Positions 1-64,000 of a stretch of DNA of 64,000 nt are shown one piece after another. The stretch's first letter is position 1. Each line of letters starts with the position of its first letter. The position numbers and the translations under genes are program-made. The notes under the pieces are model-generated. The model was not told the origin of the DNA. It made no database searches and worked only from the letters and a program-made list of their open reading frames with translations. Origin of the DNA: Longimicrobiales bacterium (GTDB taxonomy: Bacteria; Gemmatimonadota; Gemmatimonadetes; Longimicrobiales; Gaopeijiaceae); NCBI GenBank assembly GCA_965226375.1, contig CBDDCX010000008.1, positions 1,632,001-1,696,000 on the forward strand. Direction: 5' to 3'.

Positions 1-17
1 CGATCCCAGCGGAGGAA

Positions 18-410
18 TTGACGGCGTCCCACGACGGAACGTGGTCGATCCAGGCGAATGTGGGACATCTCTTCGACTTGGAGCCACTCTGGTACGGCCG
101 GCTCGAGGATCTGATAGCCGGAGCCGAGGAGCTTCGTCCCGCCGACCTCACCAACCGGAAGACCCACGAGGCCGACCACGACGGGCGGCCCATCGAAGAC
201 TTGTTGGCCGATTTTCGGGCCGAGAGGGATCGCCTGGTGGAGCGGGCCGAGACGCTGAGTCCCGAACAACGAGGGGGTACAGCGCTTCACCCGCGGCTCA
301 AACAGTCCATGAGCATGGCCGATCTGTTCTTCTTCGTCGCCGAGCACGATGACCAACACCTGGCTCGCATCCGAGAGCTGGCGCGTCTCGGAGAGGGGGT
401 CGCCTCATGA
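18..410 (+). CDS. DinB/YfiT-like metal-dependent protein (5' partial at window edge)
   Basis: WSIQANVGHL...HPRL...AEHDDQH His motifs typical of DinB family; stop overlaps next ATG. Confidence 0.75.
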   Translation: MTASHDGTWSIQANVGHLFDLEPLWYGRLEDLIAGAEELRPADLTNRKTHEADHDGRPIEDLLADFRAERDRLVERAETLSPEQRGGTALHPRLKQSMSMADLFFFVAEHDDQHLARIRELARLGEGVAS

Positions 411-1036
411 GTATCGGCGGACCGAGAGAGAGCTGGATCGACCCTGTCGTTCTGGAAGGGGAGCTCGTCCGGCTGGTACCTCTTCGAGCCGACCACGCGG
501 CGGACCTGTGGAAGGTGGGTCAGCACGAGGACCTGTGGCGCTGGATGCCCTGGACCCTGGACACGGAGAGGGACTTCGAAGAGCTGGTCGCCAGCATCGT
601 CGCCTGGGCCGAGACCTGCTTCGGCCAGGGCTACGTGACCGAAGTCCGGGACGGTAAAGGAATCGTCGGGAGCACCACGTATCTCAACGCGGACCGGGCG
701 AACCGACGGGTCGAGATCGGTGCGACATGGATCACTCCGGCCTGGCAGCGAACCGGCGTCAACACGGAGTGCAAGTTGCTTCTCATGCGCCATGCGTTCG
801 AGGCACTCGGCGCGAACCGGGTGGAGCTCAAGACCGACTCCCTGAACATGCAGTCCCGTGCGGCCATCGCCAGAATCGGTGCCCGCGAAGAGGGGACGCT
901 GCGCAATCACATGGTGCGAACAGACGGATCCCTGCGACACAGCACGTACTACAGCGTCACCGTGCAGGAGTGGCCAAGGGTCCAAGAGCATCTGCGGCGA
1001 CTGCTCAGAGCGTACGACAGTCCTCTGCCGGCATGA
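407..1036 (+). CDS. GNAT family N-acetyltransferase (RimJ/RimL-like)
   Basis: EIGATW...QRTGVNTECKLLL...RVELKTD...N..SRAAIARIGA..EG.LR motifs. Confidence 0.9.
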   Translation: MSIGGPRESWIDPVVLEGELVRLVPLRADHAADLWKVGQHEDLWRWMPWTLDTERDFEELVASIVAWAETCFGQGYVTEVRDGKGIVGSTTYLNADRANRRVEIGATWITPAWQRTGVNTECKLLLMRHAFEALGANRVELKTDSLNMQSRAAIARIGAREEGTLRNHMVRTDGSLRHSTYYSVTVQEWPRVQEHLRRLLRAYDSPLPA

Positions 1037-1042
1037 CCTGAA

Positions 1043-2539
1043 CTAGCGGGGCCAGGGTGCCTCTGGATCGTAGTCGAGCACATGTACGCTCGGGAGCGCA
1101 TCCCGATCGATGATGCGGCCCTCTTTGATCACCATGTTGATGCTTCTGAAGTTTGCGACGTCCGCCAGTGGATCGGCATCGAGCACCAGTAAATCGGCTA
1201 GTTTGCCGACCTCCACCGTTCCCAGGTCATCACCCAAGCCGTAGGCCTCGGCGCCGTTGCGTGTCGCGGCAATCAGGATGTCCATCGGCTCGGCGCCCAC
1301 ATCCTGCAGGCCGATCATTCTATCGAAGTGCATCCTGCCGAGGCGCCCCCAAACGACGGGCCCGAGGTCCTCTGCCTCAGGCCCCTGGTCGGTGGCAAGC
1401 GTGTATCGAACGCCGCCGTCCAACCAAACTTTGACACCGTCGACACGGTCTTCGAACGACGTTCCTGTCATTCCCTGCCGGCGACTTATCATGATTTCGT
1501 TCAGGTAGGGATCGTCGGGATGCTCGATCGGATCCCACTCCGCATAGATGCGCATCTGTTCTTTCTCAGGAATGCTCATGAGCCCGGCGAAGATGCCTTT
1601 GTCCGCGATCGTCTTGATCAGAGACCGAATGGCTTCCTGTTGCTGCGGCGATGCGCTGCGCCACGGTACGCTCATGACATTGGGATGAACGAGCAGATCC
1701 GGTTCGAGTTCGACGGCCAGTCGCAGGCTCTCGACGGTAAAGGTGTGGGTCGTAAACGGGATACCGGCTTCACGCGTTACTTCCCGCATGCTCCGTAGTA
1801 CCGATGGCGAGAACATGAGTGGCTCATGCCCGCCCAGGCCGTGCCCACTCACCCCGACTTTGATGAAATCCACGCCTTTCGCGATGTATCTCCGAAGGGT
1901 CTCCGCGGCTTCCTCAGCGGTCATGGAGAGCATCGCGGGACCGACTTCATCTTCCCAGAGGGCGTTGATGCGCGCCTGAACATCCGGGTGTACCCAACCA
2001 CCATACCGCAGCGAGAGACCGCGCAATGGCCAACCGCCCATGAAGTACGGACTGAAGGGGCCACCGGTGCCGATGATATTCCCCGCCACAAGCACTCGAC
2101 TGCCGACGAACTCGCCATTGTTGATGCGATCTCGTGCTTCCAACAGCGGCTCGAGCGGCCCCCACGTGTCGGGCATGGTCGTCAGACCGTACTTCAATCC
2201 GACCTGCGCGGACTGTATCGCGATGTCGGTCAATCGGTCTTCATACTTGACGTAAAACTCCGGGACGATCATCAGAATCAGGTGAATATTGGAATCGATC
2301 AGGCCCGGCGTAATCCATTTGCCCGTCACATCGATCGTCCGGTATCCGCCTGGAATGGCCACGGCACCCAGCGCACCGACCTGGACGATCCGTCCACCGT
2401 CGACCAACACCACGGCGTTCTCGATGGGCGGCTGGCCGGTAGCTGTGATCACCGTGCCCCCGGTCAGGGCCAACTGCTGAGGGGCTGTGTACGCCGCCGT
2501 GTTGATAACGACTGAAAGGGTCAGCAACAGGTGGCCCAT
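1043..2539 (-). CDS. Exported amidohydrolase family protein
   Basis: Signal peptide; PGLIDSNIH, ATDQG, AATRNGA, GTVEVGKLADLLVLDADP motifs; SD GGAGG. Confidence 0.85.
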   Translation of the reverse strand: MGHLLLTLSVVINTAAYTAPQQLALTGGTVITATGQPPIENAVVLVDGGRIVQVGALGAVAIPGGYRTIDVTGKWITPGLIDSNIHLILMIVPEFYVKYEDRLTDIAIQSAQVGLKYGLTTMPDTWGPLEPLLEARDRINNGEFVGSRVLVAGNIIGTGGPFSPYFMGGWPLRGLSLRYGGWVHPDVQARINALWEDEVGPAMLSMTAEEAAETLRRYIAKGVDFIKVGVSGHGLGGHEPLMFSPSVLRSMREVTREAGIPFTTHTFTVESLRLAVELEPDLLVHPNVMSVPWRSASPQQQEAIRSLIKTIADKGIFAGLMSIPEKEQMRIYAEWDPIEHPDDPYLNEIMISRRQGMTGTSFEDRVDGVKVWLDGGVRYTLATDQGPEAEDLGPVVWGRLGRMHFDRMIGLQDVGAEPMDILIAATRNGAEAYGLGDDLGTVEVGKLADLLVLDADPLADVANFRSINMVIKEGRIIDRDALPSVHVLDYDPEAPWPR

Positions 2540-2566
2540 ACTTACGATCCTCCCAGCAGGATCAGG

Positions 2567-3682
2567 CTACCAGGCCCCGACGATGGCGCGAATCCAGTCG
2601 GAGAGCACCACCACGTCCTTGAGGTCGATGACCTCGACCGGCGAGTGCGAGTAGCGAAGCGGCCAGCCGAACGGAATGTCCACGACGCCCCATGGGGCCC
2701 ACGCCGACCCGTCGTTGCCGCCATTGGTGGTGCCCACTTGGAGCGGCAGGCCACGTGCACGAACCACAGCCAGGAGCGAGTCGAGGACCGCCGGTGGGGT
2801 AACCGACGAGTTGTCCACGGCCCGAGCCACCGGCCCCATACCGATCGGCGCCACCGCGAAGTTCTGCGGATCGATAGGCGTGTCCGCAGAGACGAACGTG
2901 TCTACCGGATAGACACGATCGGCGTCGAAGCCCAGCGTGCGGGCGGCGTAGGCGCTGCCGACCAAGCCGATCTCCTCCTCGACAACCCACAGAAAGATGA
3001 ACTCGTGTTGCGCGGTGGCAGGGTCCAGCTCCTGGAGAGCCAGGATCTGCGCCGCCGTGCCTACGCGATCATCGAAAGACCGGCTCGTCGCCCGGGTCCC
3101 GGCCAATCGCACGAACTCCTTGGGGTTGGTCACCGTCTGCCCGACCTCGATTCCCATGGCTTCCGCTTCGGCCCGCGACCGAGCCCCTATGTCGACGTAC
3201 GTCGGCCCGGCAGGGGCGAAGCGGCGAGGCTTGCTGGTGTCTGCTCTGGGGACGAAGACGCCGTTGATGGGTGCGTCCTCCTGGTGCACGATAGCGGGCG
3301 TACCCTCCCATAGGGACGGCAAAAAGCCGCCCCGGCTCCGAACGGTGAGCAATCCGTCTTCACCGATCTCCGTGACCTGGAATCCCACCTCGTCCATGTG
3401 GGCCACAAACACCGAGACAGGCTCACCCTGACCCACCCGGACCCAGACGTTGCCTGCCGAATCCACCTCGGGGTCAGCCCAGTCCGGCAGGGCGTCGAGG
3501 ACTTCACCGCGGACCTCACCTTCGTCGCCAGAGACACCGTACGTCTCCACGAGATCTTCCAAGAGGCGAGCCGCATTCTCGATCCGCTGCTGGCTCACCT
3601 GGCCAAGGAGCGGTCCGGCCGACACGGCCAGGATGACTAGGGGGGCCCCCACCGCCCACCGCCTCATGGACACGCCTCTCAT
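2567..3682 (-). CDS. Exported M42 family (TET-like) aminopeptidase
   Basis: AHMDE, FDDRVG, VEEEIG, VD, YSHSP metal ligands intact; signal peptide; start at 3682 (ATGA overlap) or 3667, not the ORF-track start. Confidence 0.85.
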   Translation of the reverse strand: MRGVSMRRWAVGAPLVILAVSAGPLLGQVSQQRIENAARLLEDLVETYGVSGDEGEVRGEVLDALPDWADPEVDSAGNVWVRVGQGEPVSVFVAHMDEVGFQVTEIGEDGLLTVRSRGGFLPSLWEGTPAIVHQEDAPINGVFVPRADTSKPRRFAPAGPTYVDIGARSRAEAEAMGIEVGQTVTNPKEFVRLAGTRATSRSFDDRVGTAAQILALQELDPATAQHEFIFLWVVEEEIGLVGSAYAARTLGFDADRVYPVDTFVSADTPIDPQNFAVAPIGMGPVARAVDNSSVTPPAVLDSLLAVVRARGLPLQVGTTNGGNDGSAWAPWGVVDIPFGWPLRYSHSPVEVIDLKDVVVLSDWIRAIVGAW

Positions 3683-4617
3683 CTCCCACCCCCGATCCAC
3701 GACTCGAGGCTTCGGGTCAGTGCCCTCACCTCTCGGAGGTCGATGGTCTCCACCGGCCAGCCCTCGTACCGGGTCTCCAGCCCCCGCGCCTCCACCGACC
3801 CGAACATGTCGGCAAGACTCCGTGGTGCCGGATAGTCGAGCAGGATCGTCTGCTCGAATGGGCCATGAGCGTTCGCCACGGTCATCAACCCTCGGTGACG
3901 GATGTGGCTCTCGACCACGAAGGCCGCCACCACGGTGCCCTGCGCATTGGGCCGGTTCATGACCGCCCTGGCGAGGGCCGCACACGCACCGCGTTGCCCG
4001 GACTCGGGGCCCGCCAACAGGCTGTCGCCGTATTCGACCGGGGCCTTGAGCATCGACACGGGGTTCACCATATCGATCCCGATGCCCCGGGCCTCGTCGC
4101 CGGTGGTGGCTCCCACGTCCACGTAGGCGTCGTCCACGGTAAACGCATCCATGGAAGAACTCCTGCCACGTGCCAGGTGGGTAGACCGCACTGCCATGAC
4201 TCCGGCAATAGGACCCTGATCGCCCCACACCGTAACGCGGTGCCCCTCATGAGACTGATCGAAGATCCAGGGGGCACCACCCCCTACCCTTCTGAGGGTC
4301 AGCCAGCCGTCGTCCCGAATCCCCCCGACCACGTATCCCCATTCGTCCATGGGGCACGCAACGAGGCGGCGGGGACTCCCCGAACCGAGGACCACAACCA
4401 CACTACCGGCCCGGTCACGCTCTGCCCCGGGCACCAGATCCTCGAGAACGAGGGCGAACGTGCCCTCGTATCCGCTGACGGCCGTGAGTCCCGTGAACCA
4501 GTTGGCGAGATCGGGCCCTTCACGGGCCGTCTGGGCCAGCGCCGGGGTGGCCGAAATCAGAACGGCGGCCACAGAGGCCGCCGTTCCCATCAACGAGGTA
4601 CCACGACACCCGGCCAT
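3679..4617 (-). CDS. Exported M42-like protein with degenerate active site
   Basis: AVSGYE, ACPMDE.GYVV, DAYVDVGA, PVETID align with M42 fold but His/Asp ligands replaced; signal peptide (start 4617 or 4590). Confidence 0.75.
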   Translation of the reverse strand: MAGCRGTSLMGTAASVAAVLISATPALAQTAREGPDLANWFTGLTAVSGYEGTFALVLEDLVPGAERDRAGSVVVVLGSGSPRRLVACPMDEWGYVVGGIRDDGWLTLRRVGGGAPWIFDQSHEGHRVTVWGDQGPIAGVMAVRSTHLARGRSSSMDAFTVDDAYVDVGATTGDEARGIGIDMVNPVSMLKAPVEYGDSLLAGPESGQRGACAALARAVMNRPNAQGTVVAAFVVESHIRHRGLMTVANAHGPFEQTILLDYPAPRSLADMFGSVEARGLETRYEGWPVETIDLREVRALTRSLESWIGGGR

Positions 4618-4622
4618 CGCGG

Positions 4623-5765
4623 CTAAACCCAGCCCCGCGAGCGGAATGAACGCAACGTGTCCGACCAGCGCTCCATGTCCTCGGGAAGTCCGAAAGAGAT
4701 ACGTGCGTAGTCGACCATCGGCGGGAACAGGCGACCCACCGCGATGCCCTCCATGTGGAAGCGCTCGATGTAGGTCTCGGGATCACCGTTGATCTCGTGC
4801 ATCAGGAAGTTGGTGTAGCTGGGCAGATAGCCCAGGCCGAGCTCATCCAACGTGTCCTGCACGATCTGGCGCGACCGGTTGTTCATGGCCAGGGTGCGCT
4901 CGATGTGTCCCTCGTCCTTGAGGCTCGCGAGACCGGCCTGGATGCCCATCATGTTGCGGCTACCCTGTGCGATGAACGCCTTGATCCGGTCCACCGTGTC
5001 GGGGTGGGCGATACCGTATCCGAGACGCAGACCCGCCATCCCGTAGATCTTCGAGAACGTCCGGGTGACCAGCACATTGGGCCGCTCGTCGATCCACTTG
5101 ATGGCCGTCCAATACCCTGGCTCCTCCACCAACTCGAAATACGCCTCGTCGATGATGAAGAACACCGAGTCGGGAGCATCCTGGATCCACGCATCGACCT
5201 CGGAGCTGGGCGTGAGCGTTGCGGTGGGGTTGTTGGGATTGCAGATGTAGACCACGGAAGGCCGGCGGGCCCGCTCGGTAGCCTCCCTCATCCGCCCGAG
5301 ATCGTGGGCGTACCGGAAGTCCAGGGGAACCTTGATGAGGTTGTACGGATGGTTGTGCGAGTAATCGAGGGCGTCCTCGAACGTCGGTTCGGCCATGATC
5401 AACGGCATGTTGGGAGACGCCAGTGCCTGGATCGCCGCCTGCAGGACTTCGCTGGAGCCTCCGCCCGTAAAGACGTTCTCAGCCCGCACGCCTAACTTGG
5501 CCGCGATGGCCGGAAAGAGATCCGCCTCCCAGTTGTCCGTATAACGATTGGCCAACGAAATGGCCTCGACGACCGCCTCGCGAGCCACCTCGGACAGGCC
5601 CATGGGGTTCTCGTTCGCGTTCAAGCGAAGGGAGCCATCCGGGGCCAGGTGCGGTCGGGCCGACAAGAGCGCCGACAGGCGGTTCGTCTCGGCGGCCACA
5701 GGGCCTCCGGTAGCAGTGGCGACAGAAGCCAGCGCGCCGGCCCTCAGGAATCCTCTGCGATCCAT
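4623..5765 (-). CDS. Tat-exported class I/II PLP aminotransferase (HisC-like)
   Basis: MDRRGFL twin-arginine signal; LNANENP, CNPNNPT, DEAY, RTFSKIYGMAGLRLGY. Confidence 0.85.
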   Translation of the reverse strand: MDRRGFLRAGALASVATATGGPVAAETNRLSALLSARPHLAPDGSLRLNANENPMGLSEVAREAVVEAISLANRYTDNWEADLFPAIAAKLGVRAENVFTGGGSSEVLQAAIQALASPNMPLIMAEPTFEDALDYSHNHPYNLIKVPLDFRYAHDLGRMREATERARRPSVVYICNPNNPTATLTPSSEVDAWIQDAPDSVFFIIDEAYFELVEEPGYWTAIKWIDERPNVLVTRTFSKIYGMAGLRLGYGIAHPDTVDRIKAFIAQGSRNMMGIQAGLASLKDEGHIERTLAMNNRSRQIVQDTLDELGLGYLPSYTNFLMHEINGDPETYIERFHMEGIAVGRLFPPMVDYARISFGLPEDMERWSDTLRSFRSRGWV

Positions 5766-5869
5766 GGTGCAACTCCTCTGCAATGCGGTATGTCGAGGAC
5801 TGATAATTAGGGGATGGACGGCGGGTTTGCCAGTGTGGCGCGCATGGTCGGAATCGGTGGGGCGATCCG

Positions 5870-6350
5870 TCAGCCTCCGGCGTCCAACGCGGCCGCCCGT
5901 TCACGGGCCTGGCGCACGATCGGCTCGAGCACCGGATCGGCGTCGACCCACATGTCGGCCAGGCGCGTATATGCTCCGGCGGCGGCGGCGCGATTCCCCT
6001 CGGCCTCGTAGAGCCGGGCAAGCCGTTCGAGAGCAAGCGGGATGAGCGGCACCACTTCCCCGTCGGTCCCCAACGCATACCTCTCGAGGGTGCCCTCGAG
6101 CACTCGAATCGCCTCCTGGGTCCTTCCCGCCTCCGCAAGAGCCAGCCCGTGCTCCACACCAAATCGGCAGGAGGGCGCGCACGGCCAGATATCCTCGAAA
6201 AGGTGATCGAATCCGTCCGCAGCCTCGGCCCACCGGCCCGATCCGAAAGCCGCGCTCGCCATGACGACCTGCTCGATAGCCCTGAACTCCCGACCCTGTC
6301 GGGTAACGACGCTCCGCTCGTATCGAGCGAACGCTGAGTCAGCGACATCC
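5870..6350 (-). pseudogene. 3' fragment of TPR-containing protein
   Basis: TPR-like helices and C-terminal W.DADP.L.P.V..AR motif; frame open up to the junction with the M14 gene, with no own 5' end. Confidence 0.65.
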
Positions 6351-7856
6351 GGCCACGTCGTAGGGTTGATCCGGCGGACCCTCCGGGAACTCCCGAAGGT
6401 CCGGATAGTCCTGCACGGAAAAAAGCTGTCGTACGAAGTTGGCGAACGGCTGGTCCATCGCGATGACCCAGGTGCCGGCAGGGTGCCGGATCCCGTCGAG
6501 TGTCACGTCGCTGTCGAGTTGCTGGACTTCGATGCCGTTGTACGCGAGGCGCCGCAGAAGTTCGACCGCAGCCACAGGATCGCGCTGACTCTGGGGAATG
6601 AAGTAACCGTACGGGGGCCCCTCGAGGTACTGCGCAATGATGTCTCGACCCGCCTGGTACCGGTTGTAGAGCAGATCCTCCTTGTACTTCGCGGCTACGT
6701 CCAGAACGGAGATGGAGGCCGTCAGCATGTAGTCCACGGCATCCCGTAGACGCCACCAACCGCCCTCCCACGGGCTCGAGTAGAGCGACTGGGGCTGAAG
6801 GCCCCGACTCTGCTCCGGGAAGTCGCCGATCGTATAGAAATGGGGCGTGGCGTACCGGTAGAGGCCCGTCTCGGTTAGGAATGACGCCACATTGTGGAAG
6901 TTGTTGGCGTGGTCCATGAAGCCCGGATACCAGTTGTCGCACCCCGTACCCATGTGCACGGCGCCCTTCTGGCCACGCTCCTCGAGCTCTGGAGCCATGG
7001 CCATGCCGATGAGGTTCACGGACCTCCACATGAGCGGGTGCACATAAGGGCTGATCGGCTCGGCAAAAGGCGGGATCCAGATCCGGGCTGGAAAGGGCGC
7101 CGTCTGGTGATGGTTGTAGAGAATGTTCGGCTCCCAATGCCGATCCACCCGAGTGACCAGCCGGGACTCGATCATGTTGATCATGTAGCCGTCCCGGTTG
7201 TTGTCGTGGCCCAGGTACTTCTGGTAGAGCCACGGCATCGAAGCCACCTCGAAGGGCGTGCCCACGTTGGACCGATACCAGTCGGCCACCAGCGTCTGGC
7301 CATCGGGGTTGATTGAAGGCCACAGCATGAGGATCACGTTGTCCAGGATGGCCAGGACCTCCGGATCGTCCTCCTCGGTGGCCAGGTCGTATGCCAACTG
7401 CATGGTGTGCTGGGCGTGGGCCACCTCTGAAGCGTGGAGCCCACCGTCGATGTGCACGATGGCCTTGCCTTCGCGGGACAGTTGTCGGGCCTCGTCGTCC
7501 GAGAGGCCCTCGGGGTGCGCCAACCGCAGCGAGATCTCCCGATACCGCTCTACGTTCCGGAGATTTTCAGGGGAGGAGATGAGTGCGATGACGGTGGAGC
7601 GGCCGAAAGAGGTTCGCCCTACCTCCACCAACTCCACACGATCGCTGGCCACCGCGAGTCGCCGGAAGTAGTCCAGGGACTCTTCGTACGTGGCCAGGAA
7701 GAAGTCCTCACCCACCGAATGGCCCAGCACCGACTCGGGAGTGGGGATAGCCTGCGCACGGGCCGTCGTCGTCAGAGTGACGAGCGCGACCGTGAGCGAC
7801 AGGACGACGGGCAGTGCGAGCGCGAACGATTTATCGGGATGTGTTCGGATGGCCAT
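6339..7856 (-). pseudogene. M14 zinc carboxypeptidase, 3'-truncated
   Basis: Signal peptide, GGLHASE, DNNRD, HHQT; ends abruptly two residues after PYDVAG, an internal motif in this family. Confidence 0.75.
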
Positions 7857-8034
7857 TGTGCTGGTCCAGGTAGACGATGGCTTCGGGCTTCATGCCTCGA
7901 AGCGGCCGGTAAGATCGGCGTCACCGGAGTGGTCAGCAAGGAAGCAAGACATGCGAGGGACCACCGGTGGCATTCAAGCCTCCGAGCACCTTAACTTCGA
8001 CCCTCGACCACTCCCAGCTGATCCAGGAGATCCC

Positions 8035-9066
8035 ATGGAGATCCGCGTTCGTCCCCGCCCCATCTACGGGCTCACACTGGTCGCACTCATGGCCGCAGCC
8101 TGCGCTCCGGCTGGTGAAGAGCCTACGACCCCGGCTCGTGACCCAGTGCCCGTACCGGAATTTACACTCCCGGCCGAGAACACCCACGCACGATGGAGCC
8201 GTACGATTCCGCCCGTGCTGACGGTTCCGTCCGGAGCCGTCGTCGAGGTCTTCACTCAAGAGGCGACCGGTGGGCAGCTGTCGATGGAATCCGACCTGGA
8301 TGACCTGGCTGCCATGGACTTCGACCGTATCCATGCCCTGACCGGGCCGGTCTACGTCGAGGGAGCGGAGCCCGGTGATGTATTGGCCGTGACACTCCAC
8401 GAGATCGAGGTGGGGGATTGGGGATGGGCCGCCATCGTGCCGGGCTTCGGGTTCCTGGCCGATGTTTTCACCGAGCCCTACCTGAAGCTGTTCGAGCTGG
8501 GGCCCAAGGCCACACACGCCGTCTTCAATGACCGCATCCGGGTGCCCCTAGCGCCCTTTGCCGGAGTCATGGGAGTAGCGCCGGACACCGACTCACTCCT
8601 AGTCACCATTCTGCCCCGCGCCAATGGTGGGAACATGGACAACCGCCACATGACGGCAGGCACGACGGTGTTCTTCCCGATCTTCGTGGAGGGAGCGCTC
8701 TTTTCCATCGGTGACACTCATGCAGCCCAGGGTAACGGAGAAGTCTCGGGCACGGCCATCGAGGCGCCCATGCGTATCGTCTACGAGCTGAACGTGCTCA
8801 AGGGCGGACGGGAGTTGAGTGAGCCCGAGTACGAAACGAGCGACTACTACGCCGTGACCGGTTTTGGGACCACCATCGACGAGGCTGCGAGGAAGGCAAC
8901 CCTGTTCATGATCGACTATCTGGTGGCCGAGCACGGCATGGACCGAGCCGATGCGTATGTGCTGGCCTCCCTGGCGGGCGACCTGAAGATCTCAGAGACC
9001 GTCGACATGCCTCACTATCTGGTGAGCATGCACATGCCGAAGGAGGTGCTGGGAGTAGCCCGGTAG
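8035..9066 (+). CDS. Acetamidase/formamidase family lipoprotein
   Basis: LMAAAC lipobox; HALTGPVYVEGAEPGD, GGNMD, GDTHAAQGNGE; SD AGGAG before ATG 8035. Confidence 0.88.
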   Translation: MEIRVRPRPIYGLTLVALMAAACAPAGEEPTTPARDPVPVPEFTLPAENTHARWSRTIPPVLTVPSGAVVEVFTQEATGGQLSMESDLDDLAAMDFDRIHALTGPVYVEGAEPGDVLAVTLHEIEVGDWGWAAIVPGFGFLADVFTEPYLKLFELGPKATHAVFNDRIRVPLAPFAGVMGVAPDTDSLLVTILPRANGGNMDNRHMTAGTTVFFPIFVEGALFSIGDTHAAQGNGEVSGTAIEAPMRIVYELNVLKGGRELSEPEYETSDYYAVTGFGTTIDEAARKATLFMIDYLVAEHGMDRADAYVLASLAGDLKISETVDMPHYLVSMHMPKEVLGVAR

Positions 9067-9090
9067 AACTCGGAGATCGAGAGAGTTCGC

Positions 9091-9528
9091 CTAGCGCGCC
9101 GGTCGCTCGAGCTCTCCGCCATGTAGCTCGTCGTAGAAGTCGAACATCTCACGGTCGTACTCCGCATCGCGAGCCTGCTCGAACGGCTCGATGATCCCGA
9201 AGAGCGTCCTGAGTCGTTGGGGCATGGTCAGGTGCTCACTTAGATCGTCGGCCTCCAGAAAGCCCCGGGTACAAAGTTGCTGGGCCTTTCGGAAGTACGA
9301 CTTGATCAGCCGCCGAGCGGCGTTGGTCTCTCGAACGATCTGTTGCTCATCGTCAGGCAGATCCGCGAGCGTGTCGAGCGCACTGAACAGCTCGGCGGCC
9401 CAGGTCGGCCCCCGCTCGTGCACCCACCGCCGCATATGCTCTGCGGCCCGGTAGTACTCGTCCGACCAGAACTGATCGTGCAGGTGAGAGATGAGCAGCC
9501 CGCGCTCATTGATCTCGGGAACGGACAC
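9091..9528 (-). CDS. Hypothetical helical protein
   Basis: 145-aa ORF with coding-like composition; GTG start overlaps stop of upstream kinase. Confidence 0.7.
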   Translation of the reverse strand: MSVPEINERGLLISHLHDQFWSDEYYRAAEHMRRWVHERGPTWAAELFSALDTLADLPDDEQQIVRETNAARRLIKSYFRKAQQLCTRGFLEADDLSEHLTMPQRLRTLFGIIEPFEQARDAEYDREMFDFYDELHGGELERPAR

Positions 9529-11099
9529 TACCCCGATGCCTCTAGGTCGGCATCCCGGAACGGGCCCGATTGAGCAATCGCCAAGGAGATGGCCTTCCGA
9601 AGAACGTCCGGCTCGACGGGCTTTGCCAGGAAGACACCCCTCTGCCGCAGGCCCTCGTGCCGGTCGAGCGCTCGCTCACCGAGTCGCGACGTAAAGATCA
9701 CCGGCAGAGAGGCGAGGTCGAACAACGCCTTCAGGCCGCCCTCGTCGAGACGGCCCACGTCGACGATGAGCAAATGGAAGGCGGGGTTAGGACCCTCGAG
9801 GGTGGGCAGCCATTCCGCCAACCGCTTGGCCACGACCACCGAATGTCCGTCGCGCACGAGAGACCGCTCGAGAACTCCGCCAGCCAGGGCATCGTCGTCG
9901 TCGATCAAGATGCGAAGGCGTCGCCTCGACCCCTTCGCCTCCGCCACAGGGGCCGCCTCTTCGACAGGTACCACGGCAACTCCTTCACACGGAAGGTAGA
10001 CGTGGAACGTGCAACCCTCGCCATCACCACTCTCAACGGTGAGCCCTCCACCACAGCTTTGTACGATTCGGTGCACAGTCCACAGGCCGAAGCCCGCTCC
10101 ACGATCCCGTTTCGTCGTGTAGTGCCGTTGGAACAATCGAGGTCGATCGTCTGTCGCAATCCCCGAGCCACCGTCCGCGACCACGAGGTGCACGTATCGC
10201 CCGGCTGGGAGCACCCCGCCTTCCACCGACATCGGAGAATAGAGCTCGGCGTTCATGGATCCGATCGTGACCTCTCCGCCCCGGGGCATGGCGTCCTTGG
10301 CATTCATGATCAGGTTGAAGATCACCTGTTCCACCTGGACGGGATCGCATTCGGCGAGCCAGAGATCCTCCTCTGAGCGGACATTGAGACGGATGCCCTT
10401 ACCGAGCACCCGGGCCAGAATAGGCTCGAGGCCCCGTGCCAACGTAGAAACATGCACCGCCCCGGCTGCTCCGCGTTGACGCGTCGAGAACTCGAGGATC
10501 TGCTTGACCAAGGCGGAACCACGAGCAGCGGCGCCCTCCACGATCCTGAGGTTCGCCCGGCTCACCCCCGACAGACCCTCCTCTTCCGCCACCAATGGGG
10601 CCGTTGCCAGAATCGTATTGAGCAGGTCACTGAAATCGGTCGCCACCTCGGCCAGGAGAACTCCCAGGGACTCCATCCGCTGGGCGCGCCATAGACGCTC
10701 CTCCAAGCGGGCTACCTCCTCACGGTTATCGGTGACGTCGTGCACCACGCCGAAGGACCGGATCGGAACTCCGGGAAGCACCGTGAGATCCTCCCGAAGC
10801 CAGCGGATGTCCCCGTTCGGGGCGACTACGCGATACTCGACGGATCGGGCATCGCCTTCCTCCAGCGACCCCAAGGCAGATGCCAGTGCCTCAGCGTCCT
10901 CCGGATGAACGCACCGTTGCCAGAGTCCCGGAGTTCGTTCAAACGAGAATTGGTCGAGGCCCGTGATGGCCTGCAGCGCCCCACCGACGAAGAGGACCCT
11001 GGGTTCCTCACCGAGACTCCGCAGCGTAACGACATATCCGTCACCCGGCAGGTGTGAAGAGACCAGCTTCAGAACTTGTTGAAAGCGGCTTGTCGGCAC
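9528..11099 (-). CDS. PAS-domain hybrid histidine kinase-like protein lacking the H-box His
   Basis: PAS (VHPED...EYR...IRWL), HisKA-like EVATDFSDLL, N-box QVIFNLIMNAKDAM, G1 DGGSGI, G2 GAGFGL, degenerate receiver. Confidence 0.85.
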   Translation of the reverse strand: MPTSRFQQVLKLVSSHLPGDGYVVTLRSLGEEPRVLFVGGALQAITGLDQFSFERTPGLWQRCVHPEDAEALASALGSLEEGDARSVEYRVVAPNGDIRWLREDLTVLPGVPIRSFGVVHDVTDNREEVARLEERLWRAQRMESLGVLLAEVATDFSDLLNTILATAPLVAEEEGLSGVSRANLRIVEGAAARGSALVKQILEFSTRQRGAAGAVHVSTLARGLEPILARVLGKGIRLNVRSEEDLWLAECDPVQVEQVIFNLIMNAKDAMPRGGEVTIGSMNAELYSPMSVEGGVLPAGRYVHLVVADGGSGIATDDRPRLFQRHYTTKRDRGAGFGLWTVHRIVQSCGGGLTVESGDGEGCTFHVYLPCEGVAVVPVEEAAPVAEAKGSRRRLRILIDDDDALAGGVLERSLVRDGHSVVVAKRLAEWLPTLEGPNPAFHLLIVDVGRLDEGGLKALFDLASLPVIFTSRLGERALDRHEGLRQRGVFLAKPVEPDVLRKAISLAIAQSGPFRDADLEASG

Positions 11100-11212
11100 G
11101 CTCGAAATCTCCCAGATATCCTGAACCGGCGCACCCTAGGGGGGGATGTCTAAGTTAGGAAGAGCCAAGGCGACCTCGCCAGGGTTTTGGCCGTCCCAAG
11201 CCACCAGCGGAC

Positions 11213-12961
11213 TCAGCGTGGCGTGAGTCTGCGCCCCAGGGCACGAGTGATGAAGCGGACTCGGTCACGCAGTGGCAGTCGATGTAGATTCGTCTGCACG
11301 ATGCCCCGAGTGAAGTGCGTCTTTTGCGAATAGTCGATCGCCACGTCGACGATGACGGCTCGGCCGGCCGACGCCCGATCACGGGCGTCGGCCACCGCGG
11401 CCTTCACTGCCTGATCGTCGGAGAGGGCAATGAAGTCCACGCCCATCCCGCGTGCGAGGCCTTCCAGGTCGTAGTCGGGCAGCTCGCTCGCGACTTTGCG
11501 GTTCATGGCGGTGGACTGGAACTGAGCGATCTGAGCCAACTCCCTGTCCCTGAGTACGAAGGCCATCACGCCGAGACCGAGTTGTGCCGCGGTCAACAAC
11601 TCGAGACCCGTCATCAGAAAAGCCCCGTCCCCCGCCAGTGCCACCACGGGGCATTCCGGGCGGGCCAGCTTGGCCCCTACGGCGGCAGGCACCGAGTAAC
11701 CCATGCACGAGTAGTCCACCGGAGCCAAGAACTTGCCGGGGCCGGGGAGGCGTAGTGCCTCCATGGCCAAGAACGTCCCGTTGCCGCTATCGGTCGTGAA
11801 GATCGTTTCAGGGCCCAGCACAGACTGGAGTGTGGTGAGGAGGTGCTGCGGATTGACTAGCCCGCCGTCGAGTCGCGCCTGCCATTCACGGCGGATATCA
11901 CCGTGCCCTTCTTCGATCTGATGCCGGAGATCAACCGCTCGAGGGCGCGCGACGCCCTTGAGCCCGGCCAGAATCGAATCGAGGTAGACGAGTGCGTCGG
12001 CAACGATGGGCAACTCTGCCGGGAAGTTCCGCCCGGGCACCTCGGGATCGATATCGACATGGATCAGCGGTCCGGGAACCGTCAGGCCGTAGCTTCCGGT
12101 GCCCACTTCACTGAAGCGGCATCCGACCGCGATCATCATGTCGCAGGCCGCCGCCACCTGCTGGGCGAACCGGGGGGCCGCGCGCCCGAATCCGGGCCAC
12201 AGGAAGAGCGGGTGGTCCTCGGGAAACACTCCTTTGCCCTGGATGGTGGTGGCCACGGGGGCCTCGAGCGCCTCCGCCAGTTTCAACACCTCGTCGGCGG
12301 CACCCGCAGCTCCAGCACCCACGTAGATCAGGGGGCACCTTGAGCCACGGATCAACTCGATGGATTGCACCACCTCTTCATGTGTGGGATGGGGCGGGGA
12401 CTCCATGGAAGGTTCCACCCAACGTTCGGGCGACCCGGCGTCGCCCACCTCCTGCTTTAGCAGGTACAGGTTGGCCGGCACCTCAACGAACACCGGACCC
12501 GGCACCCCAGACCGCGCTAGGCGACAGGCCTCTCGGATAGTCGGATATATCTCGTCTCCCGACATCGGGCGGAAGACGCCCTTGGTAACCGCGGAGACCA
12601 TGGCCGCCTGGTCCACGTCGTGGAGCTGATAAGCCTTGGCCATGCCTCTGCGGATTCCACAGCCGAGCACCAACATGGGAACGTTATCCAGAAACGCCTC
12701 TGCGATCCCCGACATCGCATGGGTCAGGCCGGCGCCGGGAACGACGTTGACGCAGGTCATCCGACCCGAAGCCCGCCAGGCCCCGTCTGCCATGAACGAG
12801 GCGCTCTGCTCGTCGGTAACCAGGATGGGCCGGACGGTATCCGAAGAGCCCAGGACATCGTAAAGCTCGATGTTGTGGGTCCCGGGAATGCCGAAGGCGA
12901 ACCCGATCTGCTCGTCCTCGAGAGCACGCACCACCATGGACGCACCGGTCCGCTTGCTCAT
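11213..12961 (-). CDS. Thiamine-diphosphate-binding enzyme (acetolactate synthase-like family)
   Basis: FGIPGTHN, DEQSASFMADG, MGYSVPAAVGAK, GDGAFLM. Confidence 0.88.
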   Translation of the reverse strand: MSKRTGASMVVRALEDEQIGFAFGIPGTHNIELYDVLGSSDTVRPILVTDEQSASFMADGAWRASGRMTCVNVVPGAGLTHAMSGIAEAFLDNVPMLVLGCGIRRGMAKAYQLHDVDQAAMVSAVTKGVFRPMSGDEIYPTIREACRLARSGVPGPVFVEVPANLYLLKQEVGDAGSPERWVEPSMESPPHPTHEEVVQSIELIRGSRCPLIYVGAGAAGAADEVLKLAEALEAPVATTIQGKGVFPEDHPLFLWPGFGRAAPRFAQQVAAACDMMIAVGCRFSEVGTGSYGLTVPGPLIHVDIDPEVPGRNFPAELPIVADALVYLDSILAGLKGVARPRAVDLRHQIEEGHGDIRREWQARLDGGLVNPQHLLTTLQSVLGPETIFTTDSGNGTFLAMEALRLPGPGKFLAPVDYSCMGYSVPAAVGAKLARPECPVVALAGDGAFLMTGLELLTAAQLGLGVMAFVLRDRELAQIAQFQSTAMNRKVASELPDYDLEGLARGMGVDFIALSDDQAVKAAVADARDRASAGRAVIVDVAIDYSQKTHFTRGIVQTNLHRLPLRDRVRFITRALGRRLTPR

Positions 12962-13903
12962 CCGATCCTCCGGTCTTGCAGTATTCCCTCGGCGACCCGG
13001 TCGGCGAGAGCCATCACCGTCAGGTATGGATTGATCTCCACCGAGTCGGGGAAGAGACTAGAATCCGCCACGCGGAGCCAGGGCATACCGTGCACGCGCC
13101 CCCACGAGTCGGTCACCGACTCCGACGCATTGCGGCCCATTCCGCATCCTCCCATGAGGTGTGCGGCGGCCACGGAGGTCTTGCCGAGAACGAAGTGACG
13201 AGGGTGGATACGTTCATCCAGGCGACCGGCGTCGGCCGCATCGATCAGGGGCGGATCAGCGGGAGGAGCGTGTACTCGCAGCGCACCCGCTCCAAAGAAG
13301 ATCCGTGCGGCTGCCCGCGTAGCACGCGTCATCCCCTCCACGACGGCGTCCGTAAAGCCGTAGTGCACGACCGCCTTTCCGTCGGTATCCACCGTGATTC
13401 GGTTCGCCTCCGTGGCCTTGTCGGCCGCCAGGACCAGGATCATCTGGAGCCTCGAAAACGCTCGCATGAACGCCGAGTGGTCGGCGCCGAAGCCCGTCAG
13501 GTTCTTCGCGGTGACGAACGGGAAGTACATACACGTCTCCAGGATCCACCCCTCTTCATGTGCTCGGTCGACGTAGTAGCTCTTGGGGTGACCGACATCG
13601 TTCGTAATGTCACGGGAGTGCTCCCCGACCAGAATGAAGGCCGGGTGGCACGTGAATCCGTGGCCCAACCGGGGAAGCACCGAACCGAAGCCCGACCTGA
13701 GCAGAAGGGCGCTCGAACCGATGGATCCTCCGGCGGCAACGATCGTGTTCGCCTCTACGCGGTACTCCCCCGGGGCCCACTCGGACGGTTGCCCCATGGC
13801 GCCGGAAGGCTTCTCCGAGACCCGGATCACCACCGAGCGCTCCTCTATTGAGAGCGCCTCTGCACGGGTCACGATCTCCACGCCTCCCCGCTCGGCGGCG
13901 GGC
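12958..13903 (-). pseudogene. GMC oxidoreductase, 5'-truncated
   Basis: AAGGSIGSSALLLRS, AHLMGGCGMG, VADSSLFP...NPYLTVMALA present; N-terminal GxGxxG FAD motif absent. Confidence 0.8.
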
Positions 13904-14060
13904 TCGAGGCCGCCTACGTCATCGACGTCGCACCGACTTCCTAGGGACCGGCGAGACGCCGGCGGGGGGTCGGTAACCACGACCCGCGGTGACCTCTTGC
14001 CCGCTCCGGCGTCCCATCGAATGTTTCCGTGACTCCGCCCCTTAATTCGAGCGAACTTTC

Positions 14061-16709
14061 GTGCCCGACCAGACGACCAGACTGAACGCCGCCCTCGAAG
14101 GGCGCTACAGCATAGTGCGTGAACTCGGTGAGGGCGGTATGGCGACCGTCTATCTGGCCGACGACCTAAAACATGAGCGAAAGGTCGCGCTCAAGGTTCT
14201 CAAACCAGAACTTGCCGCCGTCGTCGGAGCCGAACGATTCCTGGCTGAAATCAAGACGACCGCGAATCTCCAGCATCCGCACATCCTTCCGCTTTTCGAT
14301 TCGGGGGAGGCGGACTCATTCCTCTTCTATGTCATGCCGTATCACGAGGGGGAGACGCTCGCCGAGCGGATTGAACGAGACAAGCAGCTGCCGATCGACG
14401 AGGCCGTGGGCATCGCGACTTCCGTCGCGGCGGCGCTACAGCACGCACATGACCGAGGTGTGATCCACCGGGACATCAAGCCGGCGAACATCTTGCTTCA
14501 GGATGGCCAGCCGGTTGTCGCCGACTTCGGAATCGCGCTCGCTGTCGGAGCAGCGGGCGGGAGCCGACTCACCGAGACGGGCCTTTCGGTGGGCACGCCC
14601 TTCTACATGTCGCCCGAGCAAGCGACGGGGGACCAGGCGGTCGGGCCGGCCAGCGACACGTACTCTCTGGCCGCACTGCTCTATGAAATCCTGACCGGCG
14701 ACCCGCCCTACATCGGAAGCACGGCCCAGGCCGTTCTTGGAAAGATCATCCAGGGCGCGCCCGTTTCGGCAACGGCGATTCGTACGTCGATTCCCGCTAA
14801 CGTCGATGCGGCGCTTCGAAAGGCGCTGGAGAAGCTGCCCGCTGATCGATTCACCGGCGCCAACGAGTTCGCGCCTGCCCTCACCGACCCGAGCTTTCGA
14901 CACGGGGGCGAGCTCGTGTCGAGCGAGGTCGGCAAGAGGGCCAACCGACTCACCGCCGCGATGGCCGGGCTCGCCGCGGTCTTCGCCCTCATCTCCGCCT
15001 GGTCGCTCACCCGTCCCGAAGCGCCGGGGCCTGTTCGTCGCTACTCCCTGGCCGTGACCGAGGACCAGTTCCCCAGCGAGTGGATGAGCCTTTCGGCGGA
15101 TGGCTCGGCCATGGTCATGACCTACTTCGACGAGAGGAACCTGCCTCGGCTCTGGCTGCGCCGCTGGGCGGAACTGGCTTCCACAGCGGTGCAGGGTGCG
15201 GAGGGTTCGGCCGTAGACCCGATCATTTCCCCAGACGGCAGCGAAGTCGCGTTCATGGAGGGGGGGCAGCTCAAGGTCTCGCCGCTGGGCGGCGGAATCG
15301 TTCGGATTCTTGCCGAGGCCGCGGGGTGCTGCGCCCGGTGGGGATCGGATGGCTTTGTCTACTTCGCCGGGCCCGAGAACACGATCCAGCGCGTGCCGAT
15401 CGGGGGTGGGGAGGTAGAGGACATCACGACACGCCGTCCCGAGAATGACGACGAGCACGGTTACTTCCAGGTACTTCCCGACGGCGACTCGGGGGTGTTC
15501 TCTGTTTTTACGACGCCGCCACGTTTGGAGTCATATCGGATTTCGACGGGCGAGCGGAAGGTGATCACGACTGGACTACGAGGATACGTGACGTCTACCG
15601 GGCATCTGGTCTTCGGGACGCTGGAAGGTCAGATCCTGGCAGCTCCCTTCGACTCCGACGCCATGGAACTCACCGGCGACCCCGTCCCGCTCGTTCAAGG
15701 GGTGGGGGTCAGCTCGAGCCAGGACGTGATGTTCACGTTGTCCGACAACGGTACACTTCTCTACTGGTCCGCTCCGGCGAGCGCCGCTGAGAGCGAGATG
15801 ATCTGGGTGTCCCGATCTGGTGACGTAACGCCGGTGGATCCGGACTTCACCTTCAACCCGGGTGGTGACAATCATTGGTGGAGGCTGTCGCCGGACGGTG
15901 AAAGGGTAGCCTACCAGGACAATATCGCGTCGGGGGGTGATGTCTGGATCAAGACCCTGGACCGGGGCCCCGTTTCCCGGCTTACATTCCACGCTGGTCC
16001 GGACCGCGCGCCGATTTGGTCGCCGGACGGCCAGTCCGTGATCTTCCTGTCCAACCGCGACGGAGATGGTGCCGATGTGTGGACTCGACGTGCGGATGGT
16101 ATCGGAGAGCCGACGCTCCTGATGGCGCTGGACCGCAGTCCGGTGTCCTTGGCAATAACACCGGACGGGGAGCGACTTGTCTTTCGCACGACCGGATCGC
16201 CAAGCCGGGATATTCTCACCCAGAAGTCCGGGGAGGAGGAGGCCTTGCCTGTAGCGGCCTCGGCGAACTTCGCCGAGCTCGGGCCGGCGATCTCGCCCGA
16301 TGGCCGATGGATCGCATACTCGTCGAACGAAACCGGTGCGCCCCAGGTGTACGTCCGTCCCTTCCCCGACGTGGACGCGGGCCGCTGGCAAGTCTCCAAC
16401 GGTCAGGGCAGTGCACCGGTCTGGTCGAGAGATGGCAACGAGCTGTTCTTCTCGACGCAAGACGGGTTGACCGCGGCGCAGGTCGAGACGTCACCCAGCT
16501 TTCGAGTCATCGGGCATGAGCCCTTGTTCCGATTTCCTCCCGGGGTCAGGACGGGCGTCCCGCAAGGATGGTACGATGTTTCGCCGGACGGTCAGCGATT
16601 CTTGATGGCCCGTCCCACCCAGTTCGGAAACGACGGTGGCCAAGACAGCGTAGAGCTCATCCTGGTCGAGAACTTCTTCGAGGAGCTGAAGGCGCGGGTG
16701 CCCAACTAG
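14061..16709 (+). CDS. Hanks-type Ser/Thr protein kinase with TM helix and TolB-like (PD40) beta-propeller
   Basis: LGEGGMATVY, VALK, HRDIKPAN, DFG, YMSPEQ; repeated SPDG motifs. Confidence 0.93.
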   Translation: MPDQTTRLNAALEGRYSIVRELGEGGMATVYLADDLKHERKVALKVLKPELAAVVGAERFLAEIKTTANLQHPHILPLFDSGEADSFLFYVMPYHEGETLAERIERDKQLPIDEAVGIATSVAAALQHAHDRGVIHRDIKPANILLQDGQPVVADFGIALAVGAAGGSRLTETGLSVGTPFYMSPEQATGDQAVGPASDTYSLAALLYEILTGDPPYIGSTAQAVLGKIIQGAPVSATAIRTSIPANVDAALRKALEKLPADRFTGANEFAPALTDPSFRHGGELVSSEVGKRANRLTAAMAGLAAVFALISAWSLTRPEAPGPVRRYSLAVTEDQFPSEWMSLSADGSAMVMTYFDERNLPRLWLRRWAELASTAVQGAEGSAVDPIISPDGSEVAFMEGGQLKVSPLGGGIVRILAEAAGCCARWGSDGFVYFAGPENTIQRVPIGGGEVEDITTRRPENDDEHGYFQVLPDGDSGVFSVFTTPPRLESYRISTGERKVITTGLRGYVTSTGHLVFGTLEGQILAAPFDSDAMELTGDPVPLVQGVGVSSSQDVMFTLSDNGTLLYWSAPASAAESEMIWVSRSGDVTPVDPDFTFNPGGDNHWWRLSPDGERVAYQDNIASGGDVWIKTLDRGPVSRLTFHAGPDRAPIWSPDGQSVIFLSNRDGDGADVWTRRADGIGEPTLLMALDRSPVSLAITPDGERLVFRTTGSPSRDILTQKSGEEEALPVAASANFAELGPAISPDGRWIAYSSNETGAPQVYVRPFPDVDAGRWQVSNGQGSAPVWSRDGNELFFSTQDGLTAAQVETSPSFRVIGHEPLFRFPPGVRTGVPQGWYDVSPDGQRFLMARPTQFGNDGGQDSVELILVENFFEELKARVPN

Positions 16710-16754
16710 AGGCGTGGGATTCCGACAAGCCCTACCTGCCCCAGTAGCGACTTC

Positions 16755-17786
16755 CTACCGCAGTAGCGACTTCGCGACCATCGCGTGCACTCCCACGTTT
16801 CCGTCCACCAACTCCGTGATCCGCAAATCGACCGCCATGGAGACCACCGAGTACGCCTCTCCGCTCGTGAGATCGAGTCGCTCCTGCAGGAACTCCACCG
16901 TCTCGCGAATCGCGATCTCGGTGGCATCCTCGAGGTCTGGAGCGAAGCCCATGAGGATGTGGTGGGTGGGAGTTTCAGCGCGGGGCCAATCGAGCGTCTG
17001 GTCCTTCAACACCGTGAACTGAAGCCTCCCGCGAAGTGACGTCTCGAGGCCGGTCTGGTCCACCTCCCCGTCACCCTGCGCGGCGTGTCCGTCGCCCACC
17101 TCGAAAAGCGCCCCGGCCACCCAAACCGGAATGAAAAGTGTGGTTCCGGCCACCAATTCCTTGTTGTCCATGTTGCCGGCATGGCGCCCAGGGGGATTAC
17201 TACTCACCCTGCCCGAGTCGGGTGGAGGGGCGACGCCCATGCTTCCGAAGAAGGGATGGAGCGCTACGGTCACTCCGGGAGCGATTTCGGCCCGACCCTG
17301 CTCGCGGTCGATCCGGATGAGGCGGGAACGACGGTCCTCGTCACAAAGTGAACGGACGAATCCGGAACATCCGTTGTACCCGTAGTCGATCGAGTAGTCG
17401 ACCGAAAGAATTCGCACCTCCAACACGTCTCCAGGCTCCGCGCCCGCCACATGGATCGGACCCGTCAGGATATGGCCCCCCGGCCCCCGGTCCGTAACTT
17501 GATCGTAGATCGCGGCAAGCTCAGGCTGCACTTCGGCGGCAGGCAGTCCCATGCGGACGAGGCGCGCCGGGCTGCTTGTGAGCATGGTCGTCACCTCGAC
17601 CACGTCACCGGATTGCACGGTGAGTACTCCGGGCTTGGTGGGGTCGTAGTGTCCGAACGCCACGGTGGTCGGGCCGGCGAGAAGCCGATGCTGGGCCGGC
17701 CGTGTCTGGGCGTGGCCTTGGGCGGGGGGCGCCAAGCACATCAGCGCGACGACGTGGGCCGAGATCACAGGCTTAGAGGAGAGCAT
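16755..17786 (-). CDS. Exported acetamidase/formamidase family protein
   Basis: HILTGPIHVAGAEPGD, AGNMDNKEL, GDGHAAQGDGE; SD GGAAGG before MLSSK, then signal peptide. Confidence 0.88.
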   Translation of the reverse strand: MLSSKPVISAHVVALMCLAPPAQGHAQTRPAQHRLLAGPTTVAFGHYDPTKPGVLTVQSGDVVEVTTMLTSSPARLVRMGLPAAEVQPELAAIYDQVTDRGPGGHILTGPIHVAGAEPGDVLEVRILSVDYSIDYGYNGCSGFVRSLCDEDRRSRLIRIDREQGRAEIAPGVTVALHPFFGSMGVAPPPDSGRVSSNPPGRHAGNMDNKELVAGTTLFIPVWVAGALFEVGDGHAAQGDGEVDQTGLETSLRGRLQFTVLKDQTLDWPRAETPTHHILMGFAPDLEDATEIAIRETVEFLQERLDLTSGEAYSVVSMAVDLRITELVDGNVGVHAMVAKSLLR

Positions 17787-17990
17787 GGCTTTTCCTTCCG
17801 TCTGATCAGCGTCGGTGGGCCTTCCCCACCGGTCTCCGCTGGCAGCTTCATACAGGCTTGGAGGCCCAGTGACGATAGTCAAGCGACTCTTGGCCCTACG
17901 GGCCTTCGCCACCGAACTCCGCCACCGTCCGCGCCCCGCGTCGTCTCTGCGTACGAAACACTGGAGGCGTTCAGGCCGTAGAAGGAACGT

Positions 17991-18662
17991 ATGAAAGCTC
18001 AGACTAAACGTAAGCTCACGTTCCTGGGTGGTTTCGCCGTGTACTTCGGTGCGCTCTGGTTCCTGTGGGATACAGCCGCGATATATCCCTTGAAGGTCTT
18101 TGTCGTGTTGCTCCACGAGATCAGCCATGCCGTAGTGGCTGTTGCGACGGGCGGCACCATCGAACGCATCGTCCTGGACCCCAACCAGGGCGGGGCATGC
18201 TACTGCCCTGGCGGGAACGCCTTTGCGACCCTCTCCGCCGGGTACCTCGGCAGCCTGGCGTGGGGTGGCCTGCTCGTCACCGCCGCGCAGGCGAAACGCA
18301 TCAACAGCCGCTGGGTGGCGGGAGCCGCCGGGGTCTTGGTAGTCGCGCTCACCATCGCCTACGTCCGGAGCACGTTCGGGTTCGGGTTCGGGATCGCGTT
18401 TGGTCTGGCTCTGGTGATCGGGGCCGTAAAGCTATCGACGGCGGTCAATCAGGGAGTGCTGCTCACCCTTGGGCTGACCAGCTGTCTCTACGCCATCCTC
18501 GACATCAAGAGTGACATTCTGGACCGGCCGGAGCTCCAGTCCGACGCCGCGATGTTGGGCGACCTGACGGGGATACACACCGTGGTCTGGGGTAGCCTGT
18601 GGATTACGGTCGCAGTCCTGGCCAGCGCCTGGTTGTTCCACCGGTCGTATCGTAACGCCTGA
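17991..18662 (+). CDS. M50B-like membrane metallopeptidase
   Basis: HEISH, SAGYLG, SDA motifs and multiple TM helices. Confidence 0.88.
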   Translation: MKAQTKRKLTFLGGFAVYFGALWFLWDTAAIYPLKVFVVLLHEISHAVVAVATGGTIERIVLDPNQGGACYCPGGNAFATLSAGYLGSLAWGGLLVTAAQAKRINSRWVAGAAGVLVVALTIAYVRSTFGFGFGIAFGLALVIGAVKLSTAVNQGVLLTLGLTSCLYAILDIKSDILDRPELQSDAAMLGDLTGIHTVVWGSLWITVAVLASAWLFHRSYRNA

Positions 18663-18665
18663 CCG

Positions 18666-18681
18666 ACACCACATGTAGTGG
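18666..18681. promoter_or_regulatory. NrdR-box-like operator
   Basis: ACACCACATGTAGTGG matches the C.A.AT.T.G core of consensus acaCwAtATaTwGtgt; weak second copy 31 bp downstream. Confidence 0.45.
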
Positions 18682-18717
18682 TGTGACGGCGTGTTACACC
18701 CACCTGTCAGTTACTCG

Positions 18718-18746
18718 TTGATCTCACCGGCTCGGCCCCGTAGGTT
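18718..18746 (+). promoter_or_regulatory. Sigma70-type promoter
   Basis: TTGATC-N17-TAGGTT. Confidence 0.55.
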
Positions 18747-18872
18747 GCCGTTGACCTATGGACGGTCTTGGGCCGCCCCAGAATCCCAGAGAGGGACAAC
18801 GGACGCGGACCGCGGGTCCTCGAGCCCGCCGGCGATAAGCCCACAGTCGAACTGAAATGAGGAGGTGATCAA

Positions 18873-18935
18873 TTGTCTAGTCCATGTAGCCTGTCCAGCC
18901 TGGCAAGGGCAAGCGATCGCCGCTTCGGTTTGTAG
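18873..18935 (+). CDS. Candidate 20-aa micropeptide MSSPCSLSSLARASDRRFGL
   Basis: AGGAGGTGATC (18860-18870) immediately before TTG; lies between the promoter and terminator. Confidence 0.45.
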   Translation: MSSPCSLSSLARASDRRFGL

Positions 18936-18995
18936 GAAGCCGAATCGGCTTCAGCTGTTCGCGCCATCAGCGGCCATCGCGCCGGGTTGCGACAG

Positions 18996-19043
18996 AAAAA
19001 AACGCGCCGTCGGGAGTATGTGACCCGACGGCGCGTTTCTTTT
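18996..19043. terminator. Bidirectional intrinsic terminator
   Basis: Perfect 15-bp stem AAACGCGCCGTCGGG/CCCGACGGCGCGTTT with A-tract before and T-tract after. Confidence 0.88.
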
Positions 19044-19081
19044 CATCCAGCCGCCCCCGTGGGGCGGCTCAGGCCTGCGTG

Positions 19082-19660
19082 TCAGCCGAAGTAATCCGGA
19101 GCATTCCCCGGCTTCCATTTAATGTTGCAGCCGACGCTGGGGCGATGTTCTTCGGAAAGGGGCCTTCCCTCCAGAACGGCGTCAGCGGCCATCCTCAGAT
19201 CATTCCCGGTTACGGGCAGGCCGTTGCTCGGCCGGCTGTCGTCGAACTGCCCTCGGTAGACCAGCCGCCCATCTCCGTCGAAGAGAAAGAAGTCGGGCGT
19301 GCATGCTGCGCCGTAGGCTTTGGCCACCGATTGATCCTCGTCGAACAAATAAGGGAAGGTGTAGCCGACCTCCTCCACCTCACGAGCCATCATCTGAGGG
19401 CTGTCTGCCGGATAGGCTTCGACATCGTTCGCGTTGATCCCCACCACGGCGAGCCCCTGCTTCTGGTAGTCACGAGCGAACTCTGCAAGCTGAACTCGCA
19501 GGTGCTTCACAAACGGACAATGGTTGCAGAGGAAAGCCACCAGCAGACCCGGTGCGTCTATGAATTCGTCCCTCGAGACGGTCCGACCCTCGGTGTCGGG
19601 GAGCGAAAATGCCGGAGCCTCCATACCGATAGGGGCCATTGTCGATGCGGTCTTGACCAC
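19082..19660 (-). CDS. Thioredoxin-fold AhpC/TSA family protein
   Basis: FLCNHCPFV, AACTPDFFLFD, YRGQFDDSRP, SVGCNIKWK. Confidence 0.92.
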   Translation of the reverse strand: MVKTASTMAPIGMEAPAFSLPDTEGRTVSRDEFIDAPGLLVAFLCNHCPFVKHLRVQLAEFARDYQKQGLAVVGINANDVEAYPADSPQMMAREVEEVGYTFPYLFDEDQSVAKAYGAACTPDFFLFDGDGRLVYRGQFDDSRPSNGLPVTGNDLRMAADAVLEGRPLSEEHRPSVGCNIKWKPGNAPDYFG

Positions 19661-19780
19661 GGGTCCTCCTGAGCCTCGATACCGGAACGGCGACGTGTCG
19701 CTCCACCGATCCGGTACCCAAGAGTGCCAGACGTGGGTCCGGACCCTCGGCTCAGTGAGGGTCGCCTACTACATCCACCT

Positions 19781-22627
19781 CTACTCGCTGCGCAGCGATT
19801 CCATGGGGTCGACCCGGGCCGCGCGGGTAGCGGGAAAATAGCAGGCCACATAGGCCACGGACGCCAGGACCAACGGCACGGGCACCAAAATCCAGAGATC
19901 GGTAGCCGACACGCCGAAGAGCAGGCCGGACACCAAACGCCCAACGGCAACGGCGGTAGGAACACCAATCGCGATCCCCGCCAGGATCAGGGTCAAGCCC
20001 TCGCGAAGGACCATGCTGCGAACCGTTGATCGCGCCGCGCCCAACGCCATGCGCACGCCGATCTCCCTCCTTCTCTGGCTCACCGAAAAAGCCATTACTC
20101 CCACCACCCCGATCATCGACAGGAGGAGTCCGACAACACCAAACGAAAGCAGCACGGCGCTTCGGAAGCGGGGCCCGGCGACGGAGCCCCGTAGGAGTTG
20201 CTGCCCGGTCTGGACGTTGTCGACGGGAATGGTCGAGTTAACGGACTGGATGGCGCTCCTGATCTGAGGCGCCAGGGACGCCGGGTCCATATCGGCCCTG
20301 ACCGCGAGCGTCATCCCTCGGGAGATGCCGTTCCACGGCTCTTGTACGGCTGGCAGATAGACGTGAGCCCGCGGCGGCTCTCCGGGACCGTAGTGGCGGA
20401 CGTCGCTCACGATCCCAACGACCTCCCATGTCTCACTGTGAATGCGAATGGGTGTTCCCACTACCCGCTCGTCCGGGGCCCAGAACATCTCCGCGGTGGA
20501 CTTGCTGACTACAGCCACACGGACGTCGTCCTTACCATCCGCACGCCCAAGCATCCTGCCCTGGAGAAGGCGCACGCCGAGTGCCGAGAAGGCGCCGGGC
20601 GTCACGGAGCGCACCTCGGCACACTCTCCCTCACCCGGGGCCGGTGGGGGAAGGTCTTCCCGCCTGGTACCGTCACACGAGTGGTTGTCGGACAGAGGCA
20701 GAATGTCGATGGCACCCACGGCCTGAACGCCCGGCACGGCGCCGACGGCACCGAACACTCCGTCGTACAACGCTTCGGCTTCATCTTCGTCGAGGTCCCA
20801 CCAGGCGGATCCGTGTAGGTCCATGGTCACCAAGGTCTCCGTTGATACTCCGACATCGACCGCACCCAGTAGCCACAGGCTCCGTACAAAGAGCCCCGCT
20901 CCGACGAGGAGCACGACCGTCAAGGACAACTCGGCCACTACCAACGCGCGCCGAAGACGTCCCCGGGCTCTTCCACCTGTGCCCTGCCGTTCGCTCGCGC
21001 CTATGGCGAAGCTGCCGGTGCCACGGGTCCCATGAACCGCTGGAATGATGCCGAAGAGGAGCCCCGTGAAGACGGATACTGCGGCCGTGAAGACGAGAAC
21101 CGCCGAGTCGATGCCGATCCCCTCGAGACGCGGCATGGCGCCCGCTGCCAATCCGACCACCACATCCAATCCGAGGTAGGCCAGCGCCACACCGACGACC
21201 CCTCCGAGCACGGCCAGGACCAGACTCTCGGACATGACCTGGGCTGCGAGACGACCGCGGCTGGCCCCCAGCGCACGACGCACGGCAACGTCGTGTTGAC
21301 GCTCCGCCGCCCGACCGAGAAGGAGATTGGCCACGTTGGCACAGGAGATCAGGAGCAGGAATCCGACGGCGCCGAAGAGCACCATGATCCCTCGCCGGAC
21401 ATCTCCCACAATCAATTCGCGAAGGGGTACGGCCACCATGCTCTGCTTCGCATTCTCCTCTGGATAGGCCTCGGCCAGCCTTGTCATGATCGTCGCCAGC
21501 TCCTCACCGGCCATCTCGACCGTGGCCCCAGCGGACAGACGAGCGACGCCCTTCCAGGACCGGCCCGAGCGGAACCAGTCTGGGGCCTCGAACCACGGAG
21601 TGCGCCAGACTTCGATCGACGAATTATCCATGCCTGACACCGGATCTTCGAACATGCGGGGGGTAACCCCCACGACCTCATACGCCTGATTATCAAGTTG
21701 TACGGTCTGCCCGACCACACTCAAATCGCCACCGAAGCGTGTCTGCCAGAGGCCGAAGTCCAACACGACCACCGGCCTGCGGCCCTCCCCCTCCTCTTCT
21801 TGGTCGAAGAAACGACCCAACACCGGCTCCACGCCGAGCACACCGAAGTAGTTCCACGATACGGTGAGACCCCGAACCACCGCGGCGTTGTCAGCCTCCG
21901 TGAACGCCGGCCTCCACGAGGACGCTCCCGCAACCGACTCGAGGGTGGTCGACTGAAGCGACACATCTCGAAGGTTGGGATAGGAGACGTTGCCGTGTTC
22001 GGGAGAAGCCTCGTTGATCCCTCGCAGGCCTACCAGAGCGGCGGGGTCACCGAGGACGAGCGGGCGGAGTAGAACGCCCTGAACGATGCTGAAGAGAGCC
22101 GTATTGGCCCCGATTCCCAACGCCAGCGTGAGTACGGCCACCACCGCAAAGCCCGGCCTCCTACGTAACCCCCGTACCGCCATCGCCAGGTCCTTACCAA
22201 ACCCATCCATCGTCACCCCTCCCGCCAACAAGTATGCAGCATCCGGAACCGCACCGGCGGCCCGCACCACGAACAGCCTCGATCCCACCTCTCCACCCGG
22301 CCAAGCGTGCCGGCGGCCTGTAACTCCGCCCTTCGATGCGACAACTACCGCCATCGCCAGGTCCTTACCAAACCCATCCATCGTCACCCCTCCCGCCAAC
22401 AAGTATGCAGCATCCGGAACCGCACCGGCGGCCCGCACCACGGGATCCCACCTCTCCACCCGGCCAAGCGTGCCGGCGGCCTGTAACTCCGCCCTTCGAT
22501 GCGACAACTCACCCAGCCATTCGCTCCGCCAATCCCGGCGCACCGATCGTGGGACGAAAAGACCCGCAGCCGAGATGATGGCCCCACACAGGGCGCTATC
22601 CCAGGGGAAGCTTGCCTTCAAGGGCAT
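19781..22627 (-). CDS. Duplicated orphan ABC permease (ADOP, MacB/FtsX-like) with N-terminal tandem duplication
   Basis: TLALGIGANTALFS, LLISCANVANLL, EIGVRMALGA, PATRAARVDP; no ATPase gene adjacent. Confidence 0.9.
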   Translation of the reverse strand: MPLKASFPWDSALCGAIISAAGLFVPRSVRRDWRSEWLGELSHRRAELQAAGTLGRVERWDPVVRAAGAVPDAAYLLAGGVTMDGFGKDLAMAVVVASKGGVTGRRHAWPGGEVGSRLFVVRAAGAVPDAAYLLAGGVTMDGFGKDLAMAVRGLRRRPGFAVVAVLTLALGIGANTALFSIVQGVLLRPLVLGDPAALVGLRGINEASPEHGNVSYPNLRDVSLQSTTLESVAGASSWRPAFTEADNAAVVRGLTVSWNYFGVLGVEPVLGRFFDQEEEGEGRRPVVVLDFGLWQTRFGGDLSVVGQTVQLDNQAYEVVGVTPRMFEDPVSGMDNSSIEVWRTPWFEAPDWFRSGRSWKGVARLSAGATVEMAGEELATIMTRLAEAYPEENAKQSMVAVPLRELIVGDVRRGIMVLFGAVGFLLLISCANVANLLLGRAAERQHDVAVRRALGASRGRLAAQVMSESLVLAVLGGVVGVALAYLGLDVVVGLAAGAMPRLEGIGIDSAVLVFTAAVSVFTGLLFGIIPAVHGTRGTGSFAIGASERQGTGGRARGRLRRALVVAELSLTVVLLVGAGLFVRSLWLLGAVDVGVSTETLVTMDLHGSAWWDLDEDEAEALYDGVFGAVGAVPGVQAVGAIDILPLSDNHSCDGTRREDLPPPAPGEGECAEVRSVTPGAFSALGVRLLQGRMLGRADGKDDVRVAVVSKSTAEMFWAPDERVVGTPIRIHSETWEVVGIVSDVRHYGPGEPPRAHVYLPAVQEPWNGISRGMTLAVRADMDPASLAPQIRSAIQSVNSTIPVDNVQTGQQLLRGSVAGPRFRSAVLLSFGVVGLLLSMIGVVGVMAFSVSQRRREIGVRMALGAARSTVRSMVLREGLTLILAGIAIGVPTAVAVGRLVSGLLFGVSATDLWILVPVPLVLASVAYVACYFPATRAARVDPMESLRSE
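22175..22509. repeat. Tandem duplication (~163-bp unit; one copy 8 nt longer)
   Basis: 22175-22346 and 22346-22509 identical except CACGAACAGCCTCGATCCC vs CACGGGATCCC. Confidence 0.95.
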
Positions 22628-22631
22628 GGCA

Positions 22632-22949
22632 CTAGCCCGTCTGCCGCCCGAGAGGTCGATTCAATAGCGCCCGGGCGTCAGCCAGCCTCTGTTCCGCAAG
22701 AGGCAGCACCTCCGAGCCTAGGGCGGTGACCTCATAGAGTCTTCTCTTGGGCCGTCCTTCTTCAACCAGCACGGTCGGCTTCTCCCAACGCGCTCGGAGA
22801 TAACCGGCCCGCTCCAGCCGACGAAGCGCCGGGTAGATGGTGCCACTCGGTATTCCGGTGACGTCCATGATGTCGAAGCCGTACGTATAGCCGGCCACAA
22901 CGGCCTTGAGAATCAACGCGGTCGCGGGGGTGATTCGAACGGTTCCCAC
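22632..22949 (-). CDS. PadR family transcriptional regulator
   Basis: YGFDI, GTIYPALRRLE, RRLYEVT.LG. Confidence 0.92.
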   Translation of the reverse strand: MGTVRITPATALILKAVVAGYTYGFDIMDVTGIPSGTIYPALRRLERAGYLRARWEKPTVLVEEGRPKRRLYEVTALGSEVLPLAEQRLADARALLNRPLGRQTG

Positions 22950-22978
22950 GGTGCCCTCCTCCGAGGCTATTATGAACT

Positions 22979-23016
22979 CGACATAGCATAGTATGACGAA
23001 GTCTACATAGGGTCAA
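22979..23016 (-). promoter_or_regulatory. padR promoter with overlapping direct-repeat operator
   Basis: TTGACC-N17-TACTAT on minus strand; repeats CTATGTAGA / CTATGTCGA. Confidence 0.65.
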
Positions 23017-23103
23017 GAGCACAGCTAACAGGGGATGCCTGTGAACAAGTGGACGGTGCTGATCCGGCGATGAGGAGGACGACTCAATACCGCCCTTGTA
23101 AGG

Positions 23104-23589
23104 TCAGCTTCCGTCGCCTTTGAGCTGCTCGGGCAGCGTGACGAGGTCAAGGATCTTGAAGCGCCGCTCCCCGACCGGAAGGTCGATCGTGACCTCTTCG
23201 GACTGGCGCGCTCCCATGAGCCCACGACCGATGGGCGAAGCCATGGAAACCTGCCCGCCATCGAGATCCATGAAGTCACCGGCCACGATGGTCAGCTGCT
23301 TTACCTCGTCCATGGCCAGATCGTGGATCTCGACCTTGGAACCAAAGCCGACACGATCGGCGGGCATGGCGTCGACATCGATCTTCGAGAGCTCAGACAT
23401 GCGGCTGCTGAGATGCCCCAGACGGGCCTGGACGAACTGCTGTCGCTCGAGCGCAGCCTTGTACTCGGAGTTCTCGCGCAGGTCGCCCAGCTCGACGGCC
23501 TTCTGAATGCGCTCGGGGAGCAGGACGTTGAGCTCTCGCGTCAACGCCACGATCTCCGCTTCGATCTTCTCCCGAATCTGATCCAACAT
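23104..23589 (-). CDS. greA: Transcription elongation factor GreA
   Basis: GDLRENSEY.AA, VGFGS.V, VSMASPIGRGL. Confidence 0.9.
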   Translation of the reverse strand: MLDQIREKIEAEIVALTRELNVLLPERIQKAVELGDLRENSEYKAALERQQFVQARLGHLSSRMSELSKIDVDAMPADRVGFGSKVEIHDLAMDEVKQLTIVAGDFMDLDGGQVSMASPIGRGLMGARQSEEVTIDLPVGERRFKILDLVTLPEQLKGDGS

Positions 23590-23638
23590 GAGGCTACGAT
23601 CCTGAGTGTATTGCTGAGAACATGGGCCTGGGACGCAT

Positions 23639-23682
23639 AAAACGAAGAGGGCCGCCCTCTCGGTCCGGACCGAGGAGCGGCC
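23639..23682 (-). terminator. Intrinsic terminator-like hairpin upstream of greA
   Basis: GGCCGCTCCTCGGTC/GACCGAGAGGGCGGCC followed by CTCTTCGTTTT on minus strand. Confidence 0.6.
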
Positions 23683-23779
23683 AGCAAGCCTTAGTTTAGC
23701 GCCTCGGCCCGTGCGAACGAAAGGGACTCGGTGATCCCGGCACCCTATCGACGTCTTGGGAAGTCACACTGAGTGGGCT

Positions 23780-24655
23780 CTACCCCTCGCGCTCCAGCGT
23801 GCGCGTCAGGCAGGTAGGTCCACCCGACCCCTTGAGGCAGATCTCGGAACCGGCAAACAGGTGGACCTGTACGCCGGCGGCCTCCATCCGTCGGCGTGTC
23901 TCCGGGCTACCGTCGGCCGCGACACATACCCGCGGCGCGACCGTGAGCACGTTGCAGCCCAGGGTGTCGTACTCCTCTTCCGGCACTTCCAACAACTCGA
24001 TGCCTCGCGATCGAAGCATCTCCCGAAAGGGAACCGGCATGAGAGGAGAGTACACGACGGCCAGATCTTCATCGATGAGGCTGACGATGGACATGAGGTG
24101 GAAGACGTCCTCAGGGCCCCGAAAGTGGGGAAGCGGGACCGTCACGATCTCCACGTCTGGACCTACGAGCCTAGCGAGCTGCCCGATGCCCTCCGCATCG
24201 GTTCTGTATCCCCTCCCCACGGCCAACGTACCCCTATCCAGCCACACCACGTCTCCCCCCTCCAGCCGGCCCTCGCCGTCGATCCCCGAAAGCACTGGGA
24301 CACCCCAGTTGCGGTAGGCGAGATCCTGCGCCGAGGGCTCTCCTCGCCGGGCCTCCTTTCCCATGCTACAAAGGATGACGCCCGAGTCGGAGACTACGGC
24401 AGCATCTCGGGCGTAGATGGAGTCGAGGCCCACATCGTCCGCCGGGGGCAGGAAGAGCAACTCAGTTCCCAAGTCCTCGAGAAGTCTCGCGAACGCGTCG
24501 TATTCCCGTGCGGCGAGGAGAGGATCGGGGCGACCCAGGTAGCCCAAGGCCTTCCATTGGGCGTCGATGGCCTCGTCGCCACCAAGGGCATCACGCGGAT
24601 GCTTCACTACGGCCCGTAGCAGGCGGCCTACGTCGGATTGATACGTACTACCCAT
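23780..24655 (-). CDS. Amidinotransferase / dimethylarginine dimethylaminohydrolase (arginine deiminase superfamily)
   Basis: DSIYARD, RRGEP, LEGGD, FHL, GSGGPTCLT catalytic Cys motif; start uncertain (24655-24691). Confidence 0.88.
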   Translation of the reverse strand: MGSTYQSDVGRLLRAVVKHPRDALGGDEAIDAQWKALGYLGRPDPLLAAREYDAFARLLEDLGTELLFLPPADDVGLDSIYARDAAVVSDSGVILCSMGKEARRGEPSAQDLAYRNWGVPVLSGIDGEGRLEGGDVVWLDRGTLAVGRGYRTDAEGIGQLARLVGPDVEIVTVPLPHFRGPEDVFHLMSIVSLIDEDLAVVYSPLMPVPFREMLRSRGIELLEVPEEEYDTLGCNVLTVAPRVCVAADGSPETRRRMEAAGVQVHLFAGSEICLKGSGGPTCLTRTLEREG

Positions 24656-24724
24656 CCGCGGCATGCTCGGGGTCTCTCCAGTCGACGTCAAGGACGCCCA
24701 GGGGCCGTCAAGGACGGGGAGTCG

Positions 24725-25883
24725 CTACTCCGTTCGCAACGCATCCACGGGGTTCACACGGCTGGCCCGTCGCGCGGGGACATAGGCGGCCACGAACGCC
24801 ACGCCGGCAAGCATCGTGGGAATGCCCACGAACGTGGCCACGTCCGTCGCCTCGATCCCGTACAGGTAGCTCGAGATGAGCCAGGTGACGGCACCGGCAA
24901 TGGCCAGGCCAATGACACTTCCCGCCGCGACGAGACGCATGCCATCACCGACGACCATGCGGATCACGGAGACCGCATCGGCCCCCAGCGACATCCGTAT
25001 CCCCACTTCGCGGGTCCGCCGGGCTACCGCGTAACTCACGAGCCCGTACAGGCCCACTGCGGAGAGCAGCAACGCTAGACCGCCGAACACGCTCAAGCGC
25101 AGAGCAGCCATCCTTGGCGGGAACAACATGAAAGCCAGGTGCTCGTTCATGGTCATGATGTCGAGTATCACCATGCCCGAACGAAGCTCGTTGATCGCCG
25201 CGCGCGACTGCGCGACCAACTGCGACGCGCTGCCTCCGCCGCGCACTACGTACATCAAGCCAGGATCATAGGACTGGCTCGCGCTAAAGTAGATGTACGG
25301 CCTCGAGTCCTCTCCCAGCGTTCTGACTTTGGTGTCGCGAGCCAAACCAACGACCTCGTAGGTCCTGTCGCGTGAGTCCACGGTCTTGCCGATGGGGTCG
25401 TCATTGGGCCAGAAACGCCGAGCGAAGGCCTCGCTCACCACAACCACCCTTGGCGACTCGGGGCTATCCACGGCCGAGAAGGCCCGGCCGCGAACGAGCG
25501 GAACGTCCATGGTCTCGAAGTAGTCGTCTCCTACACTGGTGGCGTCGATGTCGTAGCTGTCCCGATCGGGGAGCGGCTCCACACCCTCCGGTAACACATC
25601 CGTGAGCCGGATATTTGCTCCCAAGGGAATCCGGCTGGCCGTTCCGACCGCGGTGACCCCGGGAATGGCCCTCAGTCGGTCCTTGAGTTCGTCCTGGCAC
25701 ACGAACCCCTCTTCTTGCGAAAGGCCGCTCATTTCAAGGTTGGGCCATACGATCGCCGACGGCCCCGAGTAGAAGCCCAACTCGATGGCTTGGGCCTTCT
25801 GCAGGCTGCGTACGAAGAGTCCCGCCCCGATCAGGAGCACCAAGGAAAGCGCAACCTGAGCAACGACAAGTGAGTTGCGCAGG
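24725..25883 (-). pseudogene. ADOP ABC permease, 3' part (IS-interrupted)
   Basis: Resumes at RNSLVVAQVALSLVLLIGAGLF; ends PARRASRVNP. Confidence 0.9.
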
Positions 25884-25884
25884 G

Positions 25885-27194
25885 GGTACAGCCTACCCTG
25901 ATCCTTTACACAATGGCCTACACTGATGGTTGACAGGTTCCTATCAACCAGGGTTCTGCAACAAGGAGAGCCCGATGGACTGGAACCGGTCGACCATGTA
26001 CGAGCAAAGAGTACGCTTCATCCTCGAAGTGCAACAACGGACGTTCAGTTTCGCCGAGTCCTGTAGGCGCTACGGTATCAGCAGGACCGCGGGATACACC
26101 TGGTGGAATCGCTTCCGCGCAGAGGGATTCGAGGGACTGCAAGAGCGATCGCGCCGACCCCATCACTGCCCGCACGCCGTGGAGGAGCCGATCGTCGAAC
26201 ACGTCGTCGACCTGCGTCAGCGCTACGGATGGGGATCACGCAAGATCCGTAAACTCACAGCTGAGAAGTTTGGCTCGGCCCCAGTTCGCAGGACGATCGA
26301 TCGCATCTTCGAGCGTCACGACCTGATCACGAAGAAGCGCAGACGCTCCGGCAAACCGGGCCACCCCGGCAAGCCGCTCACTGCGATGGATGAGCCCAAT
26401 GCGGTCTGGACCGTCGACTTCAAAGGGCAGTTCAAGATGCGCAACGGTCGCTACTGCTACCCCCTCACGATCCAGGACGGCTTCAGCCGGTTCCTGCTCG
26501 AGTGCACAGGGCTGTATTCCACGTCGATCGAGCTCGCCAAGCCTGTGTTCATCAGGACTTTCCGCGAGTTCGGTCTGCCCGCCGTCATCCGCTCCGACAA
26601 TGGTACGCCCTTCGCTTCCATCGGCCTCGCTCGCCTCACACGCCTGAGTGCCTGGTGGATCCGCCTCGGTATCCGTCCTGAGACCATCGAGCCGGGTAAG
26701 CCGCAGCAGAACGGCCGACACGAACGCATGCACAGGACCCTCAAGCGTGAAGCCACTCGCCCGCCCAAGGCCAACCTCAGTGCCCAGCAGCGCCACTTCA
26801 ACGACTTCCGCCACACATTCAATCACATCCGCCCCCACGAGGCGCTCGACGACGCTACTCCCCATTCCGTCTACCGATCGGCTCTTAGAGCCTACCCCGA
26901 CGTCCTTCCGCCCATCGAGTACCCTGAGCACTTCGAGGTCCGTAAGGTCTCTACAAACGGAGCCATCCGCTGGCACTCGCGTTGGATCAACATCAGTTCG
27001 GCTCTGGGCAACGAGTTCATCGGGCTCGAACCCATCGGCCCCGCTCTGTGGCAGGTCTACTTCGGTCCCACTACCCTCGGGTGGTTTGACGAAGAACTCT
27101 TCGTCATTTTCGACACCCACGGTAACACAGGACGTAACCCAATCTGTTAACCATCAGCTGGCACACTTGTGTTAACCATCAGGTGCGCTGTTCA
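25885..27194 (+). mobile_element. IS481-family insertion sequence
   Basis: ~51-bp imperfect terminal IRs (GGTACAGCC... / ...GCGCTGTTCA), each with two CTGATGGTTAACA-like sub-repeats; splits the permease at FNL|RNS; exact TSD ambiguous. Confidence 0.9.
25975..27150 (+). CDS. IS481-family DDE transposase
   Basis: HTH; WTVDFKG, RSDNGTPF, PQQNGRHERMHRTLK, RPHEAL; SD AAGGAG. Confidence 0.93.
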   Translation: MDWNRSTMYEQRVRFILEVQQRTFSFAESCRRYGISRTAGYTWWNRFRAEGFEGLQERSRRPHHCPHAVEEPIVEHVVDLRQRYGWGSRKIRKLTAEKFGSAPVRRTIDRIFERHDLITKKRRRSGKPGHPGKPLTAMDEPNAVWTVDFKGQFKMRNGRYCYPLTIQDGFSRFLLECTGLYSTSIELAKPVFIRTFREFGLPAVIRSDNGTPFASIGLARLTRLSAWWIRLGIRPETIEPGKPQQNGRHERMHRTLKREATRPPKANLSAQQRHFNDFRHTFNHIRPHEALDDATPHSVYRSALRAYPDVLPPIEYPEHFEVRKVSTNGAIRWHSRWINISSALGNEFIGLEPIGPALWQVYFGPTTLGWFDEELFVIFDTHGNTGRNPIC

Positions 27195-28773
27195 GGTTGA
27201 AGCGACCCCGGCTGCCCGTGGTCCGACCCTCATCCCTCAATGTGGGCGCTACGTCAGGCTTGGTGGACTGCAGCGCCGGTACCAGGCCGAAGAACACGCC
27301 CGCCAGTACGGAGATTCCCAGAGTGAAGAACAGAACCTGGCGGTCGATGGTGATATCCAAGTTGATCGGGATGGGGATGGGCGGCTGGAAAGAGAGCAGC
27401 GCGGAGATCGTCCACTGGGCGACAAGAATTCCCGCCGCACCTCCCAAGCCTGCGAGTAAGACGGTTTCGGTGAGCAGCTGCCTCACCAGTGTGCTTCTCC
27501 TGGCGCCCAGGGCCAGCCTCACCGCGATCTCTTTCTGCCGGTCCGCGGCTCGTGCCAGAAGGAAGCTTGCCAGGTTCGCACACGCGATCAGCAGCACGAG
27601 CCCTACAACCGTGAGCAGCAGCCCCGCCACCGGTACCAGAGCCTTGTCCACGAAAGGGTGGACCGAGACGTCCTCAGTAGCGAGGACCGTCATGAGCCGA
27701 CCCTCATTGGTGTCGGGGTACTCTTCCGCCAACGCCGTGGAGAAGGCCAATACGGCGGCGTCTGCCTGTTCAACCGACACTCCCGACCGCAGTCGACCCT
27801 TCGCGAACAGGTTGCGCGTGCCGCGTCGTTGGAATCGACTTCCCGATACGAACTCCAACACATCGGCCATCATCATGGGGACATAGAATTCCGGAACCAG
27901 CCCCGCATACATGCCCTTGAAGCTCTCGGGCGCCACACCCACGACGGTGAAGACGTGTCCGTTGAGCCGCACCGAGCTGCCGACGACACCCGGATCACCA
28001 CCGAAGTCGCTCTGCCAGTATTGGTGGCCAAGAACCATGACCGGATGCGTACCTGGTGTGGCGTCTTCTTCGGGAAGAAAGCCACGCCCCAGGACGGGAC
28101 GCACACCCAGCATCGAGAAGTAGTTACCGGTGACGACCTCCATCTGGCGGATCCGGGTCTCGCTGCCGTCGTCCCGATCCGTCATAGCCATGAAGAGGTA
28201 GTAGGCCACAACGTCACTGAAGACCTCATTGGAGTCCCTGAGATCAGCGAAGTCCGGATAGGACAATGTGAGGTAGGCGTAGTCGTCATCCGACTGGTAG
28301 ATCTCCACGAGCTCTTCGGGAGCCTCGACCGGGAGCCCGCGGAGAAGAAGGCTGTTCACGATGCTGAAGATCGCCGTGTTGGCCCCGATGCCGAGCGCCA
28401 GAGACAGCACCGCCACCATGGTGAATCCGGGGCTCCGCGCGAGGCGGCGGAGTGCATAGCGTAGGTCCTGGTTGAGAATGTCCATTTGATCTCTCTTGGG
28501 GTGCTCAGAGGAGCCGGAAGGACGGCCGAAGCCGAGGGCATTCACGGTACGTCCGAGCCCGTTCTTAGTTCGGTATGCGAAGCCGATCACGGCTCCGCGA
28601 AAGGCGGTCGCCCAAAGCCACGCGCGAGCGGCGCCGGGACCCTTCTCCGGAATGACGAAGTCTTCGTACTCTTCGAGGAGATCGCCCAGGAAGGCTTCGC
28701 GATGCCTGCGGGGGATCAAGAGCGCCAGAAGCCGAAGGGCGCGGGGAACCGGGAGAAGTGGGACGCGGCTCAC
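27195..28773 (-). pseudogene. ADOP ABC permease, 5' part (IS-interrupted)
   Basis: FLGDLLEEY leader, DLRYALRRL, SLALGIGANTAIFS, LLIACANLA. Confidence 0.9.
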
Positions 28774-29111
28774 GGCTTCACAACGGAGCCGGTCTCATGC
28801 CCCTCCCACATGGCCGCGATCATGTCGCGGGCGCGGTCCAGCATGGCCCGTCCCGAGGGCTCCAGGTGGAAGTAACGGCGGGACCGTCCACCTCGGGAGT
28901 TGGTCGGACGGCTCATGGCCGAGGTGACGTATCCGCGCTCCTCGAGACGATCCATCGTCGGGTAGATGGCACCCAAAGAGACGGGCCGGCCCGTGCGCTC
29001 CTCGATCTCCCTGCGGATGGTGACGCCGTATGCATCTTCACCAAGCCGCATGACCGCCAAGAGCAACAGGTGCTCGAACTCTCCCAGAGATTTCCAACGG
29101 CTCACGATCAT
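28770..29111 (-). CDS. PadR family transcriptional regulator
   Basis: LGEFEHLLLLA, AYGVTI, GAIYPTMDRLE, RRYF. Confidence 0.92.
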   Translation of the reverse strand: MIVSRWKSLGEFEHLLLLAVMRLGEDAYGVTIRREIEERTGRPVSLGAIYPTMDRLEERGYVTSAMSRPTNSRGGRSRRYFHLEPSGRAMLDRARDMIAAMWEGHETGSVVKP

Positions 29112-29132
29112 CCCCCCGTCGGTGCGTGACGT

Positions 29133-29161
29133 TGATTTGTCAGAACTCCTAGGACAAATCA
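29133..29161. promoter_or_regulatory. Palindromic operator upstream of padR
   Basis: TGATTTGTC-N11-GACAAATCA perfect 9-bp inverted repeat. Confidence 0.55.
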
Positions 29162-29217
29162 TGCACGTCCGTACGGAAGGTGATCGATGGAGGTTTCAGC
29201 GGGCGCTGTGGGAGACG

Positions 29218-29763
29218 TTATCCGACACTGTGAGGAGAGTTGTCCGACGCTCGGAGGAGCCGCTCTCCCTCCCGCGGATCTCCTTCGTCCAGCACCTTCT
29301 GGGTACGCGCGGCGCGGTACTGTCTCACGGCGTCGCGGACCTCAGGGTACTTGTTCCCAAGTATCTCACCGGCCAGAAGCCCGGCGTTGGTCGCCCCGGC
29401 ATTACCGATGGCCAGGGTGCCCACGGGAATCCCTGCCGGCATCTGCACGATGGACAGGAGTGAGTCCAGACCGTCTAAGGCCCAGGCCTTCATCGGCACG
29501 CCCAGGACCGGGACCACGGTCTTGGCCGCCATCATCCCTCCGAGGTGCGCCGCACCGCCTGCACCGGTGATGATGACCTCCAGACCCCGCTCTTCAGCAG
29601 TCGCGGCATACTCGATGCAGAGGTCTGGTGTGCGGTGACCAGAGATGACCCGGACCTCGTGAGGGATCCCGAGGCTCTCCAGTGCGTCAGCGGCTCGGCT
29701 CATGGTTTCCCAGTCCGACCGGGAACCCATAATCACGCCTACGAGTGGCTTCGATTCGTCCAT
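29218..29763 (-). CDS. purE: N5-carboxyaminoimidazole ribonucleotide mutase
   Basis: [29 protein letters not shown]. Confidence 0.96.
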
Positions 29764-29855
29764 GGAAGAGAGGTTGTATCAGGTGTAGAGCCAGGTCAAG
29801 AGCCCATCGTGATGTCTCGACAGGCACAGCCCCACCACCTACCATCGACTGCACC

Positions 29856-32192
29856 ATGACCGACTCGTTTCAACCTCCCGCAGGCCCCCCGGTCTGGCCG
29901 GTCGCCCGCCCGGATCTGCTGGCATTCCTCCCCATGATCCAGATGGCCTGGAGCGACGGTGTTCTGACCCCCAGTGAGATGGAGGCCCTGTGTCAGGGGC
30001 TCGAGGATCAGGAGTGGTTGGATGATGAAGGACGGGAGATCCTGAGGAGTTGGCTCCGGCCGGAGTCGCCGCCGACCCCAGCGTCGGTGGCCGACCTTCG
30101 CGAGATCGCACGGAGCTGGTGGCCTGAGGACCGCAGCGTACCGAAATCACTCACGGGCCTCGGGCTCGAGTTGATTCGGGGGGCGGGGCTCACCACCGGT
30201 CCTTGGAGTCAGGATGGCGGACCCGATGCACTAGCGCGCGCGGAGGTGCGCCTCGGGATACCCGGGCCAGAAGCGGTGCTCGAGCTCCTGGGCCTGCCGG
30301 CCCCCGTTCACGCAGTGCGGCGTCAGTATTCGAAGTTCTGGATGCGCTCTCTTCACAGGTACCTGAACGGCACCCATCACGACTTGCGAGCCCGAGTCCT
30401 CGAACTCATGAAGTCGCCCGAGCTCGCCCTACCGTTGGGACTACCTCGAAGCGCGTACAGAGAACGGGTGATGGTGGCGCTCCAGATTCTGGCAAGGGAG
30501 GGCCTCGGCAGCCTCGGGTATCCCACGGCCTACGGAGGCCAGAACGATCCGGGCGCGGCCATCGCCGTCTTTGAGACGCTGGCCTACGGAGATCTCAGCG
30601 TGCTGGTCAAGTTCGGGGTACAGTTCGGTCTGTGGGGTGGAAGCATCCTGCAGCTGGGCACCGAACGCCACCATGAGGCCTACCTTGCGGCAATCGGCTC
30701 GCTGGAGCTTCCAGGCTGTTTCGGGATGACCGAAACGGGACACGGCTCGAACGTTCGTGACCTCCAGACCGTCGCACGCTACGACGCGACTTCGGGAGAG
30801 TTCGTCGTTCATACCCCCTCACCGGAGGCCCAAAAGGACTGGATCGGCAACGCGGGCCTCCACGGCCGTGTGGCCACGATCTTCGCTCAGTTGGAAGTGG
30901 ACGACACGCGGCACGGGGTGCACGGGTTCGTGGTGCCCATTCGGGATGATGATGGCCGGCCTCTTCCCGGGGTGACCATCACGGACCGGGGCGACAAGGT
31001 GGGCCTGAACGGGATCGACAACGGCACCCTGGCGTTCGACGAGGTACGCATCCCACGGGAAAACCTTCTCGACCGCTTCGGCGAGGTCACCCCCGAAGGT
31101 GTATACGCCAGCCCCATCCCGAGCTCCGGGCGGCGTTTTTTCACGATGCTGGGCACGCTCGTGGCCGGCCGTGTGAGCATCGCGGCAGCCTCGGTGAGCA
31201 CCGCCAAGACCGCGCTCACCATCGCGATCCGGTATGGTGACAGACGACGGCAATTCGGACCGGCGCATTCGGAAGAGGTGCGGATTCTCGACTACCGCGT
31301 ACACCAACGTCTCCTGCTCCCCCGCCTCGCCACCACATACGGGCTGCATTTCGCGGTGCGAGACCTGATCCGACGCTACACCGGGGATGCGGGAGGACCG
31401 GACGAAGCGGTAGAGGTCGACGCGGCGGGCCTCAAGGCTTATGCGTCCGCACATGCGCTGTCCACGATCCAGGCCTGCCGGGAGGCCTGTGGCGGCCAGG
31501 GGTATCTGGCGGCCAATCGCCTGGGCGCCCTCCGCGACGACGTCGACGTTTTCACCACGTTCGAGGGTGCCAACCCTGTGCTGCTCCAGCTCGTCGCCAA
31601 AGGACTTCTGTCAGGCTATCGAGATCAGATCGGAGACTTGAGGCTGTGGGGCATGGTCCGCCACGTAGCCGATCGGGCCAGCGTACGATTGACGGAGATG
31701 AACCCCGTCATCACGAGAAGAACGGACGAGGATCATCTACGGGATCCCGAGTTTCACTTGGCGGCGTTTCGCTACCGAGAGGATCGCCTCTTGGCATCCG
31801 CGGCCCGACGCCTCGGGGACCTTCTCGGAGACGGCGTGAGCTCCTTCGAGGCCATGAACATCACGCAGGACCATCTCGTCACTCTGGCGAACGCACACGT
31901 CGAGCGGATGATCATGGAGTGTTTCCACGATGCGGTGATGCGTGCACCAACGCCGGGGCTCTCAGAGGCCATGAGCGGGCTGGCGACGCTCTATGGCCTG
32001 GCCACCATGGAGGCGAACGGGGCTTGGTATCTCGAGAGTAGTTACATGGACCCGGCCAAGACCCGTGCCATCCGTTGGCTTGTAAACGAAATCTGCTCCG
32101 AAATCCGGCGACAGGCCGTCTTCCTGGTCGACGGATTCGGCATTCCGGACGAGGTGCTGCGGGCCCCGATCGCCCTCGAGAAGGAGAGCTAG
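29856..32192 (+). CDS. Acyl-CoA oxidase/dehydrogenase with N-terminal TerB-like extension
   Basis: GCFGMTETGHGSNV, KDWIGNA, GLNGIDNG, CREACGGQGY, TFEGAN. Confidence 0.88.
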   Translation: MTDSFQPPAGPPVWPVARPDLLAFLPMIQMAWSDGVLTPSEMEALCQGLEDQEWLDDEGREILRSWLRPESPPTPASVADLREIARSWWPEDRSVPKSLTGLGLELIRGAGLTTGPWSQDGGPDALARAEVRLGIPGPEAVLELLGLPAPVHAVRRQYSKFWMRSLHRYLNGTHHDLRARVLELMKSPELALPLGLPRSAYRERVMVALQILAREGLGSLGYPTAYGGQNDPGAAIAVFETLAYGDLSVLVKFGVQFGLWGGSILQLGTERHHEAYLAAIGSLELPGCFGMTETGHGSNVRDLQTVARYDATSGEFVVHTPSPEAQKDWIGNAGLHGRVATIFAQLEVDDTRHGVHGFVVPIRDDDGRPLPGVTITDRGDKVGLNGIDNGTLAFDEVRIPRENLLDRFGEVTPEGVYASPIPSSGRRFFTMLGTLVAGRVSIAAASVSTAKTALTIAIRYGDRRRQFGPAHSEEVRILDYRVHQRLLLPRLATTYGLHFAVRDLIRRYTGDAGGPDEAVEVDAAGLKAYASAHALSTIQACREACGGQGYLAANRLGALRDDVDVFTTFEGANPVLLQLVAKGLLSGYRDQIGDLRLWGMVRHVADRASVRLTEMNPVITRRTDEDHLRDPEFHLAAFRYREDRLLASAARRLGDLLGDGVSSFEAMNITQDHLVTLANAHVERMIMECFHDAVMRAPTPGLSEAMSGLATLYGLATMEANGAWYLESSYMDPAKTRAIRWLVNEICSEIRRQAVFLVDGFGIPDEVLRAPIALEKES

Positions 32193-32344
32193 GCGGGTCT
32201 GAGACGCCCCTGTTCGCCCCGTTTCACCCCCTTCCAGGGCGCCCGCGTAGCCGCATCCCGAAAAAGAAACACTTGTTTCCAGAAAACCGGCTCCGCATCT
32301 TTCAGGTGTTGGACGACATTTTGACTTCCCCGAGGAAGGGACAT

Positions 32345-33363
32345 ATGGCTCGCAAGATCGTGTCCGCATGCGCGCTGGTGGTAAGCCTGTCAGTGGTGAC
32401 TCCAGCTCTGGCCCAGACGCCGGTTTGGTCCCCGGATCGCCCGGATGGGCACGCCCCTGGCGGGGTTATGGCCGACTACACCCTGCAAAAGGGCGAGATT
32501 TACGTCGCCTACAGGTACTCCCGAGAGGACTTCGAGGGAACGCTGGTCGGCACGACGCCCTTCTTTTCCGATGACGTCTTGGACTTCTTCTCGGTCGCTC
32601 CGCTCACGCTCGACAGGGAGATACACGAGGTAGAGTTGCGTTGGGGACTCTCCGACTATTTCACGGCGGCGGTGTCGATGCCGTTCGTGCTCAACAAAAT
32701 GTGGAACGTGACCGAGGACGACGAGTTCTACGAGACTCGATCGAACGACATTGGGGACCTGAGCATCCGTCTTCTCTTCGATCTCTTCGAGATCGACCAG
32801 TACCGAATGCACCTGATGCTGGGGAGCACCCTCCCCTCGGGCGAGAATCAGGACACCGACCAGACGCCATTTTCCGGCACGGGCCAAGACGTGCTGCCGT
32901 ACGCCATGCAGGCCGGCACGGGGCACGTAGACTTCTTGGGAGGTCTGGGCTTCACCACCCAGAACGAGGTGGCGAGTGTCGGAGCGCATGCCAATGTGGC
33001 CATCCGCCCCTTCAACAACGAGCAAGACTACCGTCGTGGTGACGCGTTCGAGTTCACCGCCTGGGGCGCGTATAACCTGAACGAGTGGATGAGCGTATCG
33101 GCTCGTGTTCTCTACCAGAGTGAGGGAGAGACCGAGGCGCCGATCCGGGTACCGACCCCTTGGTGGATCCAGGCTCGAACCCACTCGCCCAGGGGGGCGA
33201 GCGGGTGTACATCCCGTTCGGGCTCAACCTCTACTTTCAGGATGGCGCCTTCGACGGTCATCGCCTCGCGGTCGAGTGGTTCTACCCGGTTCATGAGGAT
33301 CTGAACGGGCCCCAGCTGTCGGTCGCCAACACGTTCGTGGTCTCCTGGCAGGTCGCTTTCTAG
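32345..33363 (+). CDS. Outer-membrane beta-barrel 'transporter' family protein (apparent single-base deletion near 33136)
   Basis: Signal peptide, RPDGHAP.GVM, IGDL, LPYAMQ.G.G; C-terminal LNGPQL...WQVAF in another frame. Confidence 0.75.
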
Positions 33364-33382
33364 ACGGACCATCTAGAAGCTC

Positions 33383-33417
33383 GAACGCCCCGTCCGGAGT
33401 CACCGGACGGGGCGTTC
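33383..33417. terminator. Hairpin between convergent genes
   Basis: GAACGCCCCGTCCGG-AGTCA-CCGGACGGGGCGTTC perfect 15-bp stem. Confidence 0.75.
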
Positions 33418-33448
33418 TGCGTTCACAAGTAGGCCTTCGACCTCTACG

Positions 33449-34723
33449 CTAAGCCACCCGGACCATGTGATAGGCCTTCTTCCCTTTCCGGAGCACCAGA
33501 AACCTCCCTTCAACGGCGTCTTCGATCCGCACCCGGGCCTCGACGTCCTGAACCCGGACGTTGTTCAGGTACAAGCCGCCCCCCTCGATCGAACGACGAG
33601 CGTCCCCGCGAGAACTGGCCAATCCGGTCGACGCGAACAGATCCAGGATGCCCGTCCCCTCTCCCTCCAACTCCACCCGCGGGATCTCGCTGGAGGGCAC
33701 ATCGGCAAAGATGTCGGCGATCTCGCTCGCCATCAGTCCCGTGAGCTCACCGCCGAACAGGACCGACGTCGCCCCCTGTGCGTTGGCCAGGCCCGTCTCC
33801 CCGTGGACACGGCTCGTGACCACCTCCGCCAGCCTCCGGTGGGCCGCCCGCTCGTGAGGACGCTCGGCCAACTCCGCCTCAGCAACAGCGATCTCGTCGG
33901 CGTCCAACAGCGTGAAATACTTGAGGTACGCGACAACGTCGCGATCGTCGACGTTCATCCAGAACTGGTAGAACCGATATGGCGATGTGAGCGCAGGGTC
34001 GAGCCACACCGCACCCGCCTCGGTCTTGCCGAACTTGTGGCCACCGGCCCCGGTCACGAGAGGATAGGTGAGACCATGCGCCTTCTCGCCTGTCATCCGC
34101 CTGACCAGATCGATGCCCGCAGTGATGTTCCCCCACTGGTCGCTTCCACCCATTTGCAACGTGCAACCGTATCGCTCATTCAGCGCTACGAAGTCGTAGG
34201 CCTGCAGGAGTGCGTAGCTGAACTCCGTGTAGGAGATGCCCACTTTCTCGTCTTCGAGACGGCGCCGCACCGACTCCTTTTTCAGGAGGACGTTGACCGA
34301 GAAGTGCTTTCCCACGTCCCGGAGAAAATCGACCATGGCGATTTCGCCGAGCCATTCCAGGTTATCCACGGTGCGCGCCGCGTTGGTGGCACAGTCGAAG
34401 TCGAGAAAGTGCTCTAGCTGAAGCTGCATGGAGGCCAGGTTTTCAGCAGCCTTCTCCTTGGTGAGCAGCTGGCGCTCCTCCGTCTTTCCCGAAGGGTCCC
34501 CGATGAGCCCGGTCCCGCCACCCACTAACACGATGGGATGGTGCCCAGTGCGCTGGAGATGCACGAGACCCATGATGGGCATGAGGTTGCCCACGTGAAG
34601 ACTAGGTGCCGTGGGATCGAAGCCGATGTAGCCGGTCACGGCCCCCTCGGCGAGGGCCTCCTCGGCCCCGTCCGTGGCGTCCTGCAACATCCCGCGCCAG
34701 CGGTATTCTTCCAGTAGGTTCAT
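33449..34723 (-). CDS. tyrS: Tyrosine--tRNA ligase
   Basis: GFDPTAPSLHVGN, QMGGSDQWGNI, KFGKT, C-terminal S4 domain. Confidence 0.97.
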   Translation of the reverse strand: MNLLEEYRWRGMLQDATDGAEEALAEGAVTGYIGFDPTAPSLHVGNLMPIMGLVHLQRTGHHPIVLVGGGTGLIGDPSGKTEERQLLTKEKAAENLASMQLQLEHFLDFDCATNAARTVDNLEWLGEIAMVDFLRDVGKHFSVNVLLKKESVRRRLEDEKVGISYTEFSYALLQAYDFVALNERYGCTLQMGGSDQWGNITAGIDLVRRMTGEKAHGLTYPLVTGAGGHKFGKTEAGAVWLDPALTSPYRFYQFWMNVDDRDVVAYLKYFTLLDADEIAVAEAELAERPHERAAHRRLAEVVTSRVHGETGLANAQGATSVLFGGELTGLMASEIADIFADVPSSEIPRVELEGEGTGILDLFASTGLASSRGDARRSIEGGGLYLNNVRVQDVEARVRIEDAVEGRFLVLRKGKKAYHMVRVA

Positions 34724-34831
34724 TGCTCTCGGTTCAGTTTCCGGCTTTTCCGATGCGGGAGCCGAAAGATAATCGCGGTGCGATCCGGCGCGAGGGCCGT
34801 GGGTCCGGCGCGAGCCCGCCTTCCGTTACGC

Positions 34832-36262
34832 CTACCCGGTCTCGATCACTCCGGCCCGGGGTCCGGCAAGACGCACCCGAACCTCTGTGCGGTCGATCTT
34901 GCCATTGACGTTTCTCGGCAGCTCCTCGGCCACAGCGAGCAAGCGGGGCACCTCGGCGCCCGACAAACGCATGCGCACTGCGGCATCCAGACCTTGCAGG
35001 TCGAGCGCTCCCGACTCGGAAACTACCAAAGCCCCTACCACCTGACCCCAGGTGTCGTCGGCAACACCGATCACCACAACGTCAGCCACACCTGCGACGT
35101 CTCGGATCACGGCTTCGACCCTGGATGGGTCGACGTTGACCCCGCCGGAGATGATACGTTCGTCGACTCGGCCGGAGACCCAAAGGTGACCGTCGTCATC
35201 GAGGGACCCGTAGTCCCCGGTGGCGAGCCATCCTTTTTCGTCACAGAGGGAGGGAGCCACTGTCGCACCGCGCACCGAAATCTCGCCGCTTTCCAGCAAC
35301 CGAAGCTCGAGGCCGTCGATGGGAAGGCCTACCGTGCCCGGCTTCTCGGCAACGAGGTCGGGCGGGGCGGTAGCGACCTGCGAGCAGGCTTCGGTGAGGC
35401 CGTACGTGAGGGCGATGGGGTATCCGCGAGCGACGGCCAGCTCGACGAGCGGTGCCGCGGCCGCCGCTCCGCCTACGAGCAGACATCGCAGACCGGGCGG
35501 GACCGGCGCGTCTCCACCAGCATCGACGAGATGTCGCAGCATGGTCGGCACCAGGGACGCATGGGTGATCTCGGCGCGGTCGATGAGCTCGACCAGCGTC
35601 TGCGCCGAGTACCGGCCCCGAACCACCAGGCAGGATCCCGAGTGAACCGCCCGGTGGACCAAGGCCAGCCCGCCGATGTGGGCGGGTGACAGGGATCCGT
35701 ACCAACGATCACCCTCCCGCAGATCCAGACGTGCCGACACGGCCAAAGCACTTGCATCGAGAGCGTCCAGAGTCACCGGCACGACCCGGGCCTCACCCGA
35801 GGTACCGGACGTGCACAGGAGGGCAAAGGGCCGGCCGGTTTCAGCCGGGGGACCTCCCTCGGAGGCAGCACCTTGCTCCGGGGGCGGCTTGGGCAGGTCG
35901 TCCACAGTGACGAACCAGTTTCGGTCCAACCCCAACCCGTCCACGTCGGCCTCGGTGCTCAACAGGAGGTCGGCGCCGATGGCATCGAGGGCTCGTTCGA
36001 GCCCTTCGGATCCCACGCCCGGGTTCAGAACCGCCAGCGTGGCTCCGGTGCGCGGCACCGCGAACAGGGCCTGGACCGCTAGAGCACCTGGATGTGCGAC
36101 CAGCGCGACGGTCGCTCCGAAGGTCGAACCGATCGGCTGCAGGCGTCGCGCCATCCGAGCAACGGCGGCATCGAGTTCGGCGAAGCTCCAGATGCGATCC
36201 CCGTCATCCAGTGCCGGGGCGTCCGGCCGCTTTCCGGCCACGACGCGAAGGGGGTCCCTCAT
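34832..36262 (-). CDS. menE: O-succinylbenzoate--CoA ligase
   Basis: TSGTSG, TYGLTEACSQ, TGD, ISGG.NV.P; men operon context; ATG overlaps menA stop. Confidence 0.85.
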   Translation of the reverse strand: MRDPLRVVAGKRPDAPALDDGDRIWSFAELDAAVARMARRLQPIGSTFGATVALVAHPGALAVQALFAVPRTGATLAVLNPGVGSEGLERALDAIGADLLLSTEADVDGLGLDRNWFVTVDDLPKPPPEQGAASEGGPPAETGRPFALLCTSGTSGEARVVPVTLDALDASALAVSARLDLREGDRWYGSLSPAHIGGLALVHRAVHSGSCLVVRGRYSAQTLVELIDRAEITHASLVPTMLRHLVDAGGDAPVPPGLRCLLVGGAAAAAPLVELAVARGYPIALTYGLTEACSQVATAPPDLVAEKPGTVGLPIDGLELRLLESGEISVRGATVAPSLCDEKGWLATGDYGSLDDDGHLWVSGRVDERIISGGVNVDPSRVEAVIRDVAGVADVVVIGVADDTWGQVVGALVVSESGALDLQGLDAAVRMRLSGAEVPRLLAVAEELPRNVNGKIDRTEVRVRLAGPRAGVIETG

Positions 36263-37158
36263 GCGAAGGCGAGGCTCAGCCCGAGCAACACACCGTACAA
36301 CGCCACCACCCGAGCCGTTCCGGGCAACGCCGGAACGAGTGCACGGGCGTCGTCCTCTGTCATGATGAGTGTAATCGGTCTGATGGACGCCACTCCTGCG
36401 ACGAGGGCAATGAGGGCGGCTCGGGGCCACCCGAAGAGGGCCACCCCGACCACCGGCACCGAGAATCCCACAGCCATCAACAGGGTGTACTCGACCCGGC
36501 TACCGTCTCGGCCGAGTCGGACAGCGTGCGTGCGTTTCCCGGCTGCAGCATCGGTCTCGAGGTCCCTGACGTTGTTGGCCACCAATATGGCCGTACTCAG
36601 AGCACCCACGCCCGCCCCGGCCACGAGCACGTCCGCCGGAAGGGCGAGACCCTGAACCCAGTAGGTCCCCCCCACCGCCACCAGGCCGAAAAACAGGAAT
36701 ACGAAAACGTCCCCTAGGCCATGATAGGCCAGCGGGAAGGGTCCTCCCGTGTAGGCAACGGCACACAAGAGGGATGCCAGACCGACCCATACGATGGGCC
36801 ATCCGCCCACCGAAACGAGGTAGACACCCACCAGCAGGGCCATGAACAGGGTCAGGATCATGCCCCGCCAGACCTGCCTGGGAGGGATCAGACCAGCCTG
36901 AGTCACTCTCGTGGGTCCCACCCGATCTTCCGTGTCCCCCCCTCGGAAGAAGTCGTAGTAGTCGTTTGCCAGATTCGTCCCGATCTGGATGAGGAGCGCA
37001 CCCACGAGTGCGGCCGCCGCCGGGACGGCTTGGTGGGTGCCGTGCGCGGCGGCCAAGCCGGTCCCCACGAACACAGGAGCGGCGGCGGCTGACAGGGTCT
37101 TCGGACGGGCGGCCAGAATCCAGGCACGTGTGCGGGAGATGGGCACGGGCTCTGTCAT
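36259..37158 (-). CDS. menA: 1,4-dihydroxy-2-naphthoate polyprenyltransferase
   Basis: ARPKTL, NLANDYYD, NNVRD...D...GK.T. Confidence 0.95.
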   Translation of the reverse strand: MTEPVPISRTRAWILAARPKTLSAAAAPVFVGTGLAAAHGTHQAVPAAAALVGALLIQIGTNLANDYYDFFRGGDTEDRVGPTRVTQAGLIPPRQVWRGMILTLFMALLVGVYLVSVGGWPIVWVGLASLLCAVAYTGGPFPLAYHGLGDVFVFLFFGLVAVGGTYWVQGLALPADVLVAGAGVGALSTAILVANNVRDLETDAAAGKRTHAVRLGRDGSRVEYTLLMAVGFSVPVVGVALFGWPRAALIALVAGVASIRPITLIMTEDDARALVPALPGTARVVALYGVLLGLSLAFA

Positions 37159-37216
37159 CAGCGCTGCTCCGCCGCCCCTGCTGGCTCGGTTTGGATTCCC
37201 AGGTCGGTCCGGCCTT

Positions 37217-38056
37217 CTACCACGGTAACCACGGAAACTGCCGGAAGTCGGGCTTACGCTTCTCGAGGAACGCGTTCTTCGCTTCCTTGGCCTCCTCCGT
37301 CATGTAGAAGAGGAGTGTGGCGTTTCCGGCAAGCTCCTGGATTCCCGCCTGGCCATCGACATCCGCGTTGAAGGAGGACTTGAGCAGCCGGATGGCCAAG
37401 GGGCTCCTGTCGAGGATCTCCTGGGCCCAACGCCAGCCCTCCATCTCGAGCTCCTCCACGGGCACGACTTTGTTCACCATGCCCATCTCGAGGGCCTCCT
37501 GCGCGCTGTACTGGCGACACAGGTACCAGATCTCCCTGGCTTTCTTCTGACCCACCATCCGGGCGAGGAATCCCGCCCCGAAACCCCCGTCGAAGCTCCC
37601 CACCTTGGGGCCGGTCTGACCGAATACAGCGTTGTCGGCGGCGAGTGTGAGGTCACATATGATGTGGAGGACATGGCCGCCGCCGATGGCGTATCCGGCC
37701 ACCAGGCAGATCACGGGTTTCGGCATGCTTCGGATATAGCGCTGTAGCTCGAGGACGTTGAGCCTGGGGACCCCGTCCTCTCCCACGTACCCGCCGTCTC
37801 CTCGCACCTTTTGATCCCCACCGGCGCAGAATGCGTGGACACCATCCTCCGCAGGCCCCTCTCCGGTGAAGAGTACCACGCCGATCCGGGTGTCTTCACC
37901 CGCATTCCTGAAGGCCTCCTGCAGCTCCAGGAGTGTCCCGGGCCGAAAGGCGTTACGAATCCGAGGCCGGTTGATGGCGATGCGGGCTACTCCATCGGCC
38001 TTCTTATAGGTGATGTCCTGGTACTCCTTCACCACATCCCATTGCGGCTCGTTCAT
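37217..38056 (-). CDS. menB: 1,4-dihydroxy-2-naphthoyl-CoA synthase
   Basis: [26 protein letters not shown]. Confidence 0.97.
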
Positions 38057-38132
38057 TTATACTCGTCCCGAGTTTCGAGTCACTGTCTTGTTCCTGCGTC
38101 GACCGGGGCCGCTCGCCTCGAGCCGACGACCC

Positions 38133-39980
38133 TCATTCCGCCTCAATCTCACGGCGGACCGCCTGGGTTACCATCTCGATCACCTCCCGGTGCCTGCGAT
38201 GACTGTCGTCACGGTCCGTTCGAATCTCCAGAATCCGGGGCCCGGGCTCAAGCAGGGCCTCATGGAAAACCTCTGAAATGCACGCCATCGCGTCCAGACG
38301 TCGGTAGGGGATCCCATAGAGTTCCGCAGCCCGGCTGAAGTCGAGGCCATGCGGCGTTGCAAAGTAGCGCGTGAACTCCGGCTCGTGCTCGCGAATCGGG
38401 AGCATGTGGAAAATCCCTCCCCCGTCGTTGTTAATCACCACGAAGAGCACGTTCAACCGATTCTGTGCAACCGCGAGCAGGCCGTTCATGTCGTGGGAGA
38501 ACGCCAGATCTCCGAGTAAGGCCACCACAGGCGGCTCGTTGGGGCCAACCGTTTCTCCTTCGCCTCGGGCGGTGCCCACTTCACGGGTGGTACCCGCTTC
38601 ACCGGTGGTACCCGCCGCGACACCGGCCGCCGTGGACACGATCCCGTCGATTCCGCTGGCACCTCGATTCCCGAGAACACGAAGCCGCTTCGACCTCGCT
38701 CCCCCATACGCGTCCAGATCCCGCACCGGCATGGAGTTCGACACGAACAGCGTGACGTCCTCCGGGAGCGCATCGACCAGGGCCGAAAGGACGTCTCCCT
38801 CGAAGAAATCGCCCTGGCCGTCCTGAACCGCCTCGCGGGCCGTCCGGTCGATGCGCTCCCATACCTCGCTCCAAGAGGTCGGCGCGATCCTCTCGGACAC
38901 GCCAGCCGCGAGCTCGGTGAGAATCTCCGCTACGTCGGCCTGCACGTAGCGAGATGCGGCGGACAGAGAGTTCTTTCGGGGGCGTCCCACTCCGATCACG
39001 ATGTGAGGTGCGCTGCCACACTCCTCCAGGAAGGTGAGCACACCGGCAGAGGTAGGCGGACCCCCGATCCTGAGAACGAGGTCGGGTCGAAGCAGATCCC
39101 GCACCGCGGCGTCGCGAAGGAACAGGTCGGATGAAGCGATGGCTGGCGGTCCGTTACCGCGTCCGAACCGCGCGCCCGAGAGGGGGTCGGCGAGCAGCGG
39201 AAACCCGGTGGCCGCGGACAGTCGGATCAACGCAGGCCCGACCACGCCGGGATCGCCGACCGGGCCGGCGACGATGAGCCCCCGCTCACCACCTCGAAGA
39301 AAGTCGATCAGACCCGACACCTCCTCGGCCGAGTGAACAGCTTCGGAGCCCGAAAACACCTCCATGGGCGAGCCGTCCGCTCGTCCATCCAGGCCCGACA
39401 GGTCCTTTTCCCGAAGAGTCGCCGCTCGCTCTCGATCCATCTCGACCGGGTCCAGTGGCTTGTCGAACGGCAGGTTCACATGGACGGGGCCCGGATGGGG
39501 CGCCAACGCCAGAGCAACGGATCGACAGGCCAGAACCCTTGTCTCCCGCAGCTTCTCCAGTGCCGGGTCGCCGGCATCCAGGCTAGCGCGTGTGTAGGAC
39601 CCGTACATGCCTTCTTGTTCGATGGTCTGGTTGGCGTCGGAGCCGCGGAGGCGGAGAGGTCGATCGGCCGTGAGCACAAGGAGAGGCACATCGCTCAACG
39701 AGGCTTCGATGACGGCGGGAAACAGGTTCGCCGTGGCGGTGCCCGACGTGGTGATCACGGCCGCGGGCCGACCCGCAGCCTTCCCGAGGCCGAGCGCGAA
39801 AAAAGCCGCCGAGCGCTCGTCCAGGTGCACCCACGTGGTAAAGCGGTCGTCCCTGGCACATGCCATGACCAAGGGGGTGGATCGGGAGCCCGGTGCGATG
39901 CACACGTGCACGACACCCATCCGAGCCAGTTCATCCGTGAAAGCCCTCGCCCAGGCGGTGGTGACCGCCGGATCGCTCAT
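38133..39980 (-). CDS. menD: SEPHCHC synthase
   Basis: PGSRSTPL, DERSAAF, TSGTATAN, GNRGASGIDG, NNDGGGIF. Confidence 0.95.
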   Translation of the reverse strand: MSDPAVTTAWARAFTDELARMGVVHVCIAPGSRSTPLVMACARDDRFTTWVHLDERSAAFFALGLGKAAGRPAAVITTSGTATANLFPAVIEASLSDVPLLVLTADRPLRLRGSDANQTIEQEGMYGSYTRASLDAGDPALEKLRETRVLACRSVALALAPHPGPVHVNLPFDKPLDPVEMDRERAATLREKDLSGLDGRADGSPMEVFSGSEAVHSAEEVSGLIDFLRGGERGLIVAGPVGDPGVVGPALIRLSAATGFPLLADPLSGARFGRGNGPPAIASSDLFLRDAAVRDLLRPDLVLRIGGPPTSAGVLTFLEECGSAPHIVIGVGRPRKNSLSAASRYVQADVAEILTELAAGVSERIAPTSWSEVWERIDRTAREAVQDGQGDFFEGDVLSALVDALPEDVTLFVSNSMPVRDLDAYGGARSKRLRVLGNRGASGIDGIVSTAAGVAAGTTGEAGTTREVGTARGEGETVGPNEPPVVALLGDLAFSHDMNGLLAVAQNRLNVLFVVINNDGGGIFHMLPIREHEPEFTRYFATPHGLDFSRAAELYGIPYRRLDAMACISEVFHEALLEPGPRILEIRTDRDDSHRRHREVIEMVTQAVRREIEAE

Positions 39981-41353
39981 CGTGCCCCGCTTGCCGCCAG
40001 GGCTCGGAGCACGGGCTCGAACTTCATGCTGGTCTCTTCCCACTCGAGGCCGGGATCCGAACCGGCCACGATGCCCGCTCCTGCAAACAGTCTCCACTGA
40101 CGGTCTCGTGCCACCGCGCAGCGGAGCGCCGGAGCGAAGACCCCATTGCCCTCCACATCGAACCAGCCCACCGGTCCCGCATACCATCCGCGCTCGAACG
40201 GCTCTTCCTGGCTCAGGAAGTCGAGGGCATCGTCCCGTGGAAGGCCACAAACGGCTGGCGTCGGGTGCAGGGCCTCGAGCACCTTCAGCACGGTCGATCC
40301 CTCCGGGACACTCGCTCGGATCTCGGTCTCGAGGTGTTGTATTCGCGCCAAAGTCAGGACGTGTGGCTCAGGCTGAGCGTGCACCTCGTGAGCCAACGGA
40401 CCCAGGCGCGCCACCATGTCGTCGAGCGCGATGCGATGCTCGACCGCGTCCTTTTCGCTTGCCAGCAGGCGAGCCGCCAACGCTTTCTGTTCTTCAGGCG
40501 TTTCACCGCGAGCCACCGTCCCTGCGACCGCAGTCGCATGGAATGTACCCCGGGACATGGTCGCCACCGTTTCTGGAGCGGCCCCCACGAGCGGGCACCC
40601 GTCGGCCGGCTCGAAGAGGAACACGTGGCTTCCCCGGTTCTCTTCCCACAGATGTTGGACGACTTCCACGGGATCGAGCGGGTCTTCCGTGACCACGTCC
40701 ATCGTGCGGGCCAAGACCACCTTGGACACTCGCCCGTCGGAGATAGCCGCCAACGCATCGGTCACGGTGGCCTCCCAGACGCTACGCTTCGATTCGGCGC
40801 GCGTGGTGGGGACGGTGAGAGGCGCCTCGCCGTCGACACGCGGTGGCTCGCGAAGTCCGTCGGCGATCTTGCCGACCCGAGTCAGAAGGAGTCTCACCGC
40901 CTGGTCTACGTTGCCATCGCCAGGACCGACCAGGGCCCGGGCAGTCAGCCGGGGGGGCCGGCGGCCTCCACCCTCGAGTTCGAACTCCGGGAGATGAAAA
41001 AGCGCGGGCGTAAATCCGGCCCAAAGGTCGACGGGCGAATGGTCTGAGCGGAAGGAGAAGCCTCCGTAGAACCGGCTCGGAGCGTCGAATTCGCCGTCCG
41101 TGGCCGGAGGGATCTCGAGCAACTCCCGAGCTTCGGTCTCCACGGCGGCAAAACGGTCCGTCGCGGCGTCTCCGCTCACCGAAAGCGTGGCGACGGCACC
41201 GGAGTGGGCCACCCAGCGGTCGGCCCTGGCCCAAAACCCACGAGGCCCGCCTTTCGCCTGCCGGAGGAACACCATGGGATGCGCATCCACGGCTCTTGCA
41301 GTCACGGTAACGAGGCGTGCCGGGGCGGCCACGACGGTATCTGCCGGGTTCAT
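39977..41353 (-). CDS. menF: Isochorismate synthase
   Basis: KVVLAR, GAAPE, AVAGT, LHPTPAVCG, RGWYAGPVG, FAGAGIV. Confidence 0.92.
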   Translation of the reverse strand: MNPADTVVAAPARLVTVTARAVDAHPMVFLRQAKGGPRGFWARADRWVAHSGAVATLSVSGDAATDRFAAVETEARELLEIPPATDGEFDAPSRFYGGFSFRSDHSPVDLWAGFTPALFHLPEFELEGGGRRPPRLTARALVGPGDGNVDQAVRLLLTRVGKIADGLREPPRVDGEAPLTVPTTRAESKRSVWEATVTDALAAISDGRVSKVVLARTMDVVTEDPLDPVEVVQHLWEENRGSHVFLFEPADGCPLVGAAPETVATMSRGTFHATAVAGTVARGETPEEQKALAARLLASEKDAVEHRIALDDMVARLGPLAHEVHAQPEPHVLTLARIQHLETEIRASVPEGSTVLKVLEALHPTPAVCGLPRDDALDFLSQEEPFERGWYAGPVGWFDVEGNGVFAPALRCAVARDRQWRLFAGAGIVAGSDPGLEWEETSMKFEPVLRALAASGAR

Positions 41354-41529
41354 GGCTCCGTGGTTCAAGCGTGCGTATGCCCTACGGTCCCGCAGCGGGC
41401 CGAGGGCGCGGTGGTCTGGCCGAAGGCAATATACGTGAAAGGTGCGCCTTACCAAGACGAACCACTCCACGTGTGAGGCGGCCCACGGGCGCCTCGCGTT
41501 GGTGCGGGTGGACGGGCATGTTGTGTCCC

Positions 41530-42324
41530 ATGGCGCAGCCCACCTCCCCTGACATCCGCCCCCGGCCCACGGTCGCGCTGTTCGTCACATGCATGGTGGA
41601 CACCCTGTATCCCAGAGTCGGACTGGCGGCCGTGGAGCTACTGGAGCGACACGGCGCCGACGTCGTGTTCCCAGAGGGCCAGACGTGTTGCGGACAGCCG
41701 GCCTTCAACGCCGGGCATCGAAAAGAGGCACGCAAGCTCGCCTCGCGCTTTCTCGACGTGTTCGGCCCTCTGATCGAAAGCGGTGCGGTCGATGCCGTGG
41801 TGGCGCCGTCGGGAAGCTGCGTGGCGACGGTGAAGCACTCGTTCAGGATCCTCATGGAGGAGGGAGCGACCGCACAGACGCGCGGGTGGGCCGACCTCGT
41901 TGGTGATCACATCCACGAGCTCACCGAGTACCTCGTCGACGTGCTGGGTGTGGAGGCCACGGGCGTGAAGGGGAGCGGGCGCACCACCTATCACGCCTGC
42001 TGCCACCTGTTGAGGGACCTCGGGGTCGATCACCAACCCCGACGGCTTCTGGGGAACTTGCAAGGTTTGGAGCTCATCGAGCTCGAAGAGGCCGAGGAGT
42101 GCTGTGGCTTCGGCGGGGCCTTTGCCGTGTGGAACCCCGAGATCAGCACCGAAATGGGTCTTCGTAAAGCCCGCCATCTGGACGCCACCGAAGCCGACTT
42201 CGTCGCCGTGGGTGACGTGGGCTGTATGACGCACATCAACGGAATTCTGACCCGAGGCGGTCATCGGTGTCGCGCGATTCACATTGCCGAGCTCCTGGCG
42301 GGCGACCACGAGGGCAGCGCATGA
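41530..42324 (+). CDS. lutA: Lactate utilization protein A (CCG domains)
   Basis: FVTCMVD, QTCCGQP, SGSC, HACCH, ECCGFGG. Confidence 0.88.
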   Translation: MAQPTSPDIRPRPTVALFVTCMVDTLYPRVGLAAVELLERHGADVVFPEGQTCCGQPAFNAGHRKEARKLASRFLDVFGPLIESGAVDAVVAPSGSCVATVKHSFRILMEEGATAQTRGWADLVGDHIHELTEYLVDVLGVEATGVKGSGRTTYHACCHLLRDLGVDHQPRRLLGNLQGLELIELEEAEECCGFGGAFAVWNPEISTEMGLRKARHLDATEADFVAVGDVGCMTHINGILTRGGHRCRAIHIAELLAGDHEGSA

Positions 42325-43772
42325 AGATCGATATCGACGCACCATTTCGGACACGAGTCAGACAGGCCCTGGCGGACCCAGACCTCCAGATCGCCCTCGA
42401 CCGAGCCACTGCGCAACTCGCAGAGCGACGCCTGACGGCGCTCGCCGCGGTCGATGCCGAGTTGATGCGCGACGAGGGTCGATCGGTCCGAGAACGGGCC
42501 CTCCGGCGTCTCCCGGATCTGCTCGAGGAGTTGGAGGCAAAACTCACTCGCAACGGCTGTACCGTGCACTGGGCCCGCGATGCGACCGAGGCGAGCGACA
42601 CCGTCGTTCAGATCGCCCGGCACTCCGGGGTGGAGCGCACGGTCAAATCCAAGTCCATGCTCACCGAAGAGATCGGGCTAAACACAGCGCTGGAAGAAGC
42701 CGGCATCGAGGTCGTCGAGACCGACCTGGGAGAGTACATCATCCAGCTCGACGACGAGCCGCCCAGTCACCTCGTGGCTCCGGTCATTCATAAGCGCGCC
42801 GAGGACGTGTCTCGAGTCTTCGAGCGAGAGCTGGGGATGGAGCCGACGCTAGATGCCGCGATCATGTGTGGCGTCGCTCGCCAGGAGCTGCGGCGGCGCT
42901 TCCTCGGAGCTCAGATGGGGATCAGCGGCTGCAACTTCGCCGTGGCCGAGAGCGGCACCATCTGCTTGATCACGAACGAAGGAAACGGGCGCATGGTCAC
43001 GAGCCTGCCCCCGGTCTATGTCGTCGTGGTCGGGATAGAGAAGGTCGTGGAGAACATCGAAGACGCGGTGCTGCTTTGGCAGGCGGCGACGAGGAACGCG
43101 ACGGGCCAGGAGGTCTCGGTCTACTTCTCTCTCACCAGTGGCCCCCGCCCCACCGGGCACGCCGACGGACCTCAGGAGATGCACGTGGTTCTGGTAGACA
43201 ACGGCCGCTCGGCTGTCCTTCTACGTGGGTACGCCGACGCACTCCTCTGCATACGCTGTGGGGCGTGTCTCGACGTGTGCCCTGTCTACCGGGAGATCGG
43301 CGGACATGCCTACGGTCGGACCGCCTATTCCGGGCCCATCGGTTCGATCCTGACTCCCTTGATGTCCGAAGCCCGGGGAGAGGACCCGACGGCAGGCACC
43401 GACCTCCCTTTCGCCAGCTCGCTCTGTGGAGCTTGTAAGGATGCCTGTCCGGTCAAGATCGACCTACCACGTATGCTTCTCGACCTCCGCGGCGATCTGG
43501 CTTCGCGGGGTGAGTCGAGCCTGGCGGCTCGCGCCTCGGTAAAGGCGCTGACGCTGCCACTACACGGTCCTGGCCGCTACCGGTTCGCCACCAAGGTTGC
43601 ACGCTTTTTCGGCCGGCTATTGGGTGCACGCGCAGGGCATGTGTCTGCGCTGCCTCCGCCCTTTGGTGCGTGGACCCGCACCCGGGACTTCCCGTTGCCG
43701 CCCAAGCGGACGTTCAGGGAGATGTGGAAGGCGGACAGGTCGGTACGCGACAGCGAGGGGGGGGCTGAATGA
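42321..43772 (+). CDS. lutB: Lactate utilization Fe-S protein B
   Basis: KSKSM.TEE, ETDLGE, NEGNGR, CIRCGACLDVCP, LCGACKDACPVKI. Confidence 0.92.
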   Translation: MKIDIDAPFRTRVRQALADPDLQIALDRATAQLAERRLTALAAVDAELMRDEGRSVRERALRRLPDLLEELEAKLTRNGCTVHWARDATEASDTVVQIARHSGVERTVKSKSMLTEEIGLNTALEEAGIEVVETDLGEYIIQLDDEPPSHLVAPVIHKRAEDVSRVFERELGMEPTLDAAIMCGVARQELRRRFLGAQMGISGCNFAVAESGTICLITNEGNGRMVTSLPPVYVVVVGIEKVVENIEDAVLLWQAATRNATGQEVSVYFSLTSGPRPTGHADGPQEMHVVLVDNGRSAVLLRGYADALLCIRCGACLDVCPVYREIGGHAYGRTAYSGPIGSILTPLMSEARGEDPTAGTDLPFASSLCGACKDACPVKIDLPRMLLDLRGDLASRGESSLAARASVKALTLPLHGPGRYRFATKVARFFGRLLGARAGHVSALPPPFGAWTRTRDFPLPPKRTFREMWKADRSVRDSEGGAE

Positions 43773-44578
43773 GCTATTCGTCCCAGTCCAGGAGCGAGAC
43801 CTCGTCTGAAGCTCGTGCGTGGATCCTGGCTCGGCTTCGAGAGGGCCTCCGTGATCCTTCAGCCGCGTTCAAAGTCGCCGCTTCACCAGACGCTCGTGAC
43901 GGGCCACCCCATCCGCTCACACATGCCGAGGGTGACTCCGGGGCACTGGCCGTGGCATTCGGGTCCAGCCTCGATGCGGTACTGGGAAGCCACGAAATCG
44001 TCCCGTCGGCAGACGACGCTGCTGAGCGCGTCGCGGCGCACATCGAGGCACTTCGCACAGCGAACTCGTCGGAGGGCCTTACGTTCACCCGCGCTCTCGC
44101 CTGGGCCCCAGACGCTCTGGCCGTTCCGGGTCTCACGGAGCGCCTGGCTCGCGATGGCATCGAGGTGCTCGTGCCCAACGATCTCCATGATGCGCGGGAG
44201 CGACGGGACGCCGCAGGCGTCGCGGTCGGCATCACCTCGACCGACGCCGCTCTGGCCAGCACCGGCACTCTGGTGATGGGCGCCGACGCCGGGCGGAGCC
44301 GGGCGGCCAGCCTGCTGCCGCTACATCACATCGTGCTGGTCCCGACAAGCCGACTTTACTCGACGGCCGAGGCCTGGATCGCGTCTCTCAGGAAGGACGA
44401 CCGATTGGATGAGACTCTGCTAGACGGGTCTCAACTCACCTTCATCACGGGACCCAGCAAGTCGGCTGACATCGAGCTGACACTGACCCTCGGTGTGCAT
44501 GGACCGCGCACGGTGCATGCCATCGTCTACCAGGATTTCGAGCCGCCCGAGCACGCAGGATTTTCGCCCTGGGCGTAG
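43769..44578 (+). CDS. lutC: Lactate utilization protein C (LUD domain)
   Basis: A.TGTL, SLLP..H, ITGPSKSADIE...GVHGP. Confidence 0.88.
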   Translation: MSYSSQSRSETSSEARAWILARLREGLRDPSAAFKVAASPDARDGPPHPLTHAEGDSGALAVAFGSSLDAVLGSHEIVPSADDAAERVAAHIEALRTANSSEGLTFTRALAWAPDALAVPGLTERLARDGIEVLVPNDLHDARERRDAAGVAVGITSTDAALASTGTLVMGADAGRSRAASLLPLHHIVLVPTSRLYSTAEAWIASLRKDDRLDETLLDGSQLTFITGPSKSADIELTLTLGVHGPRTVHAIVYQDFEPPEHAGFSPWA

Positions 44579-44586
44579 TCGGACTA

Positions 44587-45060
44587 CTAACGACTCCACT
44601 CGGACGTAAAGCCGTCACAGCACGGATCGGAGAGCACCAGGTTGCCGGTCTCGGTGATCTCCACCCACTGCTCGGGGAAGCCGGTGAGTGATTCGTCGTA
44701 GAGCAACTGGGCGGAGCGCACCGCCGACCCGTTGTCCATCAGAGGGACGAACTCGAAGGTGGTCGTGCCTCGCGTAACCCCGTCCCGCAGCATCGTTACC
44801 TGATTCGGGGCGGTGAAAGTGACAGTCTGCGTGTACCCCTCGGTCTCGGGAGTCAGCGTGGTACCGGCAATCCCGCCGCTGGACGAAATCCACGACCAGG
44901 TCCCGAACAGGGCCTCCGGCAGTTCGTCCTCACCGAGACCGGTGGGATCGGAGCTACACGCGGCCGCCGCGAGTAGCACCGCGAGGAGGATCGGGAACAA
45001 CGAGGCCCGGCCTCGGACGCCTGTCCCCTTCCCTGAAACCCTGTTGCCGTTGCGACCCAT
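44587..45060 (-). CDS. Hypothetical lipoprotein
   Basis: LAAAAC lipobox; GTWSWISSSGGIAG; CCDG. Confidence 0.7.
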   Translation of the reverse strand: MGRNGNRVSGKGTGVRGRASLFPILLAVLLAAAACSSDPTGLGEDELPEALFGTWSWISSSGGIAGTTLTPETEGYTQTVTFTAPNQVTMLRDGVTRGTTTFEFVPLMDNGSAVRSAQLLYDESLTGFPEQWVEITETGNLVLSDPCCDGFTSEWSR

Positions 45061-45448
45061 CACACGTCCCTTCCCGCCGGCAACGGCCGGCTCATCCAAG
45101 CGGTTCAGCACTCTCACTCACGGGCCCCTCCCCCGCTCCTGCGGATCCCGTTCAAATACACGGACCGAAGGGCGGGGTTCGACACCCCGACGTCGGGCCT
45201 CGGCACTTCCGTATGCGCTCCGACGTACCTTCTAAACGAGTGTTCGTACATGTTTGTGACAGTTCGTCGCCCCTATGAGAGGTTACACGGCAGATGGCGC
45301 TATCGGTGGTTCGGCCGGAGTGTAAGCCCGGGACCCGCGCAATGCGGGGCTTGCGCCGCGGCCTGCCAAGCCTTTCATGGAGAACCCTCATACCCGTTGC
45401 CTACAAGCACGTCTCATGATCGGAACACCTCCTAGAATGTCACCTCGA

Positions 45449-46393
45449 ATGCCGGATCGAATACAGCCCGCCTCGAGAATCGGCGTTGCCTGCGCCGTGG
45501 CGATTCTCCTGACGCCCATCCTCCCAAATGGCTCAACGATGGCCCAGGACGCTCCGCCCCAAACGGACATCTATGTGGCCGACCTCTCGGTGTTCGACGG
45601 GCTCTACTTTCTCGGAGAAGTACGGAACGTCACCAATCGCCCGGAGGCCTACGACAACCAGCCCCAGTTCGCTCCCGATGGCCGCTCAATCCTCTACACG
45701 GCGGCGTATGACGATGGGGACGATGGGCAGACTGAAATTCATCGCTACTACCTGTCGTCCGGGCGCACTACCCGCATCACGAGAACTACGGAGAGCGAGT
45801 ATTCGCCGACGCCGATTCCTGGCGACCGCTCGTTCTCCGTCATCCAGGTCGAGGCCGATTCGACCCAGCGCTTGTGGCGCTTCACCATGGAGGGAATGGA
45901 CGCTGAAGTGATCCTGCGTAACGTGGCCCCGGTGGGGTATCACGCTTGGGGCAATGAGCAAAGCATCGTGTTGTTCGTCCTGGGAAATCCACCGACACTG
46001 CAGGTGGCAGACGTGGCCACTGGAGTATCCGAGGTGGTGGCCGACAGCATTGGTAGATCATTGCACAAGATCCCGAATCGAAACGCCTGGAGCTTCGTCG
46101 AACGGATCTCGCCCGAGGAGTCATGGATTAGCGAGCTCAACATCGGGACCCACGAAATCGTTCGCCTGATCCAGACTCGGGATGGTGGTGACTTCCACGC
46201 CTGGACGCCGGAGGGGGTGCTCTTCACGGCCTCCGGTGGCCAGCTACTACAGTGGGATCCGGAGATGGACACCGGATGGCGTGTCATGGCGAATCTCGGG
46301 CACATGAATCTGACCTTCAGCCGCATCGCCGTGAGTCCCGACGGTACGCAGATCGCTCTAGTCGGCATCCGGAATCCCGAGAACGAGCCGTAG
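45449..46393 (+). CDS. Exported TolB-like beta-propeller protein
   Basis: Signal peptide; YDNQPQFAPDG, ESEYSP, VGYHAW, AVSPDG. Confidence 0.75.
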   Translation: MPDRIQPASRIGVACAVAILLTPILPNGSTMAQDAPPQTDIYVADLSVFDGLYFLGEVRNVTNRPEAYDNQPQFAPDGRSILYTAAYDDGDDGQTEIHRYYLSSGRTTRITRTTESEYSPTPIPGDRSFSVIQVEADSTQRLWRFTMEGMDAEVILRNVAPVGYHAWGNEQSIVLFVLGNPPTLQVADVATGVSEVVADSIGRSLHKIPNRNAWSFVERISPEESWISELNIGTHEIVRLIQTRDGGDFHAWTPEGVLFTASGGQLLQWDPEMDTGWRVMANLGHMNLTFSRIAVSPDGTQIALVGIRNPENEP

Positions 46394-46492
46394 GGGGCGA
46401 GTCGGGCCGTTCTTCCGACCCGTTCCGATTCCGGGAGAAGACGTCCCGGAGGCGGGCACCGATCGGCCAGCATGACTACGGCATACTCCGAC

Positions 46493-48160
46493 CTAACGTA
46501 TTGTGAGGAACCTACTTAGGTCGACACGGGAGTCGTGGCACGAAGCTTCCCCATGGCCCTCGAGGACCAGTCGACCGGTCAGAATCTCGGCGTCGTCGAA
46601 ACGAGCGCTAGAGACCGTTTCAGTGACGGCGTCTTTGACGATCAGGCCCGACAACAAGAGCATGACACACGACAGCGTGACTTCGATCGCGATGATCGCC
46701 GGAAACAGAGATCCTCCCGTCAACGATGCCAACCCACGGCCTTGCGGCTTGAGCGCATCCGAAAGCTCGACCTTGGACGCACGGAATGCCAGAAGAAGGC
46801 CGGCCACCACCACGGCACCTCCGGCGAGGAGTCCTGCGAACCAGAAGGAGGACGGACCGAGCTCCACCGTCACCCAAAAGGGGGCGTTGGCCACCTTGAA
46901 CTGCGAACGGATGAGCGTCAACGCTGCGGAGGCCAAACCGAGGCCCAGGCCGACGCCACATGCCGCTAGAATCACGGCTTCATAGACGAGCTGGGACATC
47001 ACACGAGATCGACTGCCCCCGATTGCCATGCGCACCGAAGTCTCGCTCGCCCGCGAGGCACCACGCGCCAGCATGATGCTCGCCACGTTGGCTGCAGCGA
47101 TGATCGTGAGAATGATCGAGAGCCAGATGATCTTCTCGAAGATCCCTGCATCTCCCGCATAGAACGCACCCACATATTCCCGCACGCGGATCATCGGATC
47201 ATCGAGGTCTTTCAACGGCTCATCGGGCGATCGGCCGGTCAAGGCGAGGAGCTCTTCTTCGACCCGCTCCGGCAACGCACCCTCCGGGACGCGCCCGACC
47301 ATACTCACCGCGTTGTTACGGCCCGGGCGTAGATCGAAGCTCATCCAAAGCTCTTGTCGCAACGGAAATGCAAAGTCGGCGGGCAGCACACCGACCACGG
47401 TGTGGGTCACGCCGTCGATCCTCAGCGTGCCACCGAGAATGCTCGGGTCCCGATCGAACCGATCCTCCCAGATATCCTCACCGAGCACAGCCAGGGGTGG
47501 TCCCGCCGCCGCCGCATCCGCCCGGGTGAACACCCGACCGGCTACCGCGCGGGCATCCATGATCTGGAAGATTTCGGCAGACACATAAGCCGCCCGATAC
47601 CGGGCGGGAGCCCCTTCGGAACTGCTGACAGCCACATAGTCCGAACGGTACGCTCCGAGAGCAGTCAACCCCGAACCGAGTCCCGAAGCACGATCGCGTA
47701 ACAGTGCAAAGGTGGAATGCGGCAGGCTGTACGTCCGCCCGGTCGACCGATCCGACAAACCGACATCCACGACGACCTCCCCGTCGTGAGTGGGCAATGG
47801 CCGCAGGATCGCCCCAGCGAACGCGAACATAGTGCTCGGAGCGCCGATCCCAATCGCCAACGTCACCACGGCGACCAAGCTCGAGACGGGAGACCTCCGG
47901 ACCGACCGCCACGCGAAGCGCAGGTCGTGTGTGGTCAGTACTTGAGTGAAGGCAGCCGCCGCCCCCTTTGCGAAGAGACGTGGGACCAACGACAGGGTCT
48001 GCCGCCAATACCAGATCCTGGCTCCTCGCGGGCCCATTGCATCGAAACGATCCATAAAGCGCTCGTGCAGGTCGCCGAGTAGCTCTCCCTGGTCCGCCGG
48101 CGGAACCAGATGCTCGATCAGCCGAGCGGCGACTCGAGGAGGAGTTGGCACCCTCATCAT
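46493..48160 (-). pseudogene. ADOP ABC permease, 3'-truncated near 46555
   Basis: LLGDLHE, WYWRQ, DLRFAWR, TLAIGIGA, AANVA; second periplasmic/FtsX half missing. Confidence 0.82.
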
Positions 48161-48480
48161 CCGAGCTCCTCCACGATGCCGGTCCACATATTCATCAGCC
48201 CATCTCGGGCCTCACGGAGCTTCGCTCGCCCGAGATCGGTCACGCGGAAGTATCGGCGAGGCCTCCCTGCCCGTCGCTCCGTAGGTTCACCCTTGCGACT
48301 CTCCATCCACCCCTTTTCTTCGAGCCGCTTGAGGGTCAGGTACGCGGCGGCCTGCGAAACGTCGCGCTCCGTTCGAGCCTCGATCTCCCGCAGGATCGAA
48401 ACGCCGTACGCCTCGTCGCCCAGACGCATTGTCGCCAGTAGAATCAGGTGCTCGAACTCCCCCATGAGATGTCTCGGCAC
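48157..48480 (-). CDS. PadR family transcriptional regulator
   Basis: MGEFEHLILLA, AYGVSI, YLTLKRLE, RRYFRVT. Confidence 0.92.
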   Translation of the reverse strand: MPRHLMGEFEHLILLATMRLGDEAYGVSILREIEARTERDVSQAAAYLTLKRLEEKGWMESRKGEPTERRAGRPRRYFRVTDLGRAKLREARDGLMNMWTGIVEELG

Positions 48481-48490
48481 GCCCGCTCCT

Positions 48491-48538
48491 CAGGTTAGGT
48501 ATACAATTATTAGTATACAAACCTGGGTATACTGTCAA
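48491..48538 (-). promoter_or_regulatory. padR promoter/operator with three GTATAC boxes
   Basis: GTATAC at 48499, 48513 and 48527 (14-bp period); TTGACA on minus strand at 48533-48538. Confidence 0.65.
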
Positions 48539-49713
48539 CCGAGCGACTCGCCCGTCCCCACACTCTCCTTCAGAGCGCGAGCGGCGGCGGCGTATCCTCC
48601 CCCCGCCGCGTCCACGAAGTGGAAGTGAGCGCTCTGGCGATGCTCGATCAGGCATGTCATGAGCGCCGAGCGGGCGACGTGGATTCCATAAGCCAGCTGT
48701 CCCCGTCGACGGAGGCCACTCAGATACTCCTCCAACTCCCGTCGTTGCTCCGTGCTCCCGGCCAAGACCAACCGTAGAGACCCGTCGAACTTCCGGAAAT
48801 CGGTGTTGGAACCGAGGTCGGTCTTATAGGTACCCCAATCAACGTCGCGGCTTCGCACCCCGAACCGGAGCAGGAACCAGCCCAAAATGATCTGGGCTCG
48901 TAGACGCGTCCCGTGGCCAAGGCGCACGGGCAGGCTATCCCTCCATCTCTTCAGACGGGCCTCGTTGCTCAGAATCCTCCGGCTCAACGTGACCCGAAGG
49001 CCGCCTTCGGTCACCGGCCTGCATCGGTCCGCGTCTCCGTAGATCGCCCGTATCCGCTGCATGATGGGTCCGTACGCCTCCAGCGTCCTGCCGGATTCGG
49101 TCACGGCATCGATGATGACGGCCACGGTCTCGCCACGAGGACTGGGGATCTCTCCCCACCTGCATTCGAGACCAGCGTAGTCCGCGTCGGCCGACGGATC
49201 AGGGGCGATCAGGAACGGAGCGGGTAGCACGCCCGCCTTGAGGCTTCGCTCCGCGACCTCCGCTCCGCCTCCGTGGAGGGCGCACTGTACGTAGTGCGGG
49301 GAAACGCGGTGGCGGGCCACGAGCACATCATGCCCCGACGCTCTTACGTGTGCCACCAGTACGATCGCCGCCCGTAACTCCAATCCGAAACTCTCTCGGG
49401 CCATGGCGGTTGTGGCCGACAGCGCCCGGGCGACATCCGGAGTGGCACGGCCTGGAATGCACAGCAGCGCTCCGTCACCACCGAAGATGTAGGGGATCTC
49501 GACCGGCCTCAGCACGTTTACGGCGGCAGCGATGACAGACACACCCACCGTGTTCACCGCCTTGTACTCGCCCGCCTCGATCGCCCCGGTGGAGTCGACT
49601 ACGTCCGCCACCACCAGAGACCAATCGTCCGGGAGCGGCGTGTAGCTCTCCGAACGGACGAGGGCCTCGAAGTCGTCGACCGGATCGATGGCGCTGTAGA
49701 ACGAATCTGACAT
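48535..49713 (-). CDS. DUF3095-like protein
   Basis: PLPDDW..VADVVDST.AI..G.YK.VN, FGGDGA, GLECRW, DFRKFDG, HFHFVDAAGGGY. Confidence 0.78.
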   Translation of the reverse strand: MSDSFYSAIDPVDDFEALVRSESYTPLPDDWSLVVADVVDSTGAIEAGEYKAVNTVGVSVIAAAVNVLRPVEIPYIFGGDGALLCIPGRATPDVARALSATTAMARESFGLELRAAIVLVAHVRASGHDVLVARHRVSPHYVQCALHGGGAEVAERSLKAGVLPAPFLIAPDPSADADYAGLECRWGEIPSPRGETVAVIIDAVTESGRTLEAYGPIMQRIRAIYGDADRCRPVTEGGLRVTLSRRILSNEARLKRWRDSLPVRLGHGTRLRAQIILGWFLLRFGVRSRDVDWGTYKTDLGSNTDFRKFDGSLRLVLAGSTEQRRELEEYLSGLRRRGQLAYGIHVARSALMTCLIEHRQSAHFHFVDAAGGGYAAAARALKESVGTGESLG

Positions 49714-49896
49714 GGTGTGCGGGTCCCGGCGAAGGGTTTCCAATCACAGTTGACTCCTCATGACGACCTGATGCAAGTGACGTCGCCTGACCCTACCCGT
49801 CGCACTCTCCTACGGGCGTCACCGGCTCATTGCCCTGCACGTTCCCATCCCCTACGCTGCAGGTCTTCAACTGCAGGTACGACCTCCGGAGGTTCC

Positions 49897-51603
49897 ATGT
49901 TCTCGATTTCCATGACACCAAGACTATTGAGGTGCGGCGCGTTCGTAGCCGCTTTGGCCGTTGTGACGGCGTGTGAGTCCGGCGATGAAGCCGACCTCGT
50001 GCTCAGGAACGGCAATATCGTGACGATGGACGATGCGAACCCCGAAGCTCAGGCGCTCGCGGCCAAGGACGGCCGCATTGTCGCGCTCGGGAGCGACTCG
50101 GACATCGAGCAATACATCGGGTCGGACACTGAAGTGATCGATCTCGACGGTATGACCGCCATCCCGGGGCTCATCGAAGGGCACGCGCACTTCATGGGGG
50201 TCGGGAATGCCAACCTACAGCTCAACCTCATGAATGTGGCCAACTGGGACGAGATCGTGGCTATGGTGGAGGAAGCAGTCGCCCAGGCCGAGCCCGGAGA
50301 GCTCATTCGCGGCCGTGGATGGCATCAGGAGAAGTGGGACGTGGTTCCCGAGCCGAACGTCGACGGTCTCCCCTTCCACGAGTCCCTGAGTGCCGTTTCG
50401 CCCGACAATCCGGTGATCCTCAGGCACGCGAGTGGCCACGCCACCTACGCCAACGCGAAGGCCATGGAGATGTCGGGCATCGACGCCAGCACGCGAGATC
50501 CGGCCGCTGGCGAGCTGGTCCGGGACGCGCAAGGCAACCCCATTGGGGCGTTCCGCGAGAGCGCCGCTCGCCTGCTCGGGCCCGCGCAGCAGGGATCCGC
50601 GCCCGCCGATCCCCGGCGAGTGGTGGAGCTGGCCCAGGACGAGGCCCTGGCCAAAGGACTCACCTCGTTTCAGGACGCCGGCTCAGGCTTTAGCACCATC
50701 GACGTCTTTCGTGAGATGGCCGAGGACGGGAGTCTCAAGATCCGTCTATGGGTGATGATACGGGCGTCTAACGCCGAGTTGGCTGAAAAACTGCCCGACT
50801 ACAAGATCATCGGTGCCGGCGACGACCGGCTCACGGTGCGCTCCATCAAGCGCAGCATCGACGGCGCGTTGGGCTCACACGGTGCCTGGCTCCTCGAGCC
50901 GTATGACGATCTTCCGGAGAGCAGTGGACTCCCCAACGACGTGGAGGGCATCTACGAGACCGCCCAACTCGCGATGGAACACGGTTTCCAGTTGGGTGTC
51001 CACGCCATCGGCGACCGGGGAAACCGCGTGGTGTTCGACATCTTCCAGGAACAGTTCGAGGAAAATCCCGACCAGGAAGACCTGCGGTGGCGCATCGAGC
51101 ATGCGCAACATCTGCACCCGGACGACATCCCGCGCTTTGGAGGTATGGGCGTGATCGCGTCGATGCAGGGGGTCCACGCCACATCGGATGGCCCCTGGCT
51201 CACCGAGCGGCTTGGCGAAGAACGTGCCGAGTGGGGTGCCTACGTGTGGCAGGACATCATGGCCGCCGGTGGTGTGATCTCCAACGGGACCGACGCCCCG
51301 GTCGAGGACGTGGATCCGTTGGCGAGCTTTTACGCTACGGTGTCGCGCAGGATGAACAACGGCGAGGTCTTCTATCCCGACCAGCGGATGAGCCGTCTCG
51401 AGGCCCTCAAGTCGTACACCATCAACGTGGCTTATGCGGGTCACGAGGAGGACATCAAGGGTTCGCTGGAGGTGGGCAAGCTCGCGGACGTCACCGTGCT
51501 CACCAAAGACATCATGACCATTCCCGAGAACGAGATCCCGTCTACCGAGATCGCCTACACGATCGTGGGTGGGGAGATCATGTACACCGGCGGGACCAAC
51601 TGA
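49897..51603 (+). CDS. Amidohydrolase 3 (YtcJ-like) lipoprotein
   Basis: VTAC lipobox; PGLIEGHAH, DGALGSHGA, HAIGDRGN, RIEHAQ, GTDAPVE. Confidence 0.9.
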   Translation: MFSISMTPRLLRCGAFVAALAVVTACESGDEADLVLRNGNIVTMDDANPEAQALAAKDGRIVALGSDSDIEQYIGSDTEVIDLDGMTAIPGLIEGHAHFMGVGNANLQLNLMNVANWDEIVAMVEEAVAQAEPGELIRGRGWHQEKWDVVPEPNVDGLPFHESLSAVSPDNPVILRHASGHATYANAKAMEMSGIDASTRDPAAGELVRDAQGNPIGAFRESAARLLGPAQQGSAPADPRRVVELAQDEALAKGLTSFQDAGSGFSTIDVFREMAEDGSLKIRLWVMIRASNAELAEKLPDYKIIGAGDDRLTVRSIKRSIDGALGSHGAWLLEPYDDLPESSGLPNDVEGIYETAQLAMEHGFQLGVHAIGDRGNRVVFDIFQEQFEENPDQEDLRWRIEHAQHLHPDDIPRFGGMGVIASMQGVHATSDGPWLTERLGEERAEWGAYVWQDIMAAGGVISNGTDAPVEDVDPLASFYATVSRRMNNGEVFYPDQRMSRLEALKSYTINVAYAGHEEDIKGSLEVGKLADVTVLTKDIMTIPENEIPSTEIAYTIVGGEIMYTGGTN

Positions 51604-51610
51604 TCGGAGG

Positions 51611-52303
51611 GTGTCGGACCAACCGCTTGATTTCGAGCTGGTCGCGTTCGACGTGGCCGGCACCACTCTGCAGGTGAGCGACGAGGTCCCCGAGGCCTTC
51701 CGATACGCGTTCTCCACCGTGGACCTGGACGTCAGCGACGTCCAGGTCCACGCCGTTCGGGGCACGTCCAAACGGCAAGCCATCAAGCACCTGGTCGCGA
51801 CGCTGATGCTGGGGCTCGAAGAGGGCGAGCTCGCGACCACCAGTGCCGCCGTCTTCGCGTCGTTCAAGGCTCGGCTTCTGGACAGCTACGGCACGGCCGA
51901 GGTGCGCCCCATCGCCGGAGCCGCAAAAACCTTCGAGTGGCTGCGAGACCGAGGGCTCGCCATCGCCCTGACCACGGGGTTCGACCGGGAGCTGACCGAG
52001 CTTCTCCTGGCACGCGTCGGGTGGACCGATACCTTGGACGCCGTAATCTGCGATGACGATGTGGAGCGCGGTCGACCGGCTCCCGATTTGATTCTCGAGG
52101 CCATGCACAGAACGATGACCAGGGAAGTGGCGCTCGTGGTGGCGGTCGGTGACACGACCGCAGACCTGCACGCGGCGCGGAACGCCGGAGTGGGTTGCGC
52201 CGTGGGAGTGTTCTCTGGAGCCCATACGGAAGCGATGCTTCGGCAGGCGCCACACGATGTGATCATCGCATCCATTGCCGACCTGCCCTCGGTGCTCTCT
52301 TGA
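51611..52303 (+). CDS. Phosphonatase-like (PhnX-like) HAD hydrolase
   Basis: FDVAGTT (DxAGT), G.SK, LTTGF, GRPAPDLI, VGDT..D; GTG start after GGAGG. Confidence 0.78.
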   Translation: MSDQPLDFELVAFDVAGTTLQVSDEVPEAFRYAFSTVDLDVSDVQVHAVRGTSKRQAIKHLVATLMLGLEEGELATTSAAVFASFKARLLDSYGTAEVRPIAGAAKTFEWLRDRGLAIALTTGFDRELTELLLARVGWTDTLDAVICDDDVERGRPAPDLILEAMHRTMTREVALVVAVGDTTADLHAARNAGVGCAVGVFSGAHTEAMLRQAPHDVIIASIADLPSVLS

Positions 52304-52322
52304 CGACACGACGCAGGTAGCC

Positions 52323-53687
52323 ATGACGGACCCTTCCCCAGCTGGCGCCGCCCAACCCGAGCTTCGCAGGTCGTTGGGCACCTTCGATGGCGTCGCCCTG
52401 CTGATCGGCATCGTCATCGGCTCCGGGATCTACACTACGCCTTCCCTGGTCTCGGCCCACTTCGACTCGTTCACCGCCGTCATGGCGGTATGGCTCGCCG
52501 TGGGCGTCTTCGTGATGATCAGCGGACTCATCTACGCGGAGTTGGGCACGCGACTGCCCTCGACGGGAGGCGAGTACGTCTACATCACACGCTGCTTCGG
52601 GCCCTTCGCCGGATTCATGTTCGGCTGGGCCCAGCTCTTCATCATCCGGACGAGTCCCGCCGCGGGACTCGCCATCATCGCCTCCGACTACGTGGGGGTG
52701 CTCACTGAGCTCAGCCCACGGGCACACACGGCCGTGGCCTTGGGCATCATCGCCGCTCTGGGCGTCTTCAACTACGTGGGCATGAAGTGGGCGAGCCTCT
52801 TCCAGAAGGTCACGACCGTCATCAAGGTGGGCTTCCTCGCGCTCTTCGCGGCGGTGGGAGTGGCTCTCATGAGCGGGGTGCCGAACCTGCTGGGAACGCG
52901 TCTGACGCCCACCACCGGCCTCAGTCCCACCGGCAACGTCATCGCGGCCCTGATGCTGATCATCTTCACGCATACGGGATGGGACCGGGTGGGGTACGTC
53001 GCCGGGGAGATGAAAGACCCCCGCAAGGTCATCCCACGGACCATGCTCATCGGAATCGGTATCGTGCTCGGTCTATACTGGTCCCTCAACACCGTCTATC
53101 ATTTCACGCTCGGCATGGAGGGGATGCGGACCACCGTCACTCCCGCAGCGGACATGGCGGCCGTCATGGTGGGCACAGCAGGAGCGACCGTCGTGGCGGT
53201 GATGGCCATCATCTCCGCCTCCGGAAGCATCAACGGGACCATGATGTCGGCGACGCGTGTCTACTTCGCCATGGCCCGCGACGGCCTCTTCTTCCGATGG
53301 CTCGATTACATACATCCGACCTTCAAAACGCCGTCCCGGGCCATCATCGCCCACTGTATATGGGCGTCGGTGATCCTGGTGGTTCGCGGCTCCTTCGAGT
53401 CGATCGCAGCAGGCATGGTCTTCGCCGTCCTCATCTTCTACACCATGACGACTCTGGCCCTGTTCAAGCTGCGTCGAGAGGATATCGGGAGCGAAGGCGC
53501 GTTCAAGATGCCCCTCTACCCGCTACTCCCGGCCCTGTACCTGATCGGGGTCGTGGGGCTCCTGGTGCTACGGGCCGTATTCGAGTGGGAGAAATCATTG
53601 ATCGACTTCGCCTTCGTAGCCACCGGCCTACCGATTAGTTTTATCTGGCTCCGGAAAAAGAGAGGGAATCATCCTTCAGAAGTTTGA
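52323..53687 (+). CDS. APC family amino acid permease
   Basis: IGSGIY, YAELG..LP..GGEY, GEMKDP, FAMARDG. Confidence 0.92.
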   Translation: MTDPSPAGAAQPELRRSLGTFDGVALLIGIVIGSGIYTTPSLVSAHFDSFTAVMAVWLAVGVFVMISGLIYAELGTRLPSTGGEYVYITRCFGPFAGFMFGWAQLFIIRTSPAAGLAIIASDYVGVLTELSPRAHTAVALGIIAALGVFNYVGMKWASLFQKVTTVIKVGFLALFAAVGVALMSGVPNLLGTRLTPTTGLSPTGNVIAALMLIIFTHTGWDRVGYVAGEMKDPRKVIPRTMLIGIGIVLGLYWSLNTVYHFTLGMEGMRTTVTPAADMAAVMVGTAGATVVAVMAIISASGSINGTMMSATRVYFAMARDGLFFRWLDYIHPTFKTPSRAIIAHCIWASVILVVRGSFESIAAGMVFAVLIFYTMTTLALFKLRREDIGSEGAFKMPLYPLLPALYLIGVVGLLVLRAVFEWEKSLIDFAFVATGLPISFIWLRKKRGNHPSEV

Positions 53688-54597
53688 TGAGCGGAACCGG
53701 GATCTCATCGTCAACATCAACGGTGAGCTCGTCCATCGCGATCAGGCCGGTATCAGCCCGTTCGACAGCGTCGTGCAGGGCGGTGACGGCGTATGGGAAG
53801 GTCTGCGGCTCTATGAGGGACGCATCTTTCGGCTGACCGAGCATCTGGATCGCCTGCGGGACTCCGCCAAGGCGCTGGCGTTCACCGAGATCCCGTCGCA
53901 CGACGACATCATCCACGAGATCCGCCGTACGCTCGAAGCCAACGATATGGTCGACGGGGTCCATGTCCGCCTGACGCTGACCCGCGGCGTGAAGGTCACC
54001 TCAGGGATGGACCCGCGCCTGAATCAGTCGGGCCCCACCCTCATCGTGCTCCCCGAATTCAAGGCGCCGGTCTACGACCGCCGCGGGCTGTCGTTCATCA
54101 CCAGTTCCGTCCGTCGCTTTCCGCCCGACTGCCTCGATCCGAAGATCCATCACAACAACTTGATCCAGTCGATTCTCGCCAAGATCGAAGCCAACCACGC
54201 CGGCGCCGACCAGGCCTTGATGCTCGATAAGAACGGTTTCATCGCCGAGGCCCACGGGACCCACGTGTTCTTCGTGAGGCGCGACCGCCTGTTCACGAGC
54301 ACGACCGAGGCCTGCCCCGAAGGGATCACCCGCCAGACGATCCTCGATCTCTGCACAGCCAACGGGATCGCCCACGAGGTTCGGGAAGTTTCACTTACCG
54401 AAGCGTACGCTGCAGACGAGATGTTTTGTACAGGAACCATGGGAGAGTTGGTCGCGGTTACGACCTTGGACGGGCGTACCATCGGGAGCGGGGAGACGGG
54501 CCCCATGACCGAGCGCCTCTCGGAGCTGTACTCCGAGGAAACCGCAACGAGCGGGTATCAGATTCTCACCCCACGACCCGAGGCTCATGGAGTCTGA
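53671..54597 (+). CDS. Class IV (fold-type IV) PLP aminotransferase
   Basis: ISPFDS.VQGGDGVWEGLR, DPKIHHNN, EGITR, DEMFCTGT; coding-like frame extends back to ATC 53671. Confidence 0.88.
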   Translation: MLQKFDERNRDLIVNINGELVHRDQAGISPFDSVVQGGDGVWEGLRLYEGRIFRLTEHLDRLRDSAKALAFTEIPSHDDIIHEIRRTLEANDMVDGVHVRLTLTRGVKVTSGMDPRLNQSGPTLIVLPEFKAPVYDRRGLSFITSSVRRFPPDCLDPKIHHNNLIQSILAKIEANHAGADQALMLDKNGFIAEAHGTHVFFVRRDRLFTSTTEACPEGITRQTILDLCTANGIAHEVREVSLTEAYAADEMFCTGTMGELVAVTTLDGRTIGSGETGPMTERLSELYSEETATSGYQILTPRPEAHGV

Positions 54598-54623
54598 TCT
54601 GTTCTGCGCCAACGAGCCTGACG

Positions 54624-55085
54624 GTGGAAGCGCCTGAGGCTCCACGGAGAGTCTACCCGCCTGTCTTCTTCCTGGCGGCACTCTTGGCGATGGCCGGGCT
54701 GCACCATTTCCTGCCCGAGCGTCGGTGGTTGACTCCCCCGACCACGTACGTCGGCGGACTCGGTGGCCTGGGTGGGATCATCCTCGCCGTCGTCTCGTCG
54801 CGTCTTTTCGACCGGCGGGGAACGACGATCAAGCCGTTCGAGGAATCGACATCTCTTGTAACGGACGGTCCCTTACGCTGGTCTCGGAACCCGATGTACC
54901 TGGGAATGGTCATCGTCCTGTTGGGGTGTGCGGCGCTTTTGGGCACACTCTGGCCCGTCCTCGTCATTCCTCTTTTCTTCTGGCTGATCACGAGCCGCTT
55001 CATCGTCCATGAAGAACGCATGATGGAGCAGGTCTTCGGCGACGAGTACCGAGCGTACCGGCGGCGAACGCGCCGCTGGATCTGA
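54624..55085 (+). CDS. Isoprenylcysteine carboxyl methyltransferase family membrane protein
   Basis: LVTDGP.RWSRNPMYLG, EE..M...FG.EY..Y...TRRWI. Confidence 0.88.
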   Translation: MEAPEAPRRVYPPVFFLAALLAMAGLHHFLPERRWLTPPTTYVGGLGGLGGIILAVVSSRLFDRRGTTIKPFEESTSLVTDGPLRWSRNPMYLGMVIVLLGCAALLGTLWPVLVIPLFFWLITSRFIVHEERMMEQVFGDEYRAYRRRTRRWI

Positions 55086-55089
55086 GACC

Positions 55090-55797
55090 ATGATCCGCAC
55101 CGCTCTTTGGATGATCGGCCTTCAGCTGACTGGACTCGGCGTCCTGGCTGGACAGGACGCTGTATCCGCCACGCTGTCTTTTAAGGCAGCCGAGCTGCGA
55201 ATCCGCTTCATCGGCAACGAGGGCTTCGAGCTCTCGGACGGTGAGACCACGATCCTCACCGACCTCCCGTATCGGCCCGGTGCCTTCGGCTATATGAGGT
55301 ACGACCCCGAGGCGTTGGATCCCCGGGGTCAGGTGACCTCTTTGATCACCCATCGGCATGCCGATCACTTCGACGAGGCTCTGTTCCTAGAGCGGGACTG
55401 GAGCATCATTGGTCCTGTCGAGGTCACAGACCGGCTTCCTGCCGATCGGGTCATCCCGCTGAGCGAGGCGATCGAGGTCGGGGCGTTTACGATCCGTGCG
55501 CATCGCACGGCCCACAGCGACGTGGAACACTACTCCTATCTCGTCACCTGGCATGGCCTGAGGCTCTACTTCGTCGGGGACACGGAGAACCCGTCTCATC
55601 TTCTCTCGGTCCCGAAGCTGACGGTGGCCTTCCTCACACCCTGGCTGGGCTGCACCGCGGGAGCGTTCGCCCGCGGGATCGATGCCGAGAGAATGGTCCT
55701 GTATCACCACCACGACGGTGAAGGGACACGCGGCTGTTTCGAAGCGGAGGTGATGGAACAGGGCGAGTCTTTCACCCTCTCAGCTCCCTCCTCCTGA
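55090..55797 (+). CDS. Exported metallo-beta-lactamase-fold hydrolase
   Basis: Signal peptide; ITHRHADH, FVGDT. Confidence 0.78.
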   Translation: MIRTALWMIGLQLTGLGVLAGQDAVSATLSFKAAELRIRFIGNEGFELSDGETTILTDLPYRPGAFGYMRYDPEALDPRGQVTSLITHRHADHFDEALFLERDWSIIGPVEVTDRLPADRVIPLSEAIEVGAFTIRAHRTAHSDVEHYSYLVTWHGLRLYFVGDTENPSHLLSVPKLTVAFLTPWLGCTAGAFARGIDAERMVLYHHHDGEGTRGCFEAEVMEQGESFTLSAPSS

Positions 55798-55867
55798 CCG
55801 GGTATCGTCCGCCTTCCGGCTGACGAATTTTTCAGAGCGCCCGCGATTTTGCCGGAGCGGCACGCCG

Positions 55868-56413
55868 CTAATCACGATACCCTCTCTGTTGGTCATACAG
55901 ATCAATCTGGTGATCCGTCATCACTGCGGCAGTCCTGAGGTGCGCAACCAGGTGGATGGCTCGCAGCTCTCCATAGAGCACCCCCAGCGTGGTCGTGCCC
56001 ATGTGGACGACCGCGTCATCCGGCTCACCCGCCCGAAACAGCTCGGTCAACTCGCGCTCGGCCACGATGATCTCCTCCCCCTTTGCGACGGCCAACTCGG
56101 ACACGGCATCACGGATCTCCGTGAGCCGATCCGCCTGGCCCGTTGACAGCCCGAGCTCTGCCGCCATCTCCAGCGCGTGCTTGGGACCGGGGTAGTGATT
56201 CAGCTCGGCGGCCCGAGCCAAGCCCATCCCCTCGCCCGCCTCCAGCTCCCGAAGCTCATCGGAACTGAGCGAGGAGATCTCCATCCGTTCGTGGCCAGTA
56301 TAGGGCGATTGGTGCTCGTGCTGAGCGGCCGTCCGCTGTGGCGAGGCGAGAGTTGCGAACACCAGGAGGGCCAGATTCAGGGTGAGCGCAGATGAATTTC
56401 CCGATCGATGCAT
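55868..56413 (-). CDS. Periplasmic Spy/CpxP/heavy-metal-sensor-like protein
   Basis: Signal peptide, QHEHQSPY, GMGLARAAELNHYPGPKH, MT..Q..LY. Confidence 0.7.
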   Translation of the reverse strand: MHRSGNSSALTLNLALLVFATLASPQRTAAQHEHQSPYTGHERMEISSLSSDELRELEAGEGMGLARAAELNHYPGPKHALEMAAELGLSTGQADRLTEIRDAVSELAVAKGEEIIVAERELTELFRAGEPDDAVVHMGTTTLGVLYGELRAIHLVAHLRTAAVMTDHQIDLYDQQRGYRD

Positions 56414-56475
56414 GGAGGACTCCTTGCGGCATTGGTGTCGTTCCCCGGAAGATGACGGATCTACGACTCTCCAGC

Positions 56476-56491
56476 TGTGACTTATGTCACA
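56476..56491. promoter_or_regulatory. CRP-type binding site
   Basis: TGTGA-CTTATG-TCACA perfect consensus between divergent genes. Confidence 0.75.
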
Positions 56492-56498
56492 GGACCAG

Positions 56499-57169
56499 AT
56501 GATCGCCGAATCGACCCTGGCACAGATCGAAATCTTCCGTGGCCTGAAGCGGGAGGCCCTGACGGAGCTGTGTCGACGGGCCGTGGTTCGGAGCCACCCC
56601 AAAGGCGCCGTGCTGTGGCGGGCGGGTGAGCCATCTAGGGGGCTGTATGTGCTGCTCAGCGGTCGAGTGCGGGTCCTCCAGACCCGCTCGGGGCGCCAGC
56701 ACGTGGTGCACACCGAAGGCCCGGGCGCCACCCTCGGAGAGGTCCCCCTCCTGGACGGGGCCGGTTACCCGGCCACGTGCATCGCCGTCACCGAAGGCGA
56801 ATGCCTCGTGGTTCAGGAGGACGCCATGCGTGCCGCTGTGCGAGGGGATCCCGATTTCGCGTGGCGACTGCTCGAGCGCCTGGGCGCACGAGTGCGGCAA
56901 CTCGTCGCTCGCCTTCACCGAAACACACGGGGACGGTACGGTCGAGACTGGCCTCGTCCCTTCTTGCAGAGGCCACGGATTACGAGGGTCTGATCCGGAT
57001 GGAAGGCACGCAGGAGGCGTGGGCCGAGGACCTGGGAACTGTCCGAGAGGTCTTGGCCCGTGAACTGGCCAAGATGAAGCAGGAAGGGGTCATCAGTTCC
57101 GAGCCTGGAGGGACATACCGGGTATTGGACGAGGAGGCCTTGGAGCAACTACTGAAGGAGAGCGAGTGA
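56499..57169 (+). CDS. Crp/Fnr family regulator (apparent frameshift near 56925)
   Basis: cNMP domain (LLSGRVRV, LGEVPLLDG..YPAT) in one frame; HTH TQE.WA..LGTVREVLAREL in another. Confidence 0.82.
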
Positions 57170-57259
57170 AGGCTTCGTTGCCCCGGCCTCACCCATTCAG
57201 CAAGATGACACCGTACGAACGACGCACCGACTGGAGTCATAGACCCCACGGAGGACCCC

Positions 57260-58951
57260 ATGGCCCGGAGCACGCTCCCCCCCGCCCTGTTCCTGTCGAT
57301 TCTGGCGAGCGGAGCGGTCACCCCGAGCGCCGCCCAGACGGCTGACCTCGTCTTCATCAACGGCAACGTAATCACCGTCGATGAACGCAATCCTCGCGCG
57401 GAAGCTGTCGCGATCGAAGGCGCCCGTATCCTCGCTGTAGGGTCCAACGCGGAGATCGAGGCGCTTCGTGTCGCCGACACGCGGGTCATCGATCTGGAGG
57501 GCAAGACCGTGGTCCCGGGCCTCGTGGACGGACACCTGCACTTCGCCGGACTCGGAGCCGACCGAGGCAACGCCCTGGACCTCGCCGATGCCGCGAGTGA
57601 AGCCGACGCGGCAGAACTGGTGCGGCGCCTAGCCCAGCGGATGGAGCCAGGGCAGTGGATTACCGGGAGCGGATGGCACACAGGCAACTGGCCCGGAGAG
57701 GCCTGGCCGACCAAGGCGACGCTCGACGAGGTGGCCCCGAACAACCCGGTCTTCCTAGGCGGCATGCACTCCCATGCGTCCTGGGCCAACTCGTTGGCTC
57801 TCGAGGCCGCCGAGCTCGACGCTGGCACACCGGATCCGTCAGGCGGCAAGCTCATGCGGGACGAGGCCACCGGGCAGCTCACCGGAGTGCTCATCGAAGA
57901 CGCGCAGCGCATCCTCCGGAGTATCGTTCCGGCGGGCGCCCGCGAGTCGCTCAAGGACCGCATTCGAAAGAGCATTCAACTCTCTCTCTCCTACGGGTTC
58001 ACCGGCGCGCACGACATGGGGACCAATCTCCCCACCGTGCAGGCGTACAAGGAGCTCATCAACGAGGGGGATTTCCCCTTCCGGCTGAACGCGATTCCCA
58101 GGGTGTTGAACACCGGTGAGATCCTCGACCAGATCCTCGCCGAAGGACCCCTGGTGGGGTACGGCGACCACAGGCTCACGGTCCGCGGCGTGAAGGTCTC
58201 CATCGACGGGGCTCTGGGGGCGAGGGGTGCGGCCCTCATGCAGCCCTACTCCGATGAGCCCGGCAACATCGGCGTGATCCGCGTGCCCTACGATCAGCTC
58301 TACTACATCGTGGAGAAGTCCCTGGCGGCGGGCTTCAACGTGGCAATCCACGCCATCGGAGATCGAGGAAACAAGCTAGCTCTAGACGCCGTGGAGCAGG
58401 CCCTGAGCGTACATCCCGTGGCCAACCACCGCATCCGCATCGAACACGCTCAGATCGTCCAGCTCGACGATCTGCCGCGCCTCGCCGAGCTCGAAATCCT
58501 CGCCTCGATGCAGTGGATGCATGCCACACTCGACATGCCGTGGGCCGAGACCCGCGTGGGTCCCGAACGGATCCGCGGAGGCTACGCATGGCGGACCCTC
58601 CTGAACATGGGCACGCGCCTGGTGGGTGGCTCCGATGAAGGGGCCCGCCGCTTCAGCCCATTCATGGGAATCCACGCGGCCGTCACACGCCAGGACGCCA
58701 GCGGTCTGCCGGACACCGGTTGGTATCCGGACCAGAAGCTGACTCGCTTCGAGGCGCTCAAGAGCTACACGATCGACGCGGCCTACGCTTCATTTGAGGA
58801 GGATGTGCTGGGCTCCCTCACCCCCGGGAAGTACGCGGACCTGGTCGTCCTGTCGAAGGATATCATGACGGTTCCCCCCTCCGAGATTCTGGAGACGGAG
58901 GCGCTGATTACGATGGTCGGCGGCGAGATCGTGTTCTCGAGGGTTCCTTAG
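57260..58951 (+). CDS. Exported amidohydrolase 3 (YtcJ-like)
   Basis: PGLVDGHLH, DGALGARGA, HAIGDRGN, RIEHAQ, GSD. Confidence 0.9.
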   Translation: MARSTLPPALFLSILASGAVTPSAAQTADLVFINGNVITVDERNPRAEAVAIEGARILAVGSNAEIEALRVADTRVIDLEGKTVVPGLVDGHLHFAGLGADRGNALDLADAASEADAAELVRRLAQRMEPGQWITGSGWHTGNWPGEAWPTKATLDEVAPNNPVFLGGMHSHASWANSLALEAAELDAGTPDPSGGKLMRDEATGQLTGVLIEDAQRILRSIVPAGARESLKDRIRKSIQLSLSYGFTGAHDMGTNLPTVQAYKELINEGDFPFRLNAIPRVLNTGEILDQILAEGPLVGYGDHRLTVRGVKVSIDGALGARGAALMQPYSDEPGNIGVIRVPYDQLYYIVEKSLAAGFNVAIHAIGDRGNKLALDAVEQALSVHPVANHRIRIEHAQIVQLDDLPRLAELEILASMQWMHATLDMPWAETRVGPERIRGGYAWRTLLNMGTRLVGGSDEGARRFSPFMGIHAAVTRQDASGLPDTGWYPDQKLTRFEALKSYTIDAAYASFEEDVLGSLTPGKYADLVVLSKDIMTVPPSEILETEALITMVGGEIVFSRVP

Positions 58952-58985
58952 GCGAACGCTGTGGTCGGCTGGTCCGGATCGGAGC

Positions 58986-59824
58986 TCAGGCCGGCCGCTC
59001 TCCCTTGATGGTGACGCGATATCCGGATCGGATCTGGGGCCAGTAGTCCCAGATCGCCAGGTGCTGCGTCCAGCGGTTGTCCCAGAATGCGATCGAGTTC
59101 GACTCCCAACGGAACCGGCACTGGAACTCACCGCGCTTTACGTGCCTGAAAAGGAAGTCGAGAATCGCGTCGCTCTCGGCAGTGGGCAGGCCGACGAGGC
59201 GTGTGGTGAAGATTTCGTTGACGAAGACGGCCTTTCTTCCAGTCAGGGGATGAGATCGCACCACCGGGTGCTCGGCGGAAGGGTACTCACGCCCACTATC
59301 GTCACGATCAAGCAGAGCGTTTACGCCCCGGTAGTATGGCCCGCCGTCGTGAATCGCGGTCAGACCCTGTAGAAGGGTCTTCATGGGTCCGGACAGAGCG
59401 TCATAGGCCGCATACATGCTGGCGAATAGTGTGTCTCCCCCCGAGTCGGGCACGGTGAACAGACGGAGGATCGAACCGAAGGGTGGCTCTTCCGTACAGG
59501 ATACGTCGGAGTGCCATCGCTCACCCGCCACCCGCTTGGACGACTCGTCTGCGTGGATGATCATGACCTCCGGATGTCCTCGAGTCCGGGGTCGTTGGGA
59601 TGTACGACTAGCTCACCGAACCACCTGCCCAGGGCCTTCTGCTGCTCCACCGAGATATCCTGGTCCCTGAAAAAGATCACCTGATGAGTCGTGAGTGCAT
59701 CCTGCACCTCGTGGACGGTGAGGTCGTCCAACGGCTTCGTGAGGTCGACTCCTGTTAGCTCAGCCCCGATGACCGGCGTCACCGGTCGAACCGAGATGCG
59801 CTCGTAGACGGTCTCCTGGCTCAT
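58986..59824 (-). CDS. TauD/TfdA family 2-oxoglutarate dioxygenase (apparent frameshift near 59578)
   Basis: IGAELTGVDL, VIFFRDQ in one frame; WHSDV, GGDTLF, WDNR.TQH, R in the next. Confidence 0.85.
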
Positions 59825-59948
59825 GAACCGGCCTCCTTAGCCGACCAACGTGGGACCCCTTCGTGGGTGAGGCGTTGAGTGATGCTGGGACTGGAGAGGG
59901 AGCGGGGCAAGGCATGCGTCGGTGGAACTCGTCGGGGTATGCACACAT

Positions 59949-60917
59949 ATGCGCTCCTCTCAAGCCGACCCACCCCTTTGGAAACTGACGCTCGCTTTCG
60001 CGTCTGTCTATTTCATCTGGGGCTCCACCTACCTCGCGATCCGATTCACCATCGAGACGCTCCCGCCGTTCTCGATGGCGGCAGTTCGATTCTTCGTGGC
60101 AGGCGCCATCCTCTACGCCTTCGCACGACGCCGGGCCGAGCGTCCCACCGGGCGCCACTGGCTCTCGGCCACCATCGTCGGCACGCTGTTGTTAGGAGGC
60201 GGAAACGGCGGGGTGGTTTGGGCCATCCAATGGGTGCCTTCCGGACTTACCGCCGTGATCATCGCGACCGTGTCCCTTTGGATGGTTCTCATCGATTGGC
60301 TTACCGGGGGTAGTGAGCGCCCATCGAACTCGCTGATAGCGGGACTCCTGTGTGGTCTCCTGGGAGTGGGCCTCCTGGTCGGCTCGGACCAGGTGGGTGC
60401 CCAGAGTCGGGAGGGACTGTTGGGCGCTCTGGCACTCCTGGGCGCCGCGCTCGCCTGGGCCTCGGGATCGATCTATGCCCGTCGAGCCCGGCTCCCGGCC
60501 TCACCGTGGCTGACCACAGCCATGCAGATGCTCTCGGGAGGAACGGTGCTGGCCATCATGGCGGTCTTGGCCGGCGAACCGGGACAGCTCGATGTGGCGA
60601 GGGTGTCTGTGAAGTCCGCGGCGTCTCTCGCGTACCTGATCCTCTTCGGCGCCGTAGTCGCCTACTCGGCGTACATCTGGCTTTTGGGTGTGACCACACC
60701 CGCTCGGGCCACGACCTACGCCTACGTGAATCCTGCCGTGGCTGTCCTCCTCGGATGGCTCTTGGCCGACGAGCAAATCGACGTAAGGACCGGCCTGGCC
60801 ATGGCCATGATCCTGTCGGCCGTGATCGTTGTAACGCTCAGGGGTGGCCGACGGAGACGCGACGTTCCACCGACCCGCGCCTCTCAACCCGTGGCAGCCT
60901 CCTCGCACCTCGAGTAG
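59949..60917 (+). CDS. EamA/DMT family transporter (YedA-like)
   Basis: VYFIWGSTYLAIR, YAYVNPAVAV.LG. Confidence 0.92.
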   Translation: MRSSQADPPLWKLTLAFASVYFIWGSTYLAIRFTIETLPPFSMAAVRFFVAGAILYAFARRRAERPTGRHWLSATIVGTLLLGGGNGGVVWAIQWVPSGLTAVIIATVSLWMVLIDWLTGGSERPSNSLIAGLLCGLLGVGLLVGSDQVGAQSREGLLGALALLGAALAWASGSIYARRARLPASPWLTTAMQMLSGGTVLAIMAVLAGEPGQLDVARVSVKSAASLAYLILFGAVVAYSAYIWLLGVTTPARATTYAYVNPAVAVLLGWLLADEQIDVRTGLAMAMILSAVIVVTLRGGRRRRDVPPTRASQPVAASSHLE

Positions 60918-61717
60918 GTACCGAAGACCCGCGTCTCTACAGCGACGTCCTCCAGCACCCGCAGGCACTCGGCCAGGTCCTCGGGCCCGTCGGCACGAAC
61001 CTCCATGTAGAACCGATATTGCCAGGGCGCACCCTTGATGGGTCGGGCGACGATCTGGGTCATGTCTACACCGTGGCCGGCGAAGACGCCCATCACATCG
61101 TGAAGACCCCCCGGCTCGTTTCGGATCACAGCCGCTACTGCGGCACAGTCTCCCATCCCGGCCGACTCTGATCCCGGCGCCGTCAACTCGAAGAAGCGGG
61201 TGTAGTTCCGGTCGTCGTCCTCCACTCCGTCTCTCAGCACCTCGGCACCGTATAGCTCTGCAGCGAACGACGATCCGATGGCGGCATCGTAGGCGGCGGT
61301 GCCCTGCATGAGGTCTCTGACGCTGCCGGCCGTGTCGTACACGACCACACTCTCCATGAGAGGATACGCATCGAAGAGCCCCTTACACTGCTTCAGAGCA
61401 ACCGGATGCGACGCCACCGTCCTCAAATCCTCGAGATGAGCGCCTGGCGCGGCCGAGAGGCATAGGCGGATCCGAACACGCGTTTCCCCCACGACCCGAA
61501 GGCCCGTGGACCACAACAGATCCAGAGACTCGACCACGGGCCCCGCCAAAGAGTTCTCAACCGGAATCACGGCCCGGTCCACATCGTGGCTCAGAACGGA
61601 TTCGAACGCCTGGTCGAACGTCCTGCATGGATGAAGGTCTATCTCGGGCCCGAGCAGCTGCTGGGCCGCCGCATGACTGAACGCGCCCGCCTCTCCCTGA
61701 ATCGCAACCCGGGTCAT
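60884..61717 (-). CDS. pheA: Prephenate dehydratase
   Basis: QGEAGAFSH, PVENS, SHPVALKQC, NYTRF, ACT domain. Confidence 0.92.
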   Translation of the reverse strand: MTRVAIQGEAGAFSHAAAQQLLGPEIDLHPCRTFDQAFESVLSHDVDRAVIPVENSLAGPVVESLDLLWSTGLRVVGETRVRIRLCLSAAPGAHLEDLRTVASHPVALKQCKGLFDAYPLMESVVVYDTAGSVRDLMQGTAAYDAAIGSSFAAELYGAEVLRDGVEDDDRNYTRFFELTAPGSESAGMGDCAAVAAVIRNEPGGLHDVMGVFAGHGVDMTQIVARPIKGAPWQYRFYMEVRADGPEDLAECLRVLEDVAVETRVFGTYSRCEEAATG

Positions 61718-62016
61718 CCGGGCTCTACTCCCGAATCCTCCGAGTGGGGCCACTGCGAAAGGGAGATGAGGCGCCAAAACACATCCCGCACAATTTCGGG
61801 GTCCAGGCCAAAGTCCCTTGCCACCTCGGCGGCCTGGCGCACCACCGTCCCCTCGCGGGCTGGATCCGCGACCGCCAGTTCGCCGCGGTGCTTCAGGACG
61901 CGGGCCTGCCGCGCCAGGTCCAGTCGGGTCGCCATGAGCCCCACGAGAGACCGATCGATCTCGTCGATCTCACCCCGTACGACCTGCAGATCTCTAACTG
62001 CTGCTATCGTAGTCAT
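61714..62016 (-). CDS. Chorismate mutase (AroQ type II)
   Basis: RGEIDEIDR.LV.L...R, K, D.ARE; stop overlaps pheA start. Confidence 0.88.
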   Translation of the reverse strand: MTTIAAVRDLQVVRGEIDEIDRSLVGLMATRLDLARQARVLKHRGELAVADPAREGTVVRQAAEVARDFGLDPEIVRDVFWRLISLSQWPHSEDSGVEPG

Positions 62017-62035
62017 TGCAGATTCCTTTGAATAC

Positions 62036-62067
62036 AAAAAGACGCCCTAGCGATTTGCCAGGACGTC
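62036..62067 (-). terminator. Leader terminator (attenuator) upstream of chorismate mutase
   Basis: GACGTCCTGGC-AAATC-GCTAGGGCGTC-TTTTT on minus strand. Confidence 0.75.
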
Positions 62068-62093
62068 GATCCACTCACGGTTTGGTCTGGGTG

Positions 62094-62183
62094 CTACACC
62101 GCATCCACCTCGGGCCGAACGCCTGGCAACGATTTACCTGGCGAGCCCATAAATCGACCGCTCGAGGAGAAGAGAATGTTCAT
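62094..62183 (-). CDS. Candidate leaderless leader peptide (29 aa)
   Basis: TTGACA-N18-AACTAT then ATG 7 nt later; MNILFSSSGRFMGSPGKSLPGVRPEVDAV. Confidence 0.4.
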   Translation of the reverse strand: MNILFSSSGRFMGSPGKSLPGVRPEVDAV

Positions 62184-62231
62184 GGGCGGATAGTTGTCCG
62201 AAGCCCGAGGGGGTGTCAAGGACCACGAACG

Positions 62232-62663
62232 TCAGGCCCCTTCCTGGATGTACTGCCTCAGAGCCGCATTCTCGTCCTCGGCGCCGCGCCGAAAAGCGTT
62301 GACGACATCGCCGATCGTGACGATCCCGGCCAACCTACCCTCCTCGATAACGGGAAGGTGTCGGATCCGGTTCTCCGTCATGACCTCCATTACGTGAGCA
62401 AGGTCGTCGTCGGGCGTCAGTTTGATGACCTCGTGAGTCATCACCTCACCGACTTCTAGAGCTGCGAGCTTATCGGGTTTCGCCGCCGCGAGACGGAGGA
62501 TGTCACGTTCGGTGAGGATTCCGATGACCTTCTCGCCATCCACAACCACAACGCCACCGATGTTTCGGTCTACGAGAAGACGGACAGCTTGGAGGACACG
62601 GTCGCCTGCGGACGCGGTGACGACTTCATGCCCTTTGTGGCGGAGGATATCCTTGATCTTCAT
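62232..62663 (-). CDS. CBS domain-containing protein
   Basis: GILTERD, RIRHLPV, GIVTIGDVV. Confidence 0.92.
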   Translation of the reverse strand: MKIKDILRHKGHEVVTASAGDRVLQAVRLLVDRNIGGVVVVDGEKVIGILTERDILRLAAAKPDKLAALEVGEVMTHEVIKLTPDDDLAHVMEVMTENRIRHLPVIEEGRLAGIVTIGDVVNAFRRGAEDENAALRQYIQEGA

Positions 62664-63011
62664 ACCTACCTCCTGCTGACGGGTGCGATCACTTTCCAAT
62701 CTCGGGCGTGAAAGCGTGGCGCGCCAATGTCCACATCCGGCAGGGCCCACCTCTGTGGGTTCCCGCTCTCATCGTGACACGGGAGCGCCACCCATTCGCG
62801 TCACGGGAGCCCCACCGATCGACGCCTCGAGAAGGAGACTCCGAGACGGCCAAGACGCTTGCCGTCCATAGTCGAACTGGACAGGTTACGCACCGTCGGT
62901 GTCAACGTCGCGGAGATGCCGGCTCCACTCCTTTGTCCCGCCTGGGACACAGATCCGGAGGCCAACGCTCTCACCCCCCGACCAGGGTCCCAGGGAAGGT
63001 GTACATACCAC

Positions 63012-63392
63012 GTGGGTAAATACATTGCGCCCGGCCACGACGGCAATCGCCGGATGGCACTGTTGACGTTGACGATCGTCGTGCTGGCGGGGACCAGCGT
63101 GTGGCTGGCCAGTAACCGCCAAGTCGGTCCCGATCCCGCGCAGGAGGCGCTGCATTCGCCTCAGGAGGCGCTCACCCTGTGTCAGACAGCCATCAACTCC
63201 CGGTTCGCCTCCCAGAGCCCCACACTCCTGGGGCTCGGGGTGGAGTACCTCCAAGGTGGAGAGTACGAAATCCGAGGGACCCTCACGCTCCGAAACGGCT
63301 CGCGACGGATCCGAAACGAGGTGGTCTGTATCGCACAGTTCAGTGCGACCGAAGGGTGGGACGCCGAGGAGATTTCACTCGAACCGAGCTGA
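63012..63392 (+). CDS. Hypothetical membrane-anchored protein
   Basis: One TM segment, two Cys; start 63012 or 63054. Confidence 0.55.
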   Translation: MGKYIAPGHDGNRRMALLTLTIVVLAGTSVWLASNRQVGPDPAQEALHSPQEALTLCQTAINSRFASQSPTLLGLGVEYLQGGEYEIRGTLTLRNGSRRIRNEVVCIAQFSATEGWDAEEISLEPS

Positions 63393-63402
63393 TCGGCCGT
63401 GT

Positions 63403-63846
63403 CTACTTGAAACGCTTCGAGGGAGCTTTGGCCTCGGGGTGTTTGAAGTGGTAGTAGTGCAATGATCCCACGTGTTCGATATGGACGTGGACTGTGGCTA
63501 TCGAAGGTTGATCCTTGTTGCTGACGCTGAAGGACATGAACGACACGCCCGGTGAGAGCACGAGGCCATCGGCAAACAGCGCGTCCTCGTCGGCGGGAAA
63601 AGCATACTTGGTCGTCGCATAACGCTCGATCTCGGCAACGGTGGTACGTATGTCGGACAGCACCGTCGAGTTGAACGCCCTCTGGCGCACCTCGTCGAAC
63701 TGGGGGATGGCGATGGTGGCGAGCAAGCCGATGATGACCGTCACGATCATGAGCTCGATCAGCGTGAAGCCGGCAAGGCTGTGAGCACGGCTCGTGCCTC
63801 GCGCCGTGTTGGACCAATAAAAGTGGCGAGTCGATCGAGTCTCCAT
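63403..63846 (-). CDS. Type IV pilin-like protein
   Basis: G|FTLIELMIVTVIIGLLATIAIP prepilin cleavage/methylation motif. Confidence 0.88.
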   Translation of the reverse strand: METRSTRHFYWSNTARGTSRAHSLAGFTLIELMIVTVIIGLLATIAIPQFDEVRQRAFNSTVLSDIRTTVAEIERYATTKYAFPADEDALFADGLVLSPGVSFMSFSVSNKDQPSIATVHVHIEHVGSLHYYHFKHPEAKAPSKRFK

Positions 63847-64000
63847 AGAGGTAATATACTCTGGAACGCCGCCTGTCGCCTGTTCTTTAGGCCAGCGCGG
63901 ACGGATGATGGCCGAGCCAGTTGACGCAAGGCGACGTTTCTGTGAGGTTACGGCGAATAAAGACATTGAGGGCAGGCCGGAAGCAGATGTACTGATGCGG

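Follow-up and report, generated by a model that had tools for sequence, protein, structure and literature searches.

The closest described systems are the rre small mRNAs, rreB of Bradyrhizobiaceae and rreR of Rhodobacter/Roseobacter (Hahn et al., RNA Biol 14:1353, PMC5711450). Their hallmark is a perfect complementarity of 16-17 nt to the 3' end of 16S rRNA, and their reported distribution covers alphaproteobacterial orders only. The rreB transcript measures 165 nt, matches 16S rRNA over 17 nt and contains a frame of 14 codons that starts with GTG; it co-sediments with 30S subunits and is translated weakly. Exchanging its start codon for a stop lengthens the half-life from 10 to 37 min, and a product of 60 nt has been seen. 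Overexpression of rreB by 20-fold leaves growth unchanged, and simple capture of 30S subunits is doubted for this RNA. The RreB and RreR peptides are conserved within clades, and the synthetic peptides are unstructured. A further named RNA, the Caulobacter sRNA CC2171 (Rfam RF01867), was validated by Northern blot in Methylorubrum (bioRxiv 10.1101/2022.01.24.477521).

The window analyzed here is a stretch of 64,000 nt from a Longimicrobiales bacterium of the phylum Gemmatimonadota. The unit of interest occupies 18753-19043 on the plus strand, 3' of a promoter at 18718-18746, and sits in a gap (18663-19081) that is bounded by the convergent genes of an M50B peptidase and an AhpC/TSA protein. 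A first-pass annotation had named the gap between convergent genes, the promoter boxes, an 11-nt Shine-Dalgarno sequence (SD), a TTG-started ORF and a 15-bp terminator, and all of these are where it had placed them. It had overlooked a long stem, an internal copy of the anti-SD, an invariant GCCC and an optional 5' domain. The complete layout is as follows.

18718-18746, plus strand: sigma-70-type promoter, TTGATC (18718-18723), 17 nt, TAGGTT (18741-18746); from the sequence, position kept in relatives.
18753-19043, plus strand: predicted transcript of about 290 nt; pieces of RNA contigs.
18753-18835, plus strand: optional 5' domain with a 5' hairpin, a GGGCC/GGACC helix around a variable hairpin, and a GCGGG/CCCGC hairpin; present in 34 of 114 copies.
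18839-18842, plus strand: GCCC without variation, which may pair with the ORF's GGGC (as a pseudoknot) or with a GGGC of the 5' domain; alignment A2.
18860-18870, plus strand: extended SD AGGAGGTGATC, 11 Watson-Crick pairs and one G-U; pairing with the genome's own 16S 3' end.
18873-18935, plus strand: 20-codon ORF starting with TTG, with a TAG stop ending at 18935; sequence and comparison of 114 copies.
18891-18995, plus strand: long stem 18891-18904/18981-18995 with an 8-nt bulge (18905-18912), inner helices and the stop codon in a hairpin loop; covariation.
18907-18921, plus strand: internal anti-SD mimic GATCGCC and anti-start GGGCAA, forming the predicted masking hairpin of the nascent RNA; helix counts in 97 copies.
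19000-19043, plus strand: intrinsic terminator, possibly bidirectional, with a 15-bp stem (19000-19038), an A-run before it and a T tract to 19043; sequence, fold and two-sided changes.

The region folds with a z value of -3.1, and one of 200 shuffled sequences folds equally well. Directly behind the terminator, ahead of the stop codon of the convergent AhpC/TSA gene, there is a second GC-rich hairpin (19049-19069), which is perhaps a 3' stabiliser of that gene. The tRNA-like ends and the tag frame of a tmRNA were looked for in the window and were absent from it; the tmRNA of this genome is on contig C7. Elsewhere in the window, two perfect interleaved direct repeats of 97 nt (starting at 22175 and 22346) and 66 nt (22281 and 22444) lie in 22175-22509, where a MacB/FtsX permease gene that follows a PadR gene has its 5' end. 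Part of the N-terminus is duplicated there, either through an error of assembly or through a duplication that happened very recently. An IS481-type transposase with an integrase core is encoded at 25930-27150.

A consensus promoter scan listed no promoter-like site at its threshold, and the terminator at 19000-19043 likewise went unlisted; what supports the promoter assignment is therefore that relatives keep it at the same place. In a promoter search run without a shuffled control, all 34 copies that carry the 5' domain have a similar promoter, which puts the predicted start 104-137 nt ahead of the SD; of the 59 copies that lack this domain and have a call, 31 have their predicted start 26-31 nt ahead of the SD. 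The second value implies that the minimal RNA begins just ahead of the GCCC. Six copies without the usual 5' domain (L074, L075, L078, L079, L091 and L097) have a predicted start about 85-100 nt before the SD, with a promoter call in five of the six, which suggests that they carry a second, unrelated type of leader.

Parts of the stretch are contained in 17 RNA runs, mostly as small shares, and four runs from four metatranscriptome studies were compared with it over 17900-19800. Eight of the nine contig pieces from these runs fall within 18753-18996, several of them being the copies of relatives; the ninth, of 40 nt, runs on into unlike sequence. One piece begins at 18753, the predicted start, in contigs that show neither strand nor true ends. 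The absence of RNA contigs over the flanking genes was not counted as evidence, because the runs had been found using this very stretch. The RNA is probably expressed, and the transcript from about 18753 that the first-pass annotation had anticipated agrees with the strandless contigs, which fall on the unit in all four runs.

The unit is conserved, as a nucleotide search of relatives revealed: of 61 related genomes, 53 gave a match at E<=0.1, and 41 of these also at E<=1e-5. A pattern scan of named genomes returned 18 stretches, 16 from Gemmatimonadota and two chance matches within coding DNA (L038 and L045), which were dropped; L048, a cut duplicate, was also left out. With a covariance model built from 45 copies and 15 candidates scored per genome, one full-length match each was obtained in 72 of 151 genomes of the phylum, and 15 of the 16 genomes in the window's own family were matched. 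The model found no match in the other 79 of the 151 genomes, among them all 20 from five distant families. A looser pattern matched 113 of the 151 genomes, but it also produced many matches in controls and was not used. Pooling gave 116 loci with 114 distinct copies. The site at each locus was picked by a score favouring a TC second codon, GCCC and GGGC, so that the counts of these features are slightly inflated. Three of the 114 copies (L020, L171 and L206) and one Pseudomonadota locus (L103) come from the unpublished genomes G056, G216, G037 and G677, and no claim hangs on these alone.

The downstream neighbour in the 114 loci is co-directional in 59, opposed in 53 and lacking in two according to heuristic ORF calls, and the neighbouring protein families varied as well (78 scanned proteins from 39 loci). 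This variation in orientation and family indicates that the gene is free-standing. Together with its own promoter and terminator, the conservation and the RNA contigs, it bears out the earlier proposal of a stand-alone transcription unit: the unit is a genuine free-standing gene for a small folded RNA with a very strong SD and a 20-codon frame. There are local groupings. At seven loci (L020, L025, L028, L029, L031, L032 and L036) the gene lies between a divergent glycine-cleavage H gene (six of the seven) and a co-directional acyl-CoA dehydrogenase gene, the upstream and downstream frames of L020 having been mis-assigned by the heuristic. In another group it adjoins a KDO transferase gene and a gene for a CAAX protease or DsbA.

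These data bear on whether the unit could be the leader or attenuator of a downstream gene, or a base-pairing sRNA released from such a leader. The parts of an attenuator are a short ORF, alternative folds and a terminator. The unit has all three, the alternative folds being predicted, and a released product has a precedent in the 60-nt fragment known for rreB (PMC5711450). A ribosome-dependent attenuator, however, has a co-directional target gene and a competing antiterminator, a description that does not fit the unit as analyzed. The downstream gene is convergent in the window and opposed in the 53 loci mentioned above, the neighbours are unrelated across lineages, and the terminator stem stays closed in both predicted folds of the window's copy. 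Together, these results make it very unlikely that the unit serves as an attenuator or is the source of such an sRNA.

The 11-mer AGGAGGTGATC occurs four times in the 4.2-Mb genome, one occurrence being the 16S gene itself. Its duplex with the genome's own 16S 3' end, of 11 Watson-Crick pairs plus one G-U, has an energy of -22.3 kcal/mol, compared with a best value of -20.5 and a median of -6.4 among the candidate starts of 6,469 long ORFs (all open frames of at least 200 codons in the genome, shadow frames included). The SD is thus stronger than any of these candidate starts. The complementarity to 16S rRNA ranges from 10 to 17 nt over 92 copies and is mostly 13-14 nt; at least 16 nt are matched in five of these 92 and in 27 of 43 Pseudomonadota copies, all measured against the 16S tail of the window genome. 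The start codon lies 7 nt past the GGAGG core in 77 and 6 nt past it in 15 of the 92 copies, and 7 nt past it in all 43 Pseudomonadota copies. It had been pointed out that the start codon follows only 2 nt after the match. This is literally so but misleading, since the distance of 7 nt from the core is normal and falls within the 5-9 nt given in PMC5711450. An overlapping mini-frame ATG-AGG-AGG-TGA at 18857 is present in two of 30 copies.

Among the 114 copies the start codon is TTG in 108, GTG in five and ATG in one. The ORF has 11-23 codons in every copy and 20 codons in 56. Core-type copies, which contain both the GCCC and the GGGC, have 16-23 codons in 95 of 95 cases; the short Gemmatimonadota copies of 11-14 codons are without the GGGC and approach the minimal rre form. 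A stop at 14-23 codons is found in frame in all 95 core-type copies, versus 22 of the 95 for frame +1. In 94 of 97 copies the distance from the start to the GGGC is 31, 34 or 37 nt, which means that indels in this region are frame-keeping. The frame-keeping indels and the kept in-frame stop together imply that ribosomes elongate to the end of the ORF. This speaks against an untranslated RNA that traps or stores small subunits and has its ORF only incidentally. The genome's strongest SD, the weak UUG start and the stable stem from codon 7 would suit such a trap, and rreB does co-sediment with 30S subunits; rreB is nevertheless weakly translated, and its 20-fold overexpression is without effect on growth (PMC5711450). 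We consider a trap of this kind quite unlikely.

The peptide itself appears in a different light. The pN/pS ratio over 51 copies, in which related pairs are non-independent, is 0.89 for codons 2-20 and 2.68 for codons 7-11, and the third positions of codons 12-16 are fixed at 98-100%. Three copies shift the frame and nonetheless keep a nearby stop; these are L030 (from the 2.0-Mb genome G027), L031 and L034, which have a 1-nt shift between the start and the GGGC and still reach a length of 21-23 codons. The 5' domain is missing from L030, an AT-rich copy. These values, the range of ORF lengths and the fact that peptides are unrelated between lineages and unstructured as synthetic RreB and RreR (PMC5711450) all disfavour an ordinary micropeptide gene, whose product would be the peptide of 20 residues, with a structure that serves only to hold output low. 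What such a gene would explain is the kept start, frame and stop position with all three stop codons in use (TAG 44, TGA 41, TAA 29), the pN/pS of 0.32 in the unpaired codons 2-6, the free third positions of codons 4 and 17, the Ser at the second codon in 101 of 114 copies and the conservation of RreB and RreR within clades (same source). On balance we judge this explanation unlikely. Judged from the sequence comparison, it looks as if translation up to a stop near codon 21 is selected and the peptide is not, perhaps with the exception of its first residues; the low ratio in codons 2-6 means that the N-terminal peptide may matter.

The first-pass annotation had offered two readings, a micropeptide mRNA or a small RNA that captures 30S subunits. 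Both point to the right kind of RNA, given the weak translation of rreB and its co-sedimentation with 30S subunits (PMC5711450). The term micropeptide mRNA is weak because the frame is kept and most of the peptide is not under selection at the protein level, and simple 30S capture is doubted for rreB.

Next to the frame, it is the structure that is conserved. In alignment A2, which comprises 45 sequences, the main helix of the long stem is formed by codons 7-11 and the strand that precedes the terminator, and 10 of its 14 pairs show two-sided changes. Such changes occur in 28 of 44 pairs of the whole structure, ten of which are in the terminator (10 of its 11 counted pairs). The values for the whole structure were reached by none of 500 shuffles, and slid controls were 35-41% paired compared with 86% for the real structure. 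The long stem from codon 7 to the terminator is therefore supported by covariation.

A second fold is predicted, in which GATCGCC is the pairing partner of the SD's 3' half and GGGCAA that of the start codon. Its 7-bp helix is complete in 90 of 97 copies and its 6-bp helix in 78 of 97. This masking fold dominates the predicted nascent RNA in 66 of 97 copies and the full-length RNA in 20 of 97; its median energy is 3.8 kcal/mol above that of the rod, with a difference of no more than 5 in 48 of 89 copies. For the window's own RNA the predicted probability of the masking helix is 0.98-1.0 for prefixes ending at 18940-18980 and 0.0 from 18995 onward. The internal anti-SD is stronger than in shuffled sequences at p<=0.1 in 38 of 97, 15 of 17 and 24 of 44 copies of three sets. 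The masking helix shows no two-sided change in the 45 sequences of A2 and a single one in L141; the SD and the long stem also constrain its bases. An alternative 3' helix between CTGTTCGCGCC and the 3' strand is eye-catching in several copies. It was rejected as unsupported: it is 73.8% paired versus 71.6% in shuffles with two-sided changes at chance, and shuffling of this segment, which would complete the second fold, left the median energy gap at 3.8 kcal/mol. As a model built on predicted folds, a two-fold switch, in which a hairpin that masks the start gives way to an open rod, has in our estimate an even chance of being correct.

The GCCC upstream of the SD is invariant in alignment A2 (45 of 45). 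In the 114 copies, 95 have both the GCCC and the GGGC of the ORF, 13 have neither and six are discordant; the two motifs are mostly lost together, and the losses cluster in a few lineages. The pairs that flank GCCC:GGGC are formed in 47 of 95 copies compared with 51.9 in shuffles and show no covariation, so that this pseudoknot is to be taken as hypothetical. The 5' domain of about 85 nt, found in 34 of the 114 copies, has 98% of its alignment cells paired and two-sided change in two of nine pairs. A model of the domain gives one match per genome in 19 of 40 genomes, and the listed places coincide with the gene wherever the position of the gene is known. The domain has its own near-invariant GGGC, which could take the GCCC. 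The fold of the alignment picks this pairing, and its probability in the window's own sequence is 0.01. A pseudoknot between a loop of the domain and the linker was discarded, a partner of at least 3.5 pairs being present in only 14 of 33 copies and at two different places.

One could go further and regard the rre-type RNAs as an old, cross-phylum, one-per-genome switch gated by ribosomes. The long Gemmatimonadota form would then have a sensing domain of its own, and the GCCC would toggle between the GGGC of the 5' domain and that of the ORF, so that binding of a ligand or protein to the 5' domain would determine whether the genome's strongest SD is kept caged or made available to the 30S subunit. 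We hold this to be improbable. If true, an RNA without control over any downstream gene would possess a riboswitch-like input.

The explanation which accounts best for the data, and which is probably correct, is that the unit is the Gemmatimonadota counterpart of the rre small mRNAs and does its job at the ribosome, not mainly via the peptide. In this scheme the RNA would be made from its own promoter and ended at its own terminator, as the sequence, the conservation and the RNA contigs suggest. During synthesis the internal anti-SD and the GGGCAA are predicted to fold back onto the SD and the start codon. Once the 3' strand is finished, the long stem would take the masking bases and free the site, with the predicted consequence that only complete transcripts dock well. 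By analogy with rreB, the RNA would then bind the 30S subunit through the genome's strongest SD and initiate poorly at the UUG. Elongating ribosomes would have to open the stem before they stop at codon 21, and their passage would turn the RNA over, as may be expected from the start-codon-dependent decay of rreB. The level of the RNA might, more tentatively, report or buffer the free initiating subunits.

The rre RNAs have been described once, in Alphaproteobacteria, and the rre-like unit is present as a single copy in roughly every second genome sampled from another phylum. A single copy in a second phylum with a kept frame and a drifting peptide argues that docking and translating are themselves selected. 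Members of the Gemmatimonadota family align well, their structure covaries, and nature supplies variants that have or lack the 5' domain and the GCCC/GGGC pair, so that sharply defined mutants can be planned. Should the switch be real, it would be a novel means by which an RNA gauges initiation capacity.

Comparison with Rfam showed no match at the cut-off. Over 17000-21000 there were four weak matches at E<=10, none near its cut-off; the best placed, RF01867 (CC2171), covers the SD, start and terminator with 19.9 bits versus a cut-off of 75. No family reached its gathering score in 16 other Gemmatimonadota loci, seven of them long-form. The weak match led to the alphaproteobacterial members of CC2171. 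These share with the unit the SD, a start followed by Ser, an ORF of 18-32 codons in a long stem, and the terminator, the site being present in 16 of 17 loci. Their inner structure, however, does not align with it, and most CC2171 loci are without the upstream GCCC or the leader.

Of 401 Pseudomonadota genomes, 61 contain the start pattern, each a single time, and the reversed control gave no match. Of the 61 loci, 30 were viewed and have the same layout with unrelated peptides, the Ser codon being part of the pattern; the RF01867 cut-off catches three of 20 such loci. In the phylum of Rufibacter six of 101 genomes matched, and the four loci viewed out of seven were without such a unit. A 14-codon GTG copy (L132) adjoins tRNA-Gly, the context of rreB, and fits rreB; an 18-codon copy from Antarctobacter (L051) has the length of rreR and fits it. 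Model R1 matches 45 of 46 Pseudomonadota loci at 12-34 bits, which is not proof of homology because the loci were chosen for their SD. In a Pseudomonadota subgroup (L061, L063-L065, L067, L070, L107, L119 and L120) GGAGCAGCCT late in the ORF forms a hairpin tip and can also pair with the SD. An FMN riboswitch (L118:1761-1912) lies just 3' of an rre-like gene.

Literature searches over listings and the openings of abstracts, subscription papers aside, found no Gemmatimonadota report of such RNAs and no follow-up naming rreB. Nor do the papers searched mention, for such RNAs, TTG as the start codon, a GCCC upstream that never varies, a 5' domain of about 85 nt that may be present or absent, or a predicted switch from masking hairpin to rod. 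The available main text of PMC11109978 is without mention of Gemmatimonadota, rreB or CC2171, and its supplement may bear on novelty.

The suggestion that the unit is an undescribed system has to be given up, as the kind is already described: the architecture is that of rreB/rreR (PMC5711450) and of Rfam CC2171. Like rreB and rreR, the unit is a stand-alone small RNA with its own promoter and terminator in a context that varies between lineages. Its SD match extends beyond GGAGG into GATC and is followed, 7 nt past the core, by a non-AUG start and a short ORF, and the peptides are unrelated across lineages. The predicted stem over the SD and start of the rre RNAs has a counterpart in the masking fold, which is predicted to dominate the nascent RNA in 66 and the full-length RNA in 20 of the 97 copies and shows no covariation in A2. 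The short ORF is conserved in the clade as in rre RNAs, and the rreB-like L132 and the Gemmatimonadota copies both have GATCGCC within the ORF. The unit differs in its match of 11 nt instead of 16-17, in its TTG instead of GTG, a weak start behind the match all the same, in an ORF of 20 codons instead of 14 or 18, and in a length of about 290 nt versus 165. It also has the upstream GCCC, which occurs in two of 44 Pseudomonadota copies, and the 5' domain, and it belongs to a phylum other than that of the alphaproteobacterial orders of rre. What this locus contributes is a long form that includes the 5' domain, a GCCC for which two partners are possible, a test of frame versus peptide, and RNA contigs. 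Since it falls short of the 16-17-nt hallmark and of the Rfam cut-off, we file the unit as a variant of the rre kind and not as a member. The Gemmatimonadota unit quite probably works like rre, and common descent with the rre RNAs is likely.
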